In this document: piece after piece, positions 1 through 64,000 of the stretch | How positions within the stretch are numbered: the stretch's first letter is position 1 | Layout: every line of letters begins with the position of its first letter | Assembly: GCA_950072105.1 (NCBI GenBank) | Contig: CATMOE010000009.1 | Location: 1 to 64,000 of the forward strand | Direction of reading: 5' to 3' | DNA length: 64,000 bases | DNA from: an uncultured Dehalococcoidia bacterium | Lineage (GTDB): Bacteria; Chloroflexota; Dehalococcoidia; Lucifugimonadales; UBA3495 | Notes under the pieces: generated by a model | Database searches by the model: none | What the model was told of the DNA's origin: nothing | What the model saw: the letters and a program-made list of their open reading frames with translations, nothing else | Translations under genes and position numbers: made by a program

Positions 1-2
1 GC

Positions 3-167
3 CTGATTATGCAAGGCGGCGCCACCCAAAAATTCTTCGACGACAGCCAGCCTCAATTCCATCCCAAAGACGTAGAACTAGCCCTCCAAATCAACAAATA
101 CCCCTTCGCCATGAAAATAAACCGGGAAGACGGGCTATTGGTGGCCCGGAAGGTTATGGCTGCGTAG
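3..167 (+). CDS. 3' end of a gene truncated by the window edge, probably 2-phosphosulfolactate phosphatase (ComB) family
   Basis: Open frame from base 3: LIMQGGATQKFFDDSQPQFHPKDVELALQINKYPFAMKINREDGLLVARKVMAA*. It resembles ComB-family C-termini (recalled, not searched). Confidence 0.45.
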   Translation: MIMQGGATQKFFDDSQPQFHPKDVELALQINKYPFAMKINREDGLLVARKVMAA

Positions 168-229
168 GAAAGGCTTTGGATTCCCTCTAGCCCAATATGC
201 CCGAAAAGCTATGGAAAGACTCAGTCTTG

Positions 230-1354
230 CTACCCTTCGCTAAACCGCGCCGGGTCTAGGGAGGATACGCCGGGGACATCGGTGCTGCCCTTTACGATCA
301 GGTCTGCAAGGCCGTGGCACATGCCGGTGCTCCAGAGGATGCCCTTGCGTCCGGAGCCGGTGCCGACGTACAGGTTTTCCCAGCCGGGCACCTTACCCAC
401 GATGGGTAGCCCATCGGCGGATATGGGCCGCAGGCAGGCGGTTTGCTGGACCAATTCGGCATCGGCCAGGGAAGGCGCCATCTTCAGCAAGTCTCCCATG
501 ATCTTGTCCCGGGCCGCAGTGGTGATCCCCACGTCGAACCCCGCCTCTTCTTCGGTTGTTCCAGCCCAGATCAACCCGTCGGGCTTGGAAGCGGCGTAGC
601 TCCCGGCGTAGTTCAGGGAAGCCCTCATGGGATCGGTGGTCAACTGTAGGCGAATGACTTGGCCTTTGAGTGGGCTAACCGGAATCTCCACTCCGCACCA
701 AGAGGAGGCCTGTTGAGACCAGGGCCCCACCGCCAGGACCACCGCGCCGGCCTCAAGTTGACCGGTTTCCAATGTTACTCCGGAACAACGGCCGCCCTCG
801 CTGATCAAGCCGGTTACCCGGCGCAGGAGGATCTCGGCGCCGAACTTTTCCGCGGCTTGGGCGGCGGCCAGGTTGTAGCGGTAGGCCTCGATCGCTCCTG
901 TGCCCTGAGCGTATGACGCCCCCAGGCACGCCGGATTAGCTCTCGGCTCCACTTTGAGAACGTCCGCTTGGTCCAGCCATTCGACATGGAAGCCCTTAAC
1001 GTCCTTTTGCCATTTGATCTCTTCCTTATACCGTAGAGCCTCGGAATCGTCGAAGGCCAGGATCAGTCGATCCCGGAGGTGGAACTGGGTATCAACCCCT
1101 GAAGCCTCCTCCAGTTCCGGGGAGAGAGTAGCGTGCCGTTCTAAGCACCATACGCTGAATCCCAGGAGCGGATCGGGAATCCCGGCTCCTTCCAATGGTC
1201 CCAGGCCGCCGAACGCGAATCCCGAGGCGTGGCTGGCCACGGCGTCGGCCTCGACTATCGTCACTTTCAACCCTTCGCGGGACAGCAGATAGGCGGTCAA
1301 GCAGCCTATGATGCCGCCTCCAACAACAATTACATCGCGCCGGTCGGTAGCCAC
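230..1354 (-). CDS. FAD-dependent oxidoreductase, glycine oxidase/D-amino-acid oxidase family
   Basis: N-terminal GGGIIG Rossmann motif, ASxxAxG and C-terminal LRPxSxDGLPIVG...GxGxxGI. GTG start at 1354 follows an AAGGAG RBS. Confidence 0.88.
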   Translation of the reverse strand: MATDRRDVIVVGGGIIGCLTAYLLSREGLKVTIVEADAVASHASGFAFGGLGPLEGAGIPDPLLGFSVWCLERHATLSPELEEASGVDTQFHLRDRLILAFDDSEALRYKEEIKWQKDVKGFHVEWLDQADVLKVEPRANPACLGASYAQGTGAIEAYRYNLAAAQAAEKFGAEILLRRVTGLISEGGRCSGVTLETGQLEAGAVVLAVGPWSQQASSWCGVEIPVSPLKGQVIRLQLTTDPMRASLNYAGSYAASKPDGLIWAGTTEEEAGFDVGITTAARDKIMGDLLKMAPSLADAELVQQTACLRPISADGLPIVGKVPGWENLYVGTGSGRKGILWSTGMCHGLADLIVKGSTDVPGVSSLDPARFSEG

Positions 1355-1391
1355 CCTTATCAACTCCTTAGAATTTAGGCTCGCCAAAAAT

Positions 1392-1418
1392 CGTTAAGGA
1401 TTTTCTTAATCCTTAACG
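1392..1418. terminator. 11-bp perfect inverted repeat overlapping the vapC stop codon
   Basis: cgttaaggatt-ttctt-aatccttaacg. Confidence 0.55.
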
Positions 1419-1808
1419 GATCAGTTTTACCCCAAGCCCGATGTCCAGATTCGACCATTGCCGGTCGGCGGTAAGCACACCGTACCCCAATCGAAGTGCC
1501 AGAGCAAGGCAAGCACGGTCTGCCAAAGAAAGTCCTGCCGACCGAGTCAATGGACGAAGCCGCGCAATCATCCTGGCGTCAATGGCGGTAACTGGAAACA
1601 CTTCAAATGCTGAAGACAACATCCCTTCGAATTCCAACCGCTCGGCGATGGCATCAGGGTCCTCTCCTTCATCCGCAAACTTTGACAGAACTTCAGCCCA
1701 ATTCGCCGCACTGACGACACTAACTTCGGTCATCGCCTCGGACACTGTGCCCGCTCCGGGTTCGCCATGGAGGTAAGCCAAGATCGCCGATGCGTCAAGA
1801 ACCCACAT
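1413..1808 (-). CDS. vapC: PIN-domain toxin (VapC family)
   Basis: VLDASAILAYL, N.AEV, LSLADRACLALA and LTADR PIN motifs; lies directly downstream of an AbrB-type gene. Confidence 0.92.
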   Translation of the reverse strand: MWVLDASAILAYLHGEPGAGTVSEAMTEVSVVSAANWAEVLSKFADEGEDPDAIAERLEFEGMLSSAFEVFPVTAIDARMIARLRPLTRSAGLSLADRACLALALRLGYGVLTADRQWSNLDIGLGVKLIR

Positions 1809-1809
1809 G

Positions 1810-2055
1810 TTACTCCCTGGCCGCCTCTGCCCGTCTTTCCTGAATCAATTCGTCGGCCAAACTTCTACCTGGTGCGATATGTTTCAACATCCCCTGAGCG
1901 CGTTTTATCGCCATTTGGCGGGTAAACACGCGGACCTCACCATCCTTAAAGGCTAAGATCACTTCGTCGCCAGGCTTGATGCCCATGGCCTTACGAAACT
2001 CGACGGGAAGGACTATTCTGCCACCTTGGCCTACTTTTGTCTTAATGCTATCCAT
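1810..2055 (-). CDS. AbrB/MazE/SpoVT-family antitoxin
   Basis: MDSIKTKVGQGGRIVLPVEFRKAMGIKPGDEV swapped-hairpin signature and SLADELIQERRAEA tail. The real start is the ATG at 2055. Confidence 0.9.
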   Translation of the reverse strand: MDSIKTKVGQGGRIVLPVEFRKAMGIKPGDEVILAFKDGEVRVFTRQMAIKRAQGMLKHIAPGRSLADELIQERRAEAARE

Positions 2056-2070
2056 CTGCCACCTCAACAT

Positions 2071-2103
2071 AAATATACCACTAATTGATTTAATGGCACA
2101 TTT
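2071..2103 (-). promoter_or_regulatory. Probable toxin-antitoxin promoter/operator
   Basis: Imperfect inverted repeat aaatatacca...tggcacattt overlapping a minus-strand extended -10 (TGgTATATT) just upstream of the antitoxin. Confidence 0.45.
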
Positions 2104-2240
2104 TTCAGCGGTTGCCCGGATTGGACGATCCGCGGTATGCCGAAAAGAAATCTTTTCCTTCCCAACCTCCCCATATACTAGCCACGGCAAATACGCTAGG
2201 TGTACAATCTGCTCTACCCGATCACCGGCCCACTCCAACT

Positions 2241-3122
2241 ATGAACAATAGCTCAATCTCCGCACACGACCCATTTCAACGGCGGTCGATCTCCGTCTCC
2301 GGAACGGAGATCGCCTATGTAGACGTAGGGTTGGGAGATCCCATCGTGTTTCTCCACGGCAACCCAACATCGTCTTATCTTTGGCGCAACGTCATACCTC
2401 ACCTGCAAAACCTGGGGCGATGCCTGGCCCCAGACTTGGTGGGCATGGGGGAGTCAGGCAAAGCGAAAGACGGGAACTACCGCTTCTCCGATCACGTATC
2501 CTACTTGGACACTTGGTTCGACAAGCTGGCGCTCAACCAAAACGTGACCCTAGTCGTCCACGACTGGGGGTCTGCCCTTGGGTTCCACTGGGCCCACCGC
2601 CACCTGGTTAGAATGAAAGCGATCGTCTACATGGAGGCCATCGTCCGTCCTCTCACTTGGGACGAATGGCCCGAGTCGGCGCGGTCGATCTTTCAGGCCA
2701 TGCGCTCGCCCGCCGGTAATGAAATGATCTTGGAGAAAAATCTGTTCGTAGACCGAATCCTTCCGGCCAGCGTGATGCGGGCATTGACCACAGAGGAAAT
2801 GGAGGTCTACCGGCGCCCCTATCTAGAGGCAGGTGAATCGAGGCGTCCCACCTTAACCTGGCCCAGGGAGATACCCCTGGACGGACAGCCCACCGATGTA
2901 GCCGACGTGGTGACCGGTTATTCCCGGTGGTTGGCCGTTAGCGACTTACCCAAACTGTTCATCAACGCCGACCCGGGTGTGATCTTGGTGGGTGCACAAA
3001 GAGAATTCTGCCGCGCCTGGCCGAACCAGGAAGAGGTTACTGTCCCGGGGACGCATGTCATTCAGGAAGACTCTCCGGACGAGATAGGTCAAGCCATCGC
3101 CCAGTGGTACTCGACCTTGTGA
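2241..3122 (+). CDS. dhaA: Haloalkane dehalogenase (DhaA/LinB type)
   Basis: FLHGNPTSSYLWRN, nucleophile motif VHDWGSALGF, RRPTLTWPREIP and catalytic His in GTHVIQEDSP. Confidence 0.92.
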   Translation: MNNSSISAHDPFQRRSISVSGTEIAYVDVGLGDPIVFLHGNPTSSYLWRNVIPHLQNLGRCLAPDLVGMGESGKAKDGNYRFSDHVSYLDTWFDKLALNQNVTLVVHDWGSALGFHWAHRHLVRMKAIVYMEAIVRPLTWDEWPESARSIFQAMRSPAGNEMILEKNLFVDRILPASVMRALTTEEMEVYRRPYLEAGESRRPTLTWPREIPLDGQPTDVADVVTGYSRWLAVSDLPKLFINADPGVILVGAQREFCRAWPNQEEVTVPGTHVIQEDSPDEIGQAIAQWYSTL

Positions 3123-3301
3123 GAGTACCTTGCCTGATAATCGGCGTCGTGGTGACGTTGCTCTTTATGATCTTGATGGTGACTTGCCGGACCATCGGAT
3201 TGCCGCTGTCCGACAATGTCCCTTCGCCGAACTCGCGGGTGGCCCCTCCGGCAGTTCAAAGATGAATCAGTCTCTTGACGGCTTTGCGTTTGGCGGCGCC
3301 C

Positions 3302-3670
3302 CTATTCCTGAACGGCGTAGCGAAGGTGGGTGATGTCTTGGACCCGCTGATCACCGTCCAACCTGATCGCTATCAAGTCGATACGCCAGTCGGAGTGAAC
3401 TAGGTCGTGCTCTTGTAGAAACTCCTGGGCGGTGGCGACCAATTTCCGAGCTTTGGCAGCGGTCACGGACTCCTCGGGCGTGCCGAACTCAACGCCCCGG
3501 CGGGTGCGTACCTCGACGAACACCAACTCCTCCCCTTCCTGGGCCACGATGTCCACCTCTCCCCAACGGCACCGGTAGTTGGTTGCCACCAACACGTAGC
3601 CCTTCTCTTGGAGGAACCGGCCGGCCATGCCCTCTCCCCATTTGCCGAGGCGGATGCGGGGGGTAGTCAC
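3302..3670 (-). CDS. yraN: YraN family endonuclease
   Basis: LGKWGE..A..FL, NYRCRWGEVDIVA, LVFVEVRTR and RIDLIAI motifs; adjacent to rnhB. Confidence 0.92.
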   Translation of the reverse strand: MTTPRIRLGKWGEGMAGRFLQEKGYVLVATNYRCRWGEVDIVAQEGEELVFVEVRTRRGVEFGTPEESVTAAKARKLVATAQEFLQEHDLVHSDWRIDLIAIRLDGDQRVQDITHLRYAVQE

Positions 3671-3671
3671 G

Positions 3672-4307
3672 CTAACCGCCTCCCATTGCCTGGGCCGCCA
3701 GCCGCACCGGTGCGAACGAATGCCGGTGGATGCCGCATGGCCCCATCTCCCTCAATCGAGCCATGTGGTGCGCGGTCCCGTAACCCTTGTTGCGAGCGAA
3801 GGCGTAGCCCGGATAAATAGCATCAGCTTGCTCCATCAGCCGGTCTCGAGTCACCTTGGCCACGTTGGAAGCAGCGGCGATAGAATAGCTTATCCGGTCG
3901 CCGCCCACCACCGGTCGAAAGGGAATCGGACAATCCCGCATGTGAACGAAGTCCAACAGCAGATACGACGGGGAGAGGGGCAGATCAGCCACCGCCTGTA
4001 GCATGGCTTTAATGTTCGCCGGGCCGATGCCGATGCGGTCGATCTCTTCCGGGCCAACCTGGCCTACGCCGATGCCCAAGGCATGGATTTCCACCAGTTC
4101 GACCACTCTTTCACGCCGGGCGGGGGAGAGCTTCTTGCTGTCGTCCAATTGAGCCAGCCACGGCTCCGAACCGGTCAAATCTGTGGGAAGCACAACGGCG
4201 ACAGCCACCACGGGACCGGCTAAAGGTCCTCGGCCAACCTCGTCCACTCCGGCCACCAGAGCGAACCCTTGCTGATAGAGCTCTAGTTCAAGCGAAAGGC
4301 CGGGCAT
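3672..4307 (-). CDS. rnhB: Ribonuclease HII
   Basis: AGVDEVGRGPLAGPVVA, LDDSKKLS, SIAAASxxAKVTRD and NKGYGT..H motifs; start taken at ATG 4307. Confidence 0.95.
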   Translation of the reverse strand: MPGLSLELELYQQGFALVAGVDEVGRGPLAGPVVAVAVVLPTDLTGSEPWLAQLDDSKKLSPARRERVVELVEIHALGIGVGQVGPEEIDRIGIGPANIKAMLQAVADLPLSPSYLLLDFVHMRDCPIPFRPVVGGDRISYSIAAASNVAKVTRDRLMEQADAIYPGYAFARNKGYGTAHHMARLREMGPCGIHRHSFAPVRLAAQAMGGG

Positions 4308-4314
4308 GGTCCGT

Positions 4315-5448
4315 TCAACCGGGGATGGGTTCTTTGGCCGGACCACCAGGGGTCCCTTGCCAAAGATTTTCGCTGTTCGCGGTGTCTCCTTCGATGATGC
4401 CACCTCCCATCAACACGTCACCCTGGTAAAATACCGCCGCTTGGCCTGGGGTCAAGGCCCTCTGGGGATCGTCGAAGCAGACCATCGCACCGTCTTCTTG
4501 AGGGTACAGAACGGCCGGGGCTTCCGATGCCTTGTATCGAATCTTTACCTCCACCCGGGTGGGACCCTCAGGAGGAGAACCCGACGTGTAGTTGACACGG
4601 GACGTCCAAACCCGGTCCCGGTAAAGGGCTTCTTCCGGCCCAACCACAACCCGATCGGTCTCAGCGTCCACCTGCACCACGTAGAGAGGCTCTTTTGAAT
4701 TGATTCCCAAGCCCCGACGTTGGCCTACGGTAAAATACTCGATTCCCTGGTGTTCACCCAAAACGGTCCCATCCACATGCACGACGTCTCCCGGAACCGC
4801 GGTGATGTGCTGCTTCAAGTAAGCCTTGTAATCGCCCAAGGGAATGAAGCAGATGTCCTGACTGTCCGGCTTTTCGGCGTTGATGAAGCCGGCATCCAAG
4901 GCCATGTCCCGGATCGCCTGCTTGGCATAGGCGCCCACGGGCATCAGGGTCCGAGCCAACTCCTCTTGTCCCATGCCGAACAGCACGTAGGACTGGTCTT
5001 TGGCGGTATCGACTCCCTTCTTCAGGACCCAACCATCAACGGTGTGCTCGATCTTGGCGTAATGACCGGTAGCCACGTAGGCGGCCTGCAGCGCCGCCGC
5101 CCGGTTCATCAAAAAGCTGAACTTGATCTTGTCGTTGCAGGCGATACAGGGATGGGGAGTCCGGCCCTTGCTGTATTCCCGGCGAAAGTAGTCGATGACG
5201 TGTTCCTGAAACTCCTGCTGCACGTTGAGTACATAGTGGGGAATTCCCAAGCTGCGGCAGACCATACGGGCGTCTTCCACGTCGTCCAACGTGCAACAAC
5301 CCTGGTAAGAAGGAGGCAGGTTTGCCTCGTCCAGGCTATACAGCTTCATGGTCACGCCGATCACGTCGAACCCCTGCCGCTGTAACAGCAGGGCAGCTAC
5401 CGACGAGTCCACGCCGCCGCTCATGGCGACTACTACTCTTTCAGTCAT
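4315..5448 (-). CDS. mnmA: tRNA 2-thiouridine(34) synthase
   Basis: AMSGGVDSSV PP-loop, TPHPCIACN, ATGHYA, KDQSY, DSQDICF, TVGQRRGLG and TPGQAAVFY motifs. Confidence 0.97.
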   Translation of the reverse strand: MTERVVVAMSGGVDSSVAALLLQRQGFDVIGVTMKLYSLDEANLPPSYQGCCTLDDVEDARMVCRSLGIPHYVLNVQQEFQEHVIDYFRREYSKGRTPHPCIACNDKIKFSFLMNRAAALQAAYVATGHYAKIEHTVDGWVLKKGVDTAKDQSYVLFGMGQEELARTLMPVGAYAKQAIRDMALDAGFINAEKPDSQDICFIPLGDYKAYLKQHITAVPGDVVHVDGTVLGEHQGIEYFTVGQRRGLGINSKEPLYVVQVDAETDRVVVGPEEALYRDRVWTSRVNYTSGSPPEGPTRVEVKIRYKASEAPAVLYPQEDGAMVCFDDPQRALTPGQAAVFYQGDVLMGGGIIEGDTANSENLWQGTPGGPAKEPIPG

Positions 5449-5633
5449 CATTAAACCTCAATTACACAGCCTAGCACGCCGCCAAACCTGAATTCAATAG
5501 TGGCATCGGCGACCTGGGAAGATTGAGAGCTCTGATTGACACGCCTTTGACACCTGGCTACAATCCCGCTGAACCTGGCCGGGGCATCTGCCCGTGTGCG
5601 GCAGGACTTTCCCAAACTTCAAGGAGGCGCTCC

Positions 5634-6587
5634 ATGCCTACAACATTCGGAACTTCAATGCCCAGCCGGGGAGACATGGCCAGCCCGGAAAACCTCCGAA
5701 CTCTGGCCCAGCGTGCCGAGTCCCTGGGTTTTGATTCGGTGTGGGTAAGCGACCACATCATATTGCCCAGGAAAGTTGACTCCTTCTATCCCTACGCCGC
5801 GGATGGCGTGGCCACTTTCCGGCCCGACGAAGATTACTACGACCCCCTGGCGACGCTTAACTTTCTGGCGGGCTGCACCCAAAAGATTCGCCTGGGCACC
5901 CACGTGCTGATTCTCCCTTATAGAAACCCGGTGGTGACCGCCAAGATGCTATCGACGTTGGACGTACTATCCGGCGGACGAGTGATCCTAGGCGCCGGCG
6001 TGGGGTGGATGGAGGAGGAATTCCAGGCTCTTGGGTTGGATACCTACGCCCAGCGAGGCGCGGTTACCGACGAATACATCCAGCTATTCAAGGAGCTTTG
6101 GACCAAGGACGAGCCCGAGTTTCAAGGGGAACACTATCAACTGTCAGGAATGGGCTTCATGCCCAAACCAGTGCAGAAACCCCACCCGCCCATATGGATA
6201 GGGGGTCACACCAACCCGGCCATCCGCCGCGCCGCCGAGTACGGCGATGGTTGGATGCCCATAGGTTTGCGCCCACCGGCCATTTTAGAGCCTGAAGAAC
6301 TGGCAGAGAAGATTGCCCGCCTTCGAAGACTTACCGTCCGGGCCGGGCGGCCCGAGGACGCGGTCTCGCTGTGTTTCAGCACCGGGGTGACATTCGATGA
6401 CTCTCCTGGCGCCACTCGCCGCATGATGAGCGGCCGGGCCGAACAGATCGCCACCGACCTGCGCCAATACCAGGATCTGGGCGTCCGAAACTTCATCCTA
6501 GGCTTCCCCGGCGATAGCGTGGCCGCTTTGGATGAAGCGATGGAGCAGTTTTCCAAACAGGTGATGCCCTTGATTCCTCAGGATTGA
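5634..6587 (+). CDS. LLM-class (probably F420-dependent) oxidoreductase
   Basis: GFDSVWVSDH, RLGTHVLILPYRNP, GAGVGWMEEEF and PKPVQKPHPPIWIGG motifs; AGGAGG RBS before ATG 5634. Confidence 0.9.
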   Translation: MPTTFGTSMPSRGDMASPENLRTLAQRAESLGFDSVWVSDHIILPRKVDSFYPYAADGVATFRPDEDYYDPLATLNFLAGCTQKIRLGTHVLILPYRNPVVTAKMLSTLDVLSGGRVILGAGVGWMEEEFQALGLDTYAQRGAVTDEYIQLFKELWTKDEPEFQGEHYQLSGMGFMPKPVQKPHPPIWIGGHTNPAIRRAAEYGDGWMPIGLRPPAILEPEELAEKIARLRRLTVRAGRPEDAVSLCFSTGVTFDDSPGATRRMMSGRAEQIATDLRQYQDLGVRNFILGFPGDSVAALDEAMEQFSKQVMPLIPQD

Positions 6588-6654
6588 CCGGACCAGAGAT
6601 CGCGGAGAGCGCAGAGCTTTAAGCCTTTTGGTTGCCTTGAATTTTAAATTAGAC

Positions 6655-7509
6655 CTACGACACCGTCGCCTGGGATACGCCGTACTTACTCTCTAGCTCA
6701 TATACATCCTGCAATCCCAACAACTCCGCCACCTCCCATCGAGTGCCGTAACGGGAGGTGTCCACCTTTCCTTGGGTTTTCAACTCCTCATAGGAAGCCT
6801 TCAGTTGCTGATAGATCAGCCAGATGGTGCCGCCGCAGATCATTAGCTTATAGCCCAATTCAGCAACTTCTTGAGTCGAAAAGAGGTCGCCGTTGTACAT
6901 CCGGGGAAAGTCGGGCAGATCCTTGGCGTAGGCCTGCAGGTCTTCCGCCGACTTGATCCCATCGACAAACACCATATCCGCACCCGCATCGATGTACTCC
7001 CGGCAGCGGCGTACCGTGTCCTCCCAGCCGGTGACGGCGTAGGCGTCGCAACGGGCGATGACGACAAACTCAGGATCGTTCCGGGCATCCAACGCCGCAT
7101 GAATCTTCTGTACCATCTCGTTCGACGGTATCACCTGCTTGCCATCGAAGAAGCCGCACTTCTTGGGGAAAACCTGATCTTCTATATGTATTCCAGCGAC
7201 CCCGGCCGCCTCGTACTCCCGCACCGTGCGCTGAACGTTTAAGGGATTGCCGTAGCCGGTGTCCGCGTCGCAGATCACTGGGACATCAATGGCATTGGCG
7301 ATGTACTTGGCGTTGCCCACCATTTCGCTCATGGTCAACAGACCTACGTCTGGAAATCCTTTTTCGGCGGCGGTGCCGGCTCCTGTCATGTAAACCGCGT
7401 CAAAGCCCACCGATTCGGCAATCTTGGCGTGCAGGGCGTTTATCACAAATGGAGCCACGATCATCTGGTCCGACGCCATTAGCTGCCGTAATTTGCTTGT
7501 GGTTTTCAT
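6655..7509 (-). CDS. Isocitrate lyase/PEP mutase superfamily enzyme (methylisocitrate lyase-like)
   Basis: GFPDVGL, DADTGYG, HIEDQVFPKKCG, IARCDA and AGADMVF motifs. Confidence 0.88.
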   Translation of the reverse strand: MKTTSKLRQLMASDQMIVAPFVINALHAKIAESVGFDAVYMTGAGTAAEKGFPDVGLLTMSEMVGNAKYIANAIDVPVICDADTGYGNPLNVQRTVREYEAAGVAGIHIEDQVFPKKCGFFDGKQVIPSNEMVQKIHAALDARNDPEFVVIARCDAYAVTGWEDTVRRCREYIDAGADMVFVDGIKSAEDLQAYAKDLPDFPRMYNGDLFSTQEVAELGYKLMICGGTIWLIYQQLKASYEELKTQGKVDTSRYGTRWEVAELLGLQDVYELESKYGVSQATVS

Positions 7510-7565
7510 TGTCTTCTCCTTAAAATAGATCCCCATCCAAACGCAGGTTATTTAGCAAAATTGAA

Positions 7566-8186
7566 TTATAAAGGATAACTGGAAACGATCTCCCAGCTAA
7601 GGTCAGCCGCCCACCGGCCTCCATTCCAATCCTCTTCGGCAGCCTGGGATTGGAAACGGACCAATAGCAACCGCCAAGCGTTGGCGGATTCCGGCACGGC
7701 TAGGTCGTCAACAACCCCTTGGGCAAACTCTAACGCGTCGGCCATCACCGCCGAAGGTAACTTGGCGTACTGCATCATTGTGACGTGGGGCGAATAGTCT
7801 CCTTCCACGTGTTCCATCTCCAGTACGGCGCCGGAAACCCGTCTTACCATGTCAACAACGTCCCCATGCAACTTGTGCAGCGCTTCCGGCCTTGGAGGCC
7901 CCGAGAGGTCTAGGAAGATGTTTCCGGAAGCGCCGGTCACGCCTTGGTGGTGTAGGGAAAATCGCGGTTCCCTCTGGCGGCTTTTCTCAGCGGCGGCCTG
8001 CAAACCGGCCTCAACTTCGGCCAGAGCGGCTTCCGAACACTGAAAGAAGCCGGCCACGGTTAGGTGCAACATGTGCATCTCGGCGGCCCAGCTTCCGTAT
8101 TGGCCGCAGATCAACTGGCGCGCCCGGTAGGCCCTGGCGGTAAAGGACGGCGACGGAATGAGCAATATACCGAATCTGATAGACAT
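7566..8186 (-). CDS. 2H phosphoesterase (2'-5' RNA ligase-like) family protein
   Basis: Two HxT motifs (LHLTV and PHVTM) about 90 residues apart. Confidence 0.65.
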   Translation of the reverse strand: MSIRFGILLIPSPSFTARAYRARQLICGQYGSWAAEMHMLHLTVAGFFQCSEAALAEVEAGLQAAAEKSRQREPRFSLHHQGVTGASGNIFLDLSGPPRPEALHKLHGDVVDMVRRVSGAVLEMEHVEGDYSPHVTMMQYAKLPSAVMADALEFAQGVVDDLAVPESANAWRLLLVRFQSQAAEEDWNGGRWAADLSWEIVSSYPL

Positions 8187-8321
8187 GGGTTTTCTCGCTA
8201 TTAACTTCTTGCGGCCGATAGCATAGGCCGGGTTTAGGAATGGAGTGGGTGGTGAAATACCTCCGGTCTGACTCGGAGGTTCAGCTTCAGGTCTAGAGCA
8301 TCGACCATGACCGTCAAGAAG

Positions 8322-9176
8322 CTAGATCTGGCTGTATCCGGAACCCGGCCGATCGGCATCCACGCCCCTACCCTTGCCTTCGGTGATCCAGCCGAACTCC
8401 TTCAGGATCTGCTGGCTGTAGGTTACTCGTCCCGAAACCCGGTCCAGTGGCTCGGTGGCCAGTAGAAGGGCGGCCTTGGCCATAAGGTCCGGGCTCTCGC
8501 TTCGGGGGTCGTCCATCCCGGTTACCAAGTTATGAAATACCGTACCCGGCGTGGCCACCACCTGGGAAGGAGCTAGGGACGTTACCGACACGCCATCTTT
8601 GTAAACCTCAATGGCCAGACCTTGGGTGAACCGCTCCAATGCGGCCTTTTCGGCGCCGTAACAGGCACCGCCGCCATCGGCGGTAGTGTCCGGGTAGGGG
8701 CCCCTTCCGGGACCGACGGCGGACCCCGACGAAATGTTAACGATGCTGCCGCTACCCCGGGGTATCATGTCCTCTAGAACCAATTTGCTCAACAAGAATG
8801 GAGCGTGGAAGTTCACCGCCCACGAGCGCATCCACCGGTTCAACGGAAAATCTTTAACCGGGTAGTAGTAGGTCAACGCCGCGTTGTTCACCAGCACATC
8901 GACCGGTCCATAGATGTCTCGCGTTTCTTGAATCAATCGCTCGCAGTCTTCGGGTAGGGAGATATTAACCGCAACGGGCGTAGCCTCGCCGCCGGCTTCG
9001 CGGATGTCGCCAACGGTTTTTTCCAGCGACCCTTCCAGGGGGTGATCCCCTTCACGCATAGTTCGCGCAGCACAGATCACGCTGCCGCCCTCGGAGGCAA
9101 ATAACCGGGCAATCTCACTGCCGATGCCGCGGCTGGCGCCCGTGATTATCGCCACCCGGCCGTCCAATCTGGCCAT
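8322..9176 (-). CDS. Short-chain dehydrogenase/reductase
   Basis: TGASRGIG, LVNNAA, NISS and YxxxK (YGAEK) motifs; start at ATG 9176. Confidence 0.9.
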   Translation of the reverse strand: MARLDGRVAIITGASRGIGSEIARLFASEGGSVICAARTMREGDHPLEGSLEKTVGDIREAGGEATPVAVNISLPEDCERLIQETRDIYGPVDVLVNNAALTYYYPVKDFPLNRWMRSWAVNFHAPFLLSKLVLEDMIPRGSGSIVNISSGSAVGPGRGPYPDTTADGGGACYGAEKAALERFTQGLAIEVYKDGVSVTSLAPSQVVATPGTVFHNLVTGMDDPRSESPDLMAKAALLLATEPLDRVSGRVTYSQQILKEFGWITEGKGRGVDADRPGSGYSQI

Positions 9177-9222
9177 GTTTTTCTCCCGAGTTATAGATGA
9201 AAGGGAACGCGGTATCCCGAAG

Positions 9223-10668
9223 CTAACGCGCCTCGACTGCGTATAGTCTGCCGTCTCTTGACGCGACGAACAGCGTGTTTTCGGCCACCACGGGACTGGC
9301 GGTGACTTTTCCGCTGGTCTGGAATTCCCAAATGATTTCCCCGGATGCACGGTTGAGCCCTACAACCCGCCCATCCTCGGTCCCGACCATCACCGTATTG
9401 CCCGCCACGGTGGGAGTGGAGGTAACGTGACTGCCCACGTCACTCCCCCAAATCTTCTCACCCGATTCGGCGTCGACGGCGCTGACAGTGCCATCCAGGC
9501 CGCCGGCATACAGCATGTCAGGAGCAACCGCGATTCCTACGGACATCCCGCCTACCACGCGGTTTGTCCAGACGGTGCCATTCTGTACGGGCGGCGGTAG
9601 TACCCCCCATATGTACAGGTTCACCCTCCAGAACAGAATACCTCGCTCAAGTGGGTAGCTCTTTGCATGCCGGTCCAGGGCCCACACGCTACCGTCTTGC
9701 GTGCCAAAGTAAACGTAATCTCCCTGGAAAATCGGACTTCCGGAAATTTGCCTGCCTCGACCGGTATCGTAGAAGAACTGCTGGCGCGCCGATCGGTCGC
9801 CTACTATGTATAATTCTTTAGACAGCGAAGCCACGGCGACCGTGCCATCCACGTATGCGGGTCTATCAGTGACCCAGGCGCCGGTGGGGAATGTCCAACG
9901 TGTTTCCCCGGTGGCCACGTCCAAAGCGTGCACATTGCTGTCGGCCGACCCTATGTATACGGTGCCGTCGGCGACGACGGGAGACGAGAGTATCGGACTC
10001 CCTGTGTGATTCTCCCATTTCACCTCGCCGGTGATTCGGTCAAGAGCCACTACGATTCCCGGACGGACCGCGGAAATCACCAGATCGCCGGTCACCGCGG
10101 GCGTCGAACTGGATGGCCATCCACTGTGATACTCCCACAACATCTCTCCCGACCGAACGTCTAAAGCAAGGGTGCGTTTGTCTTCCGTTGTCAAGTAAAC
10201 GCGTCCGTCCACGACCACGGGTGATGTTGCCAGGCCGTTGGTCGAGGAGAAGGTCCACCTCACCTTTTCCGGGAAGGGAGCCTCAGCCGGTGTATACCCC
10301 GTATTTCGGAAATCGTTTCCGGACTGGGCCCAAGCGTTGGGACTGGTAGCCGGGCCGGCGGAGGTTGTAGCCCCTGACGGGGCGAAGACTAGGGGGACCG
10401 GATCAAGAAAGACCACCACCCTCCACAGGATTAACGCCAGCACGGCCGCCAGCAGACTGTATTGGTAACGTCTACGCCAGATATGGAGGCTAGGAATGCG
10501 AGAGCGTCGCTGTACTTGTGCTCTTGGGACCAGGTCGGCACCTGCGAGGAACGACCAGCAGCTAACACACCTAGTTGAGTCAATAGAAGGGTTTAAGTGG
10601 CCGCAGACGCGGCAAACGCGGACTTGTTCGCCGACTTGTTCCTGCACCTGTTCCAAAAGTTGATTCAA
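9223..10668 (-). CDS. Membrane-anchored PQQ-type beta-propeller repeat protein with N-terminal zinc ribbon
   Basis: CxxC..CxxC near the N-terminus, one TM helix, then repeated SSPVV..G.VY.G..DG...A.D..TG...W blades. Confidence 0.82.
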   Translation of the reverse strand: MNQLLEQVQEQVGEQVRVCRVCGHLNPSIDSTRCVSCWSFLAGADLVPRAQVQRRSRIPSLHIWRRRYQYSLLAAVLALILWRVVVFLDPVPLVFAPSGATTSAGPATSPNAWAQSGNDFRNTGYTPAEAPFPEKVRWTFSSTNGLATSPVVVDGRVYLTTEDKRTLALDVRSGEMLWEYHSGWPSSSTPAVTGDLVISAVRPGIVVALDRITGEVKWENHTGSPILSSPVVADGTVYIGSADSNVHALDVATGETRWTFPTGAWVTDRPAYVDGTVAVASLSKELYIVGDRSARQQFFYDTGRGRQISGSPIFQGDYVYFGTQDGSVWALDRHAKSYPLERGILFWRVNLYIWGVLPPPVQNGTVWTNRVVGGMSVGIAVAPDMLYAGGLDGTVSAVDAESGEKIWGSDVGSHVTSTPTVAGNTVMVGTEDGRVVGLNRASGEIIWEFQTSGKVTASPVVAENTLFVASRDGRLYAVEAR

Positions 10669-10902
10669 TCCCGCCAGTCATAGATTTTCTCTATAACGAG
10701 TGTAGGCTGCTGCTCCAAAGCCGTCAATCCCTTCCCGTTGGTCCGGCAGAGAAAGCCAGCTGAGTTTGTCCAACTGTGATTACAGTCGGTCAAGATCCCT
10801 GCTTTCAAGTGGAATAACTCCCAGTCGGAAGTTTCCAAGTAAATCTTGCGACGAATTTCGTCTTATATCCATAGCATACAATTAACGGCGCTGCTTTCCT
10901 TT

Positions 10903-11646
10903 TTAGACGATGGTGTCCGGCTTGAACACCGCCCAGGAAACGATGCTCAGGTATAGCTGCTCCAGCTTTGTCCCAACCATGTCCCCAACGATGGACTCTC
11001 CACCAAACTCCTGACGCCAGGACTCGGTTTGGCGCTGGTACATAATCAGGTTGCTAAACCGCAGGAAGCCAGTCGTTCCGAAGTCTAAGACCTTTCCGGC
11101 CACCGTCCGCCTATACACGAAGGCGATGTTGCAGAGAGGTCAATAGGTAACGACCACCGGCTCTCCCCCAACCGTATCGTTGACCACTTCGTGCCATATC
11201 ATGATCTGCAGCGGATAGGCCCGAGAGTCGCCCGTGACATTGACCACCTGCACCGGTTCCCGGTCGGTCAAACATTTTTCGGCCTCGCCCGCCGTCTCAA
11301 ATACCGGTCGGTCGGTCGGCAGTATATCGTCCTTTCCCGGCCCGGCGCCCATGATCTCACTGTAGTAGGCAGACCGGAGCCGGAAGTTCGTGCTCCAGCC
11401 AAAGATCGAAAAGGCGGCGGCGAGCATCTCTCGTTGTAGCTGTTCTTCGTTGATGGGACCAACCTTCCGCTGCGGGAACTTGGGCGTGGCAGGAATGGGG
11501 GTAAAAAGGAAATCAGGCGGAGTGGGAATTGGAGTGGATTCCTCAGTTGGCGCCTCCCCAACCGTCGTGGCAGGCGTCTCCGCATCCGGCCCACGCTGGT
11601 GGTCGACGGGGCCGGGCGTTCCCGCCGGCGCGAAAGAGGCCGCCAA
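10903..11646 (-). pseudogene. Truncated DUF3179-family (seleno)protein with an in-frame TGA at the first Cys of the CPLC motif
   Basis: ORFs 11140-11646 and 10903-11118 share a frame, and read-through gives WHEVVNDTVGGEPVVVTY-(TGA)-PLCNIAFVY...FGTTGFLRFSNLIMY...TESWRQ. There is no signal peptide and the ORF stops early (FKPDTIV*). Confidence 0.75.
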
Positions 11647-11659
11647 CCCTGACGGTTCC

Positions 11660-12401
11660 CGAAAGATTAATTATGTTCACCTATCACCTCGGATAGACTA
11701 CCCCATGGGCACCGACCACGCGGGCCGGGATGTGATGAGCCGGGTGATTCACGGGGCCCGGATCTCCCTATACGTGGGATTCGGCGCCGTATTGATGCCG
11801 TATTGATAGGGATAACCGTGGGCTTCGTCGTGGCAATCCCAACTACCTGCGCCGGAGGCCTCGTCGACCTCGTCGACCTCTCCTTCCAACGCCTGGTGGA
11901 CGCCATGATGGCGCTACCCGGCTTGATAATTGCCCTGGCCATAGTGGCCGTGCTTGGCTCGTCCCTGCAAAACGTTATCCTTGCCATCATTATCGGCATG
12001 TTGGCGCCGGTGGTGCGCACCATACGCTCCCGGGTATTGTCCCTCAAGGAATTAGACTACGTGCTTGCGACCAGAGCTATCGGAGCTTCACCCATGCGTT
12101 CATGCGTTTGGTTTTCCGGCACATAGCTCCCAACTGCATGGCCATAGTTCTGGTGGTGGGGACCTACTATGTGGGGCTGGCTATCACCATTGAGGCTTCC
12201 CTGAGCTTCCTGGGGGTTGGCGTCCCGCCAGACGTGCCTAGCTGGGGCGGAATGCTGAAGCGGGCTGCTGAAGAGTACGGCGCGGCGGCGCCTTGGGTCG
12301 CCATCTTCCCCGGTCTGGCTATTTTCGTGGTGGTGTTCGGATTCAACCTTCTGGGTGACGCCCTCCGGGACTTGTGGGACCCCAAGCTGAGAGGCCGTTA
12401 G
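11660..12401 (+). pseudogene. Degenerate, 5'-truncated DppC/OppC-type permease (paralog of 15871-16803)
   Basis: Segments GTDHAGRDV.SR..HGARISL / FQRLVDAMMALPGLIIAL / HIAPNC...EASLSFLG...PSWGGML...LGDALRD lie in shifted frames. Frameshifts coincide with 11-bp and 8-bp tandem duplications. Confidence 0.88.
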
Positions 12402-12863
12402 AAAGATTCCACTGATCGTCACGCCTCTCAACATTTGGAGGCATGATGACTAGAGCCCAACCTTGATTACATCGGGATGGGCTCTTATGATATGACCCGC
12501 ATAAGGCTGGAACAAAACCATGATTGTGACAGTCGGGACGCGCTTTTCTCCGAACGGTTCTGCAACAAGGGTCCATCACCGCTTCCCGCCGGGGAGTCCC
12601 ATTCCGATATTTACGGATTCACTAATCTAAAACCACTATTGACTTTCTACCATTCGATAATATATATTACCGCATGCGATTATGGCATAGCTTTACGCTA
12701 ATGCTTTACGAGGTGTGGCATAGTTTGATCTATACCGATTAGATGAGCGAAGCACCTAATAACTTTCCCTCATTGTGGGTGTATCGCCGCTAAAGAGACC
12801 GATTATTTGCCGCCGTCGCCCTTAACTCAGGTCACCTAAACAAACCAGCCCGGAGGTCGGAAT

Positions 12864-14732
12864 ATGACTAGTCTCTGGAACAAGAAGGCAGTGTTCTATG
12901 CTCCTTTAATCTTCATCCTGTTGTTCGCCGTGGCTTGCGGGTCCTCGGCCGAACCCGTGATAGTGGAGAAGGAAGTCATCGTAGAGGTCATCAAAGAAGT
13001 CGCGGTGATCAAAGAGGTCATCAAAGAAGTACCCAAGGAAGTCATCGTAGAGAAAGAGGTCATCAAAGAGGTTTACAGAGATGTCATGGTCATTGCGACC
13101 CCCGCACCGGCGCCTGTTGAAGCCAAAGTAAGGGCAGCGTGGGAGGACATCGCCGCTGGCAAACATTACAGAGGCGTCTTTCCACTGATGGCTATCAGAA
13201 ACCCTGGTTTCTGGGACGTCCATTACGGCGGCAGCTTGAACACCGTCCTCACCCCATCGAGTCCCCGATTCAATGGACTGGTAGAATACGACCCTGTCAA
13301 CCCGACCGAGATCATCGGCGATCTAGCCAAGACATGGGAAGTGAACGATGCAGGCGACGTTTACACGTTCCGGCTGCACGAGGGCGTCCAGTGGAGTAAG
13401 GGCCGCGGAGAAGTCACCTCCGCAGACATAAAATTCACTCTAGACCGCATCACGATGCCAGACGCTCTAAGGGCCCGGACCGGTTACCTTAGGACAGTCC
13501 ACGAACACGGGGCCGCAGAGGTGGTCGATAAATACACCATCAAAGTCCCTCTGATGTTCCCCACCGCCACATTCATCCCCAACATGGCTACCGACTACTT
13601 CAAGATGTACCCCAAGGCCCTGGAGACAGTTTCTCAGGACGACTTTAACTGCTGTCCCGAGAAGTCATACGGCTCCGGCCCGTGGATCTTCAAGAGTTGG
13701 AAGAAAGACAACAATTTCGAATTCGAAAGGAACGACGCCTACTTTAAAGGTCCCCGCCCCTTTTTCGATGGTATGAAGGTATACACGGTTAGGGACGAGG
13801 CCAGGCGGTTGGCCGCATGGAAGGCTGGACAGGCCTTCGGGAGCTTCCTGCCCTGGACCAGCGGCAATACCCCGTGGAATATGGAACAGCTGGAAATCGA
13901 TACTGACGGTCGGATGCGGGCCTCCATCTTGGACGGCGTCGGTATCGCATTTCTCTGGCTGAGGAACGATAGGCCTCCTTTCGACAATCCCGATTTGAGA
14001 AAGGCATTCTATCTTGCTCTGAACCGGCCAGAATTTGGCAAGGTCGCCTATAGAGGTTTCGGAGTCCCGGGTACATTCTTTAGCCCTGGTTTCGTGGAGG
14101 ACTCTACCAAGTTCGCCAAAGAGGGTAAACCGGGTTACCGGACGGACAAGGACGTAGACCTGGCCGAGGCCAAGAAACTGTTGACCAAGGCCGGTTTCCC
14201 CGACGGAATCCCGAACCTCAAGATCAACGGGCTTAATGCCGGGTCAAGCATGAAAGCCGCCGAACAGGTTGCCGCCCAGTTCAGACGTGATGGGATCGCT
14301 GACATAACTCTGGACGCGGTTGACCTGGCGACGATGTACGTCAAGATGAGAGACGGCAACCATTCCATGTCACTGGTCAATACCGGGATAATCATCACGG
14401 ACCCCGGCGATATCATCAACCAGTTCTTCCTTCAGGACGTGCTCCGCAACCCTCACAACTGGAACGATCCCAGGACCGATAAACTGATGGTTGACCAGAA
14501 CATGGAGCAGGACCCAACCAAACGCCGGGAGTTGATTAAACAATTCGCCGACGTGCTACACGAAGGAGAGAGCCACATAGTGCCTCTGTGGTGGAATTCC
14601 TCTGGAGCTACGTTCGACTACCGGTTGAGGAACTGGCACGCTCCAATGACAGTCCAGTTGGTCCACAAGTGGGACCACGTGTATTGGGACCCAGACGCTA
14701 AAATGCCTACCACACCGGGATACCATCCGTAG
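12864..14732 (+). CDS. Family-5 (peptide/nickel) ABC solute-binding lipoprotein
   Basis: Lipobox AVAC, EV/KEV-rich linker, GDLAKTWEV...YTFRL and GSGPWIF motifs; followed by two permeases. Confidence 0.9.
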   Translation: MTSLWNKKAVFYAPLIFILLFAVACGSSAEPVIVEKEVIVEVIKEVAVIKEVIKEVPKEVIVEKEVIKEVYRDVMVIATPAPAPVEAKVRAAWEDIAAGKHYRGVFPLMAIRNPGFWDVHYGGSLNTVLTPSSPRFNGLVEYDPVNPTEIIGDLAKTWEVNDAGDVYTFRLHEGVQWSKGRGEVTSADIKFTLDRITMPDALRARTGYLRTVHEHGAAEVVDKYTIKVPLMFPTATFIPNMATDYFKMYPKALETVSQDDFNCCPEKSYGSGPWIFKSWKKDNNFEFERNDAYFKGPRPFFDGMKVYTVRDEARRLAAWKAGQAFGSFLPWTSGNTPWNMEQLEIDTDGRMRASILDGVGIAFLWLRNDRPPFDNPDLRKAFYLALNRPEFGKVAYRGFGVPGTFFSPGFVEDSTKFAKEGKPGYRTDKDVDLAEAKKLLTKAGFPDGIPNLKINGLNAGSSMKAAEQVAAQFRRDGIADITLDAVDLATMYVKMRDGNHSMSLVNTGIIITDPGDIINQFFLQDVLRNPHNWNDPRTDKLMVDQNMEQDPTKRRELIKQFADVLHEGESHIVPLWWNSSGATFDYRLRNWHAPMTVQLVHKWDHVYWDPDAKMPTTPGYHP

Positions 14733-14785
14733 GTCTAATAAGCGCAGAAACCTACGGAACAAAGTGTTAGTTTAATCTCGACCCT

Positions 14786-14821
14786 GAACGAGGGCGGAGC
14801 GTTGCCCGCCCTCGTTCGTTT
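14786..14821 (+). terminator. Intergenic hairpin between the SBP and permease genes
   Basis: 12-bp stem gaacgagggcgg/ccgccctcgttc followed by gttt. Confidence 0.6.
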
Positions 14822-14882
14822 CCGATATCAACTGCACAATCGTCCGGCCTGATTCGGCTCAAAGTGATTCCCTGGAGAGATA

Positions 14883-15845
14883 ATGTGGCAGTACGCTAGC
14901 AGAAGGCTTCTCCTCTTCATACCAACACTATTCTTGGCCACAATCATGGTGTTCGCCTTGTTCTGGATCGTGCCTGGGGACGCGGCCATGATGCTCCTTA
15001 CCGGAGACGAAGACGGGACGGGGAAAGTCACCACAGCGGACATAGACAAGCTGCGTGAGAAGATGGGACTGAACCGTCCCATACATATCCAGTACGGCGC
15101 CTGGGTCTGGGACCTGATGAAGGGCGACATGGGGACATCTCTCTGGTACAAGAATCCCATCATCGACGACCTGAAGGAACGGTTCCCGGTCACCATAGAG
15201 CTGGCTTTGCTAGCGATCCTGATGGCCTTCGTGGCGGCCGTACCCCTGGGAATCATCTCTGCAGTGAAGCAAGACTCTAAAATAGACTACGCTAGCCGGG
15301 TCTTCGCTCTGATCGGGATAGCTATGCCGAGTTTCTGGATAGGGCTTCTCACGATATATGCGCTAGCTTATGGGCTCAACTGGTTGCCGCCATTGGAATA
15401 CGCCACCATCACTGAGAATCCCCTGCTCAACCTGGAACAGCTTTTCTTCCCGGCACTGGCGTTGGCTTTCCATGACATGGCCTTCACCGCCCGGGTGACA
15501 CGCTCAGCGATGCTAGAGGTGTTGCGCGAGGACTATATGCGGACCGCCCGGTCCAAAGGTCTCCGGGAGCGGACTGTCATCCTTCGACACGCTTTGAAGA
15601 ACGCCTTACTTCCTGTAATCACCATCTCGGGCTACCAGTTCGGCCGATTATTAGGTGGAGTGATCATCATCGAGTCCATCTTTGTGATTCCAGGGATAGG
15701 TCTGTACCTGGTAGATGCGATCATCCACCGGGACTTTATAGTCCTGCAAGGCGTGGTCCTCCTCGCAGCGGCGGTGGTATTGGTCTTGAATCTGGTAATC
15801 GACATGTTATACGGGATATTAGACCCCAGGATCCGATATAGTTGA
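14883..15845 (+). CDS. ABC permease, DppB/OppB type
   Basis: PGD, GDMGTS, PSFW and TRSAMLEVLREDYMRTARSKGL EAA loop; ends LDPRIRY. Confidence 0.93.
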   Translation: MWQYASRRLLLFIPTLFLATIMVFALFWIVPGDAAMMLLTGDEDGTGKVTTADIDKLREKMGLNRPIHIQYGAWVWDLMKGDMGTSLWYKNPIIDDLKERFPVTIELALLAILMAFVAAVPLGIISAVKQDSKIDYASRVFALIGIAMPSFWIGLLTIYALAYGLNWLPPLEYATITENPLLNLEQLFFPALALAFHDMAFTARVTRSAMLEVLREDYMRTARSKGLRERTVILRHALKNALLPVITISGYQFGRLLGGVIIIESIFVIPGIGLYLVDAIIHRDFIVLQGVVLLAAAVVLVLNLVIDMLYGILDPRIRYS

Positions 15846-15870
15846 AATCATCTAGACATCGGAGAAGCCC

Positions 15871-16803
15871 ATGATCGACCAAGATACATTAGGTGCTTCT
15901 ACCCCATCCAATCGCGGCGCGTTGTTGCTGACGCAGACGGTTCGATCAACTAGATGGGTAGTCACTTTCTCTAGGCGCAAGCCATTGGGAGCAATCGGTG
16001 GAATAATCACGGTTATATTGTTCGTGGTGGCGATCTTGTCACCTGTGATTGCACCTTACGATGAACGCGACACACATGGCGATTACGTCCACGCACCACC
16101 CGGCTCCCCGGGCCCAGAGGCACGCTTCCTATTGGGAACTGACGCCCTGGGTCGGGACGTATTCAGTCGCTTAGTCGTCGGAGCGCGAATTTCCCTCTAC
16201 GTTGGTGTCGGCAGCGTCCTGGTTGGGATCACCGCTGGCTTCGTTTTGGGCATTGCCAGTACCTACGCCGGGGGCAAGATTGACATGACCTTTCAGCGTT
16301 TTGTCGACGCCTTGATGGCCTTGCCCGGTCTCATCATTGCCTTGGCCATCATGGCTGTTCTGGGTCCCTCTTTAAATAACGTAATTATCGCCATCGTCAT
16401 AGGAATGTTGGCACCGGTGATCCGTACCATCCGGTCCCAGGTATTGTCACTCAAGGAACTGGACTACATCCTAGCAGCGCGGGCCATAGGTGCCTCTTCC
16501 AAGCGTATCGTTTTCTGGCACATCGCACCTAACTGCTTCGCCACTTACCTGATAATGGCTACTTACTACTTGGGGTTCGCTATCATTATCGAAGCCTCCC
16601 TGAGTTTCCTAGGCGTCGGCTCACCACCTGACGTACCAAGTTGGGGAGGGATGCTAACTAGAGCTTCTCAAGAACACCTCAAAACCGCTCCTTGGGTAGG
16701 TATATTCCCTGGCCTGGCAATATTTGTGGTGGTGCTGGGGTTCAACCTGCTGGGAGACGCCCTCAGGGACGTATTCGACCCCAAGCTGAGGGGCCGCGAG
16801 TAA
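15871..16803 (+). CDS. ABC permease, DppC/OppC type
   Basis: LGTDALGRDVFSR, YILAARAIGA, EASLSFLG, PSWGGML and GDALRDVFDP motifs. Confidence 0.93.
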   Translation: MIDQDTLGASTPSNRGALLLTQTVRSTRWVVTFSRRKPLGAIGGIITVILFVVAILSPVIAPYDERDTHGDYVHAPPGSPGPEARFLLGTDALGRDVFSRLVVGARISLYVGVGSVLVGITAGFVLGIASTYAGGKIDMTFQRFVDALMALPGLIIALAIMAVLGPSLNNVIIAIVIGMLAPVIRTIRSQVLSLKELDYILAARAIGASSKRIVFWHIAPNCFATYLIMATYYLGFAIIIEASLSFLGVGSPPDVPSWGGMLTRASQEHLKTAPWVGIFPGLAIFVVVLGFNLLGDALRDVFDPKLRGRE

Positions 16804-16851
16804 ATATCTAGCCGCCTCCCACATCCCTAGAACTCTGGACTACGAAATAGT

Positions 16852-16887
16852 AAGAGCCCGGCCCCGATTCGTCGGGGCCGGGCTCTT
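16852..16887. terminator. 16-bp perfect hairpin with TTCG loop between convergent genes
   Basis: aagagcccggccccga-ttcg-tcggggccgggctctt. Confidence 0.75.
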
Positions 16888-16933
16888 CGTTCCAGATTCG
16901 GGGGACCTCCCTTATCCCATTCCCTTCCCATAG

Positions 16934-17293
16934 TTACTCAGCCAGATTGGAAAACCAGGGAACTACTACGCTCAGCACCAGAACGATGGCGACGACAGCC
17001 AACAGCAACCAGACACCTGACGAACCTCGGTATTGGGCTACTTCTGGTTCACCCTCATAGCCTTCCGGTAGATCCAGCGATTCCCTTGCCTTGGCCAGGT
17101 CCGCCTCGTAGACGTAGATGTCGTGCGGTAGATTGTAGGCCGAACCCCACAATCCGGGGCCGCCTCGCATGCTGCGAGTGATGCAGGGGATGCCCGACTG
17201 CCAAAGGCGTTGTTCCGCCAAACGTGCCAAGGGCTCGTTATCGAATCCAGTCAGACGAACTTGTTTTCGGGCGTCTCGGTCAGTGAAGGTCAT
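16934..17293 (-). CDS. Small protein with a DUF2007-like (putative signal-transducing) domain and C-terminal TM helix
   Basis: EPLARLAEQRLWQSGIPC...IYVYEADLAKARESL pattern and hydrophobic C-terminus. Confidence 0.6.
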   Translation of the reverse strand: MTFTDRDARKQVRLTGFDNEPLARLAEQRLWQSGIPCITRSMRGGPGLWGSAYNLPHDIYVYEADLAKARESLDLPEGYEGEPEVAQYRGSSGVWLLLAVVAIVLVLSVVVPWFSNLAE

Positions 17294-17480
17294 GACACTC
17301 CAATCGAAATTCCTCACGCTTCATACCGGTAACTTCCTTGCGGGCTTAGGACTATGATCTCAATAGCCGACGCGGCCACCGATAGCTTAGGCGCCAAATT
17401 ATATCAGAGCCCGCCCACAATCCCCGCTTGATGGGGCCGCCGGCGCAGGCATCCCTGGGCGTGATTCCGGGCTGGTGTCA

Positions 17481-17489
17481 TGATATAAT
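17481..17489 (+). promoter_or_regulatory. Extended -10 element for the tRNA pair
   Basis: TGaTATAAT ending 17 nt upstream of tRNA-Leu. Confidence 0.6.
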
Positions 17490-17506
17490 AATCGGCGCGC
17501 TAATAG

Positions 17507-17593
17507 GCCGAGGTGGTGGAATTGGTAGACACGCGGTCTTGAGGGGGCCGTGGGCGTATGCCTGTGTGGGTTCAAATCCCGCCCTCGGCACCA
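17507..17593 (+). tRNA. tRNA-Leu(GAG)
   Basis: Acceptor GCCGAGG/CCTCGGC-A-CCA, anticodon arm cggtc-ttGAGgg-ggccg, long variable arm, GGTTCAAATCC T-arm. Confidence 0.95.
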
Positions 17594-17607
17594 AGTCGGC
17601 ATCTCGG

Positions 17608-17684
17608 GGCGACGTAGCCAAGTGGACTAAGGCGGAGGTCTGCAAAACCTCTATTCGGCGGTTCGAATCCGCCCGTCGCCTCCA
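17608..17684 (+). tRNA. tRNA-Cys(GCA)
   Basis: Acceptor GGCGACG/CGTCGCC-T-CCA, anticodon arm gaggt-ctGCAaa-acctc, GGTTCGAATCC. Confidence 0.96.
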
Positions 17685-17903
17685 ATAAAAAGATGCTATT
17701 GAAGAGGTTCAAGGACGCCAGCTTAGGGGTCCTTAACCAGGGTGCACAAACAGGATGTTCGTCACCCACGGCATGTGGAGTACCTCTCTAGACCGGGTCC
17801 AATTGAGATTCCATCCACCAAGATTCTCCCGTCGTAAAAGGGCTGTTCTAACCTTTAATACAGATCTTCTCTCGAGCCTGTCCTGGTTCCCAATGATAAG
17901 TTA

Positions 17904-17989
17904 GCCGGGGTGGCGGAAAGGTAGACGCGGCGGACTTAAAATCCGCTACCTTCACGGGTGTGTGGGTTCGATTCCCGCCCCCGGCACCA
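17904..17989 (+). tRNA. tRNA-Leu(TAA)
   Basis: Acceptor GCCGGGG/CCCCGGC-A-CCA, anticodon arm gcgga-ctTAAaa-tccgc, long variable arm. Confidence 0.95.
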
Positions 17990-18008
17990 ACTTTACAGGC
18001 ACAGAAAC

Positions 18009-18036
18009 AGGCCCCTGAGGAGTTTCAGGGGCCTTT
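18009..18036 (+). terminator. Terminator after tRNA-Leu(TAA)
   Basis: aggcccctga-ggagtt-tcaggggcct followed by tt. Confidence 0.6.
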
Positions 18037-18124
18037 GGATTTGGCTGGCTCCCCGCATCTGATCCACGAACCTTTCTTGGACTTCCGGTGTGAGTCGACC
18101 TCAACAAATATAGGAGTCATGAAG

Positions 18125-18742
18125 ATGAATGAAACAGTGGGACCAGGGGATGCGCGGGCGGCGGCGGCGGCCTGCCGTGAGGCGCTTTCCGGCGTGGTGG
18201 ACCAGGACTGGTCCATCTTGGCGGACGGTTTGGAATGGTCTTGCCGCCAAACGCTGGAACACATTCCCAGCGCCCAGCTATTCTACGCCTCCCAATTGGC
18301 GCTCCAAGCGAATGAGCGGCTGCCGAGAGTCAGTGGAGGAGGGGATCAACTTACCGTTGCGGAGGTATTGTTGACCGTAGAGGTGGCCACCTCAATCCTG
18401 GAACACGTGCTCCGGGCGGCGCCGGCATCGGCGCGGGCTTATCATCCGGCCGGCATGGCGGACGCCAGCGGGTTCGCCGGGATGTCATGCGACGAGATCC
18501 TGATCCACACGGCGGACATAGCGGGCGGCTTCGGGATCGACTTCCAGGCGCCAGAAGAAATATGCGCCAAGGTCCTCGCCCGGCTGTTTCCGTGGGCTCC
18601 CACGGATGTTAGCGCTTGGGACTCCCTGCGGTGGGCCAACGGCCGCTTAGAACTCTCCGGATTGGCGCCCCCGGACGTCAATTGGCGTTGGCATTGCGCG
18701 CCGTTGAGCGAGTGGGACGGAACTATCCCCCGGCGCGAGTGA
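18125..18742 (+). CDS. DinB/maleylpyruvate-isomerase N-terminal (MDMPI)-like metal-dependent protein
   Basis: W..LA.GLEWSCRQTLEH, EILIHTADIA.G and LARLFP motifs; AGGAG RBS. Confidence 0.75.
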   Translation: MNETVGPGDARAAAAACREALSGVVDQDWSILADGLEWSCRQTLEHIPSAQLFYASQLALQANERLPRVSGGGDQLTVAEVLLTVEVATSILEHVLRAAPASARAYHPAGMADASGFAGMSCDEILIHTADIAGGFGIDFQAPEEICAKVLARLFPWAPTDVSAWDSLRWANGRLELSGLAPPDVNWRWHCAPLSEWDGTIPRRE

Positions 18743-18842
18743 CCGGCGAAGATGGGGTCAGTGGGATAAAGAATCAGCCCCCAAAGAGTTCATCTTTGGG
18801 GGCGTCGGTTGTCAAATACCGGAGTCAGGAACCCTGTCTACG

Positions 18843-19352
18843 TTAGGGAGCGATCTCGCCGCCGGTCGTGCCAGTGCTTGTGAAATAAGTGGCTGGATCT
18901 ATACCAAACGCATCCAGTCCATGCAGCGCTGCGTCCCTGAACTTTTCCACCCTGGGAATGAGCTCGGTTAAATCCTCATCTTCTGCTGCTCTCAGGTCGT
19001 CTATGCATCTGTCGACGGCGGCGGCCAAAGATCCTCCGCCCTCTTTGCACACGAAAACCGGTGACCCGTCGCCTCCAGCCTCCGCGACACTAAAAGAAAA
19101 ACTTGCATTAACCGCACGGTTTTTACCCTTCCCTGGAACCGCTTTCCAGGTCGTTTTCGCATTGATATTCAGTTCCCTCACGTCTTCTCCTGTCCCGACG
19201 GTCACAGTGGCTTGAACACCAGAGACTCCGGAAGGGTTCACTTCGGTGATCTGGCCTTGTGCCGCCAGTACTACAAACAGTGGGAACACGGCCACAAAGC
19301 CCGCCGCTATGGCCACCGCCAAAAGACGTTTGTTAGGCATCATAAACTTCAT
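18843..19352 (-). CDS. Hypothetical secreted protein
   Basis: Signal-peptide-like N-terminus (KRLLAVAIAAGFVAVFPLFVVLAA) and GGAGG RBS upstream. Confidence 0.6.
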   Translation of the reverse strand: MKFMMPNKRLLAVAIAAGFVAVFPLFVVLAAQGQITEVNPSGVSGVQATVTVGTGEDVRELNINAKTTWKAVPGKGKNRAVNASFSFSVAEAGGDGSPVFVCKEGGGSLAAAVDRCIDDLRAAEDEDLTELIPRVEKFRDAALHGLDAFGIDPATYFTSTGTTGGEIAP

Positions 19353-19578
19353 TTTTGATTCCCTCCTCCGGTGTAGGCACGGAAGCCCTCACGTACATTC
19401 TATATTCCAACCTATATTCCAACTCCCAGAAATCAACCAAGTCTACCCTTAAGTAAATCGCCGATTTACCCTCAAGATAGCGCCACACACCCTTGTTCTG
19501 CTTATAATGACTCAGTGCCCCGGTGAGGCCATTGAACCCACCCGGCGGCGGCACGAATAAAAGCGAAAGGAGCAACCG

Positions 19579-19995
19579 ATGGCAGACAAACCGTTTTTGA
19601 GTTTCGAACAAGTTCGGGCGGCCATGAGCGCCATGATAGACAAAGCCATGCAGACTCCCGATGAGCCGGTAGCAATGGCCATAGTTGACGACACGGGCAA
19701 CTTGGTAGCCTATGCCAAGATGGACAACCTGCGCATATTCAGCCGGCGGCACGCCCTTCGCAAGGCGTATACGTCCGCCATCGTGGGAATGGACAGTGGA
19801 GCACACGCCGAGCGCATCCACGGTCAGGGCAGAAACATGAGCGACCTGGGCGACCCCAACCTGACTCACGGCCAAGGCGGTCTTGTGTTGATGCAGGATG
19901 GTGTTATTCTTGGTGGCATCGGCGTCGGCGGCTACCCCAGCGGTCAGTCCGACGAAGACTTGTCCCGGGTTGGCCTGGCGGCCATGAACCTGTAA
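19579..19995 (+). CDS. GlcG/HbpS-family (DUF336) heme-binding protein
   Basis: MAIVDDTGNL, A.RKAYTSA and GG...ILGGIGVGG...DE motifs; AAGGAG RBS. Confidence 0.88.
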   Translation: MADKPFLSFEQVRAAMSAMIDKAMQTPDEPVAMAIVDDTGNLVAYAKMDNLRIFSRRHALRKAYTSAIVGMDSGAHAERIHGQGRNMSDLGDPNLTHGQGGLVLMQDGVILGGIGVGGYPSGQSDEDLSRVGLAAMNL

Positions 19996-20028
19996 AGCAA
20001 CCAGTCCTGGTAAGGGGAATATCGGGTC

Positions 20029-20940
20029 ATGAAGTTCGGTGTTATGTTGCCCCACTATCGCCAAGTGGCTTCAGCCGAGGGGATCATGCGGGTGGCCCAA
20101 GAAGCCGAATCCATGGGATTCGACACGGTTTGGGTCAGCGAACATACCGCGGTGCCCGACCAGGATGTAGACCGGTTCGGCCTAGGCTACTACGACCCCT
20201 TTACCGTGTTGGGGTACGTGGCGGCGGTTACAAAGAAGATCACTCTGGGAACCAGCATAATTATCTTGCCCTTCCGAAACCCGTTGCATATGGCCCAGAT
20301 CGCCGCCACCGTCGACCAGCTCTCCAACGGCCGGCTTATCCTGGGAGTAGGCGTCGGTTCGGGGGAAGAGGAATACCGGGCGTTGGGCGCTCCCTGGGAT
20401 GAAAGGGGGTCCGTCGCCGACGAGGTGCTCCAGGTGCTCCAACATGTCTGGACGGTGGACCGGCCTAATTTTGAGGGAAAGCACTTTAATTTCTCCGGGA
20501 TCAACTCCTTTCCCCAGCCGGTGCAGAGCCCCCATCCTCCTTTCTGGGTCGGCGGAGGCAGCCGTAGGTCCATCCGAAGGGCGGCCGAGTTCGGCGACGC
20601 CTGGCACCCTTCCCGCCCCAGCTTCCAACTGCTGGAGGAAGGAGCGCCCCGTTTGCGCCGCTTGGCGGAAAGGGCCGGCCGTGACCCCGGCAAGATTCAG
20701 ATCGCCGCCCGCCATCCCATGAAGATTTTGGACGGCGCCGCTGATTCAGATTGGCCCTTGGTCGGCGCTGAAAGCAACGTGATTGATGGGATCAACCGCT
20801 TCGCCTCGGCCGGCGTGTCTCACCTGGTGATGGACACCTTTTACAGCATCCCCGAACTTCATCAGGAAACCGTGGACACGGTACTTGCCACCATGGAGCG
20901 CTTCGCCCGGCAGATTATTCCCGAATTCCCCGGTAACTGA
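20029..20940 (+). CDS. LLM-class (probably F420-dependent) oxidoreductase
   Basis: GFDTVWVSEH, LGTSIIILPFRNP, DQLSNGRLILGVGVG and PQPVQSPHPPFWVGG motifs. Confidence 0.9.
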   Translation: MKFGVMLPHYRQVASAEGIMRVAQEAESMGFDTVWVSEHTAVPDQDVDRFGLGYYDPFTVLGYVAAVTKKITLGTSIIILPFRNPLHMAQIAATVDQLSNGRLILGVGVGSGEEEYRALGAPWDERGSVADEVLQVLQHVWTVDRPNFEGKHFNFSGINSFPQPVQSPHPPFWVGGGSRRSIRRAAEFGDAWHPSRPSFQLLEEGAPRLRRLAERAGRDPGKIQIAARHPMKILDGAADSDWPLVGAESNVIDGINRFASAGVSHLVMDTFYSIPELHQETVDTVLATMERFARQIIPEFPGN

Positions 20941-21006
20941 CCCGGAGAGCTCAGTGCCTCTGAAACCCTAAACTCGCTTCCTCAAACTTAACATAGGACT
21001 AACTTA

Positions 21007-21729
21007 ATGGATCTGTTTATCATTCGGCATGGCCAGTCAGGGAATAACGCCCTCGCCAATATTCGAGACCGGGAAGTGGACCCGCCACTGACAGACCTGG
21101 GAAAGCGGCAGGCCGAACTCCTGGCTGAACATCTGGCTTCCGGGGAGACTCACGACCGGATAACCGCCGACACCGGCAACACCAAGTATCAGTTGCGTCA
21201 AGGCTTTGGCATTACTTCACTGTTCACCAGTGCCATGTACCGTAGCCTGCAAACCGTCCAGCCGGTCGCCATGGCATTAGGGATGGCGCCCAAGATCTGG
21301 GTAGACATCCACGAAGAAGGCGGGATGTACCTGAAGCACGGTGGAGATGAGGGACTGGTAGGCTACCCCGGCAGGACCAGGTCCGAGATTTTGTCCGAAT
21401 TCCCCGATTACCAACTGCCTGTGGATTTCGATGACGACGGATGGTGGAACAAAGGCCATGAAGACGCGGCATCCGTATTGGTCAGGGCAGCCAAGGTCGC
21501 GAAACAGCTACATGAAATGGCTCCAAACGAAGATAGGGTAGCTATCATCAGCCATGGCGGATTCATGAACGCCCTTCTCACGGCGTTGTTCGGGCAAGAT
21601 CCAGCAGGGCAGATGTACTACCGCCATCACAACACGGCAATCTCGAGAATCAGTATGGACGGCAGCGAAGTCCAAGACGTCAGATACGTAAACCGCATTG
21701 ACCACCTGAGTCCCGAGCAAGTTTCCTAA
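21007..21729 (+). CDS. Histidine phosphatase (phosphoglycerate mutase-like) family
   Basis: IIRHGQS, LTDLGKRQA, ISHGG and NTAIS motifs. Confidence 0.88.
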   Translation: MDLFIIRHGQSGNNALANIRDREVDPPLTDLGKRQAELLAEHLASGETHDRITADTGNTKYQLRQGFGITSLFTSAMYRSLQTVQPVAMALGMAPKIWVDIHEEGGMYLKHGGDEGLVGYPGRTRSEILSEFPDYQLPVDFDDDGWWNKGHEDAASVLVRAAKVAKQLHEMAPNEDRVAIISHGGFMNALLTALFGQDPAGQMYYRHHNTAISRISMDGSEVQDVRYVNRIDHLSPEQVS

Positions 21730-21858
21730 CTTGTCGGGACCGCGCCTGCCGAACCGCTGGACGGCGAGGCTATTTACGACTACTATTCCGGGGTACATGA
21801 CCAGGCTGGTGCCATCGTAGGTGACCCCGACCATTATTTGCCTTGCAGGAGTAGACCT

Positions 21859-22719
21859 ATGACTACCGTAAAAGCCCAAGAAAAGTTCGTAACAGTAAAC
21901 GGCGTCCGGCTGCGGTACCTGGATTGGGGCACGGACGGAAAGACCCCATTGGTCTGCCTGCACGGCCACACCGGCCAAGCCCACATCTGGGACGAATTCG
22001 CCGAAGCGATGTCCCCCCACTACCACGTGCTGGCCGTGGATCAGCGGGGACACGGCGGCAGCCAATGGGCCGACACCGGCTACGCCCGGGACCGGTTCGT
22101 GGAGGACTTGGCGGGTTTCGTAGACGCCCTGGGTCTGTCAAAGTTCGTCCTGGCTGGTCTTTCCATGGGAGGCTGGCATTCCTTGCTCTACACTCCGGAC
22201 CACCAAGACCGGGTGGAGCGCATCATCATCGTGGACATCAGCCCGCAGCCCAGCCCTCAGTGGCAAGAGCGGGCGGCTTCCCGGCCCGTCACTCCCATGG
22301 AGTTCCCCAGCCTGGACGCCGCGATATCGTGGATGCGCGAGAGCAATCCCTGGGCCTCCGACGCCGGCCTGAGAAAGGACGCCGAAGATAAGATGTATCG
22401 CCGGGATGACGGCCAGTGGACCTGGAAGGCCGACGCTTCTCTGTTCAACGTTCCTCTGCCCGACCAAACTGATCCGACGCTCCAAGCCCGCTATTGGAAG
22501 GGTATCGATTCCATCACCTGCCCGATCTTGGAAGTTCGGGGCGCTGAGAGCGGCCTGGTATCCGACGAAACCATCGAACAGATGAAGCAACGGGGTAAGC
22601 AGATCACGTCGGTAGACATCCCCAACGCGGGCCACGTGGTAACCGTGGACAAGCCCAAAGAATTCATCGAGGCTACCCGCTCCTTTTTGGGAGTCCACGC
22701 CCAAATCTCGCCCGCTTGA
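21859..22719 (+). CDS. Alpha/beta-fold hydrolase
   Basis: LHG, DQRGHGGS, GLSMGG nucleophile elbow and AGH motifs; AGGAG RBS. Confidence 0.9.
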   Translation: MTTVKAQEKFVTVNGVRLRYLDWGTDGKTPLVCLHGHTGQAHIWDEFAEAMSPHYHVLAVDQRGHGGSQWADTGYARDRFVEDLAGFVDALGLSKFVLAGLSMGGWHSLLYTPDHQDRVERIIIVDISPQPSPQWQERAASRPVTPMEFPSLDAAISWMRESNPWASDAGLRKDAEDKMYRRDDGQWTWKADASLFNVPLPDQTDPTLQARYWKGIDSITCPILEVRGAESGLVSDETIEQMKQRGKQITSVDIPNAGHVVTVDKPKEFIEATRSFLGVHAQISPA

Positions 22720-22744
22720 TACCCGCCGTGGAGAGGAGAACGTC

Positions 22745-23857
22745 ATGACGACGAATCCGGTAAACATCTACGAATACGAAGCGATCGCCAAGGAGCGTCT
22801 GGCCCAGGGCGAATACGACTTCATCGCTGGGGCAGCAACGGACGAGATAACCCTTCGCCGCACCCGGGCCGTATTCGATTCGATCATGATGAAACCGAGA
22901 ATGATGGTGGACGTTAGCCAGCGGGACCTGAGTACCACCGTGTTGGGAAACAAGATCGATTTCCCGGTGATGCTGGACCCGGCGGGAAACCACGGCGCCG
23001 CGCATCCCGATGGCGAGCTGGCAACCGCCAAGGCCGCCGGAGCCATGAACACGATCATGGCCCTGAGCTCCCACGCCTCCCGCACCTTGGAAGACGTGGC
23101 CGAAGTGGCCACCGGGCCTTTGTGGTTCCAGTACTATTTCTTCAAGGATCGGGAACTGACCCTGGATATGGCCAAGCGAGCTGAAGACGCGGGATACTCC
23201 GCCCTCTGCGTAACCCTGGACGCCAAGATCAAGCCCAAACGTGAGCGCAATCTACGAAACAATTACGTAGGTTCCTCGTCTCCCAACTACGCCCATCTGG
23301 ATCTATCCACGCACACGTGGAAGTTCGGCGCCGACGCCCCCGCCGGCCCCAGCGACATCCGGGACCCCGCCTCCACCTGGGAGGACCTGGACTGGCTGGC
23401 GGCTAACACCAAGCTGCCGGTGGTGGTCAAAGGAATCATGGTGGGGGAAGACGGCAGGCAAAGCGCCGAACATGGCGCCAAGGGCGTGATTGTCTCCAAC
23501 CACGGCGCCAGGTACCTGGACACCACCTTGGCCACTATCGAGGTGCTACCAGAGGTGGTGGAGGCCGTGGATGGACGCATCGAGGTCTACATGGATGGAG
23601 GTATCCGCAGGGGTTCCGACATCTTCAAGGCCTTGGCTCTGGGGGCCCGCGCCGTGCTGGTCGGACGGCCTCTGTTTTGGGGCCTGGCGGTGGACGGGGA
23701 GAACGGGGTCCTGTCAGTCTTGGAGATGCTCCGGGACGAGCTGGACGCGACCATGGGCATGTGCGGCCGCACAACTATCGATAGCATCGACATGAGCACC
23801 ATAACTACTGTCTCGCCATTGCTGTCCCTGTTCCCCCAGCCGGATAGCTTTCGCTAG
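22745..23857 (+). CDS. FMN-dependent alpha-hydroxy-acid oxidase/dehydrogenase
   Basis: WFQYY, VVKGI, VSNHGAR and DGGIRRGSDIFKALALGA...GRP motifs. Confidence 0.92.
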   Translation: MTTNPVNIYEYEAIAKERLAQGEYDFIAGAATDEITLRRTRAVFDSIMMKPRMMVDVSQRDLSTTVLGNKIDFPVMLDPAGNHGAAHPDGELATAKAAGAMNTIMALSSHASRTLEDVAEVATGPLWFQYYFFKDRELTLDMAKRAEDAGYSALCVTLDAKIKPKRERNLRNNYVGSSSPNYAHLDLSTHTWKFGADAPAGPSDIRDPASTWEDLDWLAANTKLPVVVKGIMVGEDGRQSAEHGAKGVIVSNHGARYLDTTLATIEVLPEVVEAVDGRIEVYMDGGIRRGSDIFKALALGARAVLVGRPLFWGLAVDGENGVLSVLEMLRDELDATMGMCGRTTIDSIDMSTITTVSPLLSLFPQPDSFR

Positions 23858-23973
23858 GCCTCACAAGGCGGTTCACCGAATCCTTACCTAGGCCCAGTAA
23901 TACCCTATCCAGGCAGAAGTAACAACTGTCATTGCTCCGAAAATAGAATTGCCAACCTTCGTCCGCACAATTC

Positions 23974-24018
23974 GTCATTCCGACACCAGCCCTTCCGCTA
24001 AAGGGCGGCGAGGAATCT
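23974..24018 (+). repeat. REP-like intergenic element (gtcattccga...gaggaatct class)
   Basis: Typical ends with an internal hairpin gccctt/aagggc, located between convergent genes. Confidence 0.4.
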
Positions 24019-24082
24019 GAGGTGACCGCTACAACCAGGCAGTCCAGCACAACCAACATGACGCAGAATCACCAGGCCGGGG

Positions 24083-24709
24083 CTACTTCACGTCCATGAT
24101 TCCCTGCAGTTCCCCGGGCAGCGTACGAGTTACGATGACGACCGCGCCCTTGTTGGGCTTGATCTGTATGGTGAATTCCTGCTTCGCGGCCAAAAGAGGG
24201 GTCAGGTTGGTGAGGGTGACCGTAATTTCCACCTGCTCACCGGGGTCAACGATTTCTCCTGAGCCGATCAACCATTCAGAAGACCAGGAACACTCGGCGG
24301 TGTCGGGGTCCCCGTCGAAGCTCTGGGGGTTTTGACAGTTGATGCCCTGGAAATCATCGAGATAGGTTATGACACTGCCGGTGGTGGACAGGTCGACAGA
24401 CTCGGATGCGGTGGACGCTGGAGCCAGATTGAACTTTATGAGGTCGACGGCGGTCTTTGCGGCGTTAGAATCCGCAATCACCTCTCCACGGAGGCTTAAG
24501 GTCGACGACGTTTCCTGCAGACCTCCCAGAGCCGCCTCTTTACTCTTTTCCGAACTCAAAAATCCAGTGTTGAGCACAGCAAATGCGAAAACCGAAGCGA
24601 CTACCACGAAGGCGATGAGAACGATGGCCGTTTCCAGGCCCGTGATTCCTCGCTGGTTGTGTAAAAAATTATCGGTTCTGATTATAGGTCTATTTTTCAA
24701 CGCCGTCAT
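24083..24709 (-). CDS. Archaellin (archaeal flagellin, ArlB/FlaB family)
   Basis: Class III signal peptide ending QRG|ITGLETAIVLIAFVVVASVFAFAVLNTG; C-terminal L/V.PGE.VEI.V and F.IQIKP..GA...RTLP pattern. Confidence 0.88.
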   Translation of the reverse strand: MTALKNRPIIRTDNFLHNQRGITGLETAIVLIAFVVVASVFAFAVLNTGFLSSEKSKEAALGGLQETSSTLSLRGEVIADSNAAKTAVDLIKFNLAPASTASESVDLSTTGSVITYLDDFQGINCQNPQSFDGDPDTAECSWSSEWLIGSGEIVDPGEQVEITVTLTNLTPLLAAKQEFTIQIKPNKGAVVIVTRTLPGELQGIMDVK

Positions 24710-24850
24710 GGAATGCTTACTGAGCGCCGGTCGATTGCCAGGTCAGCACCACAGGTCTGCTATTATATCTTAATCACTTTGAACACCCCGTCAGGGATCG
24801 CGCCGGGATAACCCGATTATCTGAACCCAAATGAAGTGATGGGCGAAAAC

Positions 24851-25597
24851 ATGCTACTCAACACCCCTTCTATCACCAGAGTCGACGGAGCCCCAGGCGG
24901 ACGCCACTACCGGGTTGAAGGGTTCGACGGGTTGTTCCCATCGGTGACGACCGTGTTGGACGTTATCAATAAACCGGCCTTGGTGCCCTGGGCCAGAAAT
25001 ATGGCGCTGGAATCGGTGGAAACCGCGTTGATGAAGCGCACCGGGGCTCAAGAAGCAATCACCCCTGAGTGGGTGTCCAAGGTGATCGCCGAGGCCCGGC
25101 GCCGGCCGGAACAGATCAGGTCCGAGGCCGCCGACTTCGGCACTCAGGCCCACGTAGCCATAGACCAAATAGTGCAAGGATTGGAGCCGCAGATCCCGCC
25201 CGAGATGGAGTTGGTGGTCAACAACTTCGCCGAATGGCGCCGCGAAGCCCACCTGGATATCAAGCTGACTGAGACCATGGTCTTTTCCGCCAAGTACCGC
25301 TACGCCGGAGCCATGGATGCCATCGCCTACCGTGACGGCAGTCTGGTGGCGTTGGACTGGAAGACCAGCAACGGTATCTATCCCGAATACGCCCTGCAAG
25401 TTGCCGCCTACGCCAAGGCCCTGGAAGAGATGACCGGAAATCCGGTCACCGAGGCTTGGACGGTAAGGTTCGGCAAATCCGCCCCGGAGTTTGAAGCCCG
25501 CCAAGTTATGGACCTGGAAAAGTCGTTCATCGCTTTCCGGGCGGCGCTGTATCTATGGCGGGCGATAAAAGGGGAGTTGCTCCACCCACCAGCGTAA
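24851..25597 (+). CDS. PD-(D/E)XK nuclease, phage exonuclease/Cas4-like (no Fe-S cysteines)
   Basis: PSVTTVL, GT.AH, E...YAGAMD, DWKTS and Y.LQ.AAY motifs. The start could alternatively be 24836 or 24839. Confidence 0.8.
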   Translation: MLLNTPSITRVDGAPGGRHYRVEGFDGLFPSVTTVLDVINKPALVPWARNMALESVETALMKRTGAQEAITPEWVSKVIAEARRRPEQIRSEAADFGTQAHVAIDQIVQGLEPQIPPEMELVVNNFAEWRREAHLDIKLTETMVFSAKYRYAGAMDAIAYRDGSLVALDWKTSNGIYPEYALQVAAYAKALEEMTGNPVTEAWTVRFGKSAPEFEARQVMDLEKSFIAFRAALYLWRAIKGELLHPPA

Positions 25598-25640
25598 GCC
25601 GCGTTTTATATACGATCGTTTTCCAAAAGGGAGATTAAAG

Positions 25641-26429
25641 GTGCTAATCGTCGACAGCCACGTTCACATCGCCTTGCACATCTACGAACCGGTCGAGATT
25701 CTACTGGCCCAGATGGAGCATAACCAGGTTGAGAAAACGGTGCTGGTGCAATCATCCACCACCGTAGACAACACCTACGTCATTGAATCCATGCGCCGGT
25801 TCCCTGGGCGGTTTTCCGTGGTCTGTCGAGTAGACGTGGACAGCCCCAACGCCCTTAACGACTTGGAGCGATGGGCTGGAGAAGGGGCCGAGTCGATCCG
25901 GCTACGGAACTTTCAACGCTCGCCGGGTGACGACCCACTGGCCATCTGGCGCAAAGCCGAGTCGTTGGGGATGTCGGTAAGCGTGGGCGGTCCGACAGAC
26001 GTGTTCGCGTCAACCGATTTCGCTGATCTGGCCGAGGCTCTGCCCGGCCTGAAAATCGTGATCGAACACCTGGGAGGAGTGGGAGTCTGGGCGGTGGGAG
26101 AGACCCAGCGGCCCGAACCTCCCTACGCTCAATACCGGCAGATGCTGGAACTAGCCCGCTTCCCTAACACTTACGTTAAGATTCACGGCATCGGAGAGAT
26201 CTGCCCGCCGCCCTTCCCTTATCAAGACATCCCACCTTTCATGGACATGGCCTACGAGGCGTTTGGGCCGCAAAGGATGACTTGGGGCAGCGACTACCCA
26301 CCGGTCAGTCTAAGGGAAGGATACAGCAACGCCCTGCGGTATCCTCAGGAGCACATGCCCTTCGCCAGCCAAGACGACCTGGAGTGGATCTTCGGCAAAA
26401 CAGCCTTGTCCATTTGGAAGTTCCCGTAG
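25641..26429 (+). CDS. Amidohydrolase family 2 protein
   Basis: DSHVH, IEHLG and FGPQRMTWGSDYP motifs. Confidence 0.88.
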   Translation: MLIVDSHVHIALHIYEPVEILLAQMEHNQVEKTVLVQSSTTVDNTYVIESMRRFPGRFSVVCRVDVDSPNALNDLERWAGEGAESIRLRNFQRSPGDDPLAIWRKAESLGMSVSVGGPTDVFASTDFADLAEALPGLKIVIEHLGGVGVWAVGETQRPEPPYAQYRQMLELARFPNTYVKIHGIGEICPPPFPYQDIPPFMDMAYEAFGPQRMTWGSDYPPVSLREGYSNALRYPQEHMPFASQDDLEWIFGKTALSIWKFP

Positions 26430-26483
26430 CCTGTCCCGAGTATAGGCTGGTGGGTGGTCCAGTTCTAGGAAACTGACCCCGGC

Positions 26484-29146
26484 TTACTTGTTATTTCCGT
26501 TCCCGTTCCCGCCGCCATTCCCATTGCCACCGCCGTTGTCGTTCCCATTCCCGTTATCGTTGTCGTTCCCACCACCGTTGTCGGTGCCGCCCCCGTTGTC
26601 GTTGCCACCGGCGTTATCGTTTCCGTTGCCGCCTCCGTTCTCGGTCCCGTTGCCGCCGGCGTTGCTGCTGTTGTTCCCACTATTACCTTCCCCGCCGTCG
26701 TCATCGTCATCGTCATCATTGTCGACACCAGAGCCTACGCTTTGAGAGCTGGGGTCTCCAATATTACCTCGTCCTTGACCAGAGTTGCCATTTCCGTTGT
26801 TGCCCTGACCCGAGTTTCCGTTGCCGTTCCCATTGTTACCTTGGCCGGAGATGCCGTTATTGCCTACCCCGGAATTCCCGTTGCTGTTTCCATTGTTCTC
26901 TTGGCCGGCGTTACCTCTTCCTTCTCCGTTGTTACCCTGGCCAGAGTTCCCATTGTCATTGCCACGGTTGCCCTGGCCTTGACCCGGCGTCCCATTCCCT
27001 GGTGGAAGAGTTGCCGGAGCCGGCTCGATCACCCTGGGGCTAAAGTTCCGAACCAATCGAACAGTATCCATCCCTTCAAAGGGGGCTCCGCTGCCTACCA
27101 GACTGCCGGTCATCACAAGTTCGATTATTGTGTCGCCGGGTTGGGTCAGATCAATGTCTAATTCCGAGTATCGGAAGTGAAGTTTAAGTTGGGATAAGTC
27201 GTCAGCCAAGTGTCCGCCGTGCTCGGGTGGCGCTTCGATTCCCGTAACGCCGAAACGAACAGTTAAGGCGTCTACATCTGCGACGGCGAATCCGTCGTCG
27301 CCTAACAAGGCCACCGGCACAACACCCTTACCGTTGAGATTCAGTGCGCTGGGATTGATATTTACGTTGATCCTTTGTACCACCACTATGATGCTGAACA
27401 GCACATTTTCTGATGCGTTGCCCGCGGCATCGGTAGCTATACAACTTACGGGGGTAGTCGCTCCCAAAGGATAAATTGGATCGTCCAACAGGGGGTCGTC
27501 CGGAGCGCAAGTCACGGTCATGTCCCCCGGCCCATCATCGGAGGCGAGAACAAGTGCGGCTAGGTCCACTTCCGCTCCCAGGGCAGTAGTGGCATTTAGT
27601 TCAAACACGCCTTCAATCACGTCTTCAGTGACCGCGAGAATAGGATCCGTGACATCAATGTGGATGATCAATGGCAGCGAATCATCCGATTCGTTCCCCG
27701 CAATGTCGGTAACGGTGGCGATTATGCTGTGGCTACCTTCGTCTAGCGGTAATAGCGGTGGTTCATTCGTAGTAATCTCATAAGATCCGAACCCATCAGT
27801 AGGACCACTGCCTATCTCTGGCCCAGCAGCGCCGTCGAACAGAGTCACCGTGCTGTCCGGCTCTAAATCTGGGACCGCTTTGCCATCAACAAACGTGGGC
27901 GTATCGTCATTTGTGATTTCGTCGTCCAGGAATGAACCAATGTCACTTGCGTCTATCAGGTCCGGCAAGGACGGCGGCGCCGGAGCGATGGTGTCAATAT
28001 TCACCGGTGGCGTCGTGAATTCCGCAGAGTTGCCAGCCAAGTCGGACACGGTCACTATGGCGGTCACGCCCTCCCCTTCATCGCTAACCACCACCGGGCT
28101 ACTCCCCGGTATAGTGGCATCTACCCCAGAGAGAGCGTCGCCTGGAGAGAAGGGGAAATCGACTTCCGAATTGTTCCAGCCTGCGCCGTTGGCCAAGGGG
28201 TTCTGTATCCCAAAGGTTAACGTCGGCTTGGTCAGGTCTACGTTGATCGGTGTCTCCGTGACCGACGCGCTGTTACCCGCCAGGTCCACCGCCGTTCCTA
28301 AGGAACTTTGACCGGCTCCCTCTCCCAGGGTTTCCGGTGCGGTGCATTTGTCTATGCCGGAACCGCCGATATCTTCACAAGTAAAGGTCACCTCGACCTG
28401 GGTGTTGTTCCATTGATTGGCGTTGGGACCTACGTCCCTAGCCGCGTTGATCGTCGGCTTGGTCAGATCGATGTAGATAGGTCCAACCACCACCGTTGCC
28501 TGGTTACCTTCGTTATCGATGCATGTGCCTGCGACAGAGTGATTCTGCACCTCGAAGTTGATGGTTTGGTCGTCGGTCAGGCTGGCCACTCCTGAATCGT
28601 CATCCGTGCAGGTGAATTTCACCGTAACTGGTTCGTTATTCCACACACCGCTAGTGGCCGCCGGACTCCGCGACCCGGTGATAGTTGGCGGGGTTTCATC
28701 CGTGGCAACTAATAGACCACGTACTAGCAGGGTTTCATGGCAACAATCTGGTATACCGGCCGGATCGGATACGATGCGCCCACTGTTAAAGTCAGCAGCG
28801 TCACAGTGGTGATTAGTCGGGTCGAAATATGGGGACGCACACTTCGTAGTTTTAAACGGATCGAATCGAGCCCCGCTTCCAATCCCCCCATCTCAGCAAA
28901 GGTAGGGTGGGCGGCAAGTTTGGTGGTGGTAGCAAAGCGAAAACCATCCCTAAGAAGAATGGTGCCGGTGCAACCGCCGGATTTGCAGGGGCTTGCCCAC
29001 ACCCATTCCAAACCGTCCTTTTCAACGATCAGGTCGGGAGGGATGGGGTCGCTGTTCTGATCCCCTGCCAAAACGCTGCCGGCGGATAGGAACACAGCGA
29101 ACAGTACTATGCTTAACGCGGATGCCAGAATTATGTGCTTTCTCAC
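26484..29146 (-). pseudogene. Large secreted surface protein (Cys-rich N-domain, Ig-like/HYR repeats, Gly/Asn-rich tail) split by one frameshift
   Basis: ORF 28724-29146 supplies the signal peptide and LEWVWASPC..GGC. The frame of the 720-aa ORF stays open upstream to about 28890 (KCASPYFD...HCD..D...DETPPTITG). Repeats D.T.P...D..SG...D.AGN follow. Confidence 0.75.
26488..26990 (-). repeat. Low-complexity Gly/Asn/Asp coding repeat
   Basis: GNGN / NSGQGNNG / DDDDDD runs at the C-terminus of the surface protein. Confidence 0.8.
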
Positions 29147-29569
29147 GTCGATCCCTCGCCATGCAAGTCAGATACGCTGGGAAGTTGAATACGGGACGCA
29201 ACCATACCGCATCCATTAAATCCCCAGATCATCAGACCGCAAACTTTAAAAGGAATAGTCCAAATATCCTTGGTCAAGTCTGACCTTAGTCTCGTTTTTA
29301 CACTTCACTCGTACCTCGCGGGCCTGTCCAGACACGTAATTCTAGAACATAGTTACAGTGCAGGCTACAGCTTGGTGAGATGGTTTCCCAGTCCGGAAAC
29401 ACGCAATCGTTAGGGGAATAACTTGCGGAATTATCTCGGGGTATTGCTCATTGACCGGATAGTACCGTCCGGCTGTGTTTGAAACACGAGAATTCAGGAA
29501 TGTTTTGAACGGTCAGCCGAGGACTCTCGTGGCGGCCTTTCCATGAGACTCCTGTTGGGGGGAACGGGG

Positions 29570-30136
29570 TTAGAGGGAGTTCACCTCTTGGTATCTGAAA
29601 CAGGAGACCAAGTGGTCGTTGACCAGGCCCGCCGCTTGGATAAAGGCATAGACGATGGTTGACCCTACGAATTTGAAGCCCCGGCGCTTCAAGTCGGCGC
29701 TTACTTTGTCTGACAATTCGGTCGTGGCGGGAATCTGGCCGTCGCCGGTCCAGGCGTTGCGCACCGGATTGCCGCCGACGAAGTCCCACAAATAAGTGTC
29801 GAAGCTGCCGCATTCCTCTTGCAGGTCCAGGTAGGCTTGGGCGTTGGTTACGGAGGAACGGACTTTCAATCGGTTGCGGATGATGCCCGGGTTGTTCAGC
29901 AGATCGGCGATCTTATCCTCGCCATATGCGGCGATGACCTTGACGTCGAAGCCATCGTACGCCTCCCGGTAGCCCTCCCGCCTCTGGATGATTGATTCCC
30001 AACTCAAGCCGGCCTGGGCGCCGTCCAGAAGCAGATACTCGAATAGCCGCCGGTCGTCGTGAAGGGGTACACCCCACTCCCGATCGTGGTATTCGATCAT
30101 CGAGTCGCTCTTGGGCCATGAACAGCGTGAAACCAT
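29570..30136 (-). CDS. tag: DNA-3-methyladenine glycosylase I
   Basis: RC.W, YHDREWG, QAGLSW, IIRNRLK, GFKFVG and NDHLVSC motifs. Confidence 0.95.
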   Translation of the reverse strand: MVSRCSWPKSDSMIEYHDREWGVPLHDDRRLFEYLLLDGAQAGLSWESIIQRREGYREAYDGFDVKVIAAYGEDKIADLLNNPGIIRNRLKVRSSVTNAQAYLDLQEECGSFDTYLWDFVGGNPVRNAWTGDGQIPATTELSDKVSADLKRRGFKFVGSTIVYAFIQAAGLVNDHLVSCFRYQEVNSL

Positions 30137-30286
30137 GTCATTCCCTCATGCAGGCAGCCCGATAATCACGACCCACATGGGTCTCTGCGCTACGGGATAG
30201 GTTTAGAGAGGTGCCAGGATCCCGGTGTCTCGGTTGATCCCAAAGGAAACGTACATGAATTAGGCCATCTCTGCGTCCATCCTTAC

Positions 30287-31291
30287 CTACCACACCAAGG
30301 GATTCCAGCCTTTGAATAACGTGCGCGGTTGCCCATGGAGGGAAGCGGTCTGACTGTCAGCCGTTACCAGGTAATAGAACTGGCCGGGCGACATTTCCTT
30401 GATGGAATTGAAGCTGCTAAATAGGGCCCTTGGGTCGTAGAAGGTCCATGACTGGGTGGCCGGGTCGAATTTCCAAACCCGCACCAGATTGTCGCCGATC
30501 ACGCCAAGGGCCTGCCCCACCGGACCGCCTCCACCGCCAGACGCGGCGGGAGTAGCCTCTATCGGCGCCTCCGCTCCGGGTACTTGAACCCCATCTATCC
30601 AAGCGGAAACGATACTGCCCTCAGGCGCCAGATTTCCGCTGATCGATGCCGTGCCCACAAACACGTGGGGCGCCAATGGCGGCGCCTGTAGTAATGGCGC
30701 TGCCAAAATACCTCCCCGGCTGTTCGATCCCATACGGGCGGCCAAGGGACGGACCGGTACAAGTTGCCTGCTACCCATGGCTGCGCTGGACGCGGTTAGG
30801 TTCAACTCGTCAACGCCGCCTTGCTCCCAGATACCCGTCTCCTTAGCCTCGCTCCCTCCTATCTTGAACGTGATCGTCTTACCGGCATAGGACTCGCCAC
30901 CGGGTTGATTGACGATGAGGATATAAGTGCCGTCAAAGGGCGGCGGTGCCGGCGGAGTGGTCGCCGTGGGGACGGGAGTTGGCGTGGGCGCCGCTGCCGG
31001 AGCGGGCGCAGGGGTGTTGGTGGGCGTGGGTGTATCGGCCGTAGCGGCCGTGGGCGGAGGCGGTACCGTTGCGGTTGGGGTGGTAACCGGAACGGCCGTG
31101 GCTTCTTCCACCGGCGCGGCCGTGGGGCTGGGGAGCGGCGCGGCGGTCGCGGTAGGGTTGGGTTGGACTACGGGCGCCGTTGTAGGCGGCAGGGGTGTTG
31201 GGGATTTCTCACCACCGCAAGCCGTCAATGCGATGACAGCTACTAAGATCGCGGAAACCACTGCCGGTGCAGCGAATTTTCTGTTACGCAT
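30287..31291 (-). CDS. Pro/Thr/Ala-rich lipoprotein with a surface-protein-type C-terminal domain
   Basis: Lipobox LTAC, long PTATP linker, C-terminal LVRVWKFDPATQSWTFYDP...LFKGWNPLVW. Confidence 0.75.
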   Translation of the reverse strand: MRNRKFAAPAVVSAILVAVIALTACGGEKSPTPLPPTTAPVVQPNPTATAAPLPSPTAAPVEEATAVPVTTPTATVPPPPTAATADTPTPTNTPAPAPAAAPTPTPVPTATTPPAPPPFDGTYILIVNQPGGESYAGKTITFKIGGSEAKETGIWEQGGVDELNLTASSAAMGSRQLVPVRPLAARMGSNSRGGILAAPLLQAPPLAPHVFVGTASISGNLAPEGSIVSAWIDGVQVPGAEAPIEATPAASGGGGGPVGQALGVIGDNLVRVWKFDPATQSWTFYDPRALFSSFNSIKEMSPGQFYYLVTADSQTASLHGQPRTLFKGWNPLVW

Positions 31292-31569
31292 ATTTCCTTC
31301 CAACGTTGAATAAACGATCCCATAAAGTCTACCCGGACAAAGGTCTTGAAACTAGGCGATATGGGCGCGATTCAAGTCTAGGTGGGGCACTATCTGTTGT
31401 CAAACCTCATGGATTCAACGGGTTTATAGACATGGTGGAACCAGCTTTTCCGGCACAGTTGTGTAAGGGAGTTCACCCGTGGTCTGACAGGTGCCGTTAC
31501 CCTATATTCCCGGTGCAACGGGCATCAAGATAGTCAAAGTAGTTTCAATCAGGTTTATTGGAGGCCATC

Positions 31570-31842
31570 ATGTTTTGGCTTAAAGGCTGTCCCCACTGCA
31601 GCGGCGATCTCTACGTTGATCAGGACCAGTACGGTTCGTTCGTATCCTGCTTGCAATGCGGCTTGAACCAGGAAGTTTGCAGCCAACCTGGAGAGCCTCT
31701 GGAGATCTCGGCCGACCCGGTATTGCCTCAGCCGCTGCGCCAGTGGCAGGGGACCAAGCGCCGCCGGTTGTCCCACGGCGGCCGTCACTTCGCCAAAAGC
31801 TTATCCGTTGGCGAAGAGGCGCAAGCCCAATCGGTGGCCTAA
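31570..31842 (+). CDS. Small zinc-ribbon protein
   Basis: MFWLKGCPHCSGDLY...CLQCG; GGAGG RBS. Confidence 0.75.
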   Translation: MFWLKGCPHCSGDLYVDQDQYGSFVSCLQCGLNQEVCSQPGEPLEISADPVLPQPLRQWQGTKRRRLSHGGRHFAKSLSVGEEAQAQSVA

Positions 31843-31940
31843 AGCATTACGTTCCAAGCCGGACTCGATCGTTCCGGCAAGACCCCTATCGACTTCAACC
31901 CAGGCGTCCAAGGGCAGATAAGTCTACTTCCTTGACGATG

Positions 31941-31989
31941 CCGCCGATGGTCCGGCGCTCGTACCCACGGGATGCCGGACCATCGGCGG
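31941..31989. repeat. 16-bp perfect inverted repeat
   Basis: ccgccgatggtccggc ... gccggaccatcggcgg with a further inner stem and no U-tract. Confidence 0.7.
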
Positions 31990-32217
31990 AACGGCCCCGT
32001 CTTCCAAGATATCCCCTGGTAAAGCTGATCGAGAGCCGACGCCCAGCTCCCTCATTTACTCTCCTCCCTCGCAACTCCCATCCTCGTCCCCGGCTCGTTA
32101 CCCCTCTTAAAGCCCTGTGTTAACATTGGTGAGCATGTTTGATCGGCCAGGCTCACGCCACGAGACTTGTCAGCGGCGGTAAAAGTCAGGACCGGAGAGG
32201 ACGGAGGAAACGAATAC

Positions 32218-33405
32218 ATGAAGGCGCTTGAGGGCATCCGTGTGCTTGACCTGACCAGAGCCCTGGCAGGGCCGTTCTGCACACTGATGCTGGGAGACAA
32301 CGGGGCGGACGTGATCAAAGTGGAGATTCCCGGTACGGGAGATGACACCCGAAAGTGGGGCCCGCCGTTCATCGGTGAAGAGAGCGCTTATTATCTTTCC
32401 ATCAATCGAAATAAGAGAAGTCTGACGCTGAATCTACAAGACGCCCAAGCCCAAGAAGTATTTATGAAACTGGCCAAGGACATCGATGTGGTGGTGGAGA
32501 ATTTCACGCCCGGTGTCATGGGGCGCTTCGGCTTGGACTACGATGCGGTCAAGGCCGTTAGCCCCAAGGTTGTATATTGCTCCATATCCGGATTCGGCCA
32601 GGATGGCCCATATCGCAACCGCCCCGCCTACGATCAAATCATGCAGGGCGTAGGTGGGCTGATGAGCATAACCGGCGAGCCCGACGGTGAGCCGCAAAAG
32701 ATCGGCATCGCCGTCACGGACATCGGAGCCGGCATGTGGTCCGCCTTCGCCATAATGGCGGCTTTGCACCACCGTGAAAAGTCCGGCGAAGGTCAGTACA
32801 TCGACATCTCGATGCTAGACGCTCAAGTCGCCTGGCTGACTTATCAAGCGGCCTTCTTTTTCGCCAACGGCGAGGCCCCCAAGCGCATGGGCGCCGCCCA
32901 TCCTACCCTGGTGCCTTATCAGGCGTTCATGTGTAATGACGGCAAGTACATCAACGTCGCCGTCGGTTCGGAAAGAATCTGGGGGAGGTTCTGCCAGGGT
33001 ATGGGCCGGGAAGACCTGAAGGACCACCCCGACTATGCCACCAACAGCGTTCGAGTGAACCATCGAGGCGCGATGGTGTCCATGCTGCAAGAGATTTTTC
33101 TTACCCGGCCGGTGGCCGAGTGGGTTGAGGACCTGCAAGCCGCCAACGTGCCGTGCGGGCCGATCAACGACTTGGCGGATGTTTTCGCCGACCCTCAGGT
33201 CTTGGCCAGGAACATGTATCTGGAAATGCCCCATCCCACCCTGGGTTCGATCAAGCAGACGGGGCTGCCCATAAAGTTTTCCCTTACCCCAGGCGGCCTT
33301 GACCGGCACCCACCCCTATTGGGTGAACACAACCAGGAGATACTACAATCTCTGGGTTACTCCGACGCCGACGTCCAAAGTTTGAAGGAACAATCTGTGA
33401 TCTGA
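32218..33405 (+). CDS. Class III CoA-transferase (CaiB/BaiF family)
   Basis: LEGIRVLDLTRALAGP, NRNKRS, ENFTPG, SISGFGQDGP, AYD and DIGAG motifs. Confidence 0.93.
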   Translation: MKALEGIRVLDLTRALAGPFCTLMLGDNGADVIKVEIPGTGDDTRKWGPPFIGEESAYYLSINRNKRSLTLNLQDAQAQEVFMKLAKDIDVVVENFTPGVMGRFGLDYDAVKAVSPKVVYCSISGFGQDGPYRNRPAYDQIMQGVGGLMSITGEPDGEPQKIGIAVTDIGAGMWSAFAIMAALHHREKSGEGQYIDISMLDAQVAWLTYQAAFFFANGEAPKRMGAAHPTLVPYQAFMCNDGKYINVAVGSERIWGRFCQGMGREDLKDHPDYATNSVRVNHRGAMVSMLQEIFLTRPVAEWVEDLQAANVPCGPINDLADVFADPQVLARNMYLEMPHPTLGSIKQTGLPIKFSLTPGGLDRHPPLLGEHNQEILQSLGYSDADVQSLKEQSVI

Positions 33406-33836
33406 TATCAAATACCTAGCGCCATGGGTAATGAAGCCGTAATACTTAATTGCCTGAAAATTGACTTCCGGCGCGAATCGCAGTCACTTGCCGTTACAAC
33501 CAGCCTGCCCTGATTTGATGAAAAGGTTCTACTCTTGACTGGATACGGGTGCTCCCGGGCCGATGCGCACCACGGCTTGAGAGCGCAAAAACTACCGGCC
33601 GCACTCCGGAGCCAATCTCCTTGGGGCGCCTGCCGCCCCGATCGGGCGATTCTATTTCCCCATTCGCCGCCCGTCAAAAAGTATATCGTTGGGATCCGGG
33701 CCGGCCTGAACCTAGGAGAATTTCCGACGCGGACGGCGAATGCCCGTCTTGCTTGCGACTCCCTGGAAGACTATCATGGGACGGAATTTTTCCGCATGCT
33801 TTCACGAATCACTCTGACAAAGGATGTCATCTGGCC

Positions 33837-34631
33837 ATGGATCTGGGGTTAAAGGAACGCGTCGCCATAATCGGCGGCTCCAGCAGGGGCATTGGCCGAG
33901 CGATCGCCATGACGTTTGCTCACGAGGGCGCCAGTGTTACCATCTCGGCCCGCACCGAAGCCGACCTGCGCCGTACCGAGATTGAGTTGGCCCGCATCGG
34001 GTCTCAGCACCATGTTCTGGCCATTCCCGCCGATCTATCGTCGGCCCGGGATATTCGCCGGGTAGTTCGGGACACGATGAACCGCTTCGGCCAGATCGGA
34101 ATTCTGGTCAACCACGTCTGGCACGGCATGCCCGGCCGTCCTTCAGAATTCAACGATGAATCGATAACGGCCGCTTTTGAGCAAAACTTCCTGGGCGCGG
34201 TCCGCCTAACCCGGGAGGTGATTCCGTTCATGAAGCAGCAACGGTGGGGACGCATCATTCATTTGCTGCCCCTCCAGGTGAAGCAGCCGGGCAAGGGGTC
34301 CGCATTATCCGCTTCCAGTCAGCTCGCTTTGGTAGGCTACACCAAGATGCTCGCCACGGAGCTTGCTCCGTTCAATATCACGGTTAATAACGTGATCTCG
34401 GGACCGGTGCAGACCGATTTTCTAACCTCAACATTCGAATCCACGGCAGAAGAGCAACGCCGCACCAGCGATGAACTGATCCAGGAAGCTGTTGAAGCGA
34501 TACCCATCGGCCGCCTGGGTAAACCCGAAGAGTTGGGCGACTTGATCGCCTTCCTAGCATCCGACCGCGCCGGATTTATAACCGGCACCAGCGTCGTGAT
34601 AGACGGTGGGATGCTGCAGACCGTTACCTAA
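33837..34631 (+). CDS. Atypical SDR (BKR-like)
   Basis: MDLGLKERVAIIGGSSRGIG and IPIGRLGKPEE...ITG....DGG motifs; no canonical YxxxK. Confidence 0.85.
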   Translation: MDLGLKERVAIIGGSSRGIGRAIAMTFAHEGASVTISARTEADLRRTEIELARIGSQHHVLAIPADLSSARDIRRVVRDTMNRFGQIGILVNHVWHGMPGRPSEFNDESITAAFEQNFLGAVRLTREVIPFMKQQRWGRIIHLLPLQVKQPGKGSALSASSQLALVGYTKMLATELAPFNITVNNVISGPVQTDFLTSTFESTAEEQRRTSDELIQEAVEAIPIGRLGKPEELGDLIAFLASDRAGFITGTSVVIDGGMLQTVT

Positions 34632-34906
34632 CGGCCAAACGTAAACTGAACCGGAGTCACGGCCCGTCCGCCGGCCTCCGGACCTCCAACCCGTCACGGG
34701 GAAACCGGCTGTCCAAAGAATAGACCAAGTCCGCCTTCGCACTACGATACGCCGCCCACACTAAAGCATCGGATAGAGAGACTTGACCCGAAGGCCGGCA
34801 CATCAGCAAGGCTTGTCACAAGAGCCTCCCAACCTCGGTTGCCCCCAGGGCGATTTGCCGATAAACTGGGGACAATCAACGAACGAGCGCAAATGGGGGT
34901 TGATCC

Positions 34907-36070
34907 GTGCAGTTTTCTCTAGCTTATGAAATGCAAAGGCCCACCCTTGACGACCACGCCGTCATCGAGGAAACCATCGAGCAGTGCATCCTGGCCGACG
35001 AGATGGGCTTCGACGCCGTATGGTTCGTAGAGCATCACTTCCTCACGACCTTCTCTTCGTCGCCTTGTCCTGAAGTGATCTTCGGTGCGCTTAGCCGGCT
35101 TACCAAGAACATCCGCCTGGGTTTTGGCGTCGTGATATTGCCCTACCACCACCCCATACGGGTAGCCGAGCGGGTGGCGATGGTGGACCAGCTTTCTCAT
35201 GGGAGAGTCGACTTCGGCACCGGGCGTTCCGCACCCTACGAACAGACGGGAATGGGAATCGACCCCCGGTTCACCCGGGAAATGTGGGAAGAGTCGTTGA
35301 ACATGATTCCCAAGATCTGGGAATCGGAGACATTTGAGTGGGAAGGGAAATTCTGGAACGTCCCACCCAGGGAGGTCCTTCCCAAGCCCTACCAAAAGCC
35401 CCACCCGCCCATATGGGTCGCGGCGCTCCAACCGGCCACTTACCAGTTGGCCGCTGAAAAGGGCATCGGCGTCATGGCCTTGGGAGTCGCCGCGCCTTCG
35501 ATCCTCGAACCCCATATCAAAGCCTACCGGGAGACCATCAAAAACGCCCAGCCGGTGGGAGCATTCGTCAACAACCAGTGGCTCAGCTCCTGCTTCGGCC
35601 TTTGCGGCGAAGATAATAAAGCTACCAGAGAGTTATGCACCCAGTCGCTCAAGACTTTCTTCGGGCCGGGACGCCCCTACGTCCAAGACCAGAAGGACGT
35701 TTACAGCAAACTGCTAGAGCAGTGGGGCGGGGTGCCGGACCATTTGACCCAAAACTTCTCGCGTTACGTGGAAGTCCAGGGAGTGGATGGAGGCAACGGA
35801 AGCAACGGAAGCGCGGTTGACCTGTCCGGAGGCAGCGCCCTGGCCCAAAAGATCTGGGAGGAGTTCGACGCCGACACCTTGGCCGAGCGTGGCGTCATCA
35901 TCGCGGGCGACCCGGAGAGTTGCATCGAAGCCGTCAAGCTACACGAGGCCACCGGCGTGGATCAGATCCAGTTCCTCATGGCCACCGAAACCGTGGGCCA
36001 TAAAGAAGTGATGAAATCCATAGAGATGTTCGGCAAACACGTGATTCCAGCGTTCAAGAAGACTGCTTAG
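34907..36070 (+). CDS. LLM-class flavin-dependent oxidoreductase
   Basis: WFVEHHF, HPIRVAERVAMVD.LS.GR.DFGTGR and PKPYQKPHPPIW motifs. Confidence 0.9.
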   Translation: MQFSLAYEMQRPTLDDHAVIEETIEQCILADEMGFDAVWFVEHHFLTTFSSSPCPEVIFGALSRLTKNIRLGFGVVILPYHHPIRVAERVAMVDQLSHGRVDFGTGRSAPYEQTGMGIDPRFTREMWEESLNMIPKIWESETFEWEGKFWNVPPREVLPKPYQKPHPPIWVAALQPATYQLAAEKGIGVMALGVAAPSILEPHIKAYRETIKNAQPVGAFVNNQWLSSCFGLCGEDNKATRELCTQSLKTFFGPGRPYVQDQKDVYSKLLEQWGGVPDHLTQNFSRYVEVQGVDGGNGSNGSAVDLSGGSALAQKIWEEFDADTLAERGVIIAGDPESCIEAVKLHEATGVDQIQFLMATETVGHKEVMKSIEMFGKHVIPAFKKTA

Positions 36071-36095
36071 GGGGCGTGGTAAGCCGCTCTTCCCT

Positions 36096-37178
36096 CTACT
36101 TCAGGTCGGCAACCAGTGGGCCGACCTCATTCATCAGTAACTCCAGGCACTCGTGCTCCCACTCGGGGTCTTCCGGGTCCTGGGTGATGGCCAGCAGGCT
36201 GCCGAAGCCGCCGACTTCTTCATAAAGTTTGCGGATGCGGTCGGCGCATTCTTGAGGGTCGCCCACTATCCAGATGTTCTCCATCATGTAGTCCACATCC
36301 ACGGCTTCGTCGGACATGTTGGGGTCAATCTTGCAGGCGCCCAGCGCCCCCGAGCCTTTCCGGTTGGGTAGCTGGTGCTCGATGTAGTTCCGGCCCAGCA
36401 CCTCATGGGCCCGCTCCCTTGCCTCTTGGGTGGTCTTGGCCACCAGCACGTCGCGGCCGATACGCCATTCCCGCCGGTCGGGCTCCCGGCCGGACTCGGC
36501 CGCGCCCTCTTCCACCACTTCCCAGTGACCTCGAAGGTGTTGTGGCGCCAAGTTGGAACTGCTCATGGGGATCCAGCCCTTCTCCCCGGCAACTTTGATG
36601 GAGCCTGAGGCCAGCGACGTGGCGGCGACCCCGATGGGCGGATGGGGAAGCTGGTAGGGCTTCATGTACAGTCCTCTACCCAAGACCGGGTCCAATTCGG
36701 GAGCCTCGATATCGAAATACTTGCCGTGATAGCTAAATTTCCCCTCAGACTCCCAGATCTTCAGGATAATGTCCAAGACTTCTGCGGAGCGCTCCCGCAC
36801 TTCGGCGCCCTTGGTTGGGTCCAGCCCAAATAGCTGCAAGTCGGTGGGGATCGCCCGGGCGCCGATGCCCCAGTAGAACCGGCCGCGAGCCAGGTGGTCC
36901 AGCATGGCGATGCGGTGGGCCAGCTCCACCGGGTTGTGGATCGAAAGCAGGGTTACTCCGGTGCCGAAGATTATGTTCTCGGTCATCGCCAGCGCCTTGG
37001 CGATGAGCAGGTCCGGCGCCGGGGCGTTCTCCCAACGCTCCGTTATGTGCTCCCCGATCCAGACCTCATGGTAGCCCAACCCATCAGCAGTGACGATCAG
37101 GTCCAGGTCCCGGTCATAAGAGTCGGCGTAGCTACGATGGGGCGGATGTAGCGGCATCATGAACAGTCCGAAATTCAT
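36096..37178 (-). CDS. LLM-class flavin-dependent oxidoreductase
   Basis: MNFGLFMMPLHPP, WIGEH, AHRIAMLDHLARGR and KPYQLPHPPI motifs; AGGAG RBS before ATG 37178. Confidence 0.9.
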   Translation of the reverse strand: MNFGLFMMPLHPPHRSYADSYDRDLDLIVTADGLGYHEVWIGEHITERWENAPAPDLLIAKALAMTENIIFGTGVTLLSIHNPVELAHRIAMLDHLARGRFYWGIGARAIPTDLQLFGLDPTKGAEVRERSAEVLDIILKIWESEGKFSYHGKYFDIEAPELDPVLGRGLYMKPYQLPHPPIGVAATSLASGSIKVAGEKGWIPMSSSNLAPQHLRGHWEVVEEGAAESGREPDRREWRIGRDVLVAKTTQEARERAHEVLGRNYIEHQLPNRKGSGALGACKIDPNMSDEAVDVDYMMENIWIVGDPQECADRIRKLYEEVGGFGSLLAITQDPEDPEWEHECLELLMNEVGPLVADLK

Positions 37179-37642
37179 GGTTTTCTCCTGGCCTTGATTC
37201 TTGTTGGCCTGTTGAGGTAGACCTTTGGTAGGGGTAAGGCACGATAACATCGATATTATACTAATTTTGGCAGTTGACGATAAACCGATTCTTGAATCGT
37301 ATGGAAATCCAGGGCTTTCACCGGGCAGGTATTTGCCGCTTGGTACGACGGCCATTCGTACCCGTACCACCAAATCCTACTTAACACCGACCTTAATATC
37401 TCCCCTTTTGGGCAAGACCTTGCCGGCAACCTCTACATTATTTCAGGGAAACCAGGCGGTGATGAGGTGAATAGTTTACACTCCTTCTACCGCTTGACTT
37501 TGACCCCAAGAGAACAGGGAACCACGCCGCATAATACCCAAGATCGCTTCGATTATGGTCGTCGGAAGGAGGACCTTTCCGGATATAACAAGGGCGAACG
37601 ATACTGGATGAGACAGGTTGGGCAATATATACTGATGCGGCA

Positions 37643-38377
37643 TTGGACACATCAACCTTTCGCGGTGCGCTCTTGACCTCAGATTTCAGATCATTCAGTC
37701 CCATTGAACTGGTACGCAGGCGATGTTCCGGCGTAGCAAGGGATTGGCTTGACCGAATGGTTTCCCGAATCGAATCGCCTTTGGACCGTAACATCTTTGG
37801 GGCGGCCTATGCGGGAGCCCGCCGCCGTCTCGGTGGTGAACCGGTAGTCTTGGACGCGGAGGAACAGGCCGCCCTGAAAGGTACAGGGCTGCTTTCTCTA
37901 AGTGGGCATTCTCTCGACGAAGTTTGCCGCATCGCCCTGCTAGTGCGGACTTCGGAGTGTCTGCCGCCCGAGGATTATTCGTCCTTCATAAGTGAGTTGT
38001 ATATCCGGGGCGACAACTTCGAACGGCAGGCCCTGCTCAGAGGACTGACCTATTTGCCGGACCCGGAACAGTTTCTCTCCACCGCCATCGAAGCTTGCCG
38101 CACCAGTGTCCAACTCATCTTTGAAGCCATCGCCTGCGACAACCCTTACCCGTTCCGTTACTTCCCGGAGTTGAACTACAACCAGATGGTCCTCAAAGCC
38201 CTCTTTATCGGCTCTCCATTGGCGAGATTAGTAGGACTTGAGGAGCGAATCACCCCTGAACTCGTCCGCATGGCGGAAGACTACGCCACCGAGCGGCAGG
38301 CTGCCGGCCGGCCGGTGCCGGAAGATATCCCACTGTTTATCACTAATGATTTGGGAGCTAGGAATGAAGCTTTTTGA
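37643..38377 (+). CDS. eboA: EboA-domain protein
   Basis: LY..GD..ER.A.LR.L, EACRT, AIA.DNPYP, NQMVLKALF and ERQAAGRPVP.D motifs. Start uncertain; overlaps the downstream TatD-like gene. Confidence 0.8.
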   Translation: MDTSTFRGALLTSDFRSFSPIELVRRRCSGVARDWLDRMVSRIESPLDRNIFGAAYAGARRRLGGEPVVLDAEEQAALKGTGLLSLSGHSLDEVCRIALLVRTSECLPPEDYSSFISELYIRGDNFERQALLRGLTYLPDPEQFLSTAIEACRTSVQLIFEAIACDNPYPFRYFPELNYNQMVLKALFIGSPLARLVGLEERITPELVRMAEDYATERQAAGRPVPEDIPLFITNDLGARNEAF

Positions 38378-39236
38378 CCCTCACATACATATGACGTCGC
38401 GGCCTACATCCGACTACCAGGCAATGGCCGACGCAGGTATCTCTGCTATCGTTGAGCCGTCCTTCTGGTTGGGCCAGCCCCGGACTCATGTTGGTACCTT
38501 TGAAGACTATTTCCTTTCCCTCCTGGGTTGGGAGCGTTTTCGGGCCAGCCAGTTTGGCATATCCCACTTCTGCACCCTGTCGATCAACCCCAAGGAGGCT
38601 AACAGTCCTTCGATAGCGCAGGGTGTGTTGGACCTGTTGCCGCGATACCTGGAAAAGGACGGCGTGGTCGCGGTCGGCGAGATCGGCTTCGACGATCAGA
38701 CTGATGCCGAAGAGCACCTATTTGCCGAACCGTTAAAGCTGGCGATGGAGTTCGAACTGCCAGTGCTCATTCACACCCCACATCGAGATAAGAAACGGGG
38801 CACGGCGCGGAGCCTGGAATTAGTTAGAAGGGTTGGGTTTCCTGAACAACGAGTCCTCATAGACCATAATAACGAAGAGACACTGCCTATGGTCCTGGAA
38901 ACCAACTGTTGGGCGGGGCACTCCATTTACCCTGACACCAAGATGGACGAACTTCGAATGGTGGCGCTGATTCAGACGTATGGCAGTGACCGGATCATCA
39001 TTAACAGCGCCGCCGACTGGGGAGTCAGCGATCCATTTAAAGTGCCCAAAACCGTCGAGGCTATGTATGAGGCCGGGCTCGATGAGAAGACTATCCAGAC
39101 GGTGGTCTGGGACAACCCGGTAGCGTTCTTCGGCCAGAGCGAACGCCTGGATCTGGATAGAGATCCCATCGACCAAAGCCAGCTATGGGAGGGCAATTCC
39201 GTCCTGCGCGGCCAAGAGCCTGTTGTCGAGTCGTAG
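38364..39236 (+). CDS. eboB: TatD-family hydrolase, EboB type
   Basis: FDPHIHMTSR, EP.FWLGQPRT, GWERFRASQFGI, HTPHRDK and NSAADWGVSDP motifs. Confidence 0.85.
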   Translation: MKLFDPHIHMTSRPTSDYQAMADAGISAIVEPSFWLGQPRTHVGTFEDYFLSLLGWERFRASQFGISHFCTLSINPKEANSPSIAQGVLDLLPRYLEKDGVVAVGEIGFDDQTDAEEHLFAEPLKLAMEFELPVLIHTPHRDKKRGTARSLELVRRVGFPEQRVLIDHNNEETLPMVLETNCWAGHSIYPDTKMDELRMVALIQTYGSDRIIINSAADWGVSDPFKVPKTVEAMYEAGLDEKTIQTVVWDNPVAFFGQSERLDLDRDPIDQSQLWEGNSVLRGQEPVVES

Positions 39237-39404
39237 GATCAGCGAACGCGACGCACCGTTGTCTTCGACGTGGTTCGAATTAAATCGACGCAGAATCCAC
39301 CGGTTGCCTAGTCATGAATTCCCCCTACCGTGGCAAATCGACAGGCCTAGCGGCCTATGCTAGACTGACTCAAATCGGTCAAACAATAGACGAGGTTTCT
39401 ACGC

Positions 39405-40325
39405 ATGAAAAAGGTAGTCAGCGAAATCAGCGGGGTGGTGTTCAGCCTGCCTTGGCTGGTGGCCAAAGACAACGGTCTGTTCGAGGCCGAGGGCATCGAC
39501 ATGGAGTTCGTTAAGGCCATCAGGACCGGCCCGGTGGAGCACACCGAGAACCCGGAAGACGTTAATCCCATTCTGGGGCACGTCGCCTTCGAACAGGGAC
39601 AGGTGTCCATCTACCGCGCTTGAGAAGAGGGTCAGGTCCGTCGGGCCTATGAAAGCAAACAAGGGGCCAGGATAATCGCATTGCGTTCCGCGGTGGCCAG
39701 CCAGGCCATCATGGTGCCCCCAGACTCGCCCCACAACTACCCGGGCACCTTGGGGAACCAACCCGTCGCGGTAAATTTCCACGCCGGGTCCCACTACGTT
39801 GGATTGCGATTGCTGGAAGGTTACCTGCCGGTGGAGAAGATTAAACTGGTGCACTACGGGTCGCCGATCCATCGCTTCGAGTCCATGCTCAACGGAGAAG
39901 TCGCGGCGGCGGTGGTGATGGAGCCCTGGATCGCCCTGGGAGAGAAACTGGGTTGCAAGACCGTGGCCGAGGGTCACTACCTGGGCGCGGAGAACGCCAG
40001 CGAAGACATGGACGAAGAGACCTTCGCTGCGATCAACCGGGCGGTGGAGAACGCCGTAGACCTGATCAACGCGGACAAGCGAAAGTACCTGCACTACCTC
40101 ATCGACGACCCCAGCTTCGCCCAGGCTGCCGCTAAATACGGCGGGTTGACACCCGAAGACTTCCACCTGCCCCGCCTGCGGTACACCAGGCCGGCCGTGT
40201 ATACGGACGAGATGGTGGAGGACACGTACAATTGGCTGACACGTTGGGGATTGCTCAGCGATCTGGCTTGCTCCGCCGACCTGGTGGACAACCGTATCGC
40301 CGAGCCGGCGTCCGCCGACGACTGA
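39405..40325 (+). CDS. NMT1/THI5-like solute-binding-fold protein with an in-frame TGA (candidate selenoprotein)
   Basis: ORFs 39405-39623 and 39681-40325 share a frame and are separated only by TGA 39621-39623. LPWLVAKDNGLFEAEGID, GEVAAAVVMEPW and AEKLG are PBP2-like motifs; a SECIS-like hairpin follows the TGA. Confidence 0.75.
39634..39648 (+). promoter_or_regulatory. Putative bacterial SECIS hairpin
   Basis: aggtcc-GTC-gggcct: 6-bp stem including one G.U pair; the loop starts with G at +17 after the UGA. Confidence 0.5.
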
Positions 40326-40333
40326 GAGTCTGG

Positions 40334-40369
40334 CCCTCACACCCATCCCCTCTCCCTGCGGGAGAGGGG
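40334..40369. repeat. REP-like palindrome (ccctcac...cccctctccc-tgc-gggagagggg)
   Basis: 10-bp perfect stem; a related copy lies at 62237-62271. Confidence 0.6.
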
Positions 40370-40536
40370 TGCCGCCAATAAGATCCGTTAACGGATGAGG
40401 GATCACCTGAACCCGGCGAGCCTTCATTGACCCCGGCCAGGAAGCGAGTACAGGCCGGGAATATTTTTTTTGCTCCAAACCTCGACCTAGCCCCAAGAGA
40501 CACCCTTGTATGCGGTAGAATAATCCCATCTAGATC

Positions 40537-41391
40537 GTGGCGAGGTTAGGCATGGCTCTGCCGTTTCGAAAGCGTCCCGGTGTCGCTGTCGTGGAGATTC
40601 ACGGAGTTATCGGCAATCAGATTAGAACACCCGTTTACGAGCGGTTGTTCGACGGTATCGCCCAGAGCAAACGCTACCGGGCTTTGCTGTTGGATATCGA
40701 TTCTCCGGGAGGCTCGGCTTCCGGATCGGAAGTCCTACACCACAGCTTGTTAAAGGTGGCCGAGACCAAGCCCATCGTGGCCTATGTGAGGGGTATCGGA
40801 GCGTCGGGCGCCTATTACCTGTGTTCCGCCGCCAGCCGGGTGGTCGCCCTGCCCAGCGCCATGGTCGGTTCCATCGGCGTCATCTACCTGCGCCCAATCC
40901 TGGAACAACTGCTGGGCAAGGTAGGCGTGGAGTTTTCGGTGTTTAAAGAGGGCCGCCTTAAGGACATGACCGGATTCTGGCGCAGTCCGACATCGGAAGA
41001 AGAAGGGAAGTTCCAAGGACTCCTTACCGAGATATACGACAATTTCGTGGCGGTGGTGGCGGAGGGCAGATCGTTGGAGGAATCGGCGGTCCGGGAACTG
41101 GCCACTGGCGAGATATTTACCGCTACCCAAGGCAAGGAACTCGGCTTGGTGGACGATTTCGGTGGGTTCGCCGAGGCCCTGGAAACAGCGGCCCAGTTGG
41201 GCAACGCCCGTCCTAGGCCACTCTGGGTGCGCCCGAGGCGGCCTCTATCCGCTAGACTGTTCGGCCGGATGGGCGCCCAACAACCGGGCATCTCTCTGCT
41301 AGCCAACCAGTTCCAACGCCTGATGGGTGGGGGCTTTTACTACCTAGAACCGTCCTACCTGATGGGCGATTACCTGGGAGAATCGGATTAG
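40537..41391 (+). CDS. sppA: Signal peptide peptidase SppA (36K type, S49)
   Basis: IDSPGGS, KPIVA, ASGAYY, GSIGV, G.LKD and V.EGR...ATGEIFT...GLVD motifs. Confidence 0.9.
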   Translation: MARLGMALPFRKRPGVAVVEIHGVIGNQIRTPVYERLFDGIAQSKRYRALLLDIDSPGGSASGSEVLHHSLLKVAETKPIVAYVRGIGASGAYYLCSAASRVVALPSAMVGSIGVIYLRPILEQLLGKVGVEFSVFKEGRLKDMTGFWRSPTSEEEGKFQGLLTEIYDNFVAVVAEGRSLEESAVRELATGEIFTATQGKELGLVDDFGGFAEALETAAQLGNARPRPLWVRPRRPLSARLFGRMGAQQPGISLLANQFQRLMGGGFYYLEPSYLMGDYLGESD

Positions 41392-41484
41392 ATCCGTCGT
41401 TGCAGCGATGCAACATGGCGAAATACGGGGGGATTCCAATAAAGGGACGTTCGGTCTGAGGTAGAAATCAGATCCTATGAGGAG

Positions 41485-41706
41485 CTATGCATAGCTCCTC
41501 GTTTCCAGATAGTCCTCGTCCTGTTCGTCGGGCACTGGCAAGCTAACTTGTGTGCGCAACCGGGAGATCCACCGGCCCGTAGCCGATGATACAACCCCGC
41601 CAATAATCAGCGGTAGACGCCAGACCCATCCCAAGATTAACAGGAAAGAAACCGCGATCAGCATGAGAATAATTATTCCGCCCAATTGCCAGTCATGTGA
41701 AACCAT
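41485..41706 (-). CDS. Small hypothetical membrane protein or remnant
   Basis: Two hydrophobic segments and GGGAG upstream; no family recognised. Confidence 0.3.
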   Translation of the reverse strand: MVSHDWQLGGIIILMLIAVSFLLILGWVWRLPLIIGGVVSSATGRWISRLRTQVSLPVPDEQDEDYLETRSYA

Positions 41707-42016
41707 ACTTACTCCCAGGGTCTTAGGCTCAGAGAATACAACGATAGCTGCTCTTTATGGAACCATTCGACCATAAAATAGAGACCAAAGCATGTAGGCT
41801 GGCACCTAAGTCATTGGGGCGGAAACGAAACCCGGGGGTCGGGGGTTAAGTTTGGAAGTATCGAGGACATCTGGCGGCGAGCACATCCGAAAACACCAAC
41901 CAGATACAGAACAGAAGATGGAGTGACGACAATGGCGGCGGCGGCGGCTCAGTCACGCAGTGACGTAAGCCGGATTTTGATGAGTTTGGACTGCTGAAAA
42001 CGGCGAACATCGCCCT

Positions 42017-42820
42017 CTAACCGCCCTCCAATCCCTTGGCTTCTTGCCACAACGACTCTTTCTCCATCAAAGGCAGGCCGTTGAAGTCCTGGCCGCGTTG
42101 GTCCGCCAGTTCCTCCATCTGAAGATATCGGCCCTGGAAGCGCCGGTTGGCCTGGCGCAGAGCATCCTCGGCGTGGATGTTCATCCACCGGGACAGGTTG
42201 ACCATGGTGAACATCAGATCGCCCAACTCATGCGCCTTCTCTTCCTCGATGACCGCCCGGCGCAGCTCTTCCACCTCTTCAGCCACCTTGTCCAGCACCC
42301 CGGAGATGTCTTCCCACTCGAAGCCGGCCCGGCCCACCCGGTCCTGCATCAACTGGGCGTAGGTCAGAGCGGGAAGCTCACCGGGGATGCCTTCCACCGG
42401 CGACCTTCGTCCGCCTTCCTGAGCTCGCTCAGCCGCCTTTAGTTGTTCCCAGTTGGCCTCGACCTCCTTAGCATCGGAGGCCGACCCGTCGCTGAACACG
42501 TGGGGATGGCGGCGTATCAACTTCTCGTTTATATGGGTCAACACGTCGGTCAGAGAGAACTCCCCCGCTTCACTTGCGATCACGGAGTGAAATGCCACCT
42601 GCAGCAATAGGTCTCCCAACTCTTCCGACAGACCCTTTGGGTCGCCTTGGTCGATGGCTTCCAAAACCTCGTAACACTCTTCCAGCAGCGTCCGCTTCAG
42701 GGACTCATGGGTTTGCTCCCGGTCCCAGGGACAGCCCCCCGGCGCATGGAGCGTTTCCACGATGTCCATAAACGTTTGGAAGCTGCCCAGGTCGCCTTGA
42801 GGAATCCGTTTGTTGCTCAT
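42017..42820 (-). CDS. mazG: Nucleoside triphosphate pyrophosphohydrolase MazG
   Basis: GCPWDREQTHESL, EELGDLLLQV, KLIRRHPHVF and a second ELGDL motif. Confidence 0.95.
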   Translation of the reverse strand: MSNKRIPQGDLGSFQTFMDIVETLHAPGGCPWDREQTHESLKRTLLEECYEVLEAIDQGDPKGLSEELGDLLLQVAFHSVIASEAGEFSLTDVLTHINEKLIRRHPHVFSDGSASDAKEVEANWEQLKAAERAQEGGRRSPVEGIPGELPALTYAQLMQDRVGRAGFEWEDISGVLDKVAEEVEELRRAVIEEEKAHELGDLMFTMVNLSRWMNIHAEDALRQANRRFQGRYLQMEELADQRGQDFNGLPLMEKESLWQEAKGLEGG

Positions 42821-42898
42821 GGACGAATTATAGGCGTGGGCGGCGTTGCTTCACAAGGCAACGGGTGATACCTTTAGGATCACCGATCAGGAGCTAGA

Positions 42899-43609
42899 AT
42901 GAACCGGGTAGCCTGGGTCCCAGCCTTTCTTTTCGCCATAGCCATGCCCCTGTTTCTGGTCACCGCCAGCGTAGCCTGGGCATTTAACGACCCCGGCGTC
43001 TACAGCCGGGGTTTCGAGAAGTACCGCATCTCCCTAACCACGGGCATCACCGAGGAGGATCTGCGCCACGTAGCCGGACAGATCAGGCACTACTTTAACT
43101 CCACAGATGAGCCTCTGCTGGTGAAAACCCAGGTCTACGGGGAGGAACGGGAGCTTTTCAACCCGCGGGAGGTCCAGCACATGCGCGACGTAAAGCGGCT
43201 GGTGTGGTGGGTCTACGCCGCCGCCGCCGTGTCGTGCATCTACTTGCTGTCGGCTACGTCCTGGGGATTCATCGTAAATGGTCGAGGATTCCTCGGGTTG
43301 CTCGCCCAAAGGGTTATCCGGGGGGTGGCTCTGATGGGAATCTTGGTGGTTGTCGCAGGGATCTTCGCCTCGGCCGGGTTCGACACACTATTCTTGAAAT
43401 TTCACCAGTTGGCTTTCGCCAACGACCTCTGGCAACTGGACCCGCGCCGGGATTACCTGGTCATCATATTCCCTCAGGGGTTTTGGTTAGACGCCACCAT
43501 GAGAGTCGTTGCTTTGACAGTGGCCGGAGCAGTGGCGCTAACGCTGGCTTCCGGGGGGTACTTACTATGGAGCCGCCGCGCGGGGAAAGGAAGCGTGGAA
43601 GTAGTCTGA
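42899..43609 (+). CDS. DUF1461/TIGR01906 membrane protein (Lit lipoprotein transacylase-like)
   Basis: RE..HMRDVK, FD.LF..FH..AF.ND.W..DP..D and FP..F motifs; four TM segments. Confidence 0.82.
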   Translation: MNRVAWVPAFLFAIAMPLFLVTASVAWAFNDPGVYSRGFEKYRISLTTGITEEDLRHVAGQIRHYFNSTDEPLLVKTQVYGEERELFNPREVQHMRDVKRLVWWVYAAAAVSCIYLLSATSWGFIVNGRGFLGLLAQRVIRGVALMGILVVVAGIFASAGFDTLFLKFHQLAFANDLWQLDPRRDYLVIIFPQGFWLDATMRVVALTVAGAVALTLASGGYLLWSRRAGKGSVEVV

Positions 43610-43711
43610 TAGGCGATTGCCAGAGGAGAAAGGCGCGCCGCCCCAGGTAGGAATCATCGTCGGGGCGGCGACTTTAAAGATCGGTGATTTTAGGTGATAC
43701 CAGATTCCCGG

Positions 43712-43939
43712 TTAATGACCGCAGCCGCAACCACCGCCGCAGCATCCCCCACCGCCCATCGGCGGTAGTGGGCTGAATCCGGTGTCGCCGGACTCGCTCC
43801 CCGAAACAGCGGCGAAAACGGAGATGATCCGCTTGGCTGGCTGTTCGCAGTTGGGGCAGTCGGCGCCGACAGAACTCATGGACTGTAATTTGTCGAACTT
43901 GTTGTTACAGGTCGGGCAGTGGTATTCGTATAACGGCAT
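43712..43939 (-). CDS. FmdB-family zinc-ribbon protein
   Basis: MPLYEYHCPTC...CPNC...RIIS with a Gly/Cys-rich tail. Confidence 0.9.
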   Translation of the reverse strand: MPLYEYHCPTCNNKFDKLQSMSSVGADCPNCEQPAKRIISVFAAVSGSESGDTGFSPLPPMGGGGCCGGGCGCGH

Positions 43940-44189
43940 ACCGGGACCTTCCTTGATTAGAGTTGCCAAATCGAGTTCGGTAGCCTAAATTTACCCGACA
44001 TGGACCAATATCGTCAAGTAAAGGGTCCGTGCCATCGTGATTTATATTGACGCTCGGCCTTCCCGCCAAGACCGGGATTCAAGAATCGTTCGCAACATCA
44101 CAATCCCGGACACTCGCGTACACAACTTGCGGAACTTTGAAAGTCGTTTCCGGATAGACGTCCTGTTTCTCCCGGCCTATCCTATCTTC

Positions 44190-45332
44190 ATGAAATCAAT
44201 TGAAGCGGCTCCCATAATCGATGAACAAACTTGCTGGCAGGCAGTCCTGGAACGGGACCGGCGGAGCGACGGCAAGTTCGTCTACGCTGTCAGGTCCACC
44301 GGAATATTCTGCCGTCCTTCCTGTCCTAGCCGAAAGCCTCGCCGGGAGCAAGTTTCGTTTTATCCGGACCCCGCCACCGCCCAACAACAGGGGTACCGCC
44401 CATGCAAGCGATGCCGCCCGCAGGAAGAATCGGGCGAAGACCCTGATTCCAAGTTGGTGGGATCGGCATGTGAGTATTTGGCGGCTGACAACCCAGACTC
44501 GATCGGCTTGGAACAGGTAGCAGCCCAGGTTGGCGCAACTCCAGCTCGATTGCGCCGGGCATTCAAAAACGTGACCGGCTTGGGTTTCAAGCAGTTTACC
44601 GATGCCCGGCGATTGGACCAATTTAAGATTCGGTTGAGGCAAGGGCAGGACGTGACCGGGGCATTGTACGACGCGGGATACGGCTCCACCAGCCGTCTTT
44701 ACGAAAAGGCGCCGTCCCAGATGGGGATGACACCGGCCACCTACCGCAAGGGCGGTCAAGGCGTCCAAGTAGCCTACACTATCTCGGAGTGCTCCCTGGG
44801 CAGAGTTTTAGTGGCGGCCACTGACCGGGGTATCTGCGCTATCCACCTGGGGGACGATGCCAACTCCCTGGAATCGGGGCTGGCAATGGAATATCCCAAT
44901 GCCCAGTTGGAACGAGTCGACGGACCGCTTCAAGAGTGGGTGGACGGGGTGCTTGCCCGGATAGACGGCCATCCCACCGGCCAGGCGCTGCCCCTGGACG
45001 TGAGGGCTACCGCCTTTCAACGCCGGGTATGGCAACACCTGACGACGATTCCCCGAGGCGAAACCCGGACCTACGGCCAGGTAGCCCAGGACTTGGGAGA
45101 ACCAAAATCCGCCCGCGCCGTGGCCCGAGCCTGCGCCGCCAACCCTGTGGCCCTGGTGGTGCCCTGCCACCGGGTGGTCCGGCAAGACGGCGGACTGGGC
45201 GGTTATCGTTGGGGTCTGGAACGGAAGGCCGCCCTTCTTGAAAGGGAAAGCTTCAACAGCGAGCCTCTGCAAGATGAAGATCCCGCAGCCGGCACTCCGG
45301 CCTCCTCTGCTTCCTTCCCTTTATCTTCATAA
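44190..45332 (+). CDS. ada: Bifunctional transcriptional activator / O6-methylguanine-DNA methyltransferase Ada
   Basis: TGIFCRPSC...PCKRC Zn site, AraC HTH and active-site VPCHRV. Confidence 0.95.
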   Translation: MKSIEAAPIIDEQTCWQAVLERDRRSDGKFVYAVRSTGIFCRPSCPSRKPRREQVSFYPDPATAQQQGYRPCKRCRPQEESGEDPDSKLVGSACEYLAADNPDSIGLEQVAAQVGATPARLRRAFKNVTGLGFKQFTDARRLDQFKIRLRQGQDVTGALYDAGYGSTSRLYEKAPSQMGMTPATYRKGGQGVQVAYTISECSLGRVLVAATDRGICAIHLGDDANSLESGLAMEYPNAQLERVDGPLQEWVDGVLARIDGHPTGQALPLDVRATAFQRRVWQHLTTIPRGETRTYGQVAQDLGEPKSARAVARACAANPVALVVPCHRVVRQDGGLGGYRWGLERKAALLERESFNSEPLQDEDPAAGTPASSASFPLSS

Positions 45333-45770
45333 AGAAACGGACCGCAAGAAACGGACAGCTTCACTGTCCTTCTCGTAGTTCGCCGCTGACGCTCAGGATT
45401 TGTCACGCCCCGATCAATGCCACCCTTGCCAGCAGGCCAAATCCATTTCAAGCCGAGGTTGCTGGAAACCCACGTCTTAACGCGGGTTTCAGCTAACTTG
45501 CCACCTCGCCGCAATCTTCCGGCCACCGTCTATTGTGGAAACGAGTCGACCATCCCTCAGATTTGAGAGATGCCATTCCTGATACCCACTATTCCGTCCA
45601 ATCTTCGAATAATCATGCGGTATCTGTATCATAGTTATCGATAAACCCTCGAATATATTCACCTACAGCAGGTCACATTGACTCTTCCTAGGGCATCTGC
45701 TAGACTGGGCCGCCGAATAAGCGCCTACACCAGACTGACTCCGCCGACAAGCACTATGGAGGTTCTCTTG

Positions 45771-47756
45771 ATGGGTAATCACTGGTTAAGTCCTAAAATT
45801 TTAATCTACGTATCGCTCCTGTTACTTCTGTCACTCGCCGTGGCCTGCGGAGGAACCTCCGCGGAGCCTCAGATTATTGAAAGAGAAGTGATTGTGGAGA
45901 AAGAGGTCATCAAGGAGGTACCTGTAGAAAAGCAGGTAATCGTGCGGGAGGAGGTCATTAGGGAAATCATCAAAGAGGTCCCGGTAGAGAAAGAAGTAAT
46001 AAGGGAAGTTATTAGGGAAGTTATCAAAGAGGTCCCGGTGGAAATCGTGGTGGAGAGGATGATAGTACCCACCGCGCAACCTATAGTAAAAGCGGGATCT
46101 CTGGCAGGATTTCCTAAAGCCGGAGAGAACGGCGTTCCGAAGTCGGTGGGCAAGCTCACCATGGCGACGGATAGCTGGGGAGGCAGTGACCTCAACCCGT
46201 GGCAGCTCTCGGGCACGACCTTTCTACAAGACCTGTTCAACCTTTCTATCATGCGGCAGGCCCCCAACGGGGACATAGCCGCCTATTGGGCCGAAACCTT
46301 TGAGCAGGACGAAGAGGGAATCACTTTTAAGCTCAACCCCAAGGCCAAGTTCCAAGACGGCAGCCCCGCCGATGCGCAAGCGCTTTATGACAATTTCCAG
46401 GCCATCGGGTGGGACTGGAAAAAGTACGGCTACGAAAACCCCAGTTGGACCAGTGGCCGGACCAAGACCAATATAGAGTCCATGGAAGTTATCAGTCCCA
46501 CGGAGCTCCGCATCACGACCAAGGGCCCCAAGCCCATATTTATGTGGGAACTGGGTGGCAACGGCTACCATGGATGGTGGGCCGGAAACCCGGCGACTCT
46601 CAAGAAAGGGCAAGAAGAATACCTCAAAGACCCCCTGGGAGGCGGCCCCTTCAGTATAGCCGAATGGGATCCGGGAACTCGGATCGTCTTGGACCGGTGG
46701 GACGACTTCTGGGCTGATTACGAGTGGTACCACGCGCCCCAGTACGAACAGTTAGAGCTGCTGACCGTGCCGGACCACGCCGCCCGCTTTGCTCTCTTGA
46801 AGAGCGAGCAGGCCGACATGGTCTACAACGTCCCGTGGCCCGTCGCAAAGGGCCTGGTCCGTTCTGAGGATTTTAAGCGAGGGATAAATCCAGAGAAAGG
46901 AGACCTCTGGACCCAGACCTATCTGGCCAATGGAATGCTGGTACTGGATTTCAATCTAGCCTACCGGCTGAGGCAATCTAAGTATCCTGAGGGCCGGGTG
47001 GACAAAGGTGATGTTAAGATCAACTACTTCGCCTACCCGGAGGGGTTCGAAAAAGACCCCACTCTGGACAGCCGGGTACGGCAAGCGTTGAGCCTGGCCA
47101 TCGACAGGCAGGCGATCTCCAAGGGGCCCCACTTCGGAATGTCCTTCCCCATCGGGTCTATCTGGCACGCTGGCTCCTTCGGCGCCAGGGAGGAAGTAGT
47201 TTTCAACCCCTCTCCCTACAATCCTGAGAGAGCCAAGCAACTCCTGGCTGAAGCTGGGTACGCCGATGGCTTTGAGATTACCGGTCACTTCGGCCAGTTC
47301 GCCGGCCGGCCCGGCATTCCCGAGGCCGTTGACGCCATCTCCAGCTACTGGCAGGACATTGGAGTTAAGGTAACCTGGGAGGAGCACGACCCATCGGACT
47401 TCGTCAATGGTTTCCGGTTCAACAGACTTAAGTGGACGCAAGTGTCCCTCAGGACCTGGGGCCGTCAAGACAACAGCGGACGGGAAGCCGTTTTGTACCG
47501 GCCCTCGTCGGGATATACAGGGGTCACGACTCCAGATATTGTAGACCTGACCTTCGTCCTCCAGCGGACCACCGATGTTGAAGAACAGGAGCGGCTGCTC
47601 GCTGAGATAGAGGACAGGGTGTTGGCCCTGAACGAGACATTCCCCTTGTATGGAATGACTCTGGTGATGGGTTACACAGACCGGGTGCTGGCTCACCCCA
47701 CGGTGAAGTTCTCGCCCCACTTCAAGCACCTTGATCTGATCACGCTCCGGGACTAA
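45771..47756 (+). CDS. Family-5 ABC solute-binding lipoprotein
   Basis: Lipobox AVAC, long EV/KEV repeat linker, FQDGSP, GGGPF, RVRQALSLAIDR and YNPERAKQLLAEAGY motifs. Confidence 0.9.
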   Translation: MGNHWLSPKILIYVSLLLLLSLAVACGGTSAEPQIIEREVIVEKEVIKEVPVEKQVIVREEVIREIIKEVPVEKEVIREVIREVIKEVPVEIVVERMIVPTAQPIVKAGSLAGFPKAGENGVPKSVGKLTMATDSWGGSDLNPWQLSGTTFLQDLFNLSIMRQAPNGDIAAYWAETFEQDEEGITFKLNPKAKFQDGSPADAQALYDNFQAIGWDWKKYGYENPSWTSGRTKTNIESMEVISPTELRITTKGPKPIFMWELGGNGYHGWWAGNPATLKKGQEEYLKDPLGGGPFSIAEWDPGTRIVLDRWDDFWADYEWYHAPQYEQLELLTVPDHAARFALLKSEQADMVYNVPWPVAKGLVRSEDFKRGINPEKGDLWTQTYLANGMLVLDFNLAYRLRQSKYPEGRVDKGDVKINYFAYPEGFEKDPTLDSRVRQALSLAIDRQAISKGPHFGMSFPIGSIWHAGSFGAREEVVFNPSPYNPERAKQLLAEAGYADGFEITGHFGQFAGRPGIPEAVDAISSYWQDIGVKVTWEEHDPSDFVNGFRFNRLKWTQVSLRTWGRQDNSGREAVLYRPSSGYTGVTTPDIVDLTFVLQRTTDVEEQERLLAEIEDRVLALNETFPLYGMTLVMGYTDRVLAHPTVKFSPHFKHLDLITLRD

Positions 47757-47802
47757 TCTGAAACCGGTTCGACAGATTCAAACTCAGTTGGTGACATGGT
47801 GA

Positions 47803-47841
47803 ATCCACAGGGACGCCGGCGATGTTGGCGTCCCTGTGGAT
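47803..47841. terminator. Long hairpin between the SBP and permease genes
   Basis: atccacagggacgcc...ggcgtccctgtggat (15-bp perfect stem). Confidence 0.6.
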
Positions 47842-47917
47842 CGCCTTAATAGTGACGCCTATGAAATGCTTGATTCGTCATATGCTTATCTGACGTTATC
47901 GGGCGGGGGAGCTAAAG

Positions 47918-48853
47918 TTGGGCCGTTACATCATTACGAGAATACTACAGGGAGTAATCACGCTGTGGCTGATTAGCGTGGCTGTCTTCTTCATTCTGCG
48001 GCTAGGTGGCGGCAATCCCATCGACTACATGCTGCCCGAGGATGCGACCCCCGAAGATTATCAGTTGATGACCGAGTCTTATGGATTTGACAAGCCCATA
48101 ATCGAGCAGTACTGGATCTACAATCTAAATCTGATGCAGGGTGACCTGGGCAATGCCATGGCTTTTGACCGGCGGCCCACCGTGGAAGTAGTCTGGGAAC
48201 GGCTCCCCGCATCTCTACACCTGGGCGGTACGGCGCTGGTTATCGCCATAGTATTAGGAGTTACCGTTGGGGCGGTGTCGGCGTCCAAGCCCGATTCTCT
48301 CTTCGACCGCTTGGGCAAGATTCTAGCAATCTCCGCCCAGTCCATGCCCATTTTCTGGGTGGGCATTTTGCTGATTCTTCTGTTTAGCGTCTACCTCGGA
48401 TGGCTGCCCAGCGCTGGCGCAGTCGACGGTTTAGCGATTAAACGGTTGATATTGCCCGCAACGTCTCTGGGATTTTTCCTGATCGCATCGCACATGCGAA
48501 TAACCCGTTCCACCATGCTGGAAGTCCTAGAGTCGGACTACATCAAGATGGTCCGGGCCAAGGGCCTTCCGCCGCGCATGGTCCTCTGGAAGCACGCATT
48601 CAAGAACGCGTCCATACCCGTGTTCACCCTGTTCTTTGTAAATTTCGCCGGCCTCATCTCGGGCGCGGTGATAACCGAGACTATTTTTTCCTGGCCGGGA
48701 GTGGGACGTTTGCTGGTCGACTCCTTGATTCAGCGCGACTATCCGACGACTCAGGCGGTCATATTTTTCTCAGCCGCTTTTGTTTTGTGCGTAAACATTT
48801 TTGTTGACGTGATGTACGCCTGGCTCGACCCTCGCATACGAGTGGCCCGGTAA
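47918..48853 (+). CDS. ABC permease, DppB/OppB type
   Basis: GDLG, P.FW, TRSTMLEVLESDYIKMVRAKGL and LDPRIR motifs. Confidence 0.93.
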   Translation: MGRYIITRILQGVITLWLISVAVFFILRLGGGNPIDYMLPEDATPEDYQLMTESYGFDKPIIEQYWIYNLNLMQGDLGNAMAFDRRPTVEVVWERLPASLHLGGTALVIAIVLGVTVGAVSASKPDSLFDRLGKILAISAQSMPIFWVGILLILLFSVYLGWLPSAGAVDGLAIKRLILPATSLGFFLIASHMRITRSTMLEVLESDYIKMVRAKGLPPRMVLWKHAFKNASIPVFTLFFVNFAGLISGAVITETIFSWPGVGRLLVDSLIQRDYPTTQAVIFFSAAFVLCVNIFVDVMYAWLDPRIRVAR

Positions 48854-48871
48854 CCGAAGGGAGCTATTGCA

Positions 48872-49771
48872 ATGCTAAGAGGCGCCGACAACGAACTGAT
48901 TTTACGCCGGCCATGGAGGATCACAGCGGTTATACCGAAACCCGTGCGACGGGTTAACTCGGCGCTCCGTGGCGCTCCCAAGCTTTCCTTGCTCTTCATC
49001 GTGTTTGCCCTTTTATGCGCTGCCTTTGCTCCGGTCATAGCCCCTTACGACCCCATTAAAACCGATTTCTCGGCCATCCTTGAAACGCCGAGCTCCGCAC
49101 ATTGGATGGGGGCCGACAACCAAGGCCGGGATATCCTTAGCCGCACGATTTATGGAGCCCGTATCTCGGTGAGGATCGCGGTCATCGCGGTCTTCCTGGC
49201 GGCCAGTGTAGGTACCCTAGTTGCGCTCGTCGCCGGAGTGTTCAGGGGTTGGGTAGATACGGTCTTAATGCGCATCACCGACGGATTCATGGCGCTTCCC
49301 TACCTGATGGTGGCGCTCATGGTGGTTTCCCTGATGGGCGCCAGCATAACCAATGTGATCCTGGTGATCGGGCTCTTGCGTTGGATGGGATTCGCCCGCG
49401 TGATAAGGGGCGAGGTGCTTCGATTGATGGAGTCGGATTTCGTGCGCCTGGCTAGGGTCGCGGGAGCCAGCCGTTCCCGTATCATGTTCCGGCACATCTT
49501 TCCCAACGTAATCAACACTTTGCTGGTTCTGTTAACGCTGGAGATAGGCCTGGCGGTAATCACCGAGTCGTCTCTTAGCTTCTTGGGGCTGGGAGTCCCA
49601 AGGCCCGAACCTTCCTGGGGCAGCATGCTCCGTGACGCCCAGCAGTACATCTACATCGCCTGGTGGTCGCCGGTGTTTGCCGGACTGGCCATAACCATGC
49701 TGGTTATGTCCTGCAATCTTGTAGGGGATTGGCTGCGGGACCGGACCGACCCTACCCGGCGGCAATTGTAA
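48872..49771 (+). CDS. ABC permease, DppC/OppC type
   Basis: HWMGADNQGRDILSR, ESSLSFLGLG and PSWGSML motifs. Confidence 0.93.
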   Translation: MLRGADNELILRRPWRITAVIPKPVRRVNSALRGAPKLSLLFIVFALLCAAFAPVIAPYDPIKTDFSAILETPSSAHWMGADNQGRDILSRTIYGARISVRIAVIAVFLAASVGTLVALVAGVFRGWVDTVLMRITDGFMALPYLMVALMVVSLMGASITNVILVIGLLRWMGFARVIRGEVLRLMESDFVRLARVAGASRSRIMFRHIFPNVINTLLVLLTLEIGLAVITESSLSFLGLGVPRPEPSWGSMLRDAQQYIYIAWWSPVFAGLAITMLVMSCNLVGDWLRDRTDPTRRQL

Positions 49772-49865
49772 AGATCCGGTTGGCCATTACTGGAGGGGAA
49801 ACCTACTCGTTTAAGGGCAGACTGAGAAGACTCAGTCTGCCCTTAACTACGTGGAAGACCAGATT

Positions 49866-50924
49866 CTAGGGGGCAGCTTCCGTCCCGCCGTCCTCGGTTT
49901 CCGGCTCGAATAGCCGTGCCGCGGGAAGCTCAGCGTGCTTGTCGATGCTACCGATATGGTCGGGGTATAGATGGCAGGCCACCGTACGGCCATCGGGCAG
50001 TTGGGTCAAAGACGGCGTAACTTCCATGCAAGTAGGCATCGCGTAGACGCAGCGCGGATGAAATGGGCAGCCGCTGGGCGTATCCATCGCACTGGGCACT
50101 TCTCCTATGATTGGTATCTGCCAGGGCGGGGTGCGATTCGGCGGCGTTGACGCCGCCACCAGAGAAGCGGCGTAGGGATGTGCCGGGTCGTCACAGATCT
50201 GCTGGGCGCTGCCCAACTCCACCAGCTTGCCCAAGTACATGACGCCGATGCGATGACTCATGTGTTCGACAGATGCCAGGTCGTGACTGATCAGGATAAA
50301 CGATATACCTCTTTGCTCTTGGAGGTCCTTCAGGAGATTGAGCACTTGCGACCGGATGGAGACGTCAAGATTTGATACAGGCTCGTCGAGGATGATCAGC
50401 GCCGGTTCCAGAGTCAGTGCTCTGGCGACTCCGATACGTTGCCTCTGACCACCACTGAACTCGTGGGGGAACTGGGTCTCGCTGGTTTCAGGCAAGCCAA
50501 CGGCTCTCAGGGCTTCTTGGACAAGTCTTTTTCTTTCACTTCTGCTGTACCCGTGAACCTCCAGAGGTTCCGCAATGATGTGACCCACGCGCATCCTGGG
50601 ATTTAACGCCCCGTAGGGGTCTTGTAATACTGCTTGAACCGATCTCCGATACTGCCGGATCTCCGCGCTGGATGCCTTATTCAAGGACTTTCCCTGAAAC
50701 AAAATATCGCCGGAAGTCGGATCCAAAAGTTTGAGAATGAGATTGGCCACGGTGGTTTTGCCGCAACCGGATTCACCCACCAGAGCAAACGTTTCTCCCT
50801 GGGACACTCCAAAGGAAATGTCGTCCACGGCCTTAACGTTCCCAATGGTACGGCCCACGATAACACCGGTCCTCACTGGGAAGTACTTGACCAGGTTTTG
50901 GACTTCAATGACTGTATTGTTCAT
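49866..50924 (-). CDS. Oligopeptide ABC ATPase (OppF/DppF type)
   Basis: GESGCGKT, FSGGQRQR, DEP, HPY and CPFHPRC motifs. Confidence 0.93.
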   Translation of the reverse strand: MNNTVIEVQNLVKYFPVRTGVIVGRTIGNVKAVDDISFGVSQGETFALVGESGCGKTTVANLILKLLDPTSGDILFQGKSLNKASSAEIRQYRRSVQAVLQDPYGALNPRMRVGHIIAEPLEVHGYSRSERKRLVQEALRAVGLPETSETQFPHEFSGGQRQRIGVARALTLEPALIILDEPVSNLDVSIRSQVLNLLKDLQEQRGISFILISHDLASVEHMSHRIGVMYLGKLVELGSAQQICDDPAHPYAASLVAASTPPNRTPPWQIPIIGEVPSAMDTPSGCPFHPRCVYAMPTCMEVTPSLTQLPDGRTVACHLYPDHIGSIDKHAELPAARLFEPETEDGGTEAAP

Positions 50925-51918
50925 AGTCCTTCTCTAGCAGCCAGCATCTGGCTTGTTGGCTGTTGCCCAGGTAAAAGGCTGGCGGCGCGTCCCCTTCTTT
51001 GCAGGTATCCATAGCTTGCTCACAACGGGGATGAAAGGGGCAAGCAGGGGGCAGATTACCGGCGTGAGGGGGTTCACCAGGAATCGTTTGCAGGCGGTCC
51101 TTCTTTTCGCCCAAAACAGGCAATGCTTTCAACAAGGCTTTAGTGTAGGGATGGGAAGGATTGTTGAGCACTTGGTCCTTGGGGCCATACTCCACCACTA
51201 ACCCGCCGTAGAAAACGGCCAACTTGTCGCACAGGTTGCCTACTATGCTGATGTCATGAGTAATGAAGATGATCGCCATCCCCGTGGCCTTCTGCAGTTC
51301 CTTCAACAGATCCAGATATTGGCGCTGGGTGGTCACGTCCAGAGCGGTGGTAGGCTCATCTGCGATCAGCAAGTCTGGATGCGGCCCGATGGACGCGGCA
51401 CTGGAGGAGCGCTGGCGCATTCCTCCGCTAAGTTCGTGGGGGTAGTTGCGTATCCTTACCTCGGGGTCGTTTATCTTTACCATGCGCAGCAGCTCAATCG
51501 TGCCTGCCATTGCCCGCTTCCAGGGCAACCCCTGGTGAACTACCAAAGGCTCCGCGATCTGAGTGCCGATGCTAAAAACCGGGTCCAGAGCGGCCATGGA
51601 ATTCTGGAGAATCATCCCTACCCTTTTGCCTCGGAGATGTCCCATCTCACGCTCGGAGCTCTTAAGGATGTCCTGGCCGTCGAAGATGATCTCCCCACCG
51701 ACGATCTGGCCACCGCGGGGCAGTAGCCTGAGGATGGAAAGGCAAGTGATGGTCTTACCGGAGCCTGACTCTCCGACCAGGCCCAGTGTTTCGCCCTTCT
51801 CAAGTTCAAAGCTAACGCCGTTAACCGCTCGAACCAGGCCCCGCCTGGTCATGAAATGGGTCTTTAGATCTCGAACCTCTAGAAGGGTACCGGCATCGTT
51901 ATGCTGGTATCCAGACAT
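50905..51918 (-). CDS. Oligopeptide ABC ATPase (OppD/DppD type)
   Basis: GESGSGKT, YPHELSGGMRQR, ADEPTTALDV and HPYT motifs. Confidence 0.93.
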   Translation of the reverse strand: MSGYQHNDAGTLLEVRDLKTHFMTRRGLVRAVNGVSFELEKGETLGLVGESGSGKTITCLSILRLLPRGGQIVGGEIIFDGQDILKSSEREMGHLRGKRVGMILQNSMAALDPVFSIGTQIAEPLVVHQGLPWKRAMAGTIELLRMVKINDPEVRIRNYPHELSGGMRQRSSSAASIGPHPDLLIADEPTTALDVTTQRQYLDLLKELQKATGMAIIFITHDISIVGNLCDKLAVFYGGLVVEYGPKDQVLNNPSHPYTKALLKALPVLGEKKDRLQTIPGEPPHAGNLPPACPFHPRCEQAMDTCKEGDAPPAFYLGNSQQARCWLLEKDYEQYSH

Positions 51919-52127
51919 TTCTGCCGCCTCCTGAATTAGCTTGTGGGAGGCTTAGTCTATTGTATCCGGCCCGCCTCCGCAAGTTATGTGGGCCAAACCA
52001 GAACGGTAACACTCCCGCTTGACACCCCCCAACCGAGATGCCAGACTAGCCAGCACAGCCTAGTGGCTACCGCCAGCATCCCGGGTCCGAGGCCAACCTC
52101 GACCCGTGCGAAGGACAGGAGGAAAAC

Positions 52128-52334
52128 ATGGCAGACGTCAAGATTGAGATTCGGGAAAACGGTCCCATGCGAGTATACGGCGCATTCGACTTGGTGGACA
52201 AAGACGGCAACTCCTACACCCAACCCGAGGGACAGTGGGTAACTCTTTGCCGCTGCGGCCAATCCGGGAAAAAGCCCTTCTGCGACTCCGCACACCGTGA
52301 GTGTTCATTCGAGGCGGATAGCGTAGCCAGCTAA
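52128..52334 (+). CDS. CDGSH iron-sulfur domain protein
   Basis: NGP...LCRCGQSGKKPFCDSAH; AGGAGG RBS. Confidence 0.9.
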   Translation: MADVKIEIRENGPMRVYGAFDLVDKDGNSYTQPEGQWVTLCRCGQSGKKPFCDSAHRECSFEADSVAS

Positions 52335-52394
52335 CCGGCGCCCCCAGAGATTCTAGGATGAAACTAGAATCTGATGGGAACGCCTAGATTTACG

Positions 52395-52450
52395 AAAAAA
52401 CAGACCGGAGCAGGTTGTTTCTTAAACACCGCTTGGCCCGGTCTGTTTTT
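52395..52450. terminator. Bidirectional terminator
   Basis: aaaaacagaccgg...ccggtctgttttt between convergent genes. Confidence 0.65.
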
Positions 52451-52487
52451 ATTGTGTTGAGCAGCGATCCGCCGATCACGGCTTCGG

Positions 52488-53558
52488 TCAGCGGCTTCGA
52501 TAGATAGTTTTGATCGCTCGGACGGACGCCAACCGCTGCTCGGCTATGCGATCGGCGGCCTTGGCGATCGAAATCTCTTCCTTTTTGGACACTTGGATCA
52601 CCCTGGACATAATTTCGTAGATCCTCTCAGTCTTTTCCCGAGCCCTATCGGCGCTATAAGGGGTGCCGATCTCCGCCGACACGTTGATGATGCCCCCGGC
52701 GTTGATCAAGTAATCGGGCGCGTACAGGACCCCGCGCCGGTGCAACTCTTCTCCATCGGCCTCGGTTAACAACTGGTTGTTGGCCCCACCGGCGATCACC
52801 CGCGCGGTGATTCTGGGGATGGTGTCCGGGTTGATCACTCCCCCCAAGGCGCAGGGGGAAAAGATGTCGCACTCCACATCGTAAATCTCGTCCGGAGCCA
52901 CCACCGGCAAGCCCAACTTCCTGGCTCGGTCCAAAGCCTCTTCATCTATATCGGTGACCACGATCTGGGAGTCTTCTTTGATCAAGTGATGGGCGGTATA
53001 GGTTGCCACCTTGCCAAACCCCTGCATGGCCACCCTTTTCCCCTTCAAGGAGTCGGTACCCCAAACTTCCTTGGCGCAGGCTTTCATCCCCATGTAGATG
53101 CCCAGTCCCGTCATGATGGAAGTGTCGCCACTACCCCCTGCGGTGATGGGCAGCCCCACAACATATTGAGTTTCCTGGCTGATGTACTCCAGATCGCGCC
53201 CGGTGCTGCCGACGTCGGTGGTGACCAGGTACCGGCCGCCCAGAGTATCCAGGAACCGTCCGAAAGCCCTCAGCATAGCCTCGTTTTTCTGCGTATGCGA
53301 GTCCGCGATGATGACCGCCTTGCCCCCTCCCAACGGCAGGTCCGCAGCCGCCGACTTATATGTCATCGCCCGTGATAGCCGCAGCACGTCTTGGATAGCC
53401 TGCTCCTCTGTCTCATAGGGCCAGATCCGGAGACCGCCACAGGCCGGACCCAGTGTTGTGTCGTGGATCGCGACCATCGCTTTCAGCCCGGTCGCTGGAT
53501 CGGACCACATCACCAACTGTTCGTAGCCGTAGGACCACATGTAATCGAATATCTCCAC
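52488..53558 (-). CDS. Leucine (Glu/Leu/Phe/Val) dehydrogenase
   Basis: HDTTLGPA.GG.R, MTYK, GGGKAVI, QGFGKV, PCALG, GANNQL and YAPDYLINAGG motifs. Confidence 0.93.
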   Translation of the reverse strand: MEIFDYMWSYGYEQLVMWSDPATGLKAMVAIHDTTLGPACGGLRIWPYETEEQAIQDVLRLSRAMTYKSAAADLPLGGGKAVIIADSHTQKNEAMLRAFGRFLDTLGGRYLVTTDVGSTGRDLEYISQETQYVVGLPITAGGSGDTSIMTGLGIYMGMKACAKEVWGTDSLKGKRVAMQGFGKVATYTAHHLIKEDSQIVVTDIDEEALDRARKLGLPVVAPDEIYDVECDIFSPCALGGVINPDTIPRITARVIAGGANNQLLTEADGEELHRRGVLYAPDYLINAGGIINVSAEIGTPYSADRAREKTERIYEIMSRVIQVSKKEEISIAKAADRIAEQRLASVRAIKTIYRSR

Positions 53559-53751
53559 AGATCAACCTCCTGAAGTGGGGCAAGATGGAACATCCTCACA
53601 AGATTAGATGCCAAGCACCGGAGGATGGACCAACGTACGTGAAAACTTGCTTGTTAAGCACCAAGCCGGCCACGTTTATCTAATACTCCTGAATTATAAA
53701 CCACTGCTTAAGCTGGCAATCGTGTAAACCCTCTTTGTTCCTGCTGCCAAT

Positions 53752-54018
53752 AAACTGCTTCCGGGTGGCGCTTCATTATTACTACCGCATCACTACCGCA
53801 ATTCCGCCGGCAAGAAGAACGACCGGCTGATGCTGGATTTCACCGCTGAAGGCGACGCTCTGGCCTGGACTTTGGACAAGATCAAGAACCGGTTACCCAT
53901 CATGCTGCTTCGATGCGAGGCCGATGAGGTCGCCCGCGACCTCGACCAGAAGGACGTGGACGCCGCGTTGCCCAAGATCGTGGCCTGGGCCGAGACCATG
54001 ACTCACCGCCGGGCTTAA
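53752..54018 (+). pseudogene. 5'-truncated, frameshifted remnant of a hypothetical protein
   Basis: Protein-like ORF 53830-54018 extends upstream as HYRNSAGKKNDRL. Removing the 11-bp near-tandem duplication at 53779-53800 joins it to NCFRVALHY(H)YRN; no start codon lies upstream. Confidence 0.45.
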
Positions 54019-54043
54019 GCAGATATTCACAGATTTGCCAAGT

Positions 54044-54071
54044 AAGAAGGCTCCCGTTTGGGAGCCTTCTT
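54044..54071 (+). terminator. Terminator hairpin
   Basis: aagaaggctccc-gttt-gggagccttctt. Confidence 0.7.
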
Positions 54072-54169
54072 AAATTTCCAGCCCCCTATTCTCCTAGCCG
54101 CCTTAGACTGGAAACCGTTCAGATGTTAGAATCCCCAGCAATGGCCGCCAAGGCCAAACAGGAGGACGC

Positions 54170-54694
54170 ATGACGCAGCAATATTCTCAGCCGCCGGAGA
54201 TGTCCATCGACCTTAGCAAGACTTATTCGGCGGCGATACGAACCAGCCACGGGGTCATCACCGTGGATCTGTTGACTTCTGACGCGCCGGCCACAGTCAA
54301 CAACTTTGTTTTCCTAGCCAAGGAAGGTTTCTACACCAACGGCAAGTTCCACCGGGTGATCAAAGATTTCATGGTTCAAGGAGGCTGCCCCAAGGGGGAC
54401 GGCACCGGCGGACCCGGCTACAAATTCAACGACGAGACGGTGTCCCGTCAGTACGTAAAGGGCACCCTGGCCATGGCCAACGCCGGACCCAACACCAACG
54501 GCAGTCAGTTCTTCATCGTCCATGGCGCCAACACCGGACTGCCGCCGAACTACACCATCTTCGGCATGGTCTCCTCAGGGGTTGAGGTGTTGGACGCGCT
54601 GGCCAATGTGGAAGTGAAGTCCGGAGGCGGCGGCGAGCGGTCCACACCCGTCGAGACCCAGGAGATTCAAGGGATAGACATCACCGAAAGCTGA
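54170..54694 (+). CDS. Cyclophilin-type peptidyl-prolyl cis-trans isomerase
   Basis: FHRVIKDFMVQGG, LAMANAGPNTNGSQFFI and YTIFG motifs. Confidence 0.95.
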   Translation: MTQQYSQPPEMSIDLSKTYSAAIRTSHGVITVDLLTSDAPATVNNFVFLAKEGFYTNGKFHRVIKDFMVQGGCPKGDGTGGPGYKFNDETVSRQYVKGTLAMANAGPNTNGSQFFIVHGANTGLPPNYTIFGMVSSGVEVLDALANVEVKSGGGGERSTPVETQEIQGIDITES

Positions 54695-54742
54695 TCGAAT
54701 TCCGCATTCATGGAAAGAGCAGGGTGAAGAGCTTTCGCGGAA

Positions 54743-55585
54743 TCATCCCGCGGTTCGGCCAGACTCGACCCACATCTGGTATACCCTGTTCTTAGTCATA
54801 CCCGTGGCTTCGGACACCTGAGCCACCGCATCCTTAGCCCGGACCCCTTCCTGCCGGAGGCTAGCCAGCCATCCCGCGGCATCTTCCAGTTGGTCTGGGG
54901 CCGGTCCGTCGTCCGTTGGGCTTGGCGCGGCGCCACGGAGCACCAGAACGAATTCGCCTCGGGGCTCCCTGAAGTGGGTCAGGGCCTCCGAGGCGTTGCC
55001 CCGGAACACCTCTTCATAAAACTTGGTCAATTCGCGGCACACCGACATTTCCCGGTCCCCCAAGACCGCCAGAATATCCTTCAGCGTAACCTGCAGCCGG
55101 TGGGGGGCCTCGAAGATCACCAGGGTATGAGTCGATCGGGTTAGTTCCTGCAGCCGAGCGCGGCGTTCCCGGGCCTTTCGGGGCAGGAACCCCAAGAAAA
55201 GAAATTCATCGCCGGACATCCCTGACATCGCCATGGCCGTGGTAACCGCCGAAACTCCGGGCACCGCTTCCACCGGGAAACCCGCGGCGGCCGCCTGGGA
55301 CACCAGCTCGGCGCCGGGGTCGCTCACTCCGGGCATTCCTGCGTCGGTGACTAAGGCCACGCCGCCAGAACCCAGAGCTTCCAGCAACGCCGGGAGCCGC
55401 TGGTGTTGGTTGTGTTCGTTGAAGCTAACCATGGGAGTGTGCAAGCCAAGGTGGCTGAGCAAGCGCCGGGTCACCCGGGTGTCCTCGGCAGCGATCAAGC
55501 TCACCTCTCCCAAGACTCGCGCCGCCCGGGGGGTAAGGTCTTCCAGGTTGCCTATGGGGGTGCCGACTACGTACAACTTGCCCAT
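54743..55585 (-). CDS. rsmI: 16S rRNA C1402 2'-O-methyltransferase
   Basis: LYVVGTPIGNLEDL, AAEDTR, DAGMPGVSDPG, FEAPHR and RELTK motifs. Confidence 0.96.
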   Translation of the reverse strand: MGKLYVVGTPIGNLEDLTPRAARVLGEVSLIAAEDTRVTRRLLSHLGLHTPMVSFNEHNQHQRLPALLEALGSGGVALVTDAGMPGVSDPGAELVSQAAAAGFPVEAVPGVSAVTTAMAMSGMSGDEFLFLGFLPRKARERRARLQELTRSTHTLVIFEAPHRLQVTLKDILAVLGDREMSVCRELTKFYEEVFRGNASEALTHFREPRGEFVLVLRGAAPSPTDDGPAPDQLEDAAGWLASLRQEGVRAKDAVAQVSEATGMTKNRVYQMWVESGRTAG

Positions 55586-55715
55586 CGCTCTAGGTCATCC
55601 ACCACCGCTCTTGCGCCCATGGAAGTGGGCCGGTAAGCTCTATCTAGCTATATCACCGGCTAGATTATACCGCCGTTAGAGCATTAGCCGGAGTGGGATT
55701 CATTAAGGAGAAAGA

Positions 55716-57386
55716 ATGGCCAAACTCACCGGTGGGCACCTGTTCATCCGTTGCTTAAAGCAAGAAGGCATTAAGAAGATCTTTACTATAGTAGGCGACA
55801 CCATCTTGCCCCTGGTAGACGCCGCCGCTGACGAAGGTATCGAGTTCATCGACACCCGCCACGAAGGTGCGGCGATGCATATGGCCGACGCCTACGCCCG
55901 GATCACCGGACAACCATCCGTGGCCATGTTCACCGGCGGACCGGGTTACGCCAACGCCATCTCGGGTCTTCCGGCCATCTTCACTTCGGAAAGCCCGGTG
56001 ATCTTCGTGGCCGGCGCCGCTGAGCTTCCTGAGAAAGGAATGACCACCTTCCAAGAGATCGATCAGGTAGCCATGGCCGCTCCGGTCACCAAGGGCTCCT
56101 GGATGATCCACGACCGCCGCCGGATCCCCGAATTCGTGGCCACTGCCTTCCGCACCGCCATGTCCGGCCGGCCGGGACCAGTGCATCTCACATTACCTAT
56201 AGACATCCAGGAGCAGGAGATCTCCGAGGACGAACTCCCTCAGTATCTTCCTCACGAATACCGAGCCATGGGCCGCGCCCAGGCTGATCCATCGTTGATC
56301 GATGAGGCCGCCTCGTTGCTAAGCCAGGCCCAGAAACCGGTGATTATCGTGGGAAATCCTGGCCGCTATTCCATCACAGCGGAACAGATGGAGAAGCTGG
56401 CCGAAACCACCGGCATCCCGGTGTTTACCGTTGAGCAGGCCCGGGGTCTGTTGGACGACGAGCATCCCCTTTGTTTCGGCTACGCCGACGGCGCTCTTAA
56501 CCCCACCGCCCGCCGGTTCCGCGAGTCCGATGTTGTACTCTTGCTGGGGAAGCGATTGGACCATCGATACCGCTACGGCCAGATCTTCAACACTTCCGCC
56601 AAGCTCATCCAAGCCGACCCATCTCCCGCCGAGATTGGACGGAACCGTGGCGTAGCCGTGGGGCTGCTTGGAGATTTGGGCGCTATCGTGGACCAGATCA
56701 CCGCCGCGGCGGCCAAGGGTAGCAAGCAAGACATCTCTTCCTGGGTTGACCAACTGGGCCAGGACCAAAAGGCCTGGAACGATGCGCTTCGATCCAAAGC
56801 CACCGGGGAGCAACCGATGCACCCCTTGGACATATTCACCAGGATAGAGCATCTGATCGACCGGGACACCTTCATCGTCATGGACGGCGGCGACTACGTA
56901 CAATGGGGCCGCTCTTACTTGAAAGCGCGGATGCCGGGCCGGTTCATCCGCCTGGGGCCCCTCAGCCACCTGGGGGCGGGTATCCCCTACGGCATGGCCG
57001 CCAAATTGGCCTACCCCGACAGCAAGGTGCTGGTGTTCATCGGCGACGGCGCGTTCGGGTTTTACCCCATGGAATACGACACCTGCATTCGGCACAACCT
57101 GCCCATAACCACCGTCATGGGCAACGACGCTACTTGGGGCATCGACAAGACGTTCCAATTGGCCTATTACGACCGAGCCGTGGGTACTGATCTTCGCTTC
57201 ATCAGGTACGACAAAATGGTGGAAGCCATCGGCGGCTATGCGGAATACGTGCAGATCCCCGAGGAGGTCGCTCCGGCGGTAGAGAGGGCGCTGGCCTCAT
57301 CCCTCCCTTCACTGGTGAACGTTTCCGTCCGCTCGGGCGCCAGCCCGCTGGCCGAAGCCATGATTACCCGGCGCCGGGGGAGCTAA
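55716..57386 (+). CDS. Thiamine-diphosphate enzyme (acetolactate synthase / 2-hydroxyacyl-CoA lyase-like)
   Basis: TRHE, GPG..N, FQEID, GRPGPVHL and GDGAFGF...ND..WG ThDP motif. Confidence 0.88.
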   Translation: MAKLTGGHLFIRCLKQEGIKKIFTIVGDTILPLVDAAADEGIEFIDTRHEGAAMHMADAYARITGQPSVAMFTGGPGYANAISGLPAIFTSESPVIFVAGAAELPEKGMTTFQEIDQVAMAAPVTKGSWMIHDRRRIPEFVATAFRTAMSGRPGPVHLTLPIDIQEQEISEDELPQYLPHEYRAMGRAQADPSLIDEAASLLSQAQKPVIIVGNPGRYSITAEQMEKLAETTGIPVFTVEQARGLLDDEHPLCFGYADGALNPTARRFRESDVVLLLGKRLDHRYRYGQIFNTSAKLIQADPSPAEIGRNRGVAVGLLGDLGAIVDQITAAAAKGSKQDISSWVDQLGQDQKAWNDALRSKATGEQPMHPLDIFTRIEHLIDRDTFIVMDGGDYVQWGRSYLKARMPGRFIRLGPLSHLGAGIPYGMAAKLAYPDSKVLVFIGDGAFGFYPMEYDTCIRHNLPITTVMGNDATWGIDKTFQLAYYDRAVGTDLRFIRYDKMVEAIGGYAEYVQIPEEVAPAVERALASSLPSLVNVSVRSGASPLAEAMITRRRGS

Positions 57387-57501
57387 GAGATCCAGACAGC
57401 TCGAATAATCAGGAGTGAGCGCCAACGGCGACGAGATTCGTGAAGAATGTGCCGAGTGTCGTGCGATCGAATAAATTTCTCAAATCACCCGCGCCACACT
57501 C

Positions 57502-57530
57502 TTGACATTTCCACCCACGATGATTAATGT
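57502..57530 (+). promoter_or_regulatory. sigma70 promoter of reductive-dehalogenase-like copy 1
   Basis: TTGACA-N17-TAATGT. Confidence 0.6.
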
Positions 57531-57585
57531 TCTGGGTAGAAGCCGTACACCGATTTATACACTCATAAAACCTGGAGGAACGGTT

Positions 57586-58866
57586 ATGCTAAAGATAGGC
57601 CACGAAGTCGTCCGCCCCGGCGTTAGGTTGGGCGATCCCACTTTGACCATTCCAGTACCTGAAGAACTGGAAACCGTACCTGGGATTCCCCTAAACAACC
57701 GGGAGGTCGACTGGTATGCCCGGGAGTATCCGCTGGAAAGCATGAACATAACCGAGCGGGCGTCCCGTACCTGGGCGAATGGCATGAGAGACGCGCATGC
57801 CGAGATGCGGGAGATTCGCAAGGAGCACGAAAAGCTGAACAAGGCTTTGATTCTGGCTGCTCGCGCGACTGCGGAGATCGAACCCACTGTCGAGCCGACG
57901 GGCGAAGATATGACAGATGCCATCAAGCACAAGGCTCGCGAGTTGGGATTCATCGAAGTCGGTATTACCTCCTTCGACCACCGCTACACTTTCAGCAGCA
58001 AGAAAGACTCCACTACCTATTATCCGCATATAATCTGCTTGGCTTACGAGCAGGACTTCGAGCCTACCCAGACCATCCCCAGCGTCGACGCTGAGATCGT
58101 TCACTCCAGCACCTACCGGACGGAAGGCGCCGCGGCCTTGGAGCTGGGCAACTTCATCCGCTCCCACGGCTATCACGCCCAGGTCACCGGATCGGGCGAC
58201 TCCCCTGGCCCCTACATCCCAATGTTCGTGGAAGCGGGACTGGGTCAGTTGGGCGCTTGCGGCTACCTGTTGACCCCCCACGTGGGCAACCGTTGCCGCC
58301 TGGTCTCCGTGACCACCGACGCCGCAGTGAGCTACGACAAGCCCGTCGACTACGGCATCCACGCCTTCTGCCAAGTCTGCCAGGTCTGCGTCAACCGCTG
58401 CCCCGGCCGCGCCCTGATGCGTGACAAGATCTGGTGGCGGGGTCTGGAAAAGAACAAGTTGTACTTCAAGCGCTGCCGCCCCGTTATGGCCCGCTACTTG
58501 GGCTGCGGTATCTGCATGAAGACCTGTCCCGTTCAGAAGTACGGAATGAAGAACGTCATGGAGCACTACGCCGAGACCGGTCAGGTCCTTGGCAAGGGCA
58601 CCCACGACCTCGAAGGTTACACCCTAGAGGGCAAGGGCTACTTCGGACCGGGCGAGCTCCCCACCTTCGACCGTGGCTTCTTCGACATGCCCCACGGCAA
58701 CGAGTACGAGTGGTCCTTCGAAACGTTCAAGAAGACGGCCCGGGAGGCCGGCGGTGTCATCACCGACGATCTGATCGAGCAGTTCAAGGCAGAGATGAAC
58801 GAACATCTCGGCCAGGAAACCACCGACCACCTATCCATGATGGACCAGGACGCCGACTACATCTAG
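57586..58866 (+). CDS. Reductive dehalogenase/QueG-superfamily cobalamin and 2x[4Fe-4S] protein, copy 1
   Basis: IK.KARELG...VGI, IPMFVEAGLGQLG, TP..G.R.R...VTTD, FCQVCQVCVNRCP and C...CGICMKTCP motifs; no Tat signal. Confidence 0.85.
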   Translation: MLKIGHEVVRPGVRLGDPTLTIPVPEELETVPGIPLNNREVDWYAREYPLESMNITERASRTWANGMRDAHAEMREIRKEHEKLNKALILAARATAEIEPTVEPTGEDMTDAIKHKARELGFIEVGITSFDHRYTFSSKKDSTTYYPHIICLAYEQDFEPTQTIPSVDAEIVHSSTYRTEGAAALELGNFIRSHGYHAQVTGSGDSPGPYIPMFVEAGLGQLGACGYLLTPHVGNRCRLVSVTTDAAVSYDKPVDYGIHAFCQVCQVCVNRCPGRALMRDKIWWRGLEKNKLYFKRCRPVMARYLGCGICMKTCPVQKYGMKNVMEHYAETGQVLGKGTHDLEGYTLEGKGYFGPGELPTFDRGFFDMPHGNEYEWSFETFKKTAREAGGVITDDLIEQFKAEMNEHLGQETTDHLSMMDQDADYI

Positions 58867-58927
58867 AAAGCGGATCTGCCATCCGGTTGATTGGGGCATA
58901 GCTCCACTTAACCTAGATCAGCCAAGT

Positions 58928-58970
58928 ACCGGCAGGGGTTATTGAACGCCCCTGCCGGTCTTTATTTTTT
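58928..58970 (+). terminator. Rho-independent terminator after copy 1
   Basis: accggcagggg/cccctgccggt stem followed by tttatttttt. Confidence 0.8.
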
Positions 58971-59185
58971 GCCGGCGTTTGTCCGCCGGGTTCGTCTTCA
59001 GTATTATGCCCTTCCGCAGGCATCAAGAAACGTGGCATCGGCGATGTAGGCAGGGGTCCTGGGTGGAAACAGAATCAGCTTGCCGGAGCCTAAGTATTGA
59101 ATCGTCATAATTGTAACGATTTACGTAATATTTCCGGGCCAAATAACATTTTACCGTAGAACGCATGGTTGCTTATAGCAACCTA

Positions 59186-59214
59186 TTGACAAATAATGCG
59201 GGATCCTTTATATT
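59186..59214 (+). promoter_or_regulatory. sigma70 promoter of copy 2
   Basis: TTGACA-N17-TATATT, preceded by the palindrome GGTTGCT-tat-AGCAACC (59167-59183). Confidence 0.65.
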
Positions 59215-59293
59215 TCCGCTTAAGAGCGTGTGCTTGGGGTCCAACGTTTTGAGACGTATGTAATGGATCACGCATCAATTGGGAGGAGCAGAT

Positions 59294-60580
59294 ATGCTAA
59301 AGATTGGCCATGAGGTCGTCAGACCCGGTAAGAGATCAGGAGAAGCCACGGTAACCATCCCTGTTCCCGCGGAGTTGGAGGGAGTGCCCGGCATACCGCT
59401 CGAGCAGCGGGAAGTGGATTGGTACGCCCGTGAGTATCCCCTCGAGTCCATTAACTACACCGAACGGGCATCTCGTGACTGGGCCAACGAACTGCGAGAC
59501 CAGCACGCCGAGATGCGGGAGATCCGTAAAGAGCACGACAAGTTGAACCGGGGCCTGATCATGGCCGCGCGTCAAACCGCCGACGTCGAGCCCACCGTTG
59601 AGCCCACCGGCGAGGATATATCCGAAGCCATCAAAGCCAAGGCCCGGGAACTGGGTTATCTGGAAGTTGGCATAACCGCGTACGACCACCGCTACGAGTT
59701 TCAGAGCAAGCGCGATTTCACCAAGCTTCCTCATGCGATCTGCCTGGCTTACGAGCAGGACTTCGAGCCTACTCAGACCATCCCCAGCGTGGACGCTGAG
59801 ATCGTTCACTCCAGCACCTACCGGACCCAGGGAGCGGCCGGCCTTGAACTGGGCTCCTTCATCAACTCTCTGGGCTATCGTGCCCATGTGATTCACTCAT
59901 CCGACGCCACCGGCCCGGTGATTCCCATGTTCGTGGAAGCCGGTCTGGGTCAGTTGGGCGCCTGCGGCTATCTGCTGACCCCACATGCCGGCAACCGCAA
60001 CCGGCTGATGATGGTCACCACCGACGCCGAAGTGACCTACGACAAGCCCATCGACTACGGCATCCACGCCTTCTGCCAAGTCTGCCAGGTCTGCGTCAAC
60101 CGCTGCCCCGGCCGCGCCCTGATGCGTGACAAGATCTGGTGGCGGGGTCTGGAAAAGAACAAGTTGTACTTCAAGCGCTGCCGTCCCGTTATGGCCCGCT
60201 ACTTGGGCTGCGGTATCTGCATGAAGACCTGCCCGATCCAGAAGTACGGCATGAAGAACGTCATGGAGCACTACGCCGATACCGGCCAGGTCCTAGGCAA
60301 GGGAACCCACGACCTCGAAGGTTACACCCTAGAGGGCAAGGGCTACTTCGGACCGGGCGAGCTCCCCGTCTTCGACCGCGGCTTCTTCGACATGCCCCAC
60401 GGCACCATCGAAGACCACGCCTTCGAGCAGTTCAAGGAGAACGCCAAAGCTGCCGGCGGTGAGGTCACTGAAGAGATGGTCGATGAACTCAAGGCCGAGA
60501 TCGGCAGAGCCATGGGGCAAAAGTACGACGCCGTGGCGATGCTGGACGCCAGCCTGGACGTGGACGCGGACTACATCTAG
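59294..60580 (+). CDS. Reductive dehalogenase-like protein, copy 2
   Basis: Same motifs as copy 1; GGAGG RBS. Confidence 0.85.
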   Translation: MLKIGHEVVRPGKRSGEATVTIPVPAELEGVPGIPLEQREVDWYAREYPLESINYTERASRDWANELRDQHAEMREIRKEHDKLNRGLIMAARQTADVEPTVEPTGEDISEAIKAKARELGYLEVGITAYDHRYEFQSKRDFTKLPHAICLAYEQDFEPTQTIPSVDAEIVHSSTYRTQGAAGLELGSFINSLGYRAHVIHSSDATGPVIPMFVEAGLGQLGACGYLLTPHAGNRNRLMMVTTDAEVTYDKPIDYGIHAFCQVCQVCVNRCPGRALMRDKIWWRGLEKNKLYFKRCRPVMARYLGCGICMKTCPIQKYGMKNVMEHYADTGQVLGKGTHDLEGYTLEGKGYFGPGELPVFDRGFFDMPHGTIEDHAFEQFKENAKAAGGEVTEEMVDELKAEIGRAMGQKYDAVAMLDASLDVDADYI

Positions 60581-60648
60581 ATATCCGTCGATCCATACAT
60601 CCACCATGCCTGCCGGGGTGGCCTCGGCAGGAAACCAAGAGTCTCAAG

Positions 60649-60682
60649 AGCCGCCCCCGATTCGTCGGGGGCGGCTTCTTTT
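60649..60682 (+). terminator. Terminator after copy 2
   Basis: agccgcccccga-ttcg-tcgggggcggct followed by tctttt. Confidence 0.75.
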
Positions 60683-60785
60683 CAGTGAGGGAGTGGCCGG
60701 CAGCCCCCGGAGTCCCAGAATCACCATCATGTTTCTTGCTGGTATATATCACGTTTTTAGATACAATTACCCCCCCTCCATAGGG

Positions 60786-60814
60786 TTGACAAATAAACTG
60801 TGAACGACTATTGT
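60786..60814 (+). promoter_or_regulatory. sigma70 promoter of copy 3
   Basis: TTGACA-N17-TATTGT. Confidence 0.6.
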
Positions 60815-60872
60815 TTGTGGCAACCATGGGTTAGACATAGCAACGCAGTGCTACTATTTGGGAGGAGAGCGT

Positions 60873-62144
60873 ATGCTGAAAATAGGCCACGAGGTTGTAA
60901 GACCCGGAAAGTTCCGGAATGATGCCCCAGTAACCATTCCCGTCCCCGAAGAATTGGAGGGAGTACCCGGTATCCCCCTCAACTACCGCGAAGTCGATTG
61001 GTATGCCAAGGAATATCCCTTGGAGACCATGAACATTACGGAGCGAGCATCAAGGGACTGGGCCAACACGATTCGTGACGGCCACGTTGAGATGCGGGAG
61101 ATCCGGAAAGAGCACGACAAGCTCAACCGGCCCCTGATTATGGCGGCTCGCCTGACCGGCGACCAGGAACCCACGGCCGAGCCCACCGGCGAGGACGTAT
61201 CCGAAGCGATCAAGGCTAAGGCCAAGGATCTCGGCTTCTTAGAAGTCGGCATCACCGCCTACGACCATCGCTACACCTACCATAGCAAGAAGGACTGGGT
61301 AAAGTTCCCCAACGTTATCTGCTTGGCTTATGAGCAGGACTTCGAGCCTACCCAGACCATCCCCAGCGTAGACGCTGAGATTGTCCACTCCAGCACCTAC
61401 CGCACGGAAGGCGCTTCAGGACTGGAGCTGGGAAGGTTCATCAATTCCTTGGGTTATCGAGCCCAGGTTCACAGCCCCAATGACAACACCGGCCCCTACA
61501 TCCCCATGTTCGTGGAAGCCGGCCTGGGTCAGTTGGGCGCTTGCGGCTACCTGTTGACCCCCAATGAGGGTTCACGCTGCCGCATCATGCTGATCACCAC
61601 CGATGCCGAAGTGACCTACGACAAGCCCATCGACTACGGCATCCACGCTTTCTGCCAAGTCTGCCAGGTCTGCGTTAACCGCTGCCCCGGCCGCGCCTTG
61701 ATGCGTGACAAGATCTGGTGGCGGGGTCTGGAAAAGAACAAGTTGTACTTCAAGCGCTGCCGCCCTGTTATGGCCCGCTACCTGGGCTGCGGTATCTGCA
61801 TGAAGACTTGCCCCATCCAGAAGTACGGCCTGAAGAACGTCATGGAGCACTACGCCGATACCGGCCAGGTTCTAGGCAAGGGCACCCACGACCTCGAAGG
61901 TTACACCCTAGAGGGCAAGGGCTACTTCGGACCAGGCGAGCTCCCCGTCTTCGACCGCGGCTTCTTCGACATGCCCCACGGAGACACCGAAGAGTGGGCT
62001 TTCGAGCAGTTCAAGGAGAAGGCTAGGTCCGCCGGCGGCGTCATCACCGACGACTTGATCGAAGAGTTCAAGGCAGAGATGAACCGCGGTTTGGGCCAGA
62101 GCAGGGACAACCTAGAAATGATGGAAGAAGTGGACTACATCTAG
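60873..62144 (+). CDS. Reductive dehalogenase-like protein, copy 3
   Basis: Same motifs as copies 1 and 2; GGAGG RBS. Confidence 0.85.
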   Translation: MLKIGHEVVRPGKFRNDAPVTIPVPEELEGVPGIPLNYREVDWYAKEYPLETMNITERASRDWANTIRDGHVEMREIRKEHDKLNRPLIMAARLTGDQEPTAEPTGEDVSEAIKAKAKDLGFLEVGITAYDHRYTYHSKKDWVKFPNVICLAYEQDFEPTQTIPSVDAEIVHSSTYRTEGASGLELGRFINSLGYRAQVHSPNDNTGPYIPMFVEAGLGQLGACGYLLTPNEGSRCRIMLITTDAEVTYDKPIDYGIHAFCQVCQVCVNRCPGRALMRDKIWWRGLEKNKLYFKRCRPVMARYLGCGICMKTCPIQKYGLKNVMEHYADTGQVLGKGTHDLEGYTLEGKGYFGPGELPVFDRGFFDMPHGDTEEWAFEQFKEKARSAGGVITDDLIEEFKAEMNRGLGQSRDNLEMMEEVDYI

Positions 62145-62180
62145 ATCAGCCCCCATCTCCCATCAAAGGATAGCAACTGA

Positions 62181-62215
62181 GAGGCCCCACCCCGATCGAA
62201 TCGGGGCGGGGCCTC
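62181..62215. terminator. Hairpin after copy 3
   Basis: gaggccccaccccgat-cga-atcggggcggggcctc; fully paired with one G.U on the minus strand. Confidence 0.6.
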
Positions 62216-62236
62216 AAGCTTTGCCTAGCTAGTTTG

Positions 62237-62338
62237 CCCTCACTCCCGCCCCTCTCCCAGACGGCGAGGGGACTGGAGCATGGGGATCGTCGTCAGGAAC
62301 AAGAATGAGCCCCCTTTCGTAAAGGGGGTTGGGGGATT
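62237..62338. repeat. Cluster of REP-like palindromes
   Basis: ccctcactcccgccctctccc...gagggg (62237-62271) and cccccttt-cgt-aaagggggttgggggatt (62310-62338). Confidence 0.55.
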
Positions 62339-62501
62339 CCCCCCATATAGCATGGGGCCTATTCTGAAGCTACGGAAGTGGGACGGCGTGGGTTCTCAAC
62401 AAATCGAGGGGACCTGGATTAAGCGACACGGAAATCTACCTTCTGGTGGTGGGCTTGTTAATCGACGAAGCTAGGCGGTAGGAATTGTCTGAGCCGGAAT
62501 C

Positions 62502-63782
62502 TTAGAGTTGGAGACTATCCCCACCCCCCTCATGGACAGGTACGCCGGCCGCTCGGGGCTGAGTCGTCTTTAGGGCTTCAGCCAGACGGGCCAATTCCTG
62601 CCCGTACCCCTCTGAACTATCCGCCATTCCGCTCAGGTCAAAGACAACATTCTCACTGCTCAGTGTGCGGCCCAGGCGGCCTCTACCCTGGGTAAGGCTG
62701 CTGTCCGGAGCCACAAGATACAAAAGCCATCGGTCTTTAGTCTGTTGAAGCCCTTGGGCCGCTGTGATGTCGTCGCGCACCGCTTCCGTGTCCAGTCCCG
62801 CTTCAGAGCAAATCACCACCAATTTATCGTAGGCGCGAATCCAACGCTCTACCTCTTCTTGATCGGAAGTGCTGTGCCGTTCCACTAAAGCACTGCCTCG
62901 GACATCATCAGAGAACACCCAGCAGCGAATACCATGAGCTTGCAATCCGGCCTGCAGAGATTCAGCGAATGCGGCATCTTGGGCCGAACAGGAAATGAAA
63001 CAGTCACCCGGCGGCAACGGGGCGTCAAGAAGGCTCCGCTGGAACTCCACTATGGACTCGAGAGCGCCGGCGTTGCGTAAGAACAGGTCGCTTATCTTAC
63101 CCCCAGACCGGTACAGGGTGTCCAAGCCTATCGAGCTGGGCGCGTCGTGACGGACCTCGTCCATACCTTCGGCCACGCTGAAGTCGCAGTTTTGGAACAC
63201 GGTGTATCCAACGATGCTGCCGGCGAACTTAGTCTCCGACATTTCCACGTTGTTAAAGGTCGCCTCATAAAAATCGGCGCCCTGCAGAATCGCCCCAGTC
63301 AATATGGAACGGGTTAGCTGGGCCCGGTGCAGCACCGCTCCGGTGAGGTTGGCGTTGGTGAGGTTGGCGCCGGTCAGATTGACCCGAGACAGATTCGCGC
63401 CGGTCAGATTCGCGCCCGTCAGATTCGCATCTGACAGGACGGCCCGGTCCATATCAGCGTTGGATAGGTTTGCTTCTCTAAGGTTGGCTCCTCTAAGGTT
63501 AGCGCCGTTCATCAACGACCGGCTCAGATCGGCCTGTCTCAGGTCGGCCCGGTACATATGACAGGGATTCAGGTGGCACCCCGAGAGGTTTGCCCGGACC
63601 AAGATCGCCCCCATCAAGTCGGAGTCGCGTATGTCCGCTCCCCTAAGGTCCACCTGATGCAAACGGGCGTAGCTCAAATAGGCGGCATTAAGATCCAGAA
63701 CCTCGCCCACGTGCTCCTCTCGCCACTTAGCTACAGCGTCCCGGCCTTGCTTTACCAGTTGTACTTGCTCCATATCGGCCAT
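62502..63782 (-). CDS. Pentapeptide-repeat protein with a C-terminal TIR-like domain
   Basis: Long A(N/D)LxG repeat array, then CFISCSAQD..FA..L...L...GIRCW and I..YDKLVVICS motifs. Confidence 0.85.
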   Translation of the reverse strand: MADMEQVQLVKQGRDAVAKWREEHVGEVLDLNAAYLSYARLHQVDLRGADIRDSDLMGAILVRANLSGCHLNPCHMYRADLRQADLSRSLMNGANLRGANLREANLSNADMDRAVLSDANLTGANLTGANLSRVNLTGANLTNANLTGAVLHRAQLTRSILTGAILQGADFYEATFNNVEMSETKFAGSIVGYTVFQNCDFSVAEGMDEVRHDAPSSIGLDTLYRSGGKISDLFLRNAGALESIVEFQRSLLDAPLPPGDCFISCSAQDAAFAESLQAGLQAHGIRCWVFSDDVRGSALVERHSTSDQEEVERWIRAYDKLVVICSEAGLDTEAVRDDITAAQGLQQTKDRWLLYLVAPDSSLTQGRGRLGRTLSSENVVFDLSGMADSSEGYGQELARLAEALKTTQPRAAGVPVHEGGGDSLQL

Positions 63783-64000
63783 TACAGTTGCTCCACAAAC
63801 CAAACAAAACTTGAGAGCGTTTCCTCAACGGCTGGGCGAGGCGGACACCGAATTTCCCAGTCAACCGCCAGAGACATCAAACCGGAGGTCAGCTTCGACT
63901 CTACGCAGTGGGATTTTAGCACAAGGCAGAGATGTATGGGCTAACGGTTAGTCTCGATTATGGCCCTGCGGTGGCTCCCTTCCCCGATCTTCCGATCCCC

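Follow-up and report, generated by a model that had tools for sequence, protein, structure and literature searches.

Two open reading frames called under translation table 11 in the 64,000-nt stretch of DNA analysed here (the window), 39405..39623 (72 residues) and 39681..40325 (214 residues, TTG start), share a common frame, the first of them ending at a TGA codon. This arrangement raises the question of whether the TGA terminates a short gene, or is instead read as selenocysteine (Sec) within a single longer protein. The features relevant to this question are as follows.

39338..39366, plus strand: promoter-like site from a consensus scan, TCGACA and TAGACT spaced by 17 nt, with TG ahead of the second hexamer, about 39 nt upstream of the ATG
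39387..39389, plus strand: in-frame TAG, read from the sequence, closing the frame 18 nt upstream of the ATG
39392..39395, plus strand: GAGG, Shine-Dalgarno-like by its presumed role, read from the sequence, 9 nt upstream of the ATG
39405..40325, plus strand: proposed selenoprotein coding sequence, by translation; 306 codons and a terminal TGA, with a predicted cytoplasmic product of SsuA/TauA/THI5 fold
39621..39623, plus strand: UGA proposed to be read as Sec, residue 73, from the conserved TGA across loci and Cys in relatives
39624..39680, plus strand: 19 codons from the TGA to the TTG at which gene callers begin the 214-residue piece; open, from conservation and the structural model
39633..39648, plus strand: SECIS-like element, a near-invariant 16-nt block CAGGUCCGUCGGGCCU with a hairpin and frozen synonymous sites

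A single reading frame spans the TGA

Translation from the ATG at 39405 to the terminal TGA (40323-40325) gives one frame, in which the sole internal TGA is codon 73, in the context ...VSIYRA-U-EEGQVRRAY.... Read-through would yield a product of 306 residues, in agreement with the earlier note on this DNA, which had joined the two called ORFs across one TGA. The upstream in-frame TAG means that the frame has no earlier start, and therefore no space for a signal peptide. The first predicted strand starts at residue 2, which likewise argues against a signal peptide, whose absence the earlier note had also reported. The consensus scan returned three promoter-like sites against 0.4 expected in shuffles, and the site listed above is putative.

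The 19-codon stretch from the TGA to the TTG had been described as open and protein-like, and this description holds. The frame is open, 16 of its 19 amino acids are conserved in at least 90% of 79 orthologues, and the segment comprises a helix (residues 74-83) and a strand (89-93) in the predicted structure. The synonymous share of codon differences is 0.62 before the TGA, 0.87 in the 19 codons after it, and 0.59 in the rest. Codon comparison indicates that all three segments, on both sides of the TGA, evolve as coding sequence, and that the flanks are under purifying selection.

The TGA aligns with an invariant cysteine

Among 80 related genome loci, 78 carry TGA at the aligned codon, at 73-99% identity; the remaining two carry TGC and TGT, at 53% and 51% identity, respectively. 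A metagenome scan, which used a closer alignment as its query, returned 80 loci comprising 20 with TGA, 48 with TGC or TGT, and 12 unmatched by the search pattern, some of them visibly partial. Genomes and metagenomes together provide 98 related loci with TGA and 50 other matched loci with TGC or TGT. Of the best 120 database clusters, 45 span the Sec column, all 47-54% identical, and the 75 at 62-99% identity all start past it.

At the protein level, Cys aligns to the TGA in 19/19 full-length homologues, in all five paralogues of the same genome, and in 125 of the 129 database proteins that cover the column, the other four being visibly garbled. The aligned Cys is moreover the only invariant column among 43 diverse relatives (25-54% identity). 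Homologues had been anticipated to possess Cys or TGA in this column, rather than Trp, Arg, Gly or Ser, and these data bear this out. Two more divergent members also feature TGA in the same column, both with a Cys two residues past Sec (U-E-C), and the family tree requires at least three Sec/Cys changes. The motif is U-E-E-G in the main Sec clade, versus C-E-W-G in the Cys forms, with no conserved second Cys nearby. The Cys motif that the earlier note gave for related NMT1/THI5-like proteins, YxAC-E-xG, holds within the protein's own subfamily (CEWG). A sense codon in place of the TGA had also been named as something to check for; the TGA at codon 73 is unchanged in contigs from four runs, two of DNA libraries and two of RNA. 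Among the contigs compared, no single RNA contig spans the TGA with 31 letters on each side.

A minimal hairpin follows the TGA

The SECIS-like hairpin, AGGUCC-GUC-GGGCCU (39634-39648), lies within the coding sequence and starts about 13 nt past the UGA, with a stem from 39634. Its arms occupy 39634-39639 and 39643-39648 and its GUC loop 39640-39642, which places the loop G (39640) at the 17th base after the UGA; these positions, read from the sequence, are those at which a hairpin with a G-first loop had been reported. The published bSECIS model describes a loop of 3-9 nt, a stem of 4-16 bp, a G at one of the first two loop positions, a distance of 16-37 nt between UGA and loop, and an MFE <= -7.5 (PMC13188914, Fig. 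2 legend). The hairpin falls within all four published constraints (3-nt loop, 6-bp stem, loop starting GU, 16-nt spacing, -7.6 kcal/mol), so the fit to the bacterial SECIS model claimed previously is upheld, with loop size, spacing and energy each at the limit.

At an MFE of -7.6 kcal/mol, 66 of 200 shuffles fold equally well or better, and the 76-nt stretch containing the hairpin has z = 0.63. Folding stability by itself does not exceed chance; conservation does. In 79 distinct orthologous coding sequences, codon entropy is below 0.2 bit in just seven of 185 conserved degenerate codons, and five of those seven stand in a row, as codons 77-81, and form the hairpin. The 12-mer encoding QVRR exists in two versions across 99 Sec sequences, versus nine in the 13 Cys homologues encoding QVRR, and the only variable base of the 16-nt block is the middle loop base (U in 94/99 and G in 5/99 Sec sequences); these 99 sequences are not independent, since they come from relatives and the metagenome set may repeat some of the genome loci. 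The invariance of the hairpin also means that compensatory covariation is absent.

By criteria picked after this genome's candidates had been viewed, a hairpin of this strict type is found after 6 of the 826 TGA stops and after 381 of the genome's 113,267 TGA triplets. A hairpin of the same small, G-first type follows the TGA in those genes of the genome that match known selenoprotein models. An Rfam scan of 39500-39800 at E <= 10 found no SECIS family, and only a chance lncRNA match.

Selenocysteine machinery and proposed decoding

The earlier note had looked to the rest of the genome for Sec machinery, and this was found: tRNA-Sec (selC; 66.4 bits, anticodon tca), selA (550 bits), selB (352 bits) and selD (385 bits, with its own TGA), in a genome that is a bin with 6% contamination. 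In all five single-chromosome relatives, selB and tRNA-Sec are on the gene's own chromosome. Of 20 candidate selenoprotein genes tested in this genome, 11 score above the curated cut-off of known family models, which gives this genome at least 11 such genes.

These comparisons suggest that the locus is very probably one intact gene encoding a selenoprotein, with the UGA of codon 73 specifying Sec. In the mechanism we propose, this UGA would be decoded as Sec by the genome's SelB and tRNA-Sec, with a minimal SECIS hairpin inside the coding sequence (6-bp stem, GUC loop) directing the event, and Sec73 would stand in for Cys, the sole residue invariant across the whole family.

Fold and genomic context

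The full-length product is predicted to form one continuous fold (pLDDT 94.3, pTM 0.91), in which Sec73 lies where strand 3 of the first lobe ends and helix 3 begins. The best Foldseek matches were SsuA (TM 0.73-0.78), ThiY, TauA, THI5 and DszB, and the two-lobed type II binding fold was recovered at E 1e-13 to 1e-14, with TM up to 0.78. The product is thus confidently predicted to adopt an SsuA/TauA/THI5-type binding fold. Sequence profiles place it less closely. Pfam gave only sub-threshold matches (NMT1_2 at 15.7 against a cut-off of 24.7, NMT1 at 13.8 against 20.5), PF09084 or PF13379 is annotated in some Cys relatives, and no NCBIfam family matched the Sec73 protein at E <= 0.1. A PDB sequence search found only weak matches to SsuA, TauA and 3qsl, none aligned over residue 73, and the ESM Atlas names for a natural Cys relative are only 'SsuA/THI5-like'. 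No characterised relative came to light.

As the earlier note had observed, no permease or ATPase adjoins the gene within about 5 kb; a family-5 peptide-type ABC system at 45678-49771 has its own binding protein. The five paralogues in this genome likewise have no ABC permease or ATPase beside them, and the Sec73 protein has no transporter, regulator or DNA-binding domain, either attached or adjacent. With respect to the features of NitT/TauT-type substrate-binding proteins, the product has the fold, but no Pfam match above cut-off, no lipobox or other export signal, and no permease or ATPase to partner it. Synteny across 78 loci revealed no universal partner gene; the commonest neighbor family is a luciferase-like monooxygenase, present in 32 of the 78.

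Other neighbors vary. One is a split TPP decarboxylase that resembles ComD/ComE or Ppd; its scores fall short of every curated cut-off, and it is therefore a lead only. A CMD/AhpD-family gene follows one paralogue pair, and a TenA gene adjoins the most distant paralogue in the genome.

Comparison with known binding-fold proteins

Several cytoplasmic or secreted enzymes are built on binding folds. DszB (2de2, 2de3) belongs to the same fold group (Foldseek rank 31, TM 0.57-0.63) and is a cytoplasmic enzyme dependent on a cleft Cys, with C27S named in its PDB title; its sequence match is not significant (E 1.4). Because Cys27 of DszB comes after strand 1 rather than strand 3, the two thiols are probably not equivalent. 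THI5 (4h65, 4h67) and ThiY (3ix1) share the fold group as well, at Foldseek ranks 1 and 11-15, and THI5 is likewise a cytoplasmic enzyme made from a binding fold. The sequence aligns with these over the first ~32 residues only (E 0.006), and THI5 uses Lys and His residues, unlike the Cys of the Sec73 family. Thiaminase I is a binding-fold enzyme with a cleft cysteine as its catalytic nucleophile, although it is a secreted protein of the maltose-binding type. By analogy it may be the nearest mechanistic counterpart for an enzymatic role of the Sec73 protein; it is absent among the Foldseek matches listed.

SsuA and TauA (3ksx, 3e4r, 2x26, 6ssy) are the best fold matches, at TM 0.67-0.78, and in a profile search residues 100-205 align with SsuA (E 5.7e-10). 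The family stretch G128-S129-H130-Y131 aligns with the S-T-T-H-Y stretch of TauA, which by residue count should hold Thr132; Thr132 contacts the sulfonate according to the TauA paper. Identity is nevertheless only 12-18%, the Sec73 protein lacks the signal peptide, permease and ATPase of these systems, and the accessible portions of the SsuA/TauA descriptions contain no counterpart of the invariant Cys/Sec.

Among known selenoproteins, SaoB and SaoX resemble the Sec73 protein in having a periplasmic-binding-protein-type fold and a database entry split at the TGA. As described by Haft and Gwadz (10.1101/2022.07.06.499078), SaoB occurs in strict anaerobes, carries a CU motif and a signal sequence, and is encoded in an operon that includes a permease and an ATPase. 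The Sec73 protein differs in its single U (YRA-U-EEG), its lack of signal peptide and transporter, and its marine Chloroflexota-type lineage. It does not match the SaoB model NF040727 and has neither a CU motif nor an SAO-type transporter, which supports the earlier suggestion that it is distinct from SaoB. A BtuF-like cobalamin-binding selenoprotein (CxxU) is also tabulated (PMC13188914), and the same genome carries a BtuF-like gene whose in-frame TGA falls in a CxxU context. This too is a binding-fold selenoprotein, although of the Peripla_BP_2-type class and with another motif and position.

Function of the Sec73 protein and alternative readings

Our analysis gives roughly an even chance that the product acts as an enzyme in the cytoplasm and has no part in transport, with Sec73 as catalytic nucleophile (or acid) in the interdomain cleft and a small, probably anionic, organic compound as substrate. 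Such an enzyme would work alongside the oxidoreductases and decarboxylases that neighbor it in different genomes. The sub-threshold Pfam matches and the weak synteny count against this role. The earlier note had argued for an enzyme rather than a transporter; this step is plausible from location and neighbors. A more specific proposal is doubtful: the protein might be the first selenoenzyme on a periplasmic-binding-protein fold, a cytoplasmic SsuA-like catalyst in which the target that Sec73 attacks or protonates would be an organosulfur compound (sulfonate or sulfinate) or a comparable anion, alongside flavin monooxygenases, GMC oxidoreductases and sulfopyruvate-decarboxylase-like enzymes in deep-ocean SAR202-type bacteria. 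If true, selenium supply and the degradation of recalcitrant dissolved organic matter would be linked.

It is possible, though on balance unlikely, that the selenoprotein is real and non-catalytic, functioning as a cytoplasmic ligand-binding protein, carrier or sensor in which Sec73 (Cys in relatives) contacts the ligand; that ligand could for example be a thiol-reactive compound, a metal or a metalloid. By TM-score, all of the closest solved folds belong to binding proteins (SsuA, TauA, ThiY and PqqT), the BtuF-like TGA gene in this genome sets a precedent, and probable ligand contact is proposed for Sec in SaoB, SaoX and BtuF-like proteins (10.1101/2022.07.06.499078; PMC13188914). Such a role is at odds with the absence of a signal peptide and of any attached or adjacent transporter, regulator or DNA-binding domain, and with neighbors that are enzymes; a metal site would moreover be weak with one invariant Cys alone, as the main clade conserves no other thiol.

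A redox role, with Sec73 as a peroxidatic or thiol-exchange center on a binding-fold scaffold, is distinctly improbable. Most selenoproteins, including most known bacterial ones, are redox proteins (review, PMC13188914), the Cys of U-E-C in the two divergent Sec members is a possible resolving partner, and the gene following one paralogue pair is of the CMD/AhpD family. Against this, neither U-E-E-G nor C-E-W-G is accompanied by a conserved second Cys nearby, and the fold has no relation to those of thioredoxin-like or AhpD-like redox proteins.

There is very little probability that the UGA specifies a different amino acid (Trp, Cys or Arg, through a near-cognate tRNA or a changed code), or that regulated termination gives mostly a short peptide. 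The selenoprotein gene itself ends in TGA, as do 826 long, well-scoring frames in the genome, so the genome does not use a reassigned code; relatives have Cys at the aligned position, and complete Sec machinery is present together with many known selenoprotein genes. We reject this reading on these grounds. A plain stop, leaving a pseudogene or two genes of 72 and 214 residues, has the least probability of all and is also rejected: callers and databases do split the gene, with 75 of the best 120 clusters being C-terminal pieces and a 72-residue N-terminal piece ending ...SIYRA on deposit, yet the TGA is kept at one codon in 98 related loci, the flanks and the 19 codons are under purifying selection, synonymous sites are frozen after the TGA, and the predicted fold would require both parts.

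Novelty and distribution

The Sec73 family is absent from the 2026 table of 119 prokaryotic selenoprotein families and, judged by that table, is a selenoprotein family outside current published lists. Its lineage, of SAR202 type, has already been noted as selenoprotein-rich (BSepDB paper), and the new family enlarges the prokaryotic selenoproteome within it. U/C73 is indicated as the single functional residue of an uncharacterised cytoplasmic SsuA/THI5-fold branch, and thus offers a direct handle on function. The database names of the pieces, which are present as fragments only, are 'hypothetical' or ABC transporter substrate-binding protein, and recognition of a single selenoprotein gene corrects hundreds of annotations. 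The family is abundant in marine metagenomes. Clusters of the gene pieces at 90% identity contain up to 592 member sequences in a single cluster, and the exact gene was detected in 19 runs, six of them RNA libraries, from 14 studies (as contig matches, not as expression level).

An in-frame TGA at codon 73

The gene under study forms one frame with a single interruption, and its features are as follows.

39405..40325, + strand: coding frame by sequence translation, with an ATG start and ending at TGA 40323-40325
39621-39623, + strand: in-frame TGA, codon 73 (...VSIYRA-U-EEGQVRRAY...), the sole interruption of the frame
18 nt before ATG 39405, + strand: in-frame TAG, closing the frame upstream
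9 nt before ATG 39405, + strand: GAGG, by sequence inspection
39634-39648, + strand: hairpin AGGUCC-GUC-GGGCCU, its loop G being the 17th base past the UGA

Translation table 11 divides the frame into ORFs of 72 residues and 214 residues (the latter starting at TTG 39681), and the 19 codons separating them contain no stop, bearing out the earlier note's claim of two ORFs in one frame joined over a single TGA. Among 78 orthologues, the synonymous share of codon differences to the window gene is 0.62 upstream of the TGA, 0.87 in the next 19 codons and 0.59 in the remainder; both sides of the codon evolve as protein. Across contigs of four libraries from separate studies (two DNA, two RNA), which attest presence rather than expression level, 39621-39623 shows no variant, and so no sense codon.

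A genome scan with each species represented once gave 80 related loci, their titles mostly Dehalococcoidia, SAR202 cluster or Chloroflexota. TGA occupies the aligned codon in 78 of them (73-99% identity); TGC and TGT stand there in the pair furthest from the window gene (53% and 51% identity). A metagenome scan added 80 further loci: 20 with TGA, 48 with TGC or TGT, and 12 that the codon pattern did not match, some of them visibly partial. Among the best 120 of 769 hits to public protein clusters, 75 at 62-99% identity all start past the column, at query positions 90-121, and the 45 that span it are 47-54% identical; one 72-residue database piece has its C-terminus exactly at ...SIYRA. Such pieces are named 'hypothetical protein', 'ABC transporter substrate-binding protein' or 'NitT/TauT family'. 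On these comparisons, the codon-73 TGA is conserved and no accident. The family itself is patchy, with matches at E <= 1e-40 in only 8/301 sampled genomes of the class, and none at that threshold in the one sampled genome of the window's family or in the sampled genomes of its order. Three TGA-gene records are titled Gemmatimonadetes (L027), Nitrospinota (L029) and Ramlibacter (L070), and their genes nest within the Dehalococcoidia clade; such titles could come from mis-binning or from gene transfer.

Cysteine in the aligned column

Relatives had been expected to carry Cys opposite the UGA, and they do: a first alignment gave Cys in 19/19 full-length homologues, with the motif YRA-C-EWGQ(V/I)RR, and C73 is the only invariant column among 43 relatives of 25-54% identity. 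Cys also occupies the column in all five paralogues of the same genome (29-40% identity) and in 125 of the 129 database proteins whose alignment spans it, the four exceptions (P0173, P0197, P0251, P0266) being visibly frameshifted or chimeric predictions. The residue two places further on is Trp in at least 90% of 43 aligned sequences. The main Sec clade (the close orthologues with TGA) and P0125, its sister with Cys at position 73, have Glu instead, and two divergent Sec forms have Cys; these changes may reflect either chemistry or decoding context.

Both divergent members come from other genomes within the class and have TGA in the same column, in the contexts FQA-U-ECGQIHR and FQG-U-ECGNNRR. 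Loci L114 (genome G106) and L118 (genome G030), with the U-E-C motif, are about 40% identical to the window protein, each with a downstream CGUGUU-loop hairpin, and represent separate Sec/Cys exchanges within the family. A quickly built tree with 13 Sec and 58 Cys rows (71 together; loci L181 and L217 not included) places the main Sec clade in a single group (SH-aLRT 99). The sister pair of that clade combines a Sec form with a Cys form, and both divergent Sec forms fall among Cys forms. The tree's well-supported branches force at least three Sec/Cys changes.

The candidate SECIS hairpin

The hairpin lies where the earlier note had placed it. By itself it is unremarkable (MFE -7.6 kcal/mol, with 66/200 shuffles folding equally well, and no match in Rfam); the case rests on its fit to the bacterial SECIS model, its frozen bases and the like hairpins in the genome's other selenoprotein genes. 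As given in a 2026 review, the model allows loops of 3-9 nt and stems of 4-16 bp, with 16-37 nt between UGA and loop and an MFE <= -7.5 (Fig. 2 legend, PMC13188914); one of the two leading loop bases must be G, and G or U usually comes next (PMC13188914). The window hairpin falls within the four published constraints, at the limit for three, so the proposed fit holds as far as these go.

Across 79 distinct orthologous coding sequences, codon entropy averages 1.10 bit over the 185 conserved degenerate codons; just seven lie below 0.2 bit, five of them being the consecutive hairpin codons 77-81 (Q V R R A). The 12-mer encoding QVRR occurs in two versions (94 + 5), differing only at the middle loop base, among 99 Sec sequences, which are relatives and partly redundant; 13 Cys homologues with QVRR as well, serving as a control for amino-acid constraint, have nine versions. 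In the assembly graphs of four sequencing runs (X2, X10, X14, X15), contigs break at a short node at ~39618-39649 with 2.5-4x flank depth, probably reflecting many co-occurring strains that share an identical stretch over the TGA and hairpin.

Sec machinery and other selenoprotein genes

The genome (4.08 Mb in 164 contigs, 92% complete, 6% contaminated) encodes a tRNA-Sec (66.4 bits; ARAGORN anticodon tca), selA (550 bits), selB (352 bits) and selD (385 bits). selD (contig C60, 2148-3071) is a selenoprotein gene itself, with a TGA at C60:2178 (SHCAG-U-AGK) and a hairpin GGACCU-GGGUC-AGGUCC whose loop, GGGUC, begins 29 nt from the U of the UGA. Because this genome is a bin, we also examined five single-chromosome relatives with the TGA gene; in each, the chromosome bearing this gene also encodes selB (319-362 bits, above the cut-off) and a tRNA-Sec of 93 nt (66-67.5 bits). 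The Sec genes sought in the genome and its relatives are thus present.

Scanning the genome for TGA-joined frames that have coding signal to either side of the TGA, together with a G-first hairpin, yielded 453 candidates, of which the window gene ranks first by coding score. A stricter filter kept 26, and 20 of the 25 besides the window gene were searched against NCBIfam (C78, C124, C44, C1:214039-214596 and C33:39122-40102 were left out, the first four being near-copies of included ones). At E <= 1e-5, 19/20 match, and 11/20 score above the curated cut-off of a known selenoprotein family model: seven of the UGSC family, two GrdB-type selenoprotein B, one AhpD-like (TIGR01926) and one OsmC-related selenoprotein. 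Their hairpins have 6-9 bp stems and loops of GUG, GUA, GUC, GUU, GGC or GGT that begin 19-23 nt from the U of the UGA; the window gene's hairpin is of the type found in these other selenoprotein genes of the genome. Such a hairpin follows 6/826 TGA stops of long frames and 381/113,267 TGA triplets in this genome, descriptive rates since the hairpin criteria were fixed after the candidates had been seen.

The selenoproteome is large for a marine Chloroflexota-type genome; the BSepDB paper places Dehalococcoidia MAGs among the ten richest. There are at least nine UGSC-family paralogues (L129, L131, L133, L137-L140, L142, C1:214039-214596) and three GrdB/PrdB-like selenoprotein-B genes (L125, L130, L143), with another at C78:4137-5420. 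A thiolase-domain gene, L127 (G000:C1:196468-197565), has an in-frame TGA at C1:197308 (FYD-U-YT), coding signal on both sides and then a 7-bp hairpin with a CGUGU loop; its best NCBIfam match is acetyl-CoA acetyltransferase PRK06158 (258 bits, below cut-off). Because thiolase is absent from the 119-family selenoprotein table of the 2026 review (PMC13188914), as available to us, L127 may be another unlisted family.

Relation to known families

The window protein matches no NCBIfam model, including those of the review's unnamed 'hypothetical' families. Nor is it SaoB, in line with the earlier note's suggestion that the two may be distinct: SaoB has a CU motif, is secreted and lies in a transporter operon, none of which applies here. 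The available 119-family prokaryotic table (PMC13188914) has no SsuA/NMT1/THI5-like or NitT/TauT entry, full-text literature searches found no description of the family, and the passages covered of the deep-Sep and BSepDB papers do not mention it, leaving room for a prior record unlisted there. Relative to these lists, the gene very probably represents a new family of bacterial selenoproteins, one that has Cys homologues and a SECIS inside the coding region.

Fold, proposed function and neighbours

An AlphaFold2 model from the 43-sequence alignment (pLDDT 94.3, pTM 0.91) has residue 73 as the last of strand 69-73, followed by helix 74-83. Foldseek matches are type II binding folds (SsuA, TauA, ThiY, THI5, PqqT, DszB), the best to SsuA (TM 0.73-0.78, 12-18% identity), with a profile match to SsuA over residues 100-205 (E 5.7e-10). 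Because the cleft of such folds is lined by lobe-1 strand ends and the N-termini of the following helices, residue 73 should, on general fold topology, face the pocket, opposite helix 128-138. Profile alignment sets S-T-T-H-Y of TauA against G128-S129-H130-Y131 of the window family; the TauA paper reports that Gln30, together with main-chain amides from Gly61, Gly79 and Thr132, holds the sulfonate. With the first strand opening as early as residue 2, and with relatives starting at that point too, the family is cytoplasmic. This first strand and the upstream TAG agree with the proposed lack of a signal peptide, and the reported lack of an adjoining ABC permease or ATPase extends from the window gene to its five paralogues.

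Following established bacterial Sec biology, which fits all the evidence, SelB carrying Sec-tRNA would bind the GUC-loop hairpin when the ribosome reaches UGA 73, Sec would be inserted there, and Sec73 would be used where relatives use their single invariant Cys. The reading we favour, held with about even confidence, is a cytoplasmic enzyme in which Sec73 acts in the cleft as catalytic nucleophile or acid on a small anionic compound. For this binding fold, a role as non-catalytic binder or carrier is rather unlikely, and a redox role for Sec73 is improbable. Plain-stop or recoding readings, taken jointly, are very improbable beside the recurrent TGA and the aligned Cys.

Neighbours of the putative enzyme vary by genome: a luciferase-like monooxygenase occurs in 32/78 loci, a GMC oxidoreductase directly downstream in 17, a PRK08266-type TPP enzyme in 17, CoA-transferase III in 17, and a split TPP decarboxylase, resembling sulfopyruvate or phosphonopyruvate decarboxylase at scores below cut-off, in 13. 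Directly upstream in the window (37643-39236), a TatD-like hydrolase overlaps an EboA-family gene (NF035938, 149.8 bits). The closest relatives (L025, L026) have a luciferase-like monooxygenase abutting the selenoprotein gene in place of these two, so the pair has the look of a local insertion. The most distant paralogue, L147 (G000:C32, 5131-6033; 29% identity, Cys in AACHWA), lies ~1.8 kb from a TenA/THI-4 family gene on the same strand, which hints at a thiamin-pyrimidine role for its branch.
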